From assembly GCA_964016885.1 (NCBI GenBank), contig OZ024742.1, positions 221,278,001 through 221,342,000 on the forward strand: a stretch of 64,000 bases of DNA. Reading direction: 5' to 3'. Below are positions 1 to 64,000 of the stretch, piece after piece (the stretch's first letter is position 1; every line of letters starts with the position of its first letter). Origin of the DNA: Eledone cirrhosa (lineage: Eukaryota). The notes beneath the pieces were generated by a model. The model did no database searches. It was not told the origin of the DNA and saw nothing but the letters and a program-made list of their open reading frames with translations. Position numbers and translations under genes: made by a program.

Positions 1-374
1 TTGCTGGCTTATTTTGGAGTTAGTAAAAATATCTTAAAGGTTTGTCCACTGCCCAGACACTCATCAAATGACTGCCAGTGCATTACAGAGTTAACCTCCA
101 GTTACTGTTAGTATTCATAGCTGAGCAGACTTGAGCAAGATAACATGAAATACCTTGCTTAAAGACTCAATGTCACCTGGTTTGGGAACTGAACTCAATC
201 TTTCGTCTAACCCATACTAGTCGAAAATTGGATATTAAATGGTGATGATGATGAACCTTACAACTGTCAGCCCAACACACTAAACAAAGTGTAATAATGG
301 CAACAGAAAAATAAAACCCAAACATCTGCTACCATACTTTTTATTGATTTAACTATTAGAACATTCACACATGG

Positions 375-685
375 CTTAGTGGTTAGAGCATTGGCCTTGC
401 AATCGAAAGGTTGTGAGTTCAATTCTCAGACTGGGTGATGTGTTGTTTCCTTGAGCAAGACACTTTATTTCACATTGCTCCAGTTTACTCAGCTGTAGAA
501 ATGAGATGATAGGGACTGGGGTCCTTATCATTCTACTGCAAAGTGGTCGTGGAGGTGCCATGGCAAAAAAGCACCCAGCACTCACTGTAAATGAGGTTGG
601 TGTTAGGAAGGGCATCCAGCATCAGTTCCCGTCCCACCCTTGCAAGCAGGGAAAAGCGGACGTAAAATAAAATGATGATGATGAT
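375..685 (+). mobile_element. tRNA-derived SINE with CORE-like body and RTE-type 3' tail ending in (GAT)n
   Basis: A-box-like TGGTTAGAGC, B-box-like GAGTTCAATTC, CCTTGAGCAAGACACTT core, GGAAGGGCATCCAGC segment, GGACGTAAAA..GATGATGAT tail; near-identical head at 53527-53657. Confidence 0.8.
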
Positions 686-3429
686 GACACAGAAACAAAC
701 ATACATACAGACTATATGTAAGACTCATTATACAACAAACAACCTGTATGTAAACAGACACATTTATGTAGAAATTTAACATTCTCCTCTGCCTCCTCAT
801 TGCATGCTTCATGAAAGGTTTCATACTCATCATGGGGTCCTTTTCGAGGCACGTTTTACAGTTGGATGCTCATCCTGGTGCCAACTCATTTAGTTGTCTT
901 TTATGACACAAGTGCGTTGTACCTATTTTATACTGAATACACACAGTGAGGCAAAGTTTTATGGCCAGATGCCCTTCCTGGTGCCAACCCACTTTTAGTC
1001 CCCTCTTACAATATGCAGGAATATGGTGTACCTGTTCTAAACCAGATACAGTTATATATAGAAAAAAAACAAAAAACAGGCATCTTCCAAGATTCACATG
1101 TCCTGCTGACATTTACACATTAAAATACTAACCGAGAAGGAAGAATTCATTCTTATTGTTTTTTCTTTCTTCTGGATTTTTTCATATCAAACCAAATACA
1201 TCACTGCTGATGAGAAGTTAATGAGGGAACCTGTATGTGTTTGAGATGTTTGACAAGTTAGAAATAGCAGCCAAATCTTCAAACCACACACTACTATCTT
1301 GGCTGTTTTGATATTAAACTGGCTGAAACCATCTCTGATTCTTCAATACTAAACCTTTAAAAGTGTTTTTATATTTATCTGAAAACTTTACCAGCATAAT
1401 AATGAGAAAGCTAATCATATTACTAAATTCCTCCAAATCCCAGATTACAGAGTTAACCTCCAGTTACTGTTAGTATTCATAGCTGATTCATAGCAATTAT
1501 TTGAAAATCATAAGCAGTGCCTTTTATTACAAATATGAAAGGGTTAAAATGTTTATATTTATCTGAAAACCTTGCACCATAATTTAATGTAAAAATGTTT
1601 GCATTGTTGGAACACGGACGTTAAACGTTGATGATGATTGTTCTCACCAGCATGATATGAGAAAGTTAGTTATATTATTAAATCAGTCCAAATTCTTATT
1701 TTCATAATTATTTTGTCATAGGCAGTATTTTTTATTACAAATATGCTGAAGTTAATAAAAAGGTTAATATGAAAAAGGATACATTGGTTAATGTGATTCT
1801 AGTCAAACTATATTCTTTTATTGGTTTCATGCTGGAGCACTGCTACAATAGGATTTAGTCAATCATATTGAACCCCAGTAATTTCAAGTCTGGTGCCTAT
1901 TTTATTGGTATGTTATCATAACACCTAGCTATGAGCCATAAAAACAGTAAACAAACACACATATATAACAGGCTTTTATACAGTTTCTGCCTACTAAATC
2001 CCACTCACAAGGCAATGGTCAACCTGAGGCTTTAGTAAGAGGCACATTGTAAAAAGAAAAGAGTAAAAAAAAAGGAAAAAGACAGGATTGTCAAGGTGGG
2101 AATTATATTTTTTAAATAAGGTATGTTTTATGAGAGCTAATTAAGTTAAACATGAAACAATCACAAGAATCTGTGTCAAGTTGATATTATAAATGTAACC
2201 TGTTGAGTTGCCAGAATAACACTAGACAAAGATGAATACATTAGTGCCTTCAATATTTCCCAGTACCCATGAGATCATTTATTTAAATACAATAGTACTA
2301 TATATAGCTTGTGTGACAATGCACATCTAATCATTGTTATATTTTTGTGTCTGCTGGCATGGGTTGGACAGGAATTTTTGAGGTAGGGTTTTATTGCTGG
2401 ACACCCTTCCTTACAAGCTCTTTCAGTTGCCTCTTCTGTCATAAAGGGATAGTGTATTCATTCTAAAATAATAATAATTATTATAAATATATATATGATC
2501 ATCATCATTTTACATCTGCTTTCCATGTTGAAATAGATGGGTCATTACCACCCGAGATTAGACTATGTTCACATGGATTGGATAGGTCAATGCCATCTGA
2601 GACTATACTGGTCAGAGAAACATCTCTTGACTTTTATGTTTCATATTTGGCATGGGTTTTACAGCTGGATGACTTTCTTAATCCCAACCACTTCACAGAG
2701 TTTACTGGGTGCATTTTGTGACACTACCACTAAAACTTTAAAGAGTTTATTGGTTGCATTTTATCATGGCAATAACAGCAGAGGTTGTCATGTCCATGAC
2801 AGGACCAAAGAGTCCCCTCCACACTATGGTGTTTTGGTTTGTACACCTACCATTGTGATACCAATACTAGAGACATTTTCTCATGCCTTGTACCCTGTTT
2901 ACTTTAGTATCCCAGTGTTTGTCTTTTGAATTATGACATATCCGCAGTTAAGTCCTATGTCATCACTTTCATAAAGTACAATTTCTTGAGGTCATTTCTC
3001 ATGACTGTCTTGTCTTCCCCTTCCACAGGGTTGATCTACTTGTTTGGCACTTTTTCATGCAACACTCTCCTAATAAATTAAATATACAAACCAGCTCAAT
3101 CACCTCTCTTGCACACTACATTGAAAACCTCTTCTATTCATACACACTAACATTACACATCTAGCAGAGCGTACATACAAGCTTCATTCCTTTCCAGCCA
3201 TCACAAATCTTTTTCTCTCAACAATTATTATTACATGCCTGTACCTTATGTTCTTGATGGGAATGTGTGTGGTTGGCAGTTTAGATGACTAAGTTGGAGA
3301 CAGTTGTGTACTTTATTGTAACCCTGAAAACACTTGATAACATTAATTTCAGCTTGGCACTATGTATTGTAAAGTGAATTGACACTTGTTACAGCATCAG
3401 ATTATATATCTCCATATTTGTTTTGGTTA

Positions 3430-3500
3430 TCTATGCTCTGAGTTCAAATTCCACTGAGGTCAACTTTGCCTTTCTTCCTTTCAGGATTGATAAAAAAGGC
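3430..3500 (+). mobile_element. SINE fragment, second family (related copies near 3790-3855 +, 9055-9140 -, 11085-11170 -)
   Basis: CTGAGTTCAAATTCC..GAGGTCAACTTTGCCTTTC..CCTTT..GATAA motif recurs on both strands. Confidence 0.65.
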
Positions 3501-4682
3501 AGAGGATTGGTGGAATTGTTAAAGAGCTAGTCAGAGGATGTTTTGGCTCTGAATATTCTAAGTTCAAATCCTGTCTCATGTCGCCGGAGAAGCAATGATG
3601 CTTCTGCCAGGAGTTGTGACCAGCAATGGAATGATTAACAGCAACATCATTTTCTTAGTTTGATCTGATGATCTGCTGCTTTCCTTTTTTTAGAGCATCA
3701 TACAAAGTTTTTTTGTAGCATTTAGCTATGGCCCTTTATATTCTTAGTTAAAATCCAGCCAAAGACAGTTGATTTGTCAATGTTGAGATATTTGTTTTGG
3801 CTCTCTGCACTCTGAGTTCAAATCATGCAATAGTCCTCATTAGTTTTTATCCTTTTGGTGTGGGTAGGGTTGAGGTCATTAGAGAAAATACCAGCTCTCA
3901 CTCCTTCCAGTTGTTACACATCCTGGATGTTCCTCTGTATCAAGAGGGAGAGCATCTATACAGACACTTAAAACTCTTAGTGAAAGCATGGTATATACTA
4001 CCATTTCATACCTGATTGTGAGTGATGGCTGTAGTGTTTTTGTTTTAATCCAATTGTGGACAATTTTGCCTTCCGCCCATCTGTCTCAAGTTGATAAAAT
4101 ACCAGTCAAGTATTGGGACCCGATTTAATCCTTCCTAGATGCGTGTGCGTGCCAATGTTAGAAATTAATATTATTAAAGGGGTCTATTTAGCAAGTAATT
4201 TGATCGGAGAGCATATGTTGAAACTAAAGCAATTACATTATGGTAGAATTATCTTAGCCATTCAAAACACACACTAAACTTGTTAAATTTACATCTATTA
4301 TTTATTTGTTGGAGTTAAAGTTTTTGTTGCACTGAGTTGCAATGAAACTGTGTCAGTGACACAAGGTCACAAATAACTGTAACAACTTTGCTTTATCAAA
4401 CACTGCACCTCAGAATTTATACACAAAGAGCTGCAATGGAATTGTGTCAGTGGCCAGGTCACAAACAGTGAGATGAAAATTTTAAAACCAGGAAATAAAT
4501 GAAGTGAATTTAAACCATTGTTTTTATAAATTGCTAAAGTGACTTTTCCACAATGTAATCACTATAATTGGAAGATTTTCAAAATTGCTGACATTTTCTC
4601 TTGTGATAAAACAATAATGAATGTTTCACAGTATAAATTAGAGTTGCAGGGATTTTTATTTTAACATATGGTGTGTTTGTTA

Positions 4683-7600
4683 CATCATCATCATCATCGT
4701 TTAACGTCTATCTTCCACGCTAGCATGGGTTTAGACGGGAATTGTCTCACTTGAGGCAAGATTGGTTGGGAGACCATGTCTCACTCGTATAGGACTGTCT
4801 GGCAAGTTTTCTACGGCTGGATGCCCTTCCTAACACCAACCACGTTTACAGTGTGGACTGGGAGGTTTTTACCGTGTTACCTACACGGCCACATTACAGC
4901 TTGGACTGTGTGTTTTTTTGTTGTGACACCTACACGACCTCATTTATTTAGGACTGGATGTTGTGGCACCAACATAACTTTACAGAGAGGAGGTGGTGTT
5001 GGTGGGAGTGGGGGGTGGAGTATGGGTAGTGGGATGGGGTGTATTTTTGGTTAGGAGGTGCCTACTGACTGTAGGTTTCGCTATGTACATAGGCATAGTG
5101 GGGCTTCTGTATTACTGTGTAGCGCCAAAGATCTCGGTCCAGTGACATTGTCTTGGAGAGGTGTAAGCGTGTAAGGTCGGAATTTATCAAATCATCCCAG
5201 GTTTTTCTGGGTCTACCTACTCCGTAACTTCCATCAATTTTGATCGCCCTGCACTTTTTTATATAACTGTCGTCTTTCATGCGCATCATGTGACCATACC
5301 AACGTAGTCTTCTCTCGAGTAAACAGCATCTGATCCCTCTTATTCCTAATTTATGCTTTGCCATTAACGTATATTACTATTACACATCCAACGGAGCATG
5401 CATCCTTCATTCCTCTACAGTCTGCCCATGTCTCACTGCCATGTAACATTGTTGTTCGTATGCATGCATCATACAACCTGCTTTTCATTTTTAAAGAGAA
5501 ACCTTTAGTGGCCAATAGTGGTATAAGCTCTCTGAACTTTTTCCATCCCGTTCTGCCTCTGGCTATTGTACTTTCAGAGCACCCTCCACCACTGTTGGTT
5601 TTGTCACCCAGGTAACCACTATTTCTATAGAACCATTTGGGCAATAGAAGGAGCTAGTATCTTGTGGGCACTTGATAATTATTGCACCTGAGCATCGGCC
5701 ACATATAAAATCTACGTTCTTAGATAGCTTACCTGTGATCCCACTACATTTGGGACATAAAATGGAATTTCTGCCTACTCCTTTCCTACACACTGAGCAT
5801 GGCAATTTTCCAGAGGAGAGCTGTGCCCTATTTTCCTTTCTACATACAAGTTAACTTTAAGGCCCTTTTGATTCTAGGCCATGCTTCCATGTTTGGAATT
5901 TCTTCTCTAGTTCAGCCATCGATTCAGCTATGAGAGTTAGATCATCAGCGTATAGAAGTTCCCATTGGCAGCCGGTCATGAACTCTTCTGTTATAGCCTG
6001 AAGGGCAATAATAAATAGGAGGGGGCTAAGAACAGAGCCTTGATAAACACCAACTTTTACGCTAAATTCTTCAGTATATTTGTTGTTAATTCTACCCTTA
6101 CTGACTGTTTCTTTATACATGACTTATATAGCTCTCACAAGCCATTCATCTACACCTAGTTTTCTAAGAGCCCACCAGATAATGGAGCGGGGGACTCTGT
6201 CAAAAGCTTTCTCCAAGTCAACAAAAGTTAAGTAGAGGGGTTTACTTTTAGCTAGGTACTTCTGTAGTTGTCGTACAAGGAAAAGAGCGTCTGTGGTATT
6301 TTTACCTGACAAGCCCAAACTGTATTTCATCTAGATCAATTCGCTCTCTGATTAGTTGCGCTATAACTCTTTCTGTGACCTTCATGACCTGCTCAACTAA
6401 TTTAATGCCTCTGTAGTTTCCCCTATCTAGAGCATCTCCTTTACACTTGTAGCAGTTAATGATGATGCTGCTACGCCAGTCATTTGGTATGACCCCATTC
6501 TGTATTACTTGGTTTACTATCCGAGTGACCATAGTGTGTCCCACCATTCCAGCAACTATCTCCGAAGGCCCAGCTACCTTGCCTGTCTTCATATCTTTGA
6601 TTGCCTTACTTATTATACTACCTTTAACTTGCACCGCTGGTCCCTCTATTGGATCGATTTGAGGCAGACAATCTTTTTCCCATTTATTCTCCTCATTTAG
6701 TAGTCTCTCGTAGTGACACTTCCAAGCTACCTTCTTATCAGCATCAGTGATGGCAAGTACACCATCATCATTACGGACACACTTCTCCAACAATATCACT
6801 GTTTTCCTTCACACATTGTCTTGCAATCCTGAACACCTCCCGTTTTTGGTCCTCCCGTCGTAGAACATGCTTGAACTTTCTTTCCTCTGCTTCCCTTCTT
6901 GCAAAGTACACTTGTCTCCTAGCTTCTCTCTGGCCACTTGATAGTGTTCTCTACTTCCCCCATGCTTTCCAAGCCTGCCTTTTGGCCTTTATTGACTCCT
7001 CCACCTTACTGTTCCACCACCAAGTTACTCTACTCCTGCCTATAGGTCTGCTCCAGCCACAGATTTCATCTGTTGCCTTCAGCAGGTTAACTTTCAGGAA
7101 TTCCCACTGTTCCTCTATATTGAACGTCTGTAATTGCTCTTCCTTACTGTCAAAAGCATCAAGTAATATGCTTTTAAATTTGTTACTGGCTGTGGGGTCC
7201 TTTAACTTCCATATTCTTCTCCTCAGGGTAGTCCTCCTCTGTTGTCGAGTACGTCTAGTCCTGATTATGAGGTCACTAACTATGAGGCGATGTTGGGAGG
7301 GATTTAGTGTTTACAACCGACACTTTGTCACGTCTTCTGGTAAGGATATAATCTATCTGGCTGGCGTGTTCCCTTGATCTATAGGTGATCAAGTGATTGT
7401 CTCGTTTTTTGAAGTTTGTGTTACAGATAGTTAGGTTATTAGCATCACAGAAGTCCAGGATTCTGAAGCCTTCCTCATTTCTAGTACCAAACCCATAGCC
7501 TCCATGGATTCTGTCATAGCCGTCACAATGTTGTCCAACATGACCATTTAGGTTGCCAGCAATAATTATGTAGTCAGTCGGTTATTTGGGAGGTAGTGAA

Positions 7601-7980
7601 CATTAGCAACTCATAGAATCTGTCTTTTATAACGCCAGGTAGTCCAGATTGGGGTGCATAAGCGGATATTATTGTCACAGTAGTTCTATTTAGGACAAGT
7701 CTTATTTTCATTATTCTGTCGTTCACTCTATTTACGGCAATTACCTTATCTACCCATTTTTCTGCTAATATAATTCCTACTCCACCCAGTCCATTGTCAT
7801 TTCCCACCCAGAAAAGTTTATAGCATCGTTTTTTACCCACAATGAATCTAGCAGACCCACCCCTCCACCTCGTCTCTTGAACACAACAAACATCAACTTC
7901 CTTATGTTCAAGCATCTCTACAACCTCATTTGAGCGATCTTTTAAAGTGCCTACATTCATGGTACCAACTCTGAAGTTTG
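4683..7980 (-). mobile_element. Degenerate near full-length RTE-like LINE (APE + RT with internal PHD finger)
   Basis: APE N-terminus NVGTL/CVQETRW (7574-7960); RT motifs FVDLEKAFD, QGSVLSPLLF, YADD; C-terminal RLRWYGH/GRPRKTW; many frameshifts; 3' (GAT)n tail at 4683. Confidence 0.92.
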
Positions 7981-9629
7981 GGATGTATAAGTGTACTCAA
8001 CACAGGTTGATGAAGGTATGTGTAGATTCTGATGTGTGTATGAATTGAACTGAAAATCAATGCATTCACCATAAAGTTGTTCTATACAGTATAGAAAGAA
8101 TGCTTGTATGAGAATCTTCCCAAAATAAGATCAGCAAATACTGACTCCATCTATCAGGATATTGTATATGATATACAGAAGAGAAAACTTCAAAGCTGTT
8201 CCTGTGGGATCTATGACATCACATGAAAAAGCATGATGGATGTCACGTCACACTGTAAAGTGGTTGGTATTGCGAAGGACATCCAGTTGTACAAACCATG
8301 TCCAAAACGGTCTAACTCCATGAAGTGACAACCCATCTAACCCATGCAGGCATGGAAAAAAGACATTAAGTGCCGCTTTTCTCAAGTTTTATGCAGAAAG
8401 GGTGCCCCCATTGTCCCTACCCCCATTTTCTGGGGGAAATGTTCTTTGCGACATGTTTGGAGGTCAGATTAGTTGATAGCACACGGAAAAAAAAAGAGCA
8501 ACAATAATTATTTTCCACGGAAATCAAGGAGAGGTGTTCTATAAATTTACAAAAAAAAAAGAAAAGAAAAAGTGCCCCAACATGGCCTGAGCCTGTTACC
8601 TGGAACACAATACATTAATCATCATTTAACCTCTGCTGTCCCAGATAGAATACAGTAACAAATGTTAACTAGGACTAGTTCCTCAATAGACCACGCTTTT
8701 GTGGTAATTCCTGGGAGAATCTCACTAATTCCAGATTACTTTTGTAGCCTGGTATTGAAAGTGCCCTCTCCAGATCTCTTTCCTCTTGTTTAAAGAAAAA
8801 AAGCGCAATCAGAGTAAGCCTATTTGGTCACGTCAATCTCGCCACTCTTACCAGTCTTTCATAAAATACACTAGAAGACAGTACCTTCTTCCCTGCTTTC
8901 ACTCTCCTAATAATAAATAAAACAAAAATCAACATTTCAATCTAAACCCAATTTGTTTATACAACACATTGCATATCGTACAATAGTTTCTGATTTAGGC
9001 ACAAGGCCAACACATTGGGGGGGGGGGGGGGGGGGGGGGGCGGCGGCGATTAAATCGTTACTGGCACTTTATTTTATCGACTCCGTAAGAATGAAAAGCA
9101 ATGCTAACCTCGACGGAATTTAAACTCAGAACGTAAAGGGAAGTCTATATGCCACAAGGATGTCCGACGAGTGAATTTTCTCTTCCACTGGAAGCATCAC
9201 TTGAGACAACTAGTATAGTGTCAACTACTCCGATTTTATTTCCTCGTAACTTTCAAAATAATACGTAATATTTTCATAACATTTTGCAGATACGTTTTAC
9301 AAGAAGTTGTTTCGGATCGTGTCGATGAAATTGTTAAAAAACGAACAGGTGTTTCTCCAGAACAGCACCCCCACCCCACCCCATGATAAATTAATATAAA
9401 TAAGGCAATAATATAATCGAGACTAATTTATTTCAAATAAGGTTCGGTGTTAGCTCACTTATTTGAGGCCAGATTGACAGACATATAAACAAAAAAACAA
9501 GAATTAACCCTAATTTGAAATAAATTAGCTCGTATTATATTGTTGTCTTATATTAATTTATCATGGAGAGTTAGGGGACTATTTTGGAGAAGCACCAAAA
9601 ATTGCTGAAGGAAAGGGTAGAATACTCAC

Positions 9630-9798
9630 CGAGAATAGCTAAATGGTCAAAATGTGGGTTGTGGGCTCCGTTCTTGAAGTGTTCGTCAAAATAGTGATCA
9701 TGCGAAGCGTGTTTCACAGTTTCGGGTTCCGTTCTCACCAGAACTGAAAGAAACAGTCCGGTAAGAACGAATATTAGTAGTGTTGTTTTGCTGGTCAT
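9630..9798 (-). CDS. First coding exon of a CREC-family secretory EF-hand protein (reticulocalbin-2/calumenin-like)
   Basis: ATG at 9798; hydrophobic signal peptide MTSKTTLLIFVLTGLFLSVLVRT; His-rich EHFKNGAHNPHFDHLAIL(G) resembles the CREC N-terminal H..(F/Y)DH.A(I/F)LG motif; ends at a phase-1 donor G|gtgagt (9630/9629). EF-hand exons not found in the window. Confidence 0.72.
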
Positions 9799-9890
9799 GT
9801 TGGAAGTGATCACCTTGGTGGTAACTGGGTCTTCTTACTCGGAGATAATCCTCTCGAGAATGATGCTCAACGGATATAGTATTTCTGAAA
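9799..9890 (-). other. Probable 5' UTR part of the same exon with upstream splice acceptor
   Basis: Minus strand tttctaatcattgtcatttcag|AAATAC; AG at 9886-9885, so the exon would start at 9884. Confidence 0.45.
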
Positions 9891-10407
9891 TGACAATGAT
9901 TAGAAATTCTTAGATTGTGTCTGATGATATTACTACTAGTAGTAAAATTGGTGTGAGTGTGAATGAATGGATACCATATAAGAATGTGTTAAAATAACAA
10001 GAAATACCGACAAATACATACATAGATGAGTGATGGTCTTTTTAAAAAGAAAATTGTGTGTGAGCGAGTGACTGCGTGTTTGTGAATAAGGGTCGGAAAT
10101 TTAGATTAAAAAACGGGGAAAATATATTTTTAGTTTGAGTTACACACACGTACATACACACACACATATATATATATACAATGATATTAAATAAATGGAA
10201 ACTATATTTATAAACCATATTTATAAATATAAATATAGTTTCCATTTATTTAATATCATTGCATATTATACTCCAGAAAACTTGTTGAGTGCTCTGAATC
10301 AGTTATAAACATTTATATTTGTTGAATTACCAACAAATTGAATATCCCTTCTGCCTATATATATCATCATCATCACCGTTTTACGTCCGTTCTTCCATGC
10401 TAGAATG

Positions 10408-10468
<61 letters not shown>

Positions 10469-10794
10469 TATACACACACACACAACAGCCCAATTAGTAA
10501 AGTGACAACTATAATATTACTAACAAAACCAGACAACGCAGTAGCCTCAACCTAACTTGCTAGCTAGAAACAATAGCTAAATACACCTAAAATCATATTC
10601 CAGCGTTGTAGGAATGAAAGACGCGTTACAAGATAATATAGTTCTAGGTATGTTGCGCCTAAATAAACAGCCGTAGGTGTGCTCGATTAGGGCTGACCTG
10701 GGGCCAAACATCGAATACAAGAAACTTCTATGTAGTCTTTCGACTGTTAGAAATAGTAGCCCAATCGCCTCCTGGTATCATCTCTCTCTCTCTT

Positions 10795-10842
<48 letters not shown>

Positions 10843-11603
10843 TGGATGGTCATATTTGGAAGTACGGCCATTAAAATATAACTTATTTATGTGAGTAATG
10901 TTTTTATTTAACACCTTAAATTGTATTTGTTTCTATATGTATATATGTATTAAAGCCTGGTTAGTTTCATAATTGGTATATATTTCTATATATCGTTTAA
11001 AACTATTATATATATATATATAATATATAAGGAAGGACACATTGGACAATATTATATATTTGTTAATAATTGTTTCTACTTTTGGCACAAGGCCAGCAAT
11101 TACCCAGTGCATTACTGGTACTTTATTCTATCGACCCCGGAAGGATGAAAGGCAAAGTTAACCTCGGCGGGATATATATTTGTTAATAATAGTGGCTGCT
11201 TGTTTCGAAATCTCGCTGAAGCGATTGGCTTTTCAAAACACTGAATCTATAAACATTACATGGATCCTTCATTCAGTGAATGTTTCTGTGTTTATTATAC
11301 AAACACAAAACACGTGTGTGTGTGTGTGTGTGTGTGTATGTATATATATGTATATATATGTATATATATATACATAAGTATATCGATGGAAAAATCAATT
11401 TCTATCATTTAAAAAAAAGAAACTATTTCCTTACACATGTTTTATATAGATTGATTCTATAAACATTACGAATGTTTTTTTTATTCAGAGCATGTTTAGT
11501 GTGTATATAACAGGAACCGATAAAACAAGCATTATATACAGATATATGTATATATGTGTATACATATGGATATACACATGTGTATATATATATATGTATA
11601 TGT

Positions 11604-11637
<34 letters not shown>

Positions 11638-11638
11638 A

Positions 11639-11737
11639 CAAGGTGTCCCCCCAAAATGTATACACACTTCAACAGCATTCTAATAAATATTGCCTGTACA
11701 GGTAATTAAAGTGTGTATACATTTTTTTGACACCCTG
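11639..11737. mobile_element. ~100-bp Tc1/mariner-type MITE
   Basis: TIRs CAAGGTGTCCCCCAAAATGTATACACACTT / AAGTGTGTATACATTTTTTTGACACCCTG in a TA-repeat context. Confidence 0.75.
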
Positions 11738-12089
11738 TGTATATATACACACACATATATGTGTATGTGTGTATATAAAGACGCTGATTACATCTGCAGC
11801 GTTTTTGCAAGATCTCTAGATCTGGTCAAATAATGGTTGACCTGGGGCTAAACGACAGCAACACCATCACTAATAAAATAAAATAAAACAAAAAAGGCAG
11901 ATATGGTCAAGGTTAAAAACCTTCTTCGTCATAGAGCCGGTCTCTATCATAACATACAGGAGGGTTAGGGTTAAGTTAGGTGTATAAAAACTTAACTTAC
12001 AAATCTGTACATAAAACAAGCAAAGGAGAGACACATTTGTAATTTATACCAGCAGCATGTAATAACAATAAAAATAATGAACATATTAT

Positions 12090-12270
12090 AACAATTATTA
12101 CCTTAAATCAATCGGTCTATTGAACAGCAGCTGCTGCGACTGTGATTAATTAACAAAATGAGTAAAATATAGCTAAGCTGAATATATAGCGTGTTAAATT
12201 ACAGAAAAATGCAAACAAACACCCATCAAAGTAGTAAAGATCAACGCCCGGCGCGGCGGCGCTGAATTAT
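12090..12270 (-). promoter_or_regulatory. Possible promoter / non-coding first exon of the CREC-like gene
   Basis: CpG cluster CGCCCGGCGCGGCGGCGC (~12245) in otherwise CpG-poor DNA; possible donor AAG|gtaata near 12101; visibly more CpG across about 8.8-12.8 kb. Confidence 0.25.
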
Positions 12271-13049
12271 GTATGTATGTATATGTATGTGTGTGTATAT
12301 ATTTAAGAATGTGTATCTATGTATGTGTGTGTGAGAGTGTTCAGTGGTTTTTATCCAATCAGACTCGACCACGACATCCCAGGCTCCTATAGTCGTTTAA
12401 ACGAGATGGAATACTAACAGTACGTGGTTTCCATAGATCTACTAGAAATAGCAGCCAAATTCTTGTTAAACCACACTCCACCTGTTTCAATAAAAAAAAA
12501 CAAAAAAAAACAAAACAAAAAAAAAAAAACGTAGGGGAGATACAATTTGGTTATTAGTACTGATTCATTTTTTTTCTGTCATTAAACTTTTTTTTTTTAC
12601 TGTTTTCAGTCATTAGATTGCGGTCATGTTGGGCATCACTTCGAACGGAAATTAGTTTATCATATCGACCCCAGTACTAACTATATATCTTTGAAGTCTG
12701 GTATTTTTTTTTATATCGATATCTTTTTATCGAACTGCTAAGTTACAAGACATAAACAATAAGCGCAACCCCCACCCCGCACTCCGCGCCCCCACGTACT
12801 AAATCATAAAACCCTACCGACTAAAAAAAAAAAAAAATTGCTAGAAACAGCAATCAAATCATTAATCAAACACCTGCGTCACAATTTTGATGAACAGACA
12901 AACTCTTCGATTCTGTGCTGGATGTTCATGTTAAGAGCGGGCTGAGCTGTTAAGTGAACACCATCTAGTTATATGCAACCTGACACTACCTAAGGCCAAG
13001 AAAACCCGGCTCAACCTACAGGATAAAGTGGGAAGTGCTGGTAGATAAC

Positions 13050-13640
13050 GAAGTCAGAACTGATATGTGGATACTATTGCATCCAATTTCAGAGAGTTTC
13101 TTGAGCAAACCGAAGACATTGAAACGGAGTGGAGACTGTGTAGCTTAGCAGTTTCTGCCTTAGCTGTTAAATGCTGCAGGCAAAAGTGGGTTGATGTGGC
13201 GCTGGGTGGCAGGAGGACCCCTTTTATTAAGTGCAAGAATTGTAGGAGCTGGTGCAGTAATACACCAGCTTCAGTATTCAGTCATCAGAAGAAAAGAGGT
13301 AGGTGTAAAAAATCAAACTTGCTATCTCCATCATGAATCTTGGGTAATGACTGAAAGAATACAATTGCTAATACAAGCAGTTGAAATAGGGTTCTTCTAA
13401 AGAGTCATTGGAGTAATGTTATTTGTTATAGTGCATAGCTCAGAGATCAAAGAGTTGCTACTTCTTCGAATTAAGAGAGCACAGTTCCAATACTATGGAA
13501 TTGTGGTTTGAATGTTTAAGGAAAGAATCGTTGGACATATTTTATGGGCAAAACCAACTGGCAGAAAACCCAGAGGTAGACTCGGAGCTAGTTAGTTGGA
13601 TAACATCTTGGCTGGTCTCACTTGGGGATTCAGCTAGATC
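13050..13640 (+). mobile_element. Internally deleted RTE LINE fragment (same family as 18030, 28875, 30212, 42030)
   Basis: DIETEW..CCRQK and ESWVMTERIQLLIQAVEIGF remnants; nucleotide similarity to the other copies. Confidence 0.7.
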
Positions 13641-13920
13641 TATATATATATACAAAAGTATTAATGGAAAATCAATCTTCTTTCATCAAAGAATAGTATT
13701 TATTCTCTTACAGTTGTTTCAAATGAGATATGACCTTAACTTATTAAAATGTTGTTGCTGAATTCATCGTCCATCCATAGAAATAAATGTGTTTATAAGA
13801 TCACAACTCATTCTCTTCTGAGAACAAAAGATAGTCATTGGTGGAGTTTTATCACTGAAAAAATTTGATTAATTCTCTACTCTCCTTTGTGAATCAATAA
13901 TATAATTCTAATTTTGATAT

Positions 13921-14298
13921 ATCATCATCATCATCATCATCATCAACGTTTAACGTCCGTGTTCCACGCTTGCATGGGTTTGGACGGGGGTTTTCCCACT
14001 TGAGGCAAGAGTGATTGTCTTGCTCGCATAGGACTGTCTGGCAGGTTTTCTACAGTTGGATGCCCTTCCTAACACCAACCACATTTACAGTGTGGGGCTG
14101 GGAGGTTTTTACCGTGTTGCCTACACGGCCACATTACAGCGTGGACTGTGTGTTTTTTTGTCGTGACACCTACACGATCTCATTTGTTTCGGCCTGGATG
14201 GTGTGGCACCAACACAACTTTACAGAGAAGGGGGCCGTGTGGATGGGGTGGGAGTGGTGGGACGGGGGTGTATTTTGTTAGAGATGCCTACTGACTGT
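13921..14298 (-). mobile_element. 5'-truncated 3' UTR of the PHD-RTE family
   Basis: Near-identical to 62410-62780; (GAT)n tail; (TA)n flank. Confidence 0.85.
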
Positions 14299-14302
14299 AT
14301 AC

Positions 14303-14353
<51 letters not shown>

Positions 14354-15626
14354 CATTTAACACATGCTTTCCTTGCTAGCAAGGGTTGGATGAGCTTTCA
14401 CAGTTCAAATCAGTACTGAAGTGAGTTTACTGATCTCCTAAATAGGCAGGGTCTACCTCTCACTTACATACAGTCCCATGCTCTACCAAGGGCATTTTAT
14501 CATACCACCAGCACTAGGGAGGTTGTCATGTCATTGAAACAATTGAAAGGGCCACCCAACCTTTTGTTTGGAAAGCTTTCTATAGCTGGAAACCTTTCCT
14601 ATCACCAATCACTTTACAGTGTGTACTCAGTGTGTTTATCATTTAGATGACCAACACTAGGGAGATTGTCATGTCCTTGACTCAACTGAAGGGTCCTCTC
14701 AACCTATTTGGCATTGTTACTGTAGCGAGATGCCCTTTCTCTTGCCAACAACTTTACATAATGTAACGAGTACATTTTCTTGGCCCCAGCACTAAAGAGT
14801 TTATCAGTTATTGTCCCAACTGAAGAGCCCTCTCTACTCTGTGGAAGTGTGGGGGTGGGAAAGGAGAAGAAATGCCTAGTTTCTGTTTACCAGATTTCAC
14901 TCAAAAGGCATTAGTCAACTTGAGGCTATAGAAGACACTTGCCTAATACTCTGTGGGTCTGAAACCTGAAACCCAGTGGCTGTAAAGCAAACTTCTTAAC
15001 CACACAGTCATGGGTTATTTTTGAATATTTTTTTTATTAAGCTGAGATTATTTATCATACATTGACTGGTGTTAAGAAGGGCATCCAGCCATAGGAACCA
15101 AGCCGAAATCAGCCCTGTGTGAGCGAAACACGGTCCTCCGACCAGATCTCTTACACAGGGACAGCCCGTCTTACCCATGCTAGCATGGAAAATGGACATT
15201 AAACGACGACGATGATGATGATGATGATATCTGTGTTCACATGATCATTGTGGGGATAAATACCTGATCTGTCTTTCATACATTTCATTGTTTGTGAAAG
15301 TTCATGGCCAAATTACTGTGAGGAACATCATATATTCTAAACTAAACAACTATTTTAGTAATATAATCTGTAAAATTTTAAAATATTACATAACTAAATC
15401 TACGTCAAAATATTTTCAAAATGTTTTTTTAAATATTCAAAACTATTTAATAATATTTTCAATAACTGTTAAAATATTTTCAATAATTCTGGAATTATTG
15501 AAGTACTGTGGATGTCAGCTTGGTAATGACAAAAATAAGTTAAATATCACAGACACAGACATAGATGCAATTATAGATACATACATATAGGCAGACTCAT
15601 ATACATACATACATACATACATACAT

Positions 15627-16235
15627 GATGGCTGCCCCCTCGTTATTGAGTATGGCCATTGCACGATATACCATTATTAATAATTATTAATTAATTCTAT
15701 TGTGCAATGCCTATGCATGAAGATATTTTTTAAAGTGAGGAAAGACTGTGCACTGAGCCAATCCCACTCTCTGAGCGACAGTAGCTATGACCCCACAAGA
15801 AGAAAAGATCAACATCATCGGTAACTACTGGGCCACAGGTTTTATATCGGAGTTATTCCAGTTTCCTGAGTTGCCTTCTCCTAGAAGAATGCCCTGACAA
15901 AGACTAGGGGTCCTTCACTCCCAGTGGTTTAACCACGCGATCGGGTGTCCAGCCCGACTATTTCTATGTCCCCGCGCATATACATACACATGCACCCATG
16001 TATATACACATATACATATACATACATATGAACATGTGTATATACATATTTACACACTTTTGGATGGCTGTTGACTCTTATGAGTTCTTCCGCCCTTTGT
16101 CATGTTTTCAGTTTTGTCCCGCAGGGTGTCCAAAATCACCTTCCTCACCAAGTAAACTTGGTGGGGTTGCCAGCTTAGTTGCCGACGACCCGACCATGTG
16201 ACAGGTTGTACTAGGTTACATGTTATCAGTAGCAC
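15627..16235 (-). mobile_element. Non-autonomous retroelement family A with (ATGT)n tail
   Basis: Inverted homologue at 33175-33639; CTAGGAGAAGGCAACTC motif resembling RTE 5' UTRs; flanked by (CATA)n. Confidence 0.7.
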
Positions 16236-16267
16236 TCATACATACATATATACATACATACATACAT

Positions 16268-16781
16268 GGTGGCTGCCAACTCGTTTTTGAGTACGGCCAC
16301 TACTTTATATATATGTAGGAGAACCCCTACCGATGCGCTGAACGAGTGTGACTTTTTAGTCCAGCCAGCGACTTGAAAACTCTGGTACAAACACTACACT
16401 TGTGACAATTATTGACACATAGTTCTGGGCCCATGGTACCATGTGACGACAAGTGCAGAGAGATCTCCAGATATAAAGCAATGCCTGTGCCGTGAAGCTT
16501 TTATAGTAAGCAAAGGCACTGCTCAAAGCCAGTCCCACTCACTTAACCAAGATGATATTTACCAAAAAGAAGAACAAGTCAACATCATTGGATACCATCA
16601 GAGTTGCAGGTGTTATATCAGAGTTTTCCTTCTCCTAGAATTCTGCCTTGACAAAGGCTAAGGGGTCATCTCTCCCGGTGATTTTGGATGGCCATTGACT
16701 CTTAAGAGCTCCTTTGCCCTTTGACAGGTTTTGTTTTTAGTCCTGCAGGATGTCCAAAGTCACCTTCCTCACCAAGAAACC
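16268..16781 (-). mobile_element. Non-autonomous retroelement family B, 5'-truncated
   Basis: Near-identical inverted copy at 30655-31257; shares 5' part and 3' terminus with family A. Confidence 0.75.
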
Positions 16782-16804
16782 TACCTACCTACATACATAC
16801 ATAC

Positions 16805-17512
16805 AAAAGATAGTCCTGATGACAAACACATTAAAAGCTACAGCAATGTGGAGGACATACATATACATAATATGAAAGAGTACTGGTGGAATGTTCCTGT
16901 AAAAACCCAAATAAAGTGCAGGCACAACAGATCAGATATAATGATATGGGACAGGGAAAAGAAGGCATGCACAGTAGTGGAAGTTAGCTGTCCAGCAGAT
17001 GCCAATATAATATCAAAGATTAGCGAAAAGGAGAATATTTATGCAGAACTAATGAGAAATCTGCAGATACTCCACCCTGACTATACCTTCAGATTTATGC
17101 CTGTGATTATTGGGGCACTGGGATATGTTAGTAACTGCCTCAATACAAATCTTTAGAAGCTAGGCTTCACAGGAACAGAAAGAACACAACTAGTTAGGAA
17201 ATTACAAGTACAATTCATTTATGGAACAGTAAAAATATGTAAAACATTCCAAAAATTTTGCATCTAATAACTGCATATACACATGTACATAAACAAAGCA
17301 TATGCACATGCCCACATACAACTCAAAACATCCACATCCACATCCACATATACAATAACATTCATACCTGCACACACATGCATGCATGCAGACATGCATA
17401 CATATCTACCTAGTTGATGTTGTGTAAATTCCAATGAGAGAGTCTTGTAACTATGTTAGAAACCAACTCTCTCTCTATTGGCAAAAATTTGTGAAATTAT
17501 AAAACCAGAAGA
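16805..17512 (+). mobile_element. 5'-truncated R4/Dong-like non-LTR retrotransposon (RLE C-terminus + 3' UTR)
   Basis: KEYWWN..HNRSDIMIWD..VVEVSCP..KENIY..PVIIGALG restriction-like endonuclease motifs; (CATA)n on both sides. Confidence 0.85.
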
Positions 17513-17860
17513 ACATACATACATACATACATACATACATAGACACAGCCACACACATACATATAGCCATATAGATACTGGCAGACACATACATACAGCC
17601 ACATACATATTCATATAGACATACAAACAGCCACCTACATACATATGTACAAACATACATACACACATACATACACATACATACACACACATACATACAG
17701 ACACATATACATACACACACATACATACACACACATACATACACACATACATTCATATACATACTCACACATACATACATACACACACATATACACACAT
17801 ACACACATACATACATACACACACACACACACATACAGATACATATACACATACATACAT
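17513..17860. repeat. Degenerate (CATA)/(CA) microsatellite
   Basis: Directly visible. Confidence 0.9.
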
Positions 17861-18029
17861 GCCCTAACTGATCCACCAAAAATGTTCATATACTTTAGTT
17901 TATTTATTTATTCATATATTCATTCAGTTCACAACCAAGTTTGCTTTGTCCCAGTCAAATTTGTACTATTGATTGAGAATATTAATAACATTTTTATTGC
18001 TTAGTTATGGGGTTCCTCCGAAGGGTCTT

Positions 18030-19612
18030 TTGAGTAACGTTACTTGATAGAATGCATAGCTAGGAGATCAGAGAGTCACTCCAGGTAGAGCCGCTACTTC
18101 TCCGAATTGAGAGATCACAGCTCCAATACTATGGGAATGTGTTTAGAATGTCTCAGGAAAGAATCTCCGAATTGAGAGATCATAGCTCCAATACTATGGG
18201 CATGTGGTTAGAATGTCTCAGGAAAGAATCTCCGAATTGAGAGATCACAGCTCCAATACTATGGACATGTGGTTAGAATGTCTCAGGAAAGAATCTCCGA
18301 ATTGAGAGATCATAGCTCCAATACTATGGGCATGTGGTTAGAATGGCTCAGGAAAGAATCTCCGAATTGAGAGATCATAGCTCCAATACTATGGGCATGT
18401 GGTTAGAATGTCTCAGGAAAGAATCTCCGAATTGAGAGATCACAGCTCCAATACTATGGGCATGTGGTTAGAATGGCTCAGGAAAGAATCTCCGAATTGA
18501 GAGATCACAGCTCCAATACTATGGGCATGTGGTTAGAATGTCTCAGGAAAGAATCTCCGAATTGAGAGATCACAGCTCCAATACTATGGGCATGTGGTTA
18601 GAATGGCTCAGGAAAGAATCTCCGAATTGAGAGATCATAGCTCCAATACTATGGGCATGTGGTTAGAATGGCTCAGGAAAGAATCTCCGAATTGAGAGAT
18701 CATAGCTCCAATACTATGGGCATGTGGTTAGAATGGCTCAGGAAAGAATCTCTGAATTGGGAGATCCAGCTCTGATGCTATGGGCATGTGGTTAGAATGG
18801 CTCAGGAAAGAATCTCTGAATTGGGAGATCCAGCTCTGATACTATGGGCATGTGGTTAGAATGGCTCAGGAAAGAATCTCTGAATTGGGAGATCATAGCT
18901 CCAATACTATGGGCATGTGGTTAGAATGTCTCAGGAAAGAATCTCTGAATTGGGAGATCCAGCTCTGATACTATGGGCATGTGGTTAGAATGGCTCAGGA
19001 AAGAATCTCTGAATTGGGAGATCCAGCTCTGATACTATGGGCATGTGGTTAGAATGGCTCAGGAAAGAATCTCTGAATTGGGAGATCATAGCTCCAATAC
19101 TATGGGCATGTGGTTAGAATGTCTCAGGAAAGAATCTCTGAATTGGGAGATCCAGCTCTGATACTATGGGCATGTGGTTAGAATGGCTCAGGAAAGAATC
19201 TCTGAATTGGGAGATCCAGCTCTGATACTATGGGCATGTGGTTAGAATGGCTCAGGAAAGAATCTCTGAATTGGGAGATCATAGCTCCAATACTATGGGC
19301 ATGTGGTTAGAATGTCTCAGGAAAGAATCTCTGAATTGGGAGATCCAGCTCTGATACTATGGGCATGTGGTTAGAATGGCTCAGGAAAGAATCGCTGGAC
19401 AGATTTTATGGGCAAAACCAACCAGCAGGAGACCCAGGGGTAGACTCTAAGCAAGATGGTTGGATAATATCCATAAGCTTGGCTGGTCTCACTTGGGGAT
19501 CCAGCCGGATCAGTTGGAGACAGTTGCTTCTGACAGGACCCGCTGGAAGGAGTGTTTAAAGGCTCTGCTTCCATGACCCTCTCAGGAATAAGCGGGCGAA
19601 GAAGAAGAAAAA
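18030..19612 (+). mobile_element. RTE LINE 3' fragment interrupted by tandem amplification of its own coding sequence
   Basis: EIRESLQVEPLLLRIERSQLQYYGHVVRMSQERI..RRPRGR continues across the array; GAAGAAGAAG tail. Confidence 0.85.
18101..19392. repeat. 64-65-bp minisatellite, ~20 copies
   Basis: Unit TCCGAATTGAGAGATCACAGCTCCAATACTATGGGCATGTGGTTAGAATGTCTCAGGAAAGAATC. Confidence 0.97.
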
Positions 19613-20679
19613 AAGATGGTGGAAAAGGCTGTGCCCATCAACCTGGTGGGAAGTAAGGAGGGAAGTATGTATCATCAAATGAGAGGACCTGGCCCAAAAT
19701 GCTTGTAACAGAGTAGACTTAGGATAAATATCATACAAAGACCAGGTGGTAGTATTAAACTAGGTGTTGGATTAAGTCTACCACCCAATTATAGGCCAGC
19801 CACAGCAGGATTTGAACTCAGAACACAATAAACTGGGGCAAATAAAGCAAGGCATTCCATATGATATTGTAGCATTTTTATCAGTTCATCATCTTAGATT
19901 TATACTTTATTTATCGACCCCAAGAAGGATTTGATTTCAGAACACAATGAACCGGAACAAACAGTAAGGGGTGGGGGTGAGAATCAGATTTCAGGGATAC
20001 ACCTGTCTCTAAAACGAATTTTCATGAATTATTTGCATTTTCTTTTTCATTTAACTCTTTCATGACTGCATTTCTAATGAAATACATTCTATCTTAATTT
20101 ATTAATGAAGAATTTTGAAGGATTTACTAAAGTCATTGATTATTTCATTACTAGGATAATAACTTAATGTAAGGATCTTATATAAAATTATGTAAGAAGA
20201 TTCTAATTAAAATTAGAACTCTTTAAAATGTGTTTTTAGTTCATAGAACCAGAGCCGGTTTTGGCTAAGTTAGTAACTAAAGGGTTAAAAAAAAAATTAT
20301 TCGATTTTGTCTTACAGAACAAACCATACATTTCCTTGTAGTTTAAACAATTCTTTGTTGCTTGCTTTTTATTAATAATATTGTGCTGAATAAATATGTC
20401 CATTGGATTAAATAATCAACAACAGCTGGTGTATTAGATAATCTGATAGTGTAGGTTAGCTTCTAATATTCATCATCATCATCACTGTTTGACTGCAGTA
20501 GCAGGCAGCCACAATCCTCCTCTACCCATCACAGCTTTCATAATCAATTCTGGTCCCTTGGTCAAGTTTTGCCCATAAAATCTTGTTAGTGATGAGATAC
20601 AAATTAAAATTATGGCGTAGATTCATCATTATCTCACTAAAGTAGAAGACAGTAAAGTTCTCCTTCACCCATTGTTGCT

Positions 20680-21785
20680 TTCATAATCTACTGTAGTTCT
20701 GTAGTTGGGTGATTGATCCTAGCAATGGGGTCACAGTAGAAGTCAGCCACAGTTCTACATGACCTATATCTGCATTCATAATCTACTGCAGTCCTGTAGT
20801 TGGGTGATTAACCCTAGCAATGGGTAGAAGTCAGTCACAGTTCTACATGACCTATATCTGCATTCATAATCTACTGTAGTCCTGTAGTTGGGTGATTAAC
20901 CCTAGCAATGGGTAGAAGTCAGTCACAGTTCTACATGACCTATTGCTGCATTCATAATCTACTGTTGTCCTGTAGTTGGGTGATTAACCCTAGCAATGGG
21001 TAGAAGTCAGTCACAGTTCTACATGACCTATATCTGCATTCATAATCTACTGTTGTCCTGTAGTTGGGTGATTAACCCTAGCAATGGGTAAAAGTCAGTC
21101 ACAGTTCTACATGACCTATATCTGCATTCATAATCTACTGTTGTCCTGTAGTTGGGTGATTAACCCTAGCAATGGGTAGAAGTCAGTCACAGTTCTACAT
21201 GACCTATATCTGCATTCATAATCTACTGTAGTCCTGTAGTTGGGTGATTAACCCTAGCAATGGGTAGAAGTCAGTCACAGTTCTACATGACCTATTGCTG
21301 CATTCATAATCTACTGTAGTCCTGTAGTTGGGTGATTAACCCTAGCAATGGGTAGAAGTCAGTCACAGTTCTACATGACCTATTGCTGCATTCATAATCT
21401 ACTGTAGTCCTGTAGTTGGGTGATTAACCCTAGCAATGGGTAGAAGTCAGTCACAGTTCTACATGACCTATTGCTGCATTCATAATCTACTGTAGTCCTG
21501 TAGTTGGGTGATTAACCCTAGCAATGGGTAGAAGTCAGTCACAGTTCTACATGACCTATTGCTGCATTCATAATCTACTGTAGTCCTGTAGTTGGGTGAT
21601 TAACCCTAGCAATGGGTAGAAGTCAGTCACAGTTCTACATGACCTATTGCTGCATTCATAATCTACTGTAGTCCTGTAGTTGGGTGATTAACCCTAGCAA
21701 TGGGTAGAAGTCAGTCACAGTTCTACATGACCTATTGCTGCATTCATAATCTACTGTAGTCCTGTAGTTGGGTGATTAACCATAG
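20680..21785. repeat. 88-bp minisatellite, ~12.5 copies
   Basis: Unit CTACTGTAGTCCTGTAGTTGGGTGATTAACCCTAGCAATGGGTAGAAGTCAGTCACAGTTCTACATGACCTATATCTGCATTCATAAT. Confidence 0.97.
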
Positions 21786-22267
21786 GAATGGGGTAGGATT
21801 TGAATCCCTAGGAGGATTTTTAACTCAGAACACCGAGCGCTGCAACAGTTACTGCAAGACATCTTATCTGAAATTCTAGCTATTCTATCAACCTACTGTC
21901 AGGGACTGGTATGCTATTTTATTAACCCCAAATTGATGACAGGAAAAATTGACTGCAGAGATATTTGCACTTAGAGGGCAGAGAGGGAAGAAATACTGCA
22001 AAGCATTTAATCCAATGTCCTAACAAGTCTGCCATTCTACTATTAAGAACGTGGTATATGATTATATGGGCATGTACATAATTGCAGCTGGTGAGATCAA
22101 TCTATTAGATAAATGTTTTATCAATAAACATTTAAAAAAATTCTAAACAAATCTATTTCAAATAACAACACTACAGATATTTAAAAATGGAAAATGAAGG
22201 GAAGGGCAATGGCTCTAGGGTTACAGAAGAATGAGAGGGGGAAGAGGGAGGATGATGGGCTCTAGGC

Positions 22268-22500
22268 CTAGAGCGTGGCTGTGTTGGGGCTGCACCACAC
22301 AGACAAGACCACAAAAGCATTTCCACAGACAATGACCAGCAACACCCACTGCAACAGCCACCCTACCTTGTGTGGCTCCTTGCTCAATCGGGCTGCTGAT
22401 GTTTTGATCTTGCGGAAGAGCTCAGCTGTATAGGATCCTAGTATGCCTGAGGTCTCGACGGCGACCAGTGTGAAGAGGAAGTGGCCAGACAATCCCCGTA
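22268..22500 (-). mobile_element. Relic of a CRE-like RLE retrotransposon C-terminus
   Basis: FTLVAVETSGILG..LLQWVLLVIVCGNA resembles the F.P.AVET.G..G...LQR.S..IQRGNA motif. Confidence 0.55.
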
Positions 22501-22790
22501 TCAATTTATTGATGCTATCGATTGAGATGGTGAAAGCTGATCTCAAGAAACTGAGTTTCGTAAAGAAGTTGAATGACTAAGGAAAGAAATAAGTGAAAGG
22601 ATACAGTATTGGAGAAAACTTATTTAACTTATGCAATCATGTAAAGATGGATGTAGAAACATTAATGATGTTGATAACCTCTTGTGGGTTGAATCATGTA
22701 AAACAGTGGTCACCAACCTTTCTAAAACCGAGGAACTCTCTAAATATTTTGAATTCTTCACGGAATCTATAGACACCTTTATAAAACTTT

Positions 22791-23555
22791 TGTAGTCCTG
22801 TAGTTGGGTGATTAACCATAGCAATGGGTAGAAGTCAGTCACAGTTCTACATGACCTATATCTGCATTCATAATCTACTGTAGTCCTGTAGTTGGGTGAT
22901 TAACTCTAGCAATGGGTAGAAGTCAGTCACAGTTCTACATGACCTATTGCTGCATTCTTAATCTACTCTAGTCCTGTAGTTGGATGATTAACCCTAGCAA
23001 TGGGTAGAAGTCAGTCACAGTTCTACATGACCTATTGCTGCATTCTTAATCTACTGTAGTCCTGTAGTTGGGTGATTAACTCTAGCAATGGGTAGAAGTC
23101 AGTCACAGTTCTACATGACCTATATCTGCATTCATAATCTACTGTAGTCCTGTAGTTGGGTGATTAACCCTAGCAATGGGTAGAAGTCAGTCACAGTTCT
23201 ACATGACCTATTGCTGCATTCATAATCTACTGTAGTCCTGTAGTTGGGTGATTAACCCTAGCAATGGGTAGAAGTCAGTCACAGTTCTACATGACCTATT
23301 GCTGCATTCTTAATCTACTGTAGTCCTGTAGTTGGGTGATTAACTCTAGCAATGGGTAGAAGTCAGTCACAGTTCTACATGACCTATATCTGCATTCATA
23401 ATCTACTGTAGTCCTGTAGTTGGGTGATTAACCCTAGCAATGGGTAGAAGTCAGTCACAGTTCTACATGACCTATTGCTGCATTCATAATCTACTGTAGT
23501 CCTGTAGTTGGGTGATTAACCCTAGAAATGGGTAGAAGTCAATCACAGTTCTACA
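22791..23555. repeat. Second array of the same 88-bp minisatellite, ~8.7 copies, inside the hAT
   Basis: Same unit and orientation as 20680-21785. Confidence 0.97.
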
Positions 23556-23649
23556 AGGCCCAATTAATTTGCTATGTACGGTTTGTAGACCTTGATAAAA
23601 TACAAAACTTTTCAAAAAAAATAATAAAGTATTTATTTATTTTAGTGTT

Positions 23650-25564
23650 TCATGCGTGTGTATGTAATCGGACACAATGGCTTTTCTGCTGCTGCGCCTC
23701 ATCAGTGAGTTTAGAAAATCGAGGTTCAACACTAGTTAATGCCAGTCTCATACACTCGTCAATTGCTGACAGTTTATTCCTCTTCTTTGTGCAGATTTCC
23801 ACCAACTGCGAAAACCCTTTTTCGCACAAATACCTAGATGGGAATAAAGTCAAATACTTCAATGCACGTTGGCTGATTTCATTAAACTCCCCAATCAAGA
23901 ATAAGTCGATCCATAGTTCTTTCTTTCTGCTTTCGAATATCACTTTCAGGTCTTCGTTTGAATTCAAATCCATCAACTGATGTAAGCATTGGGCAGGTAG
24001 TAAATTTTTAAAATTTCCAGCGTCATTTTCTGACACTAACTGCTCGATCTCGGTGAACGGCTTTTTTATCCATAAATTTCCGCTAACAATATATTTTTCC
24101 ATCAAGTCAAAATAATCTGAAAAACCTGTGGAAAGCACATTTAAATGAGAAAGAATAATCGTCTTTAGATTGTTGGAGTCAAAATTTTCTCTCTTTTTAA
24201 GCTCTATTTCAAGGTTTGAAAGTAATTGTCCGATTCAATTCTTTTTATAAAGATGTCTAATTTTGATTGAAAATATGTAATAAAATTGATTGAAGTAAAA
24301 ATATCTGCATTGTTACCCTGAAGACACTTATTTAGTTTGTTCAGTTCACCAAAAATATCTACTAAATAAGCGAGTTGCACATTCCATTCATTGGTTTCTA
24401 ATACACTTGCTCTTTCATCATTCTGTTTTTTTAGAAAACTATTATTTCTTCTCTCAGTTCAAAAACTCTCTTCATAGCATCCCCAAAAGACAGCCAACGC
24501 ACATCATTGTTCAATAACAATCTATTATAATTACTTCCAGAAGATTCACAAATAGATTCAAACATTCTAGAATTTTTTGCTTTTGCATGGATCAAATTGA
24601 TAATTTTGACAATGTCTTTCAGCTGGTCATTTAATATTTGAGCATTTCTGTCTTTGAATTTTTTTTAACACAAAACCTCTCGATGAATCATACAATGGTT
24701 TGAAATACAATTTGGGGTCTGTTCTTTAATTTTTGCAATCAAACCAGAATTTTTACCAGTCATTGCAGCTGCTCCATCTGTTGTTATTGAAGTCAACTTG
24801 CTCCAAGATACACCATTTTAAAAAAAATACTCTTCAATTTTATTGAATATATCTTGACCTTTAGTTGTGATGTCTAATGTCAGACAAAACAAATACTCTT
24901 CTACTAATTCTTTTGTATCAAGGTCTACAAACCGTACATAGCAAATTAATTGAGCCTTGTTATTAATATCCGTAGTTTCGTCCACTTGCAGACCAAAACA
25001 TGGGCTTTTCTTTAGTGCAGTTAGTATCTGATTTTCTATATCAAAAGAAATATCAATTATCCCTCTTTTTACGGTATTTGCTGACAATGGTAACCGGCTT
25101 AATTTTTCTTTGTCCTTAATACTGCAGCTTTCAAAAAGATTCTCTGTAGCAATTTTTATACTTGGCAGAATTAACTGTTCTCCTAATGTAAATGGTTTCT
25201 TGTTTTTACCAATCAAATGTGAAATCTCAAAAGATGTTCTTGTTAAAGCTTTATTTCTATCTGACTTTTTACAAAACAAGTCATACATATTAGCTTGTGA
25301 TTTTTTTATGTTGTTTTTCAGTGAAGTAAAGTATTCCAGTGACTTGTTTTTATCATTGGTGTGATTAGTATCAATGTGTCTTTTAAGTTTTGCAGGATTT
25401 AAATAGCTATTTGATAGAACTTTTGAACATAGCAAACACATGGGCTGATCTGGTGTATCTTTTTTAGTGTCAGCTTTTTGAAATCCATATCTAACATAAT
25501 CATTACACCACTGTCTAACCTTACTGCTGGTATCTAACTTCAGCTTCTTTGCAGTAGACATCAT
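23650..25564 (-). pseudogene. Frameshifted Buster-type hAT transposase (ZBED8/SCAND3/FAM200-like)
   Basis: BED finger CLLC..LKRHIDTNH, LQVDETTD, TTDGAAAM, NHCMIHR, VRWLS, FPSRYLCEKGFS; split over several frames. Confidence 0.93.
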
Positions 25565-26246
25565 ATCAACGTTATTTATCTACAGTTAACTAGAAGAAAT
25601 TTTTTTCAGAGTTCAGCACTTCCTGCATATACTACTTTAGGGTCGTATTAAATATTATTGGTAATGTAAATATATTTAAATATCCGCCATACTAAAAGGT
25701 GCAAAAAATGCAAATCAGCTGATAGTGTAGATGTGACGATGGTATTGGAAATTAATTCAGATATCTTCTATCTATTTTGACTCAAAGTTAGATATAATAT
25801 AAGAAGGCTTTAGGCTGCATTAAACATATATTAGATTGGGACAAATAAAGTTTCGTCAAATGTTTGTGGACATATATATTTATTGTATAAAGTAATTTCT
25901 CAATTGTGAATGCAGATGTCATCAAATGAATACATAATTGTGTGGCAAAGTTTATAGTGTATGCATGGAATACAAAATTACCTTTGTTAGTAGTCAAAAA
26001 TTTACAGGCATTATATATTCTGTGCAAAGTACAACAGAATGTAATGTGTTCTTATTTAGAATTGTCTGTGGAACTGGATGCATGTTGAAAATGACTAGTA
26101 AGCGAGTTCACTCAGTGAGGAAACTTTAGACGACTTTAAAGCTTTTGTGAGGGAAGCAGATTAAAACGTGTTCTCTATTGAAAACATTCTACTGAACTTA
26201 CGTTGTGAGAACAGCGAACTGACCTAATTACAGGCCCCCCTCTGAC

Positions 26247-26843
26247 TTGACGTATGAGTTTTTGAAGGGCGAGATTTTGAGGAGGAATTGTAAGTCGGTA
26301 GAGAGTCGTTTTCGGTCACTGATCGAGGACGAACGATTAGGTGACATGACCCCTACCGCTTTTCTCCGGCATTTGCGGGATTTGAGCGATTCCCAAGATC
26401 AGGATAGCCCTTTCCTGAAGCAATTGTTCTTCTCTCGCCTACCTCAAGAGGTACAGGCGATCCTAGCCCATATGCTAGAGGTAAATACCCTTGATCACAC
26501 TGCTGTCTCTGCTGACAAAATTGTAGAGGTGACGAAGAGAGACACTTCGAAGCCAAAGTACGTTGCTTCCTCTTCTCTTCCTCAATCACGCTCATCAGCG
26601 TCTGATGACAAATTAATCACCACTATGGAAGCCATGATTCGTCAAATGGCGGAGTTGTGCACGGAATTCAGGTCCTTTGGACGGCAGAGGAGCCGCTCAC
26701 GACGTTATTCAACTTCTCGCCACCGTAGCCCTTCCAACACACCAGGAACAACATATTGTTATTACCATGAAAGATATGGTAAAAAAGCCGCCCGTTGTAG
26801 GCCTCCTTGTGCTTACGAGGGAAAAGACGACCAGAGTCACTAA
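26247..26843 (+). mobile_element. Gypsy gag, 5'-truncated
   Basis: LGDMTPTAFLRHL..LFFSRLP, RSRSR tract, C-terminal [18 protein letters not shown]. Confidence 0.85.
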
Positions 26844-28245
26844 CGGCGGATAGTGCGCTCTGCGAAACAACATCTAACCGCCACTTTTTCATTGAGGACC
26901 TGCTGTCAGGTAGAGCTTTTCTGGTTGACACAGGTGCAGCTTGTTCCGTATGGCCTGTGTGTTGTATGAAGGAGACTCCCCCTGAGACGCCTATTGGGTT
27001 GCAGGCAGTAAATTGTTCGCCGATTCGAACTTTCGGACAAATCTCGTTACCTTTGCAGTTTCGTAATCTGCGGCGCGAGTTTAAATGGATATTTACTATT
27101 GCTGCCTTGCCGTATCCGATTCTAGGCGCGGATTTTCTCCACCATTTTTCATTGACGGTGGACCTTCGTGGTAAACGCCTAATTGATGGCATCACGGGAT
27201 TAACTGTTGTTGGCAAGGCAGCAGGAGTTCCAACAGTTAGCCCGATATTTTTTCTTGCTAACACCGGTGATCCTTTCCATGCGTTGTTGAACTCGTTCCC
27301 GCAACTGACACAGGGGAATTTTCGATTTGATGAACCAACTCATACCACGGAGCACTTCATATCTACAACTGGTGCTCCCGTTTTCTCTCGCCCTCGTCGC
27401 TTGCCTCCGGACAAACTCAAAGCAGCACGATCAGAATTTGATCATATGCTGCAAATGGGGATTATTCGTCCGTGGGAGTCCCCATTGCACATGGTACCGA
27501 AAGCGAATGGCGATTGGAGACCTACTGGAGATTATCGGCGCCTGAATTCGATAACGGTACCGGACCGTTATCCTATCCCTCATCTGCAAGACTTTGCGTC
27601 GTCGTTGCAGGGATGCAAGATATTCTCCAAACTGGATTTAATTCGTGCGTACCATCAAATTCCTGTCCATAAAAATGACATTAAAAAAACGGCTATAGTT
27701 ACGCCATTTGGGTCTTTCGAGTTTTTGACTATGCCGTTCGGATTAAGGAATGCCGCTAGTACTTTTCAGCGGTTTATGGATGAGGTTACTCGCGGCCTCG
27801 ATTTCGTCTATACCTATATTGACGACCTGCTCATTGCTAGTTCTTCTCCTGAGCAGCATACGCACCATTTGGATCTTCTTTTCCGCCGATTGAAGGCATA
27901 TAACGTGCAGCTTAATGCACCCAAATGTGTTTTTGGCGCTGAGTCACTGACTTTCTTGGGTCACGTCATCGATGCTGACGGAATTCGACCCCGGCCTGAG
28001 CAAGTTAAGGTCATAGAGGATTTGCCTCCACCGACCTCACTACGTCAGTTACGCCAGTTCTTAGGTCTGGTTAACTTTTATAGGCGTTTCGTGCCAAATT
28101 GTGCCAAGTTGCTTTTCTCCCTGACAGAAATTTTGAAAAATTGTCGGAGGAAGAACAAAGATATTTCTTTGACAGACACTCAACTTGCTGATTTTTAGCA
28201 CGCCAAAACTGTTTTGGCTAATGCTTCGTTACTGACTCACCCGTG
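26819..28245 (+). mobile_element. Gypsy pol (protease + RT), 3'-truncated, reached by -1 frameshift
   Basis: FLVDTGA protease; [29 protein letters not shown]; slippery G GGA AAA at 26819-26825 with pol in the -1 frame; no RNase H, integrase or LTR. Confidence 0.93.
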
Positions 28246-28874
28246 ACTCACAAGTGAGAAACTGAAAGTAGTGTTTTCCACGAATTGGAGTGGGGAACCT
28301 GTGTACACTACAATAGTACTTGTTCATTTATACATTGCACCTTTAGCATTTTCTTTGCACCTTTTTCAGAAAACCCAAAATATTTATGGTAATGTAAATA
28401 TTTATTTTTTTAAGGAACCAGTGTTTGTTTTACGGAACCCATGTTGGCGACCACTGATGTAAAATATATTTAATGAGGAAGAGTGTTTAATTTGTTTTGA
28501 GGTTGTATCATGATGGTATATTTGAGTAGATACATGACACAGAAATAATTAAATATAGACATTGTGAACCAATAAGAGGGCCATTACATAGTCACTTACT
28601 TTGCTAGAAACAGCATAGAAACTTCCTCAAATCACACAATAGACAACATATGTTTTAAGGCCATTTTCTATGTTAAAGAAGGGGTTAAACTTGCAGGTCC
28701 CATTTCAGATTTTGTATTTATTATGGGATCCTTTTTGTGATAATATTTTACAGTCGGATGTCTTTTTTGGTGTCTGTTCTTTTAAATAAATGAGTCATGC
28801 AGGGCTCCCACCAGAGACAATTTATTGAGGCCCTTTTCCACATTCCTCTGTTCATCATTGCTAAGTTCAATTCC

Positions 28875-29175
28875 TGATGGTTGGATAACATAGATGAGCT
28901 TGGCTGGTCTTGCTCGGGGATCCAGCCAGATCAGTTGAAGACGGTTTCTTTTGACAGGACCTGGTGGAAGAAGTGCTTGAAGACTCTTCCCCCATAACCT
29001 ATAACCCTCTCAAGAAGAAGAAGAAGAAGAAGAAGAAGAAGAAGAAGAAGAAGAAGAAGAAGAAGAAGAAGAAGAAGGAGGAGGAGGAGGAGAAGAAGAA
29101 GAAGAAGAAGAAGAAGAAGAAGAAGAAGAAGAAGAAGAAGAAGAAGAAGAAGAAGAAGAAGAAGAAGAAGAAGAA
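28875..29175 (+). repeat. RTE 3' end with expanded (GAA)n tail (29012-29175)
   Basis: 28875-29011 matches 19455-19585; followed by more than 50 GAA/GAG triplets. Confidence 0.85.
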
Positions 29176-30654
29176 ATTACTTTCTATCCCAACCAGATAC
29201 AGCTAGAACTTTTCTTAGCTGCTCCTGTCATTATCTTTAGGGTTTTGTTCCCATTCCTCCTAGAAACAGAGAGCTACATCATGAGATTATAGGCAGATTT
29301 ACCTACAAACCTGCTTGCTCTGACCTTCAACCCAAAACATTGAACACTGAGGTAAATTAGATAAAAAATATGAATTGTCTACAGGAATGGCATTTGTAGA
29401 CATTTTGTAAAACATATCAAAACCTTGAGGTGGTTGTTTTGTCTAGGTTTGGCTGTTATATTCAGCAAATCAAGTACCATATACATTCAAATATAAGCCA
29501 ATCTGAATATAAGCTGCCTCCCATTTTATGCCTGAGAAATAGGCAAAAATCCAAATCCCATTTATAAACTGAGGCAGCTAATCAACACATTGTTTAGATG
29601 GTGTATTTAAATTGACACCCACCTCCATATCACCATTGAATTTTTTTTGTCATACATTCCTCGGCTTATACTCTTGGGTCCCAAATAATGGGGAGGGGGG
29701 AATAAGTTGTGGTGTTAGAATAAGCGGAAGGTGTTGGAATAGGGTGATTGGAAACTCAGCAATTTTTTAAGTTGTCTTTTTTTAAAAACCAGAATTAGTC
29801 GTTTAGTTTACATATTGAGACCCCAACCCATCCTATTTATTTTATAATGTATGGGATTTCTAGTAATGTGCTTTTTTTGTCATGTACAATGTTTTCTAAT
29901 TTCTAAAGAAAATTAATTATCACAGGAATGCTACCACTTAAAATAAAATTTTGCCGGAGATAGATTAGCAAAATTTAATTAGTGGGTGTGGAACATGAAA
30001 AAAAATCTGAAAAAATAATAAGCAGGGATGACAATAATTATTCAAGACCCGAAAGTATTTGAGTATATACAGTAATTGTGAGGAAGTACTGACAGTGTTT
30101 GTTATTAAGTTAAGTGTATCTGAAGTATATACACTTTAACAATGACATTTTTTTTCATGGCTATTAATGGTGGTGTTAGATTCTACATAATATTATGTCA
30201 GTGAGTCTCAACCGAATTGAGAGATCACAGCTCCAATACTATGGGCATGTGGTTAGAATGTCTCTGGAAAGCCGAATCTGTTGGAGGCGATTGCTTCTGA
30301 CAGGACCTGCTGGAAGGAGTGTCTGAGGACTGCCTCGACGGCCCTCTTAAGAATAAGTGGGTGAAGAATAATAAGAAGAGAGAAGGGTCTTAACCTGACA
30401 AAGCTTTGAAAGTTAATTGTAATTATAATTATAAATAAATTTTCTTTCTTTATATCTCTTGATAAGAATTGATAAGAACATGTTGAATTTGTATTAATGC
30501 TGAACTTTAACCGTCGGTAAATAACGAAGAGATACAATACCTATGTGGAACTTTGTATTAAACAAATATCTAATGAAATAATTATGTTAAATATTGACGT
30601 ATTTGATAGTAAATAGAACGTGTGTGTATATGTGTGTTTATATAATATGGTTGT

Positions 30655-31257
30655 CAGGTCACCAGTTGGTGCTACTGGTAACATGTATCCCAGTACAACC
30701 TGTTTCATGGTCGGGTTGTTGGCGACTAAACTGGCAACCCCACCAAGGTTTCTTGGTGAGGAGGGTGACTTTGGACATCCTGCAGGACTAAAAACAAAAC
30801 CTGTCAAAGGGCAAAGGAGCTCTTAAGAGTCAATGGCCATCCAAAATCACTGGGAGAGATGACCCCTTAGCCTTTGTCAAGGCAGAATTCTAGGAGAAGG
30901 AAAACTCTGATATAACACCTGCAACCCTGATGGTATCCAATGATGTTGACTTGTTCTACTTTTTGGTAAATATCATCTTGGTTAAGAGAGTGGGACTGGC
31001 TCTGTGCAATGCCTTTGCTCACTATAAAAGCTTCATGGCACAGGCATTGCTTTATATCTGGAGATCTCTCTGCACTTGTCACATAGTACCATGGGCCCAG
31101 CACTATGTGTCAATAATTGTCACAGGTGTAGTGTTTGTACCAGAGTTTTCAAGTCGCTGGCTGGACTAAAAAGTCACACTCGTTCAGCGCATCGGTAGGG
31201 GTTCTCCTACATGGATATAAAGTAGTGGCCGTACTCGAAAACGAGTTGGCAGCCACC
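30655..31257 (+). mobile_element. ~600-bp non-autonomous retroelement family B, bounded by a TSD
   Basis: 15-bp TSD ATATAATATGGTTGT at 30640-30654 and 31258-31272; TAGGAGAAGGAAAACTCTGA motif; no coding capacity. Confidence 0.85.
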
Positions 31258-31433
31258 ATATAATATGGTTGTAGCATCTATCATTTAAACACCCAAGAAA
31301 ACCTCCTTAAAGGAGGCCAGCTAAACTTACATATGTGCCAGCTGTGACATCATATTCATCTGTTATCGATTTGTTAGAGCATTGAGTAAATAAACTTGCA
31401 CCCAGCTATAAACGTTAAATGATGATGATGATG

Positions 31434-31466
<33 letters not shown>

Positions 31467-31492
31467 TGTATGTATGTATGTATGTATGTATG

Positions 31493-33062
31493 TTATCTCT
31501 TTCTCTTAATTTCGAGTATATTTTTTTGACCGGCCACCTTCCTGGTGGCAAGGTTGTAAAAGAAAAGAAATTGTCATCCCTTGAATCGCAAGAATGTTTT
31601 GCAAATTTTGAAGGTGCCTGCTATCGCAGCCATTTGTAGACTATGAATTAGGGAGTTGCGCTCTTTGTCCACAAGTCCAAGTTCAGTCATACTTTGGTCC
31701 AAACGGGTTGGTATATAACCCGTAGCTCCAATAATGATGGGTATGAAGCTAAAGGTGTATCTTGGATACTGGATTTGCAAACTCCTCATCAATGGTCCGT
31801 AGATGTCCTCCTTCTCCTGTATTTTTCTGACAACGTTGACATCAAGTGGGCAGCTGATCTCCACAACAGAACATGTTTTCAATGTATGGTCCCAAACAAC
31901 AATATCAGGCCGGTTGTGCTTTAATTTGGTGGCAGTTTTTATTTTCAAGTTCCACCAGTATTCCTTAGTGCCATCTGTCTCAATATATTCTTCCTCGTTT
32001 GTTGTTAATTTTGTTTTCCGAAGTGCGTTCCAGATAGTTCTAGCTATCCCATCATGTCTCATAGGGAGGTAGTAGCGAGATGACATTCTTTCGCAGCTGG
32101 CAACAATGTGGCTTACAACCTTCATCTTTGTTTTACATAGCCTACATTTATTGTCAGATGATGGCCCTCCCCTTTTGTGCAGCAGATATTTGGTAGGGAG
32201 TTCTTGTTCCTGTATTGCATAGAGATATCCCTCAAGGTGTGATGTCATAAACTTGTCGGAACTCCATGCCAGGCTTTTTGAGTGGTTTATCCCCTCTATG
32301 GTCTGTGTTTTACGTCTCAAGTATCCATGCACAACTTTTTCTGTAAATTGGTCAATTTTTTCATCTTGTTTGAACATTGAATAGGATCTTCCAATTTTTC
32401 TGGGTGAGAGATTTATATCAGGCTTTATTCCATATCTCTCCTTCAGATCAGTGGCTGTTCTAATAATATATATTTTTTCATGCTCATAAACCTGGGCAAG
32501 ATGGTTGCCAACCTTTTTCCTCTGTTGAAGGTGTTGCTTCAGTGTTACTATCCGGGTCTCATATGATGTTAATATGGATTTTAGACCCCGGCCACCTTCC
32601 TTGCGTGAGAAGTATAGCCTATCCACATCACCATTGATGTTAAAATTCCCAGTAACACTGAGAAGTTTGCGAGTTCTAACATCCATCTCACTTAGTTCTT
32701 GCAATGACCAGTTCAGCAGGCCAAATGTTGGCGTTAGAATTGGCACAGCATAAGTATTGTGGGCAATGTATTTGTTGTACGCTGACAGTTCTGATGACCG
32801 TATTTTCTTTACTCTTCTGAGGTATTCAGTTCTGGTTCTCTCCTTATTTATGGGTCCATCATATCTGACATTCTCATCCTGTCCAAGATATCTGTAGTTG
32901 TCACCTGACTGTAGAGGTTGTATTGTCAGGCCGTTCATCTCTAGATTTCTAGAGGAGGGCACAGCTCTTCCACGTTTTACTGCCAAATATGCACACTTGG
33001 ACTCACCAAATTTCATTTTGATGTCATTGATATTTGGCCTATACCACTTCAGGTCATCAACA
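31493..33062 (-). mobile_element. 5'-truncated R4/Dong-like non-LTR retrotransposon with an open reading frame
   Basis: RT end (VDDLK, YRYLG), GGRGL, CCHC knuckle CRLC..HIVASC, RHD, HNRPDIVVWD..VEISCP RLE; stop at 31574; (TATG)n at 31437-31492 and 33071-33174. Confidence 0.93.
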
Positions 33063-33174
33063 AAGAAAAGATGTATGTATGTATGTATGTATGTATGTAT
33101 GTATGTATGTATGTATGTATGTATGTATGTATGTATGTATGTATGTATGTATGTATGCATGTATGTATGTATGT

Positions 33175-33654
33175 AAAGAGCGGAAGAACTCATAAGGGTC
33201 AACGGCCATCCAAAAGTGTGTAAATATGTATATACACGTGTACATATGTATGTATATGTATATGTACATGGGTGCATGTGTATGTATATGCGTGGGGACA
33301 TAGAAATAGTTGGGCTGGACACCCGATCGCGCGGTTAAGCCACTTGGAGTGAAGGACCCCTAACCTTTGTCAGGGCATTCTTCTAGGAGAAGGCAACTCA
33401 GGAAACTGGGATAACTCTGATATAAAAGCTGCGGCTCAGTAGCAACCGATGATGTTGATCTTTTCTTCTTTTCAGGTTATAGCTACTGTCGCTAAGAGAG
33501 TGGGATTGGCTCAGTGCACAGTCTTTCCTCACTTTAAAAAATATCTTCACGCACAGGCATTGCACGATAGAATTAATTAATAATTATTAATAATCGTATA
33601 TCGTGCAATGCCATACTCGAAAACGAGTGGGCATCCATCATGTATGTATGTATG
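33175..33654 (+). mobile_element. Non-autonomous retroelement family A, 5'-truncated, with (ATGT)n tail
   Basis: Inverted homologue of 15627-16095. Confidence 0.75.
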
Positions 33655-33789
33655 CAGTTTGGGGATTGAAACGTCAAGTTACTGTTGGTTCACCAAAATG
33701 AGCACACAATGCATAGTTTCCAGTATGTATTTTGAGGTCATACTAAGCACGGTGTAATAGTAATTACTATATACTGTGAGTGTGTGTAT

Positions 33790-34585
33790 CATCATCATCA
33801 TCATCATTTTACGTCTGCTTTTCCCTGCTTGCAAGGATTGGACGGGTCCTATTCAGCACAGCATCTCTCCACTTGTCACGGTCCTTTGTCATCTCCTCGG
33901 TGAGTTTCAGCGATCAGAGGTCTGCTCTCACCACCTCTGCCCATGTTTTTTGTGGTCTACCTCTACTGCGTCTTCGCTCCACTGGGACTTCCTGGCACTT
34001 CTTCACCCAGCGGTCATCCTGCATGTGCATCACATGTCCATACCATCTCAGTCTTCTCTCCTGCACACCACAACTACTACCCCTTATACCCAGTTTCTTT
34101 CTCAACTTGTCTATGCTTGGTCGTTCATGCACATTGACATTGCACATCCAACGGAGCATACTTGCTTCATTTCTCTCCAGCTGTCGCATATCTTCTGCAG
34201 TTGCTGTCCATGTCTCACTACCATGCAGCATCGCGCATCTCACACAGGCATCATATAACCATCCTTTCGTACGCAGGGAGAAACCCTTCTTTGTCAACAG
34301 AGGAAGCAGCTCCCTAAACTTCTTCCAACCCGTCCTTATTCTAGATACTATGGCCTTGGAACACCCCCTCCCATGCTAATCTGATCACCTAGGTACCAGA
34401 AGCTATCAACCACTTCTATAGAACCCACCTGCATTGGAAAAATGAGTCTATCACAGCAATTACTACTGCCAACTTTCCCTGTACATCTACTGCATAGATA
34501 GTTTTCCCTACCTGTTAGTCTGCCTGCTATCCGACTACATCTCTTGTGTACCCAAGATCTGCATTGCGTACATTTTATGGAATTT
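33790..34585 (-). mobile_element. 5'-truncated PHD-RTE LINE (short-3'UTR subfamily)
   Basis: CTQCRSWVHKRC..CSRC, LHGSETW, RLRWYGH, GRPQKTW; (GAT)n tail; close to the 55440-57228 copy. Confidence 0.9.
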
Positions 34586-34600
34586 ATGTATATATATATA

Positions 34601-35628
34601 TCTGTTAGACACGCAGTGACTAACAACAGAATGTTTTAAGTCTGCGTGTCTGACATATATGCGTAGCTTGTGAATAAAAAATTCAAGGGGTGTCCATGGT
34701 CATGGTGATCCCTGCCAAACATGTTTTGTAATGTATCATCTTATTAGCTAATTTCATTGTCTTATTGGCTAATCAACCAACGAGAGTAATTGTTGCTCAA
34801 AAGCATCCGCCATTTTGTTTGCACATTTATTTATCGTTTCGCTTTCGAATCTTCCTCCTGTAGTTCGTCGTTTATCATCAAAATATTTTTCTCGCTTTGG
34901 TAAGTTATATTGTTAATTAATATATGATTTTTTAAATTTATATTAACTATATTTTTTTTCAGTTCGTTATAACATGCTTATAATATTGGTTGTATCATAT
35001 TTACTTGTATATTTGTCCATATTATTGTTCGTTTTATGTTAGATTATTTTGTTATTAGTATGTTAGATTATTTTTTTTATTATTATGTTAGACTATTTGT
35101 ATGTAATATTTAATTTTTATTAATTCAACTATAACAATTATTATGTAAAATATATTTATTTAATATTGTTTGTTTTTTGTAGTTGTTTATATTAAAAGTC
35201 TGAAAATATTTTTATACATCTTACAATAATATTTATAAGATCATTTATAAAATAATAATTATATAATCTAATTACATTACAACGATAATTTATTATTAAT
35301 ATATATCATGTTTAACTAGAGTTATTATAAGCGTTGCCTTAAAAAAATATTAAACTAGACCTGAAAAATGCACAAGCTCAAAAGAGCCACAGAATGTTAT
35401 AATAAACCTTCAAATGTGTGGGACTAGAGTTGTTGCTCAAAAATATTGTAATCATTATCTATCGTACATTCTGTGGCATCCTTTATAAAAATATCACAAT
35501 AAATACATCTAGAGTGTACGATAGATAATGATTACAATATTTTTGAGCAACAACTCTAGTCCCACACTTTTGAAGGTTTATTATAACATTCTGTGGCTCT
35601 TTTGAGCTTGCACATTTTTCAGGTCTAG
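34601..35628 (+). mobile_element. Unclassified TA-flanked insertion, DNA transposon- or Helitron-like
   Basis: Starts TC after A and ends CTAG before T; 5' hairpin TGTTAGACACGCAG/CTGCGTGTCTGACA; ~115-bp inverted repeat at 35354-35468 / 35515-35629. Confidence 0.4.
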
Positions 35629-37511
35629 TATATATATATATGTGTGTGTGTGTGTGTATATGTATGTGTATATACATACACGTCCACTCATACACATCCA
35701 CACACACATATCATCATTACTGTTTAATGTCTATTTTCTAAGCTTGCATGGGTGGGAAGGGTTGTCACATTATGAGGCTAGACATGTCATGAAACCATGG
35801 CTTGTTCATATGCTTTGTTTTTGGCTTGATTTTTATGCTTGGGTGGCTTTTCTAATGCTAACCCCTTTACAGTGTGTACTGGGTACATTTTATTGTGACT
35901 CTAACATTACCACCTTATAATGTGGACTTGGTGCTTTTATTGTGCCACTAGCACTATATATACATATATATATATATGCATCCCCCCCCCCCCCCCCACA
36001 CACACATCACCATCATCCTTATCATATAATGATTGTTTTCTCTGCTAGCAAGGGTTAAGTCGTCACAAAGCAAGTCCATATTTATTTTGAGCCTCTGATT
36101 TCTCAGATGGCTCGAGACCTATCTCACTTACTCTACAGAGTGTTCTGTGCATTTCATCATGACACCAGCACTAAGGATTTCATAATGTCTTTGACACAAC
36201 TGAAGAGTTCCTCTACCTTTTGTTTGGAAAATTTTCTATGGTTGGATGCCCTTCTTATCACCAACAAATTTAGAGTGTGTTTTGTCATGCCATCAACACT
36301 AGAGAGGTTGTTGTGCCCTTGACACAGATGCTGATACTCAACTCTTTTCAGTTGAGAGGCCTGGAATAATGGAAAATGAAATGTTTTTCTCAGGGACACA
36401 AGGGGCTGCCTGATTTAGGAATTAAGCTCATGGCCTTACAATTGTGAGCCAAACACAGACCTGGCAACTTCTAAAAACCCAAATGGGGAGTACCATGAAA
36501 AAAAGTGCCCCCAAAAAAATTTTACATAATGAAAGCTATATCTATTTTCACAAGAGAAGGCATCTCTCACCCACCCCAAAGTGATTGGGAGATCTCCCCA
36601 TGGGACGAGGAGAGTTGACAGGTCTACAAACACCTTAACCCCTTAACCACTAGGCTGTGTATCGTCAGTACAAAAATAAGAAAAATAAAATTAAAAACAT
36701 TGAAATTAGTTTAATCAACTTACCTTCTATGTCCAGATGTTCGGTGAACTGTGGCAATAATGCTGCAGCCTGGAGCCATATGAGAAGACAGGAGGGGGAG
36801 GTGACCCACAAGAAAAAGATCAAGAATAAGAATACAAGCACAGTATTAAGTAAATGAATCTATAGTGGGATTAATTAACTTCTATACAGAGATTAATTAA
36901 TGAGCGTGATGTGAGTGTAATCAGTCAGGTGGAGAGAAGGTAAACAACTCCAACAAAGATGTCTGTTGTTGACGAATAAATAACAGAATTATTGGAGATT
37001 TGGTCAAAGCTTTATTTATTAATAACTTCTTTGATTGGTTAGTATTTATAAATTAATTAATTTAAAAAATAATTAATTTCCTATGTTCAAATAAATTGTA
37101 CTTCAGTTTTTAAACGTTTCAAAGGTGGTTTATATTTTATCTGTCCTTCTAATTAATGAATCATATCAAAATGATAAGTTTATAAATAAATGAACAACAG
37201 CAATAACAAACAGCAATGTCAATGATGGCAACAGTGACAACAACAATAACAGTAACAAAGGACAACAACAAGAACAACTACAACAATAACAACAGCAATG
37301 GTAATGACAGCAACAGTGACAACAACAACAATGGCAACAGCAATAACAGCATTCTAAATACCACTCTAAAATATTAGAGTGCTATTTCAGGGTGATTTGA
37401 CTGCTATTTCTAACATTTGGAGAGACTATGCGAAGGATTCTTCATTGGCTTCTTGGATATCCTCTTGAAATTGATAACCACTTGAAGTTATTGTTTTTCA
37501 AATATATTTGA

Positions 37512-37616
37512 CTAGCTAAGGTACCCGGCTTTGCCTGGGAGAACAGTTAAGAGAAGATGGATAAAAGAGAAAACGACTGTATTGGATATGTTGTCTGGTT
37601 TGAGGTGAGACCGTAA

Positions 37617-37649
<33 letters not shown>

Positions 37650-37998
37650 CATAAAAAAAAAACAATCATAAAACTTCCTTATTAGGCTGGGGGAGTAAAC
37701 TGCCGATTAAATGGTAGCATTGGCCTTGGATTTTAAATGTGAAATAACCATAGTCAGTATGATCTTTTTCAGCTCCAAAGGACGTCACCTGAAACACAGC
37801 AATATACTGCATAACATTGCTTCTGAAGTGTTTAACTTCGTTAGTATGGTCTGTAAGTAGTATATGGATTAAAGCTGGAGGGTAGATTAATTTATAATAG
37901 TATCAATTTTTCTTTGTTCTGTAAAATCAAAGACTGTAAAACGACTTTATAAAAGCTAACGCAATATTGTTAAACCTTCAACTGATACTTTTGTGGGA

Positions 37999-38043
<45 letters not shown>

Positions 38044-38213
38044 CTGAATATCTAACACTTTAATTGTATCTCTCTCTGTATAATGGTCTATCTCTCTCTT
38101 TCTGCCTCTCCCTCTGTGTCTCTCTCTCTTTAGATGTGTGTGTATGTGTGTGTAGTTTTCATGTGATTCAACCAACCAACCAATAAACATCTTTCTTTTA
38201 TATTTTATATAGA
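37512..38213 (-). mobile_element. Non-autonomous Helitron
   Basis: Minus strand starts TCTATATAAAATATAAAAG and ends CCCAGGCAAAGCCGGGTACCTTAGCTAG|T. Confidence 0.75.
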
Positions 38214-38275
38214 TTGTAGTTAACACTGTTTTAGGAAAGCTAATACAATACAATTCTTTTCTTTTTTACTTGGCA

Positions 38276-39200
38276 TGTCTGGAGCAAGGGGCAGTGCCTA
38301 TGGCTTTCACAGGCTCTCAGGGACTGAATTGACTGATGTCTAGAGCAAGGGGCAGTGCCTATGGCTTTCACAGGCTCTCAGGGACTGAATTGACTGATGT
38401 CTAGAGGAAGAAGCAGTGCCTATGGCTTTCACAGGCTCTCAGGGACTGAATTGACTGATGTCTAGAGGAAGAGGCAGTGCCTATGGCTTTCACAGGCTCT
38501 CAGGGACTGAATTGACTGATGTCTAGAGGAAGAAGCAGTGCCTATGGCTTTCACAGGCTCTCAGGGACTGAATTGACTGATGTCTAGAGGAAGAAGCAGT
38601 GCCTATGGCTTTCACAGGCTCTCAGGGACTGAATTGACTGATGTCTAGAGGAAGAGGCAGTGCCTATGGCTTTCACAGGCTCTCAGGGACTGAATTGACT
38701 GATGTCTAGAGGAAGAGGCAGTGCCTATGGCTTTCACAGGCTCTCAGGGACTGAATTGACTGATGTCTAGAGGAAGAAGCAGTGCCTATGGCTTTCACAG
38801 GCTCTCAGGGACTGAATTGACTGATGTCTAGAGGAAGAAGCAGTGCCTATGGCTTTCACAGGCTCTCAGGGACTGAATTGACTGATGTCTAGAGGAAGAG
38901 GCAGTGCCTATGGCTTTCACAGGCTCTCAGGGACTGAATTGACTGATGTCTAGAGGAAGAAGCAGTGCCTATGGCTTTCACAGGCTCTCAGGGACTGAAT
39001 TGACTGATGTCTAGAGGAAGAGGCAGTGCCTATGGCTTTCACAGGCCCTTATAGACAGAAGTGACTGATGTCTAGAGGAAGGTGCAGTACCCATGGCTTT
39101 CAAGGGCCCTCATAGACAGAAGTGACTGATGTCTGGAGGAAAGAGCAGTGCCCATGGCTTTTACAAGCCCTCATAGACTGAAGTGACCAATGTTTGGAGG
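38276..39200. repeat. 61-bp minisatellite, ~13 homogeneous plus 2-3 diverged copies
   Basis: Unit GTCTAGAGGAAGAGGCAGTGCCTATGGCTTTCACAGGCTCTCAGGGACTGAATTGACTGAT. Confidence 0.96.
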
Positions 39201-39700
39201 AAGGAGCAGAGTCCATGGCTTCCATAGGCTTTCTGAGTTTGGAGAGATCAATGTTGTTGATGTTCTGTTTAAACTGTTTCAGGTCCACTCCTTTGGGAAA
39301 GAGGTCCAGAGAGTTGGTGTTCTGGGCAGGAAAGACTGGCTTGGGGGTGTTGGACATAACATGGCTAATGAAAGGAGGAGAGACAGGTGAATTGGGAATG
39401 TTTCAGTGAAAGTGGCTTGAATTAAGCCAGCTCTAAGTAGTAGAGACCAGTGGGAGGTAGGGGGAAACAGCATACTGTAGAGTGTTTTATGAGATAGATA
39501 TATCTCATTGTTGTATATAGATCAGAGACTATTGTAGTAGTCGTAGTGGAAGCAGAGGGAGTAGACATCATACCTGTAGTGTCTGGTGATATTGGTGAGG
39601 TAGATATATCTCCCGGTTGTATATAGGAACAGAGACTATTGTTGTAACAGTAGTGGGGTCATAGGGGGAGACAGCATACCTGTAGAGTGGTAATGGTAGA
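39200..39700 (-). mobile_element. Degenerate Jockey/CR1-group LINE C-terminus
   Basis: SLCFHYDYYN (internally duplicated), SFLPRTPTLW, FPKGVDLKQFKQNIN across frames. Confidence 0.6.
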
Positions 39701-40005
39701 AATAAAGGAGTGAAGTAAGACATAATAACAGTTTATGTAATGCTCAAATCTAATTTTCACCTCTATATTTCTAACTTACATTGTACTGGCTTTCCCTAAA
39801 ATAATTTAACCACATATATCTCACAATCTCTAAGTCTAAAGTCTGTCTCAAACCAGGAGGCTCATCAGAATGGTGCTTATCCTAGTTTCGTGGTGTGAAG
39901 CGACTGAGAGTACAAGATTTCCCCCCTGGGCAGGATGCCAGTCCATCACAGGGTTAAATACTCAACTATATACTGGAGCAACATGAAATGAAGTGTTTTG
40001 CTCAA

Positions 40006-40742
40006 GTAATAATAATAATAATAATGAAATTATTGTGTACAGTGCTCAGGTGCATTACAACTCATCAAAGGTGCATGTATAGTACATAGAATAATGTACA
40101 AATGTCAGGAAAATGAACAGTGTACAAGTCATGATATACATGTGTGCATGTGTATGGAGGGGGGACATCAGGTGTAGTGTTGGCGAATCTCAAGAAGCAT
40201 GGAGGTTTTAAAGGATGCAGTGTCTCGACAGCTAACAACTGATGCAGGGAGTTTGTTCCATGCTTCAGCAACTCTGAGCGTAAAAAGATGTTTCCGAAGG
40301 TCATGGGAGCTATGCTGTTTTCTGACTTTGTAGGCAGGTCCATGTGTGTTAGACACATGGAAATCAAAAAGGTGCTCAGGGTTGTTGTTGGCAAGATGGT
40401 TAATGATTTTGTAGGTGTTTACCAAGTCAGTTGCAAGATGTCGGAGCTTCAATGTATCCATGCCCAGGGAAGCAAGGCGTTCAGAGTATGGTAGATGCTT
40501 GGTTTCACGTCTCTGAATAGTTTCCAGGAGGTCAATGTTCTGAGCAAGATAGGGGTTCCAGACTGGTGATGCAAATTCTAAGTGTGGCCGCACCATAGCT
40601 ATATACAGCTTTAAATAGATAGCTCGAGAGCAGCTGACAAAGGTCTTGCAGAGTGATGCTAAGACACCCTCGGCCTTCTTGACAATTTTAGCGATGTGCT
40701 TCGTCCAACGCAAATCGCTGCTGTCAGTAATGCCCAGGTCAC
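40006..40742 (-). mobile_element. 5'-truncated CR1 LINE with (TTA)n tail, inserted in a minus-strand SINE (39845-40005 and 40743-40820)
   Basis: DLGI..SDLRW..H, MVRPHLEFASPVWNPY, FTLRVAEAWNKLP; SINE halves are contiguous across the insert. Confidence 0.88.
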
Positions 40743-41234
40743 ATAACAAACAACCCAGCCTAGGAATAGACCCCACAACGTTATGATCGTAAGTCCCACA
40801 TCTTTACCACTAGGCCACAATGTTTCATATAAAATATAAAACTTTGTTTACATAACACATCAGAAAACTCTATTTACTATCATATTGTTTTTGAAAAAGA
40901 GGTCTTAATTCCCAAATAAAACAAAATATGAAATAAAAGTGCGAACTGTTGTTTTCTCTTATTTTACTCTCAATTCCATTCCTTTACATTATACTGGCTT
41001 TACTAAAACAATTTTAGCCACATATCATATAATGTTGCTCATAAATTCTGTTCATGGGTTCTGAACTCCTGTTGGAATCGTAAGGGTACCATTTTTTCAT
41101 TTAGTTCTTTCTTTACCATATTCTTAATGAAAGACACTGCCTATGATTTTCAAATAATTTTGAAAATAGTCAAACATTTACAGGGATTAACTAACTTCCC
41201 CAGCTGGTGTTCAGAACATAACTTAAAGGTTCTT

Positions 41235-41835
41235 CATCATCATCACTGTTTAATGTCCATTTCCATGCTAGCATGGGTTAGATGAGCTGTCTCATTGTGA
41301 GACAAGCTAGGTTGGATGACCATTTTTGGCTCATACAAAACTGATTTTTGGCTTGGTTTCTATGACTGGATGCCCTTCCTAATGCCAACCACATTTAGAG
41401 TGTGTATTATGTGCTTTTTGTTGTGACACCTACATAACCACTTTACAGTGTGTCGTGGGTGCTTTTTGTCGTGACACCTACACGACCACTTTACAGTATT
41501 GGCTGGGAACTTTTTGTCATGTCACAAACATAACCACTTTAGAGTGTGGACTGGGTGCTTTTTGTCATGTCACCAACAAACTGATCACTTTACATTGTGG
41601 ACTGGGAACTTGGGTGGGGGAGTTGCATGGGGCGTGGGGATGTAGATCTAGGGGCATGGGTAAGGGGTGGGGATGTTAGGACGTGGGTGGAGTGTTAGGA
41701 CGTGGGAGGGATGTTACAGCATGAGATATGTATGGAAGGGGTGAAGAAGGGGAAGATGGTGCGTACTAGATGTATGCCTCAACCGATGCACATGGGAAGG
41801 CAGGTCTTCTGTATTACTGCATACCACCAGAGATC
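41235..41835 (-). mobile_element. 3' end of a PHD-RTE-related element with ~4-5 copies of the 48-bp unit
   Basis: (GAT)n tail, GGAAGGGCATCCAG segment, homology to 43992-46115. Confidence 0.75.
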
Positions 41836-42029
41836 ACAGTTATTACATAAAATAACAGAAAATTTTTACATAAATATAATCACTTTTAACTTTTCATTAA
41901 TCATATTTATCAAGATGAAATTATTACTATTGACTCTTCCATTACCCGATTTCTACTAATAATAAAATACACGGTGGTATGATGGTCAAATATTTTTTTA
42001 AATAATCAAGGATTTGGAATCAGTTCAGT

Positions 42030-42470
42030 GTTCGTGCCTACACTTACTTATGGTCATCAACCTTAGGTAATGACTGAAAGAATGCAATCATGAATTCAAA
42101 TGGCCAAAATGGATTTCCTGCTAAGGATCTTTAGAGTAACGCGACCTGATAGGGTGAGTAGCTTGGAGATCAGGGAGTCGCTTCAGGTTGATTTGCTACT
42201 TCTTTGAATCAAGAGATCACAGCTCTGGTACTATTGATATATGGTTAGAATGTCTAAGGAAAGAATCGCTGGAGAAATTTTACAGACAAAGTCAATTGGC
42301 AGGAGCCCGAGAGGTAGACCATGTGCAAGATGGCTGGATAACACCCAGTCTTTCTTGGGAATCCAGTCAAATCATTTGGAGGTTGTTACTTCTAATATAA
42401 TACTCTGGAAGGCATGTCTGAAGATTCTACTTCCATGATCCTCCCAGGAATAAATGGGTGAAGAAAAGAG
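42030..42470 (+). mobile_element. RTE LINE 3' fragment (unamplified counterpart of 18030-19612)
   Basis: MVRMSKERIAGEILQTKSIGRSPRGRP; a single copy of the 65-bp unit. Confidence 0.8.
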
Positions 42471-42703
42471 GAACTTAGAGGGATTTAGTGATATAATTTT
42501 CATATTATTAAGCTGTTACTTGGAACATTAACTTAATAAGGGTTCTTATATAAAATTATAATGAAAGGTTTTTAAAGAAATATAGACATTTTAAAATAGT
42601 TTTGTGTCAGAGATCCATGGGTGTTTTCAGGTGGTTTGGTATTAAAAGGATTAAACTTGTTAGAACCCATCCCTCTCCAGGTTTGATTTCTGAGCGATAG
42701 AGT

Positions 42704-42751
<48 letters not shown>

Positions 42752-43174
42752 GTGAGGGAGAGAGAGACATTTTATTGTATTTTACAAAGAACCAAGAAAG
42801 ATTATGTCCCTAAGCAAATCGTTTGATTGAACACAAACATCCAGAATTATATACCTGCTGGTACATGTCAAGTACGAATATGTATAAATCTTACTCACCT
42901 CATAAGTTTTAGTTATGGATTCAATTGTAAAAATTTCATGTGAATTAATTTTTATACATTTGTATTTTTGAGATACTCTTTTGTAAGTATATTTTTTGTT
43001 TTGCCTTGACTTTATCGTGGCTAATTAATGGTGAATTGGCAGAATTGTTAGAATATTAGATTAAATACCTCTTCGTGTTTCTTCCAGCTATCAGAGTGTT
43101 CTTGCTATAAAATGGATGAACATGTTATAAAAAACTCATGATACAAAACACAACATGCATCGATTATAACTATA

Positions 43175-43890
43175 AACTCATAATTAGAATATACTACAGA
43201 CTCATAGAATATACCAACTACGAATGCATAGTTAGAATATACCACATACTCATAGTTAGAATATACTACAAACTTATAGTTAGAATATACTACAGACTCA
43301 TAGTTAGAATATACTACAGACTTATAGTTAGAATATACTACAGACTCATAGTTAGAATATACTACAGACTCATAGTTAGAATATACTACAGACTTATAGT
43401 TAGAATATACTACAGATTCATAGTTAGAATATACTACAGACTCATAGTTAGAGTATACTACAGACTCATAGTTAGAATATACTACAGACTCATAGTTAGA
43501 ATATACTACAAACTCATTGTTAGAATATACTACAGACTCATAGTTAGAGTATACTACAGACTCATAGTTAGAATATACTACAGACTCATAGTTAGAGTAT
43601 ACTATAGACTCATAGTTAGAGTATACTACAGACTCATAGTTAGAATATACTACAAACTCATTGTTAGAATATACTACAGACTCATAGTTAGAATATACTA
43701 CAGACTCATAGTTAGAATATACTACAAACTCATTGTTAGAATATACTACAGACTCATAGTTAGAATATACTACAGACTTATAGTTAGAATATACTACAGA
43801 CTCATAGTTAGAGTATACTACAGACTCATAGTTAGAATATACTACAAACTCATTGTTAGAATATACTACAGACTCATAGTTAGAATATAC
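43175..43890. repeat. 24-bp minisatellite, ~30 copies
   Basis: Unit ATACTACAGACTCATAGTTAGAAT. Confidence 0.97.
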
Positions 43891-44158
43891 AACAAAAATA
43901 CCCACCTCCCTTCCAAAAAAAACAACAACAAAGAAAGAAACAAAAAACTTTTTCATCAACATGAAACCACAGAATGTACTGCACATAACCAATCATCATC
44001 ATCATCATCATCCCCACCATTTAATATCCATTTTCTATGCTAGCATGGGTTAAATGAGTTGTCCTGTTGTGAGACAAGCCAGGTTGGAAGACTGTGTCTT
44101 GCTCATACATAACTGTTTCTGGCATGGTTTCTATAGCTGGATGCCTTTCCTAATGCCA

Positions 44159-45909
44159 ACCACATATACAGTGTGGACTGGGTTCTTTTTGTCGTGACAG
44201 CTACACAACCACTTTACAGTGAGGACTGGGTTCTTTTTGTCCTGACAGCTACACAACCACTTTACAGTGTGGACTGGGTTCTTTTTGTAATGACAGCTAC
44301 ACAACCGCTTTACAGTGTGGACTGGGTTCTTTTTGTCATGACAGCTACACAACCACTTTACAGTGTGGACTGGGTTCTTTTTGTCGTGACAGCTACACAA
44401 CCACTTTACATTGTGGACTGGGTTCTTTTTGTCCTGACAGCTACACAACCACTTTACAGTGTGGACTGGGTTCTTTTTGTCGTGACAGCTACACAACCAC
44501 TTTACAGTGTGGACTGGGTTCTTTTTGTCGTGACAGCTACACAACCACTTTACAGTGTGGACTGGGTTCTTTTTGTCGTGACAGCTACACAACCACTTTA
44601 CAGTGTGGACTGGGTTCTTTTTGTCGTGACAGCTACACAACCACTTTACAGTGTGGACTGGGTTCTTTTTGTCGTGACAGCTACACAACCACTTTACAGT
44701 GTGGACTGGGTTCTTTTTGTCATGACAGCTACACAACCACTTTACAGTGTGGACTGGGTTCTTTTTGTCATGACAGCTATACAACCACTTTACAGTGTGG
44801 ACTGGGTTCTTTTTGTTGTGACAGCTACACAACCACTTTACAGTGTGGACTGGGTTCTTTTTGTCGTGACAGCTACACAACCACTTTACAGTGTGGACTG
44901 GGTTCTTTTTGTCGTGACAGCTACACAACCACTTTACAGTGTGGACTGGGTTCTTTCTGTCCTGACAGCTACACAACCACTTTACAGTGTGGACTGGGTT
45001 CTTTTTGTCGTGACAGCTACACAACCACTTTACAGTGTGGACTGGGTTCTTTTTGTCGTGACAGCTACACAACCACTTTACAGTGTGGACTGGGTTCTTT
45101 TTGTCATGACAGCTACACAACCACTTTACAGTGTGGACTGGGTTCTTTTTGTCGTGACAGCTATACAACCACTTTACAGTGTGGACTGGGTTCTTTTTGT
45201 CGTGACAGCTATACAACCACTTTACAGTGTGGACTGGGTTCTTTTTGTTGTGACAGCTACACAACCACTATACAGTGTGGACTGGGTTCTTTTTGTCGTG
45301 ACAGCTACACAACTACTTTACAGTGTGGACTGGGCGCTTTTTGTCGTGACAGCTACACAATCGCTTTACAGTGTGGACTGGGCGCTTTTTGTCGTGACAG
45401 CTACACAACCGCTTTACAGTGTGGACTGGGCTCTTTTTGTCGTGACAGCTACACAACCGCTTTACAGTGTGGACTGGGCGCTTTTTGTCGTGACAGCTAC
45501 ACAACCGCTTTACAGTGTGGACTGGGCGCTTTTTGTCGTGACAGCTACACAACCGCTTTACAGTGTGGACTGGGCGCTTTTTGTCGTGACAGCTACACAA
45601 CCGCTTTACAGTGTGGCCTGGGTGCTTTTTGTCGTGACACCTACATGACCACTTTACAGTGTGGACTGGGCACTTTTTGTCGTGATACCTACATGACCAC
45701 TTTACAGTGTGGACTGGGTTCTTTTTGTCGTGACAGCTACACAACCACTTTACAGTGTGGACTGGGTTCTTTTTGTCGTGACAGCTACACAACCACTTTA
45801 CAGTGTGGACTGGGTTCTTTTTGTCGTGACAGCTACACAACCACTTTACAGTGTGGACTGGGCACTTTTTGTCGTGACACCTACATGACCACTTTACAGT
45901 GTGGACTGG
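44159..45909. repeat. 48-bp minisatellite, ~36 copies, within an RTE-related 3' UTR (43992-46115, minus)
   Basis: Unit ACCACTTTACAGTGTGGACTGGGTTCTTTTTGTCGTGACAGCTACACA; flanks match the LINE 3' UTR. Confidence 0.97.
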
Positions 45910-46126
45910 GGATGTAGGTGGGGTAGGTGCATGGGGATTGGGAAGATAAATTTAGGGTAATTGGTAAGGAATAGGGGCGTTGGGGGTTGGGTGGAGTGTT
46001 AGGATGTGGGTGGGGTGTTAGAACACAGGAGGTGTATGGGAGGGGTGATGGAGGAGAAGGTGGCACATACTAGATGTATGCCTCAACTCCTGCACATGAG
46101 AAGGTGGGTCTTCTGTATATATATAT

Positions 46127-46202
<76 letters not shown>

Positions 46203-46534
46203 CCACCCCAGATACATTGTTATATACACGAATGCAATCTAATAGAAAGCAATGTAAACGTTGCACAAAATGAGACGGATCAGATCACACCTGTTCCAAA
46301 GAGAAGATAGTCAGATAATGAGATTAGATATCAGTAGTTCTCTAATATCACACCTGTTGCTGTAATTGAATTACTCTCATACACACAGGTAAAACACAAA
46401 TACAACAGGTGGTAACATTGAACATCTCTACTAATAACAAGGTTCTACATTACATATCAATACTCCATAATCTATATTGAATATTACTTTTTCTTTCTGT
46501 CCTCTCTTATGCTTGTTCATATATATATATATAT

Positions 46535-47543
46535 CATCATCATCATCATCGTTTAACGTCTATCTTCCATGCTAGCATGGGTTTAGACAGGAATTGTCCC
46601 ACATGAGGCAAGATTGGTTGTCTTGCTCGTATAGGACTGTCTGGCAGGTTTTCAACGGCTGGATGCCCTTCCTAACACCAACCACGTTTACAGTGTGGAC
46701 TGGGAGGTTTTTACCGTGTTACCTACACGGCCATATTAGAGCGTGGATTGTGTGTTTTTTTGTCGTGACACCTACATAACCTCATTTATTTAGGACTGGA
46801 TGTTGTGGTACCAACATAACTTTACAGAGAAAGTGGTGGTGTAGATGGGGGTGGGGGTAGGGGTGGTGGGATGGGGGTGTATTTTTGGTTAGGAGGTGCC
46901 TACTGACTGTAGGTTTCACTTTGTACCTCGGCAAGGCGAGTCTTCTGTATTACTGCGTAGCGCCAAAGATCTCGGTCCAGTGACATTGTCTTGGAGAGGT
47001 GTAAGTGTGTAAGGTCGGAGTTTATCAAATCGTCCCAGGTTTTTCTGGGTCTGCCTACTCCGTAGCTTCCATCTATTTTGATCGCCCTGCACTTTTTTAT
47101 ACAGCTGTCATCTTTCATGCGCATCATGTAGACATACCAACGTAGTCTTCTCTCGAGTAAACAGCATCTGATCCCTCTTATTCCTAATTTCTCACTTAGT
47201 TCATTTATGCTTTGCCGTTCACGTATATTACTATTACAACGGAGCATGCAAGCTTCGTTCCTCTCCAGTCTGCGCAGATCCTCTGCACACAATGCCCAGG
47301 TCTCACTGCCATGTAACATTGCTGTTCGTATGCAGGCATCATACAGTCTGCCTTTCATTTTTAGGGAGAAACCTTTAGCGGCCAATAGTGGTATAAGCTC
47401 TCTGAACTTTTTCCATCCCGTTATAACTCTAGCTACTGTACTTTCAGAGCACCCTCCACCACTGCTGATTTTGTCACTCAGGTAATGGAAGGTGTCCACT
47501 ATTTCTATAGAACCATCTGGGCAATGGAAAGAGCTAGTATCCT
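46535..47543 (-). mobile_element. 5'-truncated PHD-RTE LINE
   Basis: High identity to 4683-5660; ORF 46900-47499; (GAT)n tail next to (TA)n. Confidence 0.92.
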
Positions 47544-47561
47544 GTACATGTATATATATAT

Positions 47562-50500
47562 ATCTATCTATCTAGGGCGGGTAAAATTCCCGAGATCCAT
47601 GGACGAGTTCTCTCCAGCGGTCTCTGTCCCTAATTATCGCTGCCATGTCCTGCGTCTACAACAGACCAGTGTCTGTCCTTAGGGCATCAACATACGTTAA
47701 CCTTGGTCTTCCTCTTCCAGTTTGTCCATGCAGGGGCTCCCACAGGAGCACTGAGTGCAGTGTCAACTCTGGATGTCGTTGAGCATGTCCAGGTAACCTC
47801 AATCTCCTCTGTGTCACTTTTGAGCTGACTTTTGGGAGGCTCCCATACAGCTCTGAGTTTTTCATCCTCAGTGTATACTGATTAATTTTCAGAGCCATCC
47901 TCAGCATTCTCGTGTAGCACCCATCCACCATCTGAGTGAGTTTCTTGGTCAGTGTCCAAGTCTCAGACCCATACAGCAGCACAGATTCCACTACAGCAAT
48001 GAAGAGGCAGGTCTTCACGAAGGTCCGACTTCCATACCGATCTCAAGCTGTGGCATGCCGCCCAGGCTTTCTCTTCCTCTCAACCACATCATCTTCCGTA
48101 TTCCCAATCTTTGCTCCCAAGTTGAGGAAATCCTCAATTAATTCCAGCGGCTTCCCGCCTACATTAGTAATCCCCTCTGGCTTCTCAACATTCTCTACCA
48201 AACATTTTGTCTTAGTCTCATTCATTCTCAGCCCCACACTCATCGACACAGTCTCAAGTTCCTGCATCAAATCCTCTGCCTCCTTCATTGTAATTGTCAT
48301 CAAATCTATGTCGTCGGCAAATTCAGCATCCAATATCTTTTTCGCCTTAACTCTCCTGCTCTGAGCCGGTGTTACAGTAAAGCCAGAGTCTTGGTGTTTC
48401 TCCAGTGCAAGGTGCATACAATAGTCCACTACGATGATAAAAAGGTAGGGAGCCAATGTATCTCCCTGGAGCACTCCAGCCAGTCTCTCAAAGAACTCTG
48501 TCATCCCATCAAGTGTAATGACTTGGGCTTTGGTGTTGGTGTAGAGAAGTGATATCAGGTCCACTATCTTCTTGGGGATTCCATAAGCCTGTAAGATCTT
48601 CATCAGGCAGTGATGGTCCACAGAATCAAAGGCCTTCCTAAAGTCAATGAAAACCATGACCGCAGGAAGGCACTTTGCTCTAGCTCCCTCTAATATCCTC
48701 CTCAGCATCAGGATGTGACTGGTGGTTGATCTTCCTTCTCTGAAGCCGTTCTGGTTGTCCCTGAGCTTCTTCTACATCTCGGGCTGGATCCTGTTAAGAA
48801 TCATCCTGTTGAGGGTCTTTGCCACAAATGACGTCAGTGAGATCCCCCTGTAGTTGTTGGTGTTAAAGAGACCTCCCTTCTTTGGCACTGGGACGATGTT
48901 ACTGATCCTCCATTTATTCGGGGCAACTCCTTTCTCCAGTGCCTGGTTACAGAACCCCAGGATGATATCATCAAAATCAAACCTCTTCATAACCTCTGAT
49001 GCCACTCCATTCTCCCCATGAGCCTTGATCTTCTTCTTGGCTCTCTGAAGCTCCTCTCTGGTGAAGGGCTCTGACTCAATATCCCGTTCTTCAAACAGCT
49101 GCCTGATCTCCCCAGTGTTCTGGACTGTGGAGGGCGGCTCTCCTAGTAGGGTCCTAAAATGGTCTAGCCATTTCCCCTTTCTATCCTCGGGCCCTGTTCC
49201 CTGGATCTGACTCGAACACCTCTTCGTCCCTGTGATCTGCCAACCGCTCTCTCCACACTTCTGATCTTCTCTATCAGTGCCTCCTCTCTGGCCTCAGTGT
49301 AAGCGGTACAGAGTTCTTTCCTCATCACTTCCACATTCTCCTTCCTCTCCTCCATAGGATCAGCATAGAATTGGTCCTTGGCAGCTTTCAGGTGTTCTCT
49401 GGATGCACACACTTTTGGGTCTGCAGAGCTGACGTGCTTCCTTTTGTTCTTTCTCCTTGGCACCAGGGTTTCACTTGCTTCCGCCACTGCATTCGTGAAG
49501 TACCTGTACCTCTCATCACACTATCTTCAGTCCATTCAATCTCTCTCTCCTCTGTCTCTCCACACAGAGCACTGAACCTGTTCCTCACTTCCACTGTGAA
49601 CCTCTCCTGTAGCTTATCATCTCCCCAGTCATAGATTGCTCTCCGGGCCGAGCCTTGCTCTTTCTTAAGCTCACCCGGACCTCACTCATAACAAGCCGGT
49701 GGCCACTACCCAGTGTACTGAAATAGTTGTATGATTCTGTGCTCAGAACACTATTCCGCCACTTTTTCCTCACCAGAATGAAATCAATCTGGGACTTGGA
49801 CAAGTGCATATCTGAGATGTAGGTCCACATCTTCCCCGGATTCTTCCTAAACCTTAGGTTGGTCGCTATCAAGTTCGCCTCCAGCAGGGTGTCTCTCAGT
49901 AGTCTTCCATTTCGGTTGGTGTTGTTATGGAAGTACCAGCAAGGATCTTGACTGCCCTCCTTACTCAGATGTGCATTGAAGTCCCCCCAAACAAGCAGGA
50001 TGTTGTGTGCTTGAGTGGTGTTGACAGCTCTACACACCTCCTCATGGAACTCTTCCGCACTCACATCACTGTCTCCCTCGGTTGGACTATAGGCTGAGAT
50101 GACTGTCAGTCTTGGGTTTCCATTGAAGGTCACCCTCAACACTCGCGGGGAGACAGGCATTATTTCCCTCACCAATAGACTGGTTTTTGTGCTGAAAACA
50201 AAACCCACTCCTCCCACTGCAGCATTTGTTGTGTTCTTCACTGCCGATGTGGTGATGAGCTGGCTCCTCTTCCCAATCATCACACTCCTCACGGGCTCAT
50301 CGTGTAGGATCCTATGTTCTTGGATTGCAAGTATCTGTATACCACTCTCCTCGAACAGATGACCCAACTCCCCTCTCTTCTACAGCGTCCGAATAGTCCC
50401 CACATTCAAAGTGCCCATTTTGATGGCTCTTCTGCAGGACAAAACTGCATTCTTTATATTTGTCTCAGAGACAACTGATCCATCATCCACTGGCCCTCCC

Positions 50501-50773
50501 TGTGGCTCTAAGTCATAATGACCAGACTGCTCCTTGACAGTGTAGTTAGGGGCTCTAACCCTAGTGCTGTTAGATAGACTCTCCATATTTCTTTTCAATG
50601 GCTGACAATACCTTACCGGCGCCACTCGAATAGGGTAATTATTTAACCCATAAACTACTACTCCGGGCCAGAGCAGACCTAGGAGTTATGACAACTAAAG
50701 GGTAACTCCACATTCCCCACAGCTCCTGAACTCCCGAACTGGAGCCTTGCCACTGGATGTAGTTTAATGTCAT
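47562..50773 (-). mobile_element. Near full-length RTE-clade LINE, second family, degenerate
   Basis: 5' UTR ~50630-50773; APE (TLNVGT, IQEHR, SAYSPT, GDFNAH, QIDFILVR); RT (NYRGISLTS, FIDFRKAFDS, GVLQGDTLAP, FADD); LLYGSETW, GRGRP; (TAGA)n tail; (TA)n flanks. Confidence 0.93.
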
Positions 50774-50779
50774 ATATGT

Positions 50780-50810
<31 letters not shown>

Positions 50811-50849
50811 CATATATTATATATATATATGTATATATATATGTATAAT

Positions 50850-50884
<35 letters not shown>

Positions 50885-51341
50885 ATTGTTCTCCCCGCTC
50901 CACATATGACGTATTATCTTCGTTTTTTCCGTTCATTGCCAGAGAACGTCTCTATGAACCACCTAATAGAATATTAGTCTACGACTTCTTTTAATCCATA
51001 AACGTGGTTTTGTCTTTGCGCGTAATTGTTTTTCACCGCTCCAAATAATGACGTATTATATTCGTTTTTTCCCCGTTCTTTGCCAGGGAACGTTTCCACG
51101 AACCAAAGTATCCTCTTCCTGTCTTCCTCAGGTTGCAACGTTTTTTGAAATATTCACTTCTGCGTTCACAGATTGACTTTGTTAGTTTCAGAAGATCCCG
51201 TTAAGGGTGAAAGCAGCGATTCTTTGCTTAAACTTTAATCTGTTATTTTAATAAATATTTGCTCTACGGTTCTTATATATTTGATATATATTTATCTTTA
51301 TCGAGCCCTCTTTGGATTTTAGTCTTCAAATTTATTATTAT

Positions 51342-51406
<65 letters not shown>

Positions 51407-51711
51407 TGTAATAAACAACATAAGGCAATTATTTCATTTACCAGTGGTTTCTTGAAAGCAAACAAATTTTGCTTTCAATCATCAGAATGAAAAAATCCTG
51501 GTGTATTTATTCACATTGGATTTTAAAAACAAAAATATAATCTATATGAAAGTGAGGCTGGAAAAGGAAGAAGGAAAGGAAAAATAAACACACACACACA
51601 CAATTACATACACACATATATATATATACACAGATATATATATATAATTTAGGAATTTATAAATTTCCGGTTGGTTGGTTGGTTCCACAACCAGATGATT
51701 GTTCATATATT

Positions 51712-51754
51712 GTCAAAGTTCTTTTGTCGCACATTCTGTGACCTCTTCAGTGAC
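51712..51754 (-). ncRNA. Type I hammerhead motif in the inverted pLTR (GAAA mutated to AAAA)
   Basis: GTCA-CTGAAGA-GGTCACAGAATGTGCGAC-AAAA-GAACTT-TGAC. Confidence 0.6.
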
Positions 51755-51841
51755 TGGGGATTCTTTTCTTTGTTTTTGTGCCTCTCCTTTGTTCTGTCCT
51801 ACGCCATCTTGTTTTTGTGTGTGTTGTGTGCTTAGTTTGGA

Positions 51842-52464
51842 TTTACAAACACACCGAGCATTATAATAAATGTTCGGTGAATCCATACGTACATATATAT
51901 GTGTGCATGTATGTATAAATATATATATACATACTACTGTACGTCTATATACATATATATGTACGTATACATACTTATATTTAAGTAACAGCCGTACTAA
52001 GAGTGAGAAATGAAATTTCGTTTCATTTTTTACATTTATCGTTTTCGGTACCCCGACCGATTAACTCACTTGATATGCAAATTAGGCTGCTCAGCCGTTA
52101 ATATGCACAAGGAAAGTATATACTTTCAGACGTTCAACCATCTGGCAGGAAGGTATACGTTGCTGACGATAGCTAATAAGCTTGAAACTAGTACAGCGTT
52201 CCTTTGTCAGTGTTGAACAAATGAGGAACGATGGTTGCTAGACACTGTACGGCTTAATTCGGGATGTTTGTTTACAAACACACCGAGCATTATAATAAAT
52301 GTTCGGTGAATCCATACGTACATATATATATGTGTGCATGTATGTATATATATATATATACATACTACTGTACGTCTGTATACATATATGTATGTACGTA
52401 TACATACTTATATTTAAGTAACAGCCGTACTAAGAGTGAGAAATGAAATTTCGTTTCATTTTTT
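51842..52464 (+). repeat. Partial tandem (1.45x) of a ~430-bp structured unit containing a hammerhead; retrozyme- or pLTR-like
   Basis: 51842-52031 repeated at 52271-52464; hammerhead lies between the two copies. Confidence 0.8.
52157..52199 (+). ncRNA. Type I hammerhead ribozyme, intact core
   Basis: Stem I ACGTTG/CAGCGT, CTGACGA, stem II AGCT-AATA-AGCT, GAAA, palindromic CTAG stem III, GTA cleavage triplet (cut after 52193). Confidence 0.85.
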
Positions 52465-53390
52465 CCGTTTATATATATATATATATACCCCCACACCCTT
52501 CTCTCCCCGTTCCACCCACACCCTTTCTCACACACACACACATCCCACTAACACCTCTACTAATACACCCCACCCCCTCCTCACTCCAACTTTCACACCT
52601 ACCCATCCTCTCCCCTGTCCACCGCACCTCCGCACACACTGACACACCGACTTTCTTCACTTACCATTCTACCCGACTGCTGCTATGCCCTTATCTCTGA
52701 CCACCTCCCCGCACACATAGACACACAACCCTCCTCCTGTCTTGACCCTCTGACCACTTCCTGTTGCGCGCGCACCCCACATCTCCCCTCTTCCGACCAA
52801 TCTCTTCACGGATTACACATATTGAACATCGATCCCTAGAATCCACCACATCCCAAGGATATTACCCAGCATTCCACCACATCCTCTACGGAACTACCTT
52901 AAGGACTCACCCACTGACATACAGTAAAAAAAAATTTTTTCCCACATTCCACCTACATCCACAACACGCATAAACACCACATACACACGTGCGTACCACC
53001 ACATATTTACACACTCAGCCTCCGGAATCCTCTCCCCCATCCCTCCCCATCCACACACTCCGACCTACACCCCACCCCACACACACCTCTTCCTGAACAT
53101 GCAACCCCGTTCTTCCCCCAACTCTTACTTTCACATACACACACACACACGTACACCTACACACACACACCATCTTCAGCCCTCCCCGCCTCCCTCTCCT
53201 CACTCAACCCGCCACCACCCCTACACGCCCCACACCTTTCCACCACCTGTTTTACTTCATGTTTATTTTTATTTTTATTATGCTTTTATATTTAATTTCA
53301 TTTGTACCGTTTCCTCTCACCCCCTTTTTTCTATATGTCTCTCCACCACTCCCCTACACACCCTTGGAACTCTCTTCCCACACACTTTTC

Positions 53391-53422
53391 ACCTGAAGAA
53401 GGGCTTATGCCCGAAACGTCGT
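53391..53422 (+). ncRNA. Minimal Penelope-type hammerhead motif at the 3' end of a C-rich PLE-like fragment (~52480-53510)
   Basis: AC-CTGAAGA-AGGGCTTATGCCC-GAAA-CGTC-GT; stem I only about 2 bp. Confidence 0.7.
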
Positions 53423-53526
53423 TCCCCACCACTACCCCACTCTCAAGAGCGTGAAACTAATAAACCTTTGTTCGTATTGCCTCTGTTTTGTTCCCGTTCA
53501 ATTTTTTTTACTATATATATATATAT

Positions 53527-53657
53527 GGAGTGGTTAGAGCATTGGCCTTGCAATCGAAAGGTTGTTAGTTCAATTCTCAGACCAGGTGATGTGTTGTTTC
53601 CTTGAGCAAGACACTTTATTTCACATTGCTCCAGTTTACTCAGCTGTAGAAATGAGA
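53527..53657 (+). mobile_element. tRNA-SINE head
   Basis: Near-identical to 378-508. Confidence 0.85.
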
Positions 53658-54534
53658 TGAACCAAATGGGAAAAAATGGTAAATAATGATGCAAATGGGA
53701 CCTGCCCCTTGTATAGGAGCAAATTTTGGAATAGAATAGAAAGAACTAGGAATAAGGTTAATAGAATAAACTCATGGTATGATAGCAATAAATACCAGAG
53801 TGTAATGTTCATCAATACAACCCCTAGAGGTGAACTAGCTTACAAATTTAGAAGGGCCCTAGATAAACTTAAACTAAATATTAAGATAGTGGAAAGACCA
53901 GGTACCTACATAAAAACACTTATTAGAAATACATACCCTTTTCAAAGACCTCCCTGTATAGATAAGAAATGCATAATCTGAAAACTAAGCCCCCATATTA
54001 ACTGCAAAACTAGAAACATAGTATATAGCATAAGGTGTACTGAGGGACAATGTAAAGATAAGAATATAATGTACATAGGTGAGACAGCTCGTAGTATAGG
54101 AGAACGATTAAATGAACACTGGCGAGAGCTTCAAGATAGAAAAGACTCATCAGTACTCCACCAGCATACTAAAATAGAACATAAGGGCAAATTAGAGAAC
54201 ATAGAAATAAAAATAAAATCTACACACAGAAAAGATGCAATGGTTAGACAAATCACAGCGGCAATAAACATAAATGAACTCCAACCAAAATTAAATAGAA
54301 AACATGAATGGAATAGCAACATCACAATTTTCAATTAAGGACAAAATGAAAACACACATACATAGAACAAACAACCAACTAGTAACATGTAAATAAACAA
54401 ATAAATAAACAAATAAAAACACACACAGACACCCGGATGTAACACATGCGCAAACTAAGCACACAATACACACAAAAACAAGATGGCGGAGGACAGAACA
54501 AAGGAGAGGCACAAAACAAAGAAAAGAATCCCCG

Positions 54535-54577
54535 GTCACTCATGAGGTCACAGAATGTGCGACGAAAGAAATTTGAC
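54535..54577 (+). ncRNA. Type I hammerhead motif in the 3' pLTR (CTGA mutated to CTCA)
   Basis: GTCA-CTCATGA-GGTCACAGAATGTGCGAC-GAAA-GAAATT-TGAC. Confidence 0.6.
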
Positions 54578-54730
54578 AATATATGAACAACCGTCCGGTT
54601 GTGGAACCAACCAACCAACCGGAAATTTATAAATTTTTTAAATTTATAATTAAATTTATAATAAATTGGAGTGAAAGCAACTGGTGCATGTGTTTCTTAT
54701 TGGCAACATGACCCTCTCAAAGTATAACAA

Positions 54731-55389
54731 TCTATATATATAAAGCTGTGGTTGTCTGTCTGTCTATCGATTTTTGGCACACATCTCCTCTTAGAATCTC
54801 TGACGGAATTGCACCGAAATTGCTATACTTGTACATTGAGCCCTAGCGAAGACATCGGAAAAAAAATATTTCAAATTGACCCACCCTATGTGACGAAATC
54901 GAATCTAATGTATCGATTTTTGAGCGTAAGTGACGAGTTATTTCCCTTTGTTCTGTTTACATTGAGCGTCTACGTTCTGTTTACATTTTCTGCGTGCAAA
55001 AATTAAAAAAATTACGCTGGCTTTCTCAGCGTTTAAAATGACATTAACACAATACACGAACAGTTGTCGAGCCAGCAAAATGTTGACCTGCAAAATTCAT
55101 CAGTTCGAACACTAAGCTTCCGTTTTGCTTCATTTCCATTTAAAAGCCTTTTAAAACAATATTTTTACTTGAAAACAAGTCTATTTAAAGACTACGTAAA
55201 ACAAGCAAATATTTCGTAAAAAAAAGCAAAAATTATATAAGTTTATTTAAAATATATGTATCTGTAAATTTCGTTAGGCGTGCAGACAGACAGTCGTGCA
55301 GACAGATTTTAAGCCAAAAAAGAAACTTAACATTGTAACTTTAACACAGCTACTGGGCGACCCCGAGCAACGCCGGGCTTTACTGCTAG
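54731..55389 (+). mobile_element. Non-autonomous Helitron
   Basis: A|TCTATATATATAAAG start; subterminal hairpin CCCGAGCAACGCCGGG; CTAG|T end. Confidence 0.9.
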
Positions 55390-55439
55390 TATATATATAT
55401 ATTTAAAAAGAAGACGATTTAGAGTCGTATGACATAACT

Positions 55440-57228
55440 GGAATTTCTTACGTGAAATGTAGGCTACTGAAGAAACTTGTGGCTGGAGCAGAGCTCAAAC
55501 CAGACAGAGAGTGATCTGGTGGTGGAACAGCACGGTAGATAGGGCCATTTGAGACAAAAGACTAGCATGGAACGCTTGGGAAAATGGTGGGAGTAGAGAA
55601 GGATACACAGCCGCTAAGAGAGAAGCTAGACGTCAGGTGTACTTAGCACGCAGGGAGGCTGAGAGTAGGAGGTTTGCCAATGTTCTGCGATGGGAAGATC
55701 AGAGACGTGCGGTGTTCTACATTGCTAGGCTGTGTGTCAGGTGCAAATCAGGATGTTGCTGGAGATAAGTGTGTCCGGAATGATGCCGGTGTACTTAGTG
55801 TCACGAATGATCAGAAAAAGGAGGCCTGGAAATGTCATGAGAGACTGATAAATGTGGAGAACGAATGTGAGAGAGATAAATTAACCCCAGTAAATCCGAC
55901 ATAGGGACCAGCTATTGAGATTGATGAATATAGGGTCCAAGAGGCGATTAAGGAAATAAAAAAGGGTAGGGCACTGGACCGTTGGGGATAGTTTCTCAGA
56001 TGCCGAAGGCATCAGGGGACGTAGGTACTAAACTGGTTGCACGCATCATCAATAAGGCTATATATGGCGGTGTCACACTCAAAGACTAGTGCAGCAGTAT
56101 TCTCATAAATTGTTACAAAGGTAAAGAGGATGCTCTGAAGAGAAGCAATTATAGGGGCATAAAACTGATGGATCAGGTTATGAAAGTGGCAGAAAGGATA
56201 TTAGTGCAACTAATTAAAGAAAGGGTCAAACTAGATGAGATGCAGTTTGGTTTTATGCCTGGGAAAAGTACAACAGATGCCCTCTTCTTAGTGAGACAAC
56301 TACAACAGAGGTTCTTAGAGAAGAATAAGCCACTATACTTAGCTTTTATTTTTACCTAGAGAAGGCCTTTGATAGGGTACCCCGATCTGTCATCTGGTGG
56401 TCCCTAAGGAAACTAGGTGTTGAGGAATGGCTTGTGAGGACAGTACAAGCTTTGTACAGAGGTGCTGTCAGTAAAGTAGGAATGGAGTTTAGTGAGGAAT
56501 TCCAGATACAAGTAGGAGTACATCAGGGTTCGGTCCTCAGCCCGCTTGTTCATTATAGTCCTCCAAGCCATAACAGAGGAGTTTAAGACTGGCTGCCCAT
56601 GGGAACTTCTCTATGCTGACGATCTGGTTCTTATAGCATAATCAGTAGAGGAGCTAGAGAATAAATTCTGGCTATGGAAACAGCAGTTGGAATTAAGAAG
56701 ACTCAGAGTCAACATAGCTAAGACAAAAGTGCTGATGAGTAGAAAAGAGGACAAAACTCTGATTCCGTCAGGGAAATGGCCCTGTTCGATATGCAGAAAA
56801 AGAACTGGCATAAATTCTATAAAATGTACACAATGCAGATCTTGGGTACACAAGAGATGGAGTGGGATAGTAGGCAAACTAACAGGTAGGGAAAAATATG
56901 TATGCAGTAGATGTACAGGGAAATTTGACAGTAGAAGTTGCATTGATAGACACCTTTTTCAAATGCAGGTGGGTTCTATAGAAGTGGTTGACAGCTTCAG
57001 GTACCTAGGTGATCAAATTAACATGGGAGGGGGGGGGGTGTTCCGAGGTCATAGTATCTAGAATAAGGATGGGTTGGAAGAAGTTTAGGGAGCTGCTGAT
57101 GAAGAAGGGTTTCTCCCTGCGTACGAAAGGCCGGTTATATGATGCCTGTGTGAGGTGTGTGATGCTGAATGGTAGTGAGACATGGGCAGCAACTGCAGAG
57201 GATATGCGACAGCTGGAGAGAAATGAGC
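55440..57228 (+). mobile_element. Degenerate PHD-RTE LINE, both ends truncated
   Basis: QFGFMPGKSTTDA, HQGSVLSP, YADD, WPCSICRK..CTQC..VHKR..CSRC, NGSETW. Confidence 0.9.
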
Positions 57229-57229
57229 T

Positions 57230-58090
57230 AAAATATACAGTGAGTGATCAGCCTGATTTGCATATTAGCAGACTGGCTGATCAGTCAGATCTACATATTT
57301 TCAGATCCACTGATCAGCCAGATTTACATATCAGCAGACTGGCCAGTCAGTTTCCTGTATAAGAGCGATAAATGGCTGGCTTTGCCACGTTAAAAAAAAA
57401 AAAAAAAAAAAAAAAAGTTCGCTCTACATGTCTGAATACAATAAATGTAATCTGAGTTTTTATTATTAATATTAATATTCGAAAAACTCAGATTACATTA
57501 GATTAAAAATTAGGTATTGGGATTGGTGCTCTGAAATAGCGATGTATACATGAACGTATGTATAGTATATTTGGCAATATACCGTATGTTTAATTTAAAA
57601 CATTTAGAAGACCATACGCTATCAGTTTTAAAGTAGTGACTATTACTTACTTCTTTTCAATGAAAGAAGGGAGAGAAGTTGACAGTCTGTTTCATGCTGG
57701 TTGGCGTTCATCAGAGCCACGTACTCGCCTGCTTTCGCCAAAAATTTTAGAAACTGGATTCTTATACAGTTCCAGTAATAATCAGGAGCTGATTATACAG
57801 AGCGATTGCCGGTCCAGCAAAAATTAGATATTAGGATTGGTGCTCTGTATAGTATATTTGGCAATATACTGTATGTTTAATTAAAAACATTTAGAAGACC
57901 ATTCACTATCAGTTTTAAAGTACTGACTATGTCACTTTTTTTCGGCGAAAGAAGGGGGAGAGGCTGACAGTCTGTTTCACGCTAGTTGGCGTTCAATACC
58001 TAATTTTTGCTGGACCGGCAATCGCTCTGTGTAATCAGCTCCTGATTATTACTGGAATTCTATAAGAATCCAGTTTCTATAATTCTCGGT
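57230..58090. repeat. Complex rearranged segment: 33-bp tandem (x3.5), poly(A), hairpin, direct repeat and inverted repeat
   Basis: Direct repeat 57520-57710 / 57834-57995; inverted repeat 57740-57826 / 58000-58085; hairpin TGTAATCTGAGTTTTT/AAAAACTCAGATTACA. Confidence 0.75.
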
Positions 58091-58659
58091 GAAGGCAGGG
58101 GAGTTTGATATCTGTAGATTACTTAAAAAATGATTAACAATATTCCAAAGATACCATTGCAGGCAGATGAGAGTATAAATACATTCCTTGAAAGGAATTA
58201 TATACATTTAAAAAAAAGGAACATATATGTTCTTTTTTATGAATAAGGACCACTTGAATTTGTTATATTCCCACCAGGCGATACCAACTATTTTGAACAT
58301 TTATACAAGAGCAGCTCTGTCAAGAGTGCTCTTATCTGGAAGAAAGTGGCAATTATATCATTTCAAAGCTTTCCAATTTTCCCTTTAATGAAACGGACAG
58401 ACTAAATGTTGATATCTAACTTGATGTCTCCTCTGCTTTGTGAGCTTAGAGACCACGGAAGAGGGTTTTCATGACCACGCGGGAGGGTGTATTTATTAGT
58501 AAATGGTAAAATATATACAAATGAGTAAGTGAATTGTAGTAGATGGTTTCCAGTCCAGTCAGACTGCAACTACAAATAAAAAAAATTGTTAGTTTGCTTT
58601 GTAACAATAGCATATCCAAGTTTTCGGATAAATCAACTTACTTTAATTTTGACCTCATT

Positions 58660-59715
58660 TCAATGGGACCCTTGAACTTTATGGAGTCTAGCTAACTCTT
58701 TGACGTCAGGCTGGATTTTTGTAAGATGTAGCCGGAGATCTCCACGTGTAATTACATTGTAGCGATTGCGAGCCTTACTGTGCAGTCTGGAAACGGCACC
58801 AAACCTCCCCTCGACTAAGTATGAACTCGGAAAAGGCAGAGAAAATCTCTTAGCCTCTGTATGTAGGTGTGGAAATCGACGTTGAATTTCCTCTTGCATC
58901 CAAAAAAAGGGGTTCACCTATTTTGGGAAATCTAATTTTGATCATGTCATCTGCTTGAAGTTCAATGAATTCTTCCTGAAATATAACGTCCAAATCATCG
59001 ACGTTAGCTATGAAGGGATCTGCTATCCACATTGGGATGTCCATCGGCAAAAGGTCGACAAACCGTTCTCTCATGTTGTCTTGTAGCGCACGGAGGTGAG
59101 CGGTATAAATTTGGAGTTGGTCATCGCTTACAATGTTTTGAACATTGGCGACACTAGGAAAATTATAGAATTCCCGTCAACAAAGATTCCTTTCGATGAC
59201 ATTCAATTTGGCCAGAAATGTTTTCACAGCATTCCTTGCTTTAAGCAAGGTGATCTTCTTCCCCTGCTAAGCCAAAATGACGCTATTGCATTTGTCGACG
59301 ATGTCGGTGAGGTAGGCGCAGTTTTGCCTCACATCGAGGGTTTTCTTGTACAGTTCTGTGTTGCGTCCTCGAAGAAACTCAATGATAGAGTCGAACAGTT
59401 AAAAGAAGTGAGTAAGGCACTTGCCCTTTGAAAGCCACCTCACTTCATTATGAAGGAGCAACTTGACGAATTCTTCGTCATTATCTTGGCACAGTTGCCG
59501 GAAAATTCGTTCATTGAGGGAATGCCGTTTGATAAAATTGATGACATTAAGGGCCACCTGCAAGGACTTGCTCAGCGGCTTGCTGAGTTTCTTCGCAGCC
59601 AAGTGTTGTCGATGAATGACACAATGAACAACAAATACAGATAGATTTTCTCTCTTCAGAAGAGTGAAGAAACCCTTATGTTGGCCGACCATTGCTCTTG
59701 CGTCGTCCGTAGCAC
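58660..59715 (-). pseudogene. Second Buster-type hAT transposase fragment (C-terminal half)
   Basis: TDDARAMVG, HCVIHRQHL, EVRWLSKG, PFPSSYLVE, RGDLRL; frameshifted; 5' part replaced by a minisatellite. Confidence 0.88.
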
Positions 59716-59723
59716 ATGATACA

Positions 59724-60210
59724 ATGTGTGTTGTATGTGGTCCTAGATGTATGTATTACCTGCCTGTGTGTTGTAGATAGTCCTAGATGTATGTATTACC
59801 TGCTTATGTATTGCATGTGGTCCCAGCTGTATGTATTACCTGCTTGTGTGTTGTATGTGGTCCTAGATGTGTGTATTACCTCCTTATGTGTTGTATGTGG
59901 TCCTAGATGTATGTATGACCTGATATGTGTTGTATGTGGTCCTTGATGTGTGTATTACCTGCTTATGTGTTGTATGTGGTCCTAAAAGTATGTATTATCT
60001 GCCTGTGTGTTGTATGTGGTCCTAGATGTGTGTTCTACCTCCTTATGTGTTGCATGTGGTCCTAGATGTGTGTATTACCTGCTTAAGTGCTGGATGTGGT
60101 CCTAGATGCGTGTATTACCTGCTTATGTGTTGTATGTGGTCCTAGATGTGTGTATTATCTGATTATGTGTTGTATGTGGTCCTAGATGTGTGTGCTACCC
60201 ACTTCTGTGT
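59724..60210. repeat. 40-bp minisatellite, ~12 diverged copies
   Basis: Unit TGTGTTGTATGTGGTCCTAGATGTGTGTATTACCTGCTTA. Confidence 0.95.
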
Positions 60211-60626
60211 TTTTTTCTTTGTAATATTATTTATACAATAGGGAATAAAATAGATCTACATAGTGTTAACTCGTTACGGTTGAGTCAATAATTTCAGACA
60301 TGAAATACATTGTTATCGGTGAAGGAAAGATAAGATTCTAACTGGCTGCGTTCAAAGTCTCCTTTACCCAGTTGACTATGGTTTTTCCATTGTTAGGATA
60401 TCAATTGCCGGTTAATGTCTAGACACGCCTGCACACCTGTCCAATGCTTGACATTGCTTGAGCCTATCGAAAAACATCAGACCAATCATTGTGACAATCA
60501 CTTTTACCATATATAGAATTACCCCCTGAGAAGTTCGGCTATTCATTTACCAGGATAAAAATGTTCATTTAGTTCAGAATTAGCCGTCGAAATGGCTTGA
60601 GCTCAGACGTTGGAGTCCTAATTGTT

Positions 60627-60935
<309 letters not shown>

Positions 60936-60937
60936 AT

Positions 60938-61051
60938 TACGTGTTTTGCAACGGGTCACTTTGTGGCTCAATGAAAAATTAATAAATTAAATAATTATTT
61001 AATTTATTAATTTTTCATTGAGCCACAAAGTGACCCGTTGCAAAACACGTA
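60938..61051. repeat. Perfect 114-bp spacerless palindrome
   Basis: TACGTGTTTTGCAACGGGTCAC...AAATAA|TTATTT...GTGACCCGTTGCAAAACACGTA. Confidence 0.95.
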
Positions 61052-61272
61052 TATGTATATATATATATGTAAACTTTTATATGTAATAATCTCCCATTAG
61101 GTTGAGATACAAATTTGGCTGTATTGTGCTGTGCTTTCTAGCAAAAATGCCACCAGTCGTAAGCAACTACCAGACCCCTTCCAACCTGACCGCGACTACG
61201 TCACGATTCTTAGCCATTTTGAATGAATTCTTGGCGCGATCACTTTGGAAAATTTAGTGTCTAGATAAGAGC

Positions 61273-61366
61273 AAATCTCCTGATGAATCCGGTGCTCGAG
61301 TTTATATAATTATTACATAATTATTGGAAAGCTCAAAATGCGGATGAAACCATGGTAGAGCTATTT
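61273..61366 (+). ncRNA. Type I hammerhead ribozyme with extended stem II
   Basis: Stem I CTC/GAG (extendable AAAT/ATTT), CTGATGA, ATCCG..CGGAT stem II, GAAA, palindromic CCATGG, GTA triplet. Confidence 0.8.
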
Positions 61367-61627
61367 AAATGTATTCTATTTTCTCCTAGTTTATTTTACA
61401 CCTAATTCTGTTTAGTTGACTGTATCTGGGCGATTACGCTGTCGAAATATTCGATAAATATTCCGTTGTGGCCGACGCGAAGGGCTAATTTCGGTTATTT
61501 GTTTGGAGATTTCTTCATAGAAGCCTCATTCTTATAGCCTGGTCTATTCGATTTTTTATATAGTTAATTATGCTAATTGGGAGGAAATGGTATATTTTTA
61601 TCTTGTAATTCTATAGACATGTTTTAT

Positions 61628-61665
<38 letters not shown>

Positions 61666-61712
61666 CATACATATATATATATATCTATGTATATATATAT
61701 ATATATATATGC

Positions 61713-61748
<36 letters not shown>

Positions 61749-61786
61749 GCATATATATATGTACATATATATATATATATATATGC

Positions 61787-61820
<34 letters not shown>

Positions 61821-61822
61821 GC

Positions 61823-61858
<36 letters not shown>

Positions 61859-61867
61859 GCATATATA

Positions 61868-61901
<34 letters not shown>

Positions 61902-61903
61902 TA

Positions 61904-61994
<91 letters not shown>

Positions 61995-62071
61995 GTGCAT
62001 ATATATATATATATGTGCATATATATATATGTGCATATATATATATATATGTGCATATATATATATATATA

Positions 62072-62125
<54 letters not shown>

Positions 62126-62266
62126 TATATATATATATGCATATATATATATATATATGCATATATATATATATATATATATGCATATATATATATATTA
62201 TATATGCATATATATATATATATGCATATATATATATATATATATGCATATATATATATATATATA

Positions 62267-62312
<46 letters not shown>

Positions 62313-62333
62313 TATATATATATATATATATAA

Positions 62334-62370
<37 letters not shown>

Positions 62371-62409
62371 CATATATATAAATATATATATACATATATA
62401 TATATATAT
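61628..62409. repeat. ~780-bp (TA)n array punctuated by GC/CA
   Basis: Directly visible. Confidence 0.95.
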
Positions 62410-64000
62410 CATCATCATCATCATCATCAACGTTTAACGTCCGTGTTCCACGCTTGCATGGGTTTGGACGGGGGTAGTCCCACTTGAGGCAAGAGTGATT
62501 GTCTTGCTCGCATAGGACTGTCTGGCAGGTTTTCTACAGTTGGATGCCCTTCCTAACACCAACCACATTTACAGTGTGGGTCTGGGAGGTTTTTACCGTG
62601 TTGCCTACACGGCCACATTACAGCGTGGACTGTGTGTTTTTTTGTCGTGACACCTACACGATCTCATTTGTTTCGGCCTCGATGGCGCGGCACCAACATA
62701 ACTTTACATAGAACGGGGTGGTGTGGATGGGGTGGGGGTGGTGGTGGTGGGACGGGGTGTATTTTGTTAGAGATGCCTACTGGCTGGAGTAGGTTTTACT
62801 ATATATTTAGGTAAGGCGGGTCTTCTCTGTTACTGAGTACCGCCAAAGGTCTCGGTCCAGTGACGTTGTCTTGGAGAGGTGTAAGTGTGTGATGTCGGAG
62901 TTTATCAGCTCGTCCCAGGTTTTTCTAGGTCTGCCTCTTCCGTGACTACCGTCTATCTTTATTGCCCTGTACTTTGTTATACAGCTATCGACTTTCATGC
63001 GCATCACGTGTCCATACCAACGTAGCCTTCTCTCGAGTAAACAACATCTGATCCCTCTTATCTCTAATTTTTTCCTTAGTTCGTTTATGCTTTGCCGTTC
63101 ACGTATATTACTGTTACACATCCAGCGGAGCATGCAAGCTTCGTTCCTCTCTAGTCTGCGTATATCCTCTGCACACAATGCCCAGGTCTCACTGCCATGC
63201 AACATTGCTGTTCGTATGCAGGCATCGTACAACCTGCCTTTCATTTTTAGGGAGAACCCTTTAGCAGCTAATAGTGGTATAAGCTCTCTGAACTTTTTCC
63301 AACCAGTTCTGACTCTAGCTACAGTACTTTCAGAGCACCCTCCCCCACTGCTGATTTTATCGCCCAGGTAACGGAAGCTGTCCACTATTTCTATAGAACC
63401 CTCTGCGCAATTGAAAGAGCTAGTATTTTGTGGGCACTTGCTGCTACTTATTGCACCAGAACACCGGCCACATGTAAAATCTATGTTCTTAGTTAGCTTA
63501 CCTGTGATCCCACTACATCTTTTATGCACCCATACTTTGCATTTAGGACATAAAATGGAGTTTCTACCTACGCCTTTCCTACACACCGAGCACGACCATT
63601 TCCCAGAAGGGACCGCCGCCTTGTTTTCTTTCCTACAAACTAGTACTTTGGTCTTAGCCAGGTTAATTTTAAGTCCTTTTGACTCTAGGCCGTGCTTCCA
63701 TGTTTGGAATTTCTTCTCTAGCTCGGCCATTGATTCCGCTATGAGTGTCAGGTCGTCTGCGTATAGGAGTTCCCATGGGCAGCCTGTCTTGAACTCCTCT
63801 GTTATAGCCTGAAGGGCAATAATAAATAGTAGTGGACTGAGAACAGAGCCCTGATGGACGCCAACTTTTACGCTAAACTCTTCACTATATTCGTTGTTAA
63901 TTCTAACCTTGCTGACTGTTTCTTTATACATGGCTTGTATAGCCCTCACAAGCCATTCGTCAACGCCTAGTTTTCTAAGAGCCCACCAGATAATGGAGCG
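62410..64000 (-). mobile_element. PHD-RTE LINE with an uninterrupted 380-aa C-terminal ORF, continuing beyond the window
   Basis: ORF 62807-63949: HQGSVLSPLLF, YADD, intact C4HC3 finger, FRYLG, RLRWYGH; (GAT)n tail next to (TA)n. Confidence 0.95.

Follow-up and report, generated by a model that had tools for sequence, protein, structure and literature searches.

The window analysed here is a 64,000-nt stretch of the Eledone cirrhosa genome, which holds on its forward strand an insertion of a short tandem repeat at 51842-52472, assigned by sequence, self-alignment and family mapping to a retrozyme family denoted RZ1. The insertion is truncated at its 5′ end and comprises 1.47 copies of a 429-bp unit by self-alignment, in agreement with the 1.45 copies of a ~430-bp unit in the original prediction. 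The full unit (51842-52270, +) has no frame of at least 100 aa on its sense strand, and 69% of it is paired in a predicted circular fold. It is followed by a partial second unit (52271-52472, +), corresponding to unit positions 1-198, which is ~96% identical to the first in a self-alignment over 202 bp, with 6 differences. The tandem structure had thus been recognised correctly; the end had been placed at 52464, a few bases short of the true one at 52470-52472, where the element terminates at a site denoted S2 in a (TA)n target run (52471-52487). End mapping defines a 'tail' (52409-52472, +) between a site S1 at ~52409 (51976 in the first copy) and S2 at ~52470 (52037 in the first copy). At its other end the insertion meets an inverted 3′ piece of a Penelope-like element (PLE), PLE_A (51634-51839, −), which sequence comparison shows to be joined 5′-to-5′ with the retrozyme via a 5-nt microhomology. 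The unit also carries an octamer-like element, ATGCAAAT, at 52075-52082 (+), which is present in 20 of 22 aligned monomers of RZ1 and its sister family RZ2 and is a candidate promoter element or protein-binding site. Newt satellite 2 has an octamer-type promoter.

A type I hammerhead with an extended stem I lies at 52142-52210 (+; core 52163-52193), as seen from sequence, pair counts and fold, and includes the interval 52157-52199 where it had been predicted. Its elements are stem I (52157-52162 with 52194-52199), CUGACGA (52163-52169), GAAA (52184-52187), CUAG and the GUA site (52191-52193), with cleavage predicted after 52193. Stem I is longer than first noted, since it continues across internal loops through pairing of 52150-52153 with 52201-52204 and of 52142-52147 with 52205-52210, to a total of ~16 pairs. 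Stem II (52171-52174 with 52179-52182) comprises four pairs, with a U-U mismatch below them; positions 10.1-11.1 show this mismatch in 125 of 126 copies. Stem III is a single pair capped by the palindromic CUAG, and two such stem III stretches are predicted to form a six-pair duplex through their ACUAGU palindrome (−6.8 kcal/mol), a dimer arrangement known for metazoan type I hammerheads (PMC4209133). The window copy has only one hammerhead and therefore cannot release a monomer, as the original prediction had cautioned; no circles would be produced from it.

The ribozyme unites two weak features, the U-U at the base of stem II and the one-pair stem III, which were found separately in two axolotl families (PMC7229834). 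Newt satellite 2 and axolotl HHR_Amex1 are alike in having a one-pair stem III with a palindromic tetraloop, for which cutting as a dimer is expected, and differ in sequence and lineage (PMC7229834; PMC6155905). Among the frog dimers reported in a recent preprint, only one of nine was cleaved in vitro (bioRxiv 10.64898/2026.07.22.740005).

Folding of the circular monomer, proposed earlier as a check, predicts a stable structure of −138.6 kcal/mol. Relative to 100 dinucleotide shuffles this gives z = −8.4, or z = −5.4 when the TA-rich hairpin is left out. Predicted circular folds of 31 monomers have 61-70% of their bases paired. In the window circle the ribozyme is predicted to be largely free, with the active fold ~1.4 kcal/mol above the minimum, and some monomers favour a competing fold, with a stem I probability of 0.07 or less in nine of the 31. 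A switch in which the ribozyme is blocked was considered and rejected, as stem I persists in the window circle (probability 0.72) and the blocker is not conserved in RZ2. All five of the complementary blocks listed in the original prediction are present; three are fully paired in the minimum-energy circle and two, CGTTCCT/AGGAACG and CAACCATC/GATGGTTG, are not. Pairing of CGTTCCT with AGGAACG needs G52226, and nearly all copies in sequencing run X1 have C there.

The putative hammerhead went undetected in Rfam both at the gathering threshold and at E≤10, and its identification rests on the motif and on covariation. Sub-threshold Rfam matches to microRNAs were traced to the TA-rich hairpin and set aside. 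In 22 cut-to-cut RZ1 and RZ2 monomers, 17 of 61 named pairs are changed on both sides and 96.8% of paired cells can pair, versus 29-45% for slid partners, although relatedness inflates the shuffle test and most of the changes reflect the single split between RZ1 and RZ2. The stem I pair 52160/52196 is UG, AU or GU in 110 of 117 RZ1 copies. Outside the ribozyme, a hairpin at 51852-51879 (+) is kept through compensatory changes across the subfamilies and RZ2 (five of nine pairs changed on both sides), as is a long-range helix within 51990-52254 (+), which pairs 51990-51997 with 52247-52254 (three of seven). Invariance of the core in our alignment A2 was discounted, because its rows were chosen by the core motif and the argument is circular. 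Contigs from four sequencing runs were also used, and low-depth matches in two further organisms, B and C, were not counted towards the range. The contigs of run X1 were not chosen by core motif, and in them variants reach 10% at just one core position, the free N7.

The family is abundant in the genome. The exact 31-nt core occurs 10,046 times in the 3.0-Gb assembly and the reversed control not once, so this abundance is not due to chance. The best 40 full-length matches to the unit are 96-98% identical to it, and identity falls to ~80% in older RZ1 subfamilies. For a closer view we took all 80 loci holding the first 100 exact cores on contig C1, a sample which, like the others here, was chosen by core patterns and is biased towards intact ribozymes. 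Loci with two or more units had been suggested as a test of the prediction, and they exist: at 12 of the 80 loci one arm has at least two hammerheads and could, by prediction, release a monomer. The longest RZ1 array has 24 cores, and 21 of its 22 monomers are distinct. Two sister families of ~468 bp, RZ2 and RZ3, were found using patterns that exclude RZ1, and can be aligned with RZ1 along the whole unit. RZ2 has 4,304 cores at no more than one mismatch and RZ3 has 5,278. In both (L128; L272; L281-L284) a canonical G-C pair closes stem II and the cut triplets are GUC or GUU. RZ3, the younger of the two sisters, includes arrays that are very young and occupy both arms; it offers the best experimental material.

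A short non-coding tandem unit dispersed over many loci, with one type I hammerhead each and no LTR/PBS/PPT layout, classifies the repeat on its sequence-level features as a non-LTR retrozyme. Such retrozymes are a known kind, already described from a mussel (PMC7229834), and we did not find this family described for the lineage. Our literature searches returned no cephalopod retrozyme, although the supplements of PMC7229834 and of the bioRxiv preprint may list such species, and 235 hammerhead-1 loci have been reported in a squid genome (PMC6962438). The non-LTR retrozymes of coral, mussel and axolotl are likewise low-GC, non-coding tandems of a few hundred bases in thousands of copies, with one type I hammerhead per unit and a stable self-paired circle in which the ribozyme is predicted to be largely free (PMC7229834). 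The present units, at 429-470 nt, are longer than the ~170-400 nt invertebrate circles described there, and the frog preprint gives 51-972 bp (bioRxiv 10.64898/2026.07.22.740005). For the coral, mussel and axolotl elements expression and circles have been demonstrated, whereas the present family is known from genomic sequence; two-site ends, inverted arms and a (TA)n target are not described in the sections of PMC7229834 compared here.

It is the anatomy of the insertions that links the family to PLEs. Over the 80 loci, 106 of the 128 arms not at a locus edge have their 3′ ends at two sites ~60 nt apart: 57 at S2 (unit position ~198), 49 at S1 (~133-135) and 22 elsewhere. The 5′ ends are scattered over the whole unit. 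Downstream of the end there is a TA run in 45 of 65 S2 and 36 of 59 S1 cases (81 of 124 in total). Sequence is present on both strands, as an inverted arm, at 38 of the 80 loci. Of 38 divergent arm pairs, 25 terminate at S1 or S2 on both arms, whereas in the other 13 one end lies elsewhere. All 25 classifiable pairs combine one S1 end with one S2 end, and neither S1+S1 nor S2+S2 was seen (binomial p = 6e-8 against one half). The same combination is found at 17 of 18 two-strand RZ2 loci, the remaining one having three ends, and at all 12 RZ3 loci. Insertions of an autonomous element, PLE_C, show the same pattern of one end per site. PLE insertions are recognised by partial tandems, by an inverted 5′ copy and by a tail on only one side (PMC8557442); that tail spans the stretch between two internal reverse-transcription start sites (PMC11167929). 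As the two-site ends, inverted arms and one-sided tail of the retrozyme match these marks, we infer that it enters the genome by the PLE route, with reverse transcription presumably starting at S1 and S2. The use of a PLE enzyme, suggested in the original prediction, thereby gains backing from insertion anatomy, beyond co-occurrence, the enzyme itself being a deduction from that anatomy. The preprint on frog retrozymes, in the part available, ties retrozymes to PLEs through co-occurrence and similarity to PLE pseudo-LTRs (pLTRs), with no mollusc sampled (bioRxiv 10.64898/2026.07.22.740005). No account of retrozyme insertions with a tail or inverted-arm signature was found in the literature searched, although supplements may list such structures.

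The likeness to GIY-YIG PLEs, including PAc, extends to partial tandems, 5′ truncation, an inverted 5′ arm, a tail at one end, two internal start sites, an AT-rich or (TA)n target and a hammerhead (PMC8557442; PMC11167929). The retrozyme differs from them in having no coding frame and a tail of ~60 nt rather than 30-40, and its hammerhead, with a long stem I, belongs to the canonical metazoan kind, whereas that of the PLEs is of the minimal pLTR kind. Non-autonomous Chlamys PLEs such as MRC1 are also non-coding, multicopy in head-to-tail order, mobilised by PLEs and targeted to microsatellites (PMC8557442). MRC1-type elements are similar at their 3′ end to an autonomous partner and are not described in that source as ribozyme circles, whereas the retrozyme unit shares no sequence with PLE_A, PLE_C or a third PLE family, the three to which the comparison was limited. 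What these three families have in common with the retrozyme is the target and the end pattern.

The window itself is a pile-up of TA-targeting elements. The 3′ end of PLE_C lies at 50890-51345 (+). This is a young family, with copies 96-98% identical (L259-L261), a (TA)n target, an 87-nt tail, a hammerhead-like motif (CAGAAGA versus CUGANGA) and many intact 713-aa frames with a reverse transcriptase (RT), a linker CxC/CxxC zinc-finger motif and a GIY-YIG-like end. The 713-aa protein had no match in Pfam. PLE_C is a candidate helper. A C-rich element at 52490-53512 (+) has a minimal hammerhead-like motif at 53393-53420 and ends in (TA)n. Its 3′ part is 98-99% identical in 40 scored copies of 2,329 candidates and no frame was seen in 1 kb; it is possibly the 3′ region of another young PLE. 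A 5′-truncated PLE_A at 53661-54730 (+), one of 34,351 genome candidates, has a pseudo-LTR, a hammerhead-like motif, a tail and a frame with a GIY-YIG domain at 53982-54335 (Pfam E 6e-5). The repeat at 54730-55390, which may be Helitron-like to judge by its end motif, begins within the TA run behind PLE_A and is found again beside PLE_A ends at other loci. A tRNA-like SINE head lies at 366-437 (Rfam tRNA, 31.9 bits), with a truncated copy at 53527-53655 beside the retrozyme. Minisatellite arrays unrelated to the retrozyme occupy 18099-19397, 20736-23555, 38275-39230 and 43169-45910 (periods 65, 88, 61, 24 and 48), and two diverged direct copies ~287 bp apart, with minus-strand hammerhead-like motifs near 57714, lie at 57505-57995.

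The retrozyme had been described as nested in a PLE, and this now appears doubtful. The inverted Penelope piece to the left of the retrozyme differs by 8% and by two linked subfamily letters from the copy to its right, and the two are probably separate insertions. The left PLE_A piece ends without a tail in (TA)n and the retrozyme ends with one, so that the rule of one tail per insertion is obeyed. For both reasons a chimeric insertion, of which the PLE_A piece is possibly the second arm, seems likelier than nesting in one PLE. Joins of this 5′-to-5′ kind between the retrozyme and inverted PLE fragments occur at three loci outside the window (L117, 2278-2281; L124, 668-674; L059, 2106-2108), and are possible insertions of two RNAs. 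They involve three different PLE families in all, one in the window and at L117, another at L124 and another at L059, and the joins were therefore rejected as a pointer to a single helper. Most other matches to PLE frames at the sampled loci were dismissed as TA-run artefacts.

The sequences within insertions bear on the nature of the template. Units from one locus, including those on opposite arms, are closer to each other than the between-locus median at 37 of 39 RZ1 loci and at all 25 RZ2 loci. One RZ3 locus (C1:30.83 Mb) has 13 and 7 hammerheads on its two arms, one S1 end and one S2 end, and its 18 full monomers are all identical across both arms. At a second RZ3 locus all 20 monomers are within one difference. 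The commonest monomers of 13 RZ3 loci are all distinct, being separated by 2-33 changes that are roughly additive among the closest six. Polishing is still a possible cause of such identity; differences inside other arrays survive in the assembly, however, so identity within an array is not automatic. Leaving out the multi-insertion loci L057, L210 and L214 and the RZ2 loci L175 and L180, fixed variants private to one locus number six, in five of 35 RZ1 loci, and 23 in 23 RZ2 loci. The strongest evidence for one template comes from the sister families and not from RZ1, because RZ1 arrays are older and heterogeneous and their private fixed variants are rare. Periodic variant patterns indicate later DNA-level duplication in long arrays. 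Exactly at the cut site there are 32 5′ ends, versus 31 at a control position, and this lack of an excess means that cut linear monomers were not a favoured template. A selected ribozyme, arms that cross the cut site repeatedly and one sequence per insertion would most simply be accounted for by a circle that is cut, ligated and copied by rolling, the model put forward in earlier work (PMC7229834; PMC4209133).

The window holds a truncated copy of a non-LTR retrozyme whose insertions bear the Penelope signature, and we consider it likely that the family spreads as a small RNA circle copied by a PLE enzyme. Arrays with at least two hammerheads would be transcribed, neighbouring hammerheads would pair via the ACUAGU palindrome so that a monomer is cut out, and a host ligase would close it into a circle, the latter two steps being suggested by the work on coral, mussel and axolotl. 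The RT/GIY-YIG protein of a PLE would nick both strands of a (TA)n run, and copying would begin at two internal sites ~60 nt apart, one per strand, consistent with the end pattern observed. Both arms would roll round the same circle, over distances from less than one unit to more than ten, in keeping with the same-template pattern, and would be joined 5′ to 5′. The narrower proposal, in which the insertions record how a Penelope enzyme primed on both target strands, used two sites of a single circle made by the ribozyme and rolled round it up to twenty times, may equally well prove right or wrong.

An unlikely reading, though one that deserves real weight, is that the repeat is a non-autonomous PLE derivative made from uncut linear read-through RNA, with arrays that grow by unequal crossing-over and a hammerhead that acts at a different step or only with protein. 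For one PLE assayed in vitro the main substrate was uncut RNA, and hammerhead mutants still inserted (PMC11167929); the flat 5′-end count at the cut site and the DNA-level expansion that periodic variants betray in long arrays fit such a template too. It would, however, need long uncut multimers, or separate expansion of both arms that left no difference in the array with 18 identical monomers despite locus-specific fixed changes, and it leaves a covarying stem I that joins the monomer ends without a reason.

It is far less probable that the unit serves as the pseudo-LTR of an autonomous PLE with a coding part outside our sample, most copies being 5′-truncated remnants. In its favour, the behaviour of the ends is exactly that of PLE ends, frog retrozymes are similar to pLTRs (bioRxiv 10.64898/2026.07.22.740005) and our query frames came from three PLE families only. 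Yet no sequence at the junction is common to the 50 free 5′ flanks save the hairpin of the unit itself and one duplicated locus, the 5′ ends fall all over the unit, and arrays reach 24 units without a frame, with the previous unit sitting upstream of each unit. The original prediction held that homologues always attached to an RT/GIY-YIG frame would mark an ordinary pLTR. Among the 80 loci, frames of the three PLE families match at 15, where they are adjacent elements within a shared TA run; a same-strand join at the 5′ end of the unit was found in none. An inert satellite spread at the DNA level, with the hammerhead as a relic, would explain tandem arrays with higher-order duplication and is scarcely credible otherwise: the copies are dispersed, their 3′ ends are fixed and their 5′ ends variable, and they have inverted arms and a (TA)n target, all of which are hallmarks of target-primed reverse transcription; the stems also covary. 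The end and arm patterns largely refute it.

As a ribozyme family alone, this retrozyme is ordinary. The case for the enzyme that mobilises animal retrozymes, and for the circle as its template, has so far been built on co-occurrence and sequence resemblance. In the present family the Penelope signature is seen in nearly every classifiable insertion, and the young sister families repeat one monomer sequence over both arms. The insertion record makes the mechanism of a circle plus Penelope directly testable and bears on the unresolved Penelope transposition cycle, and as a substrate for tests of rolling-circle target-primed reverse transcription the family has the advantages of a small unit, high copy number, recent activity and mapped start sites. 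If the reading of one circle per insertion is true, it would name the enzyme class and the template of animal retrozymes, and, with a 430-nt model substrate, would explain the partial tandems, inverted arms and one-sided tails of Penelope elements. The rare insertions that combine a retrozyme arm with a PLE arm would then be two-RNA events pointing to the helpers.
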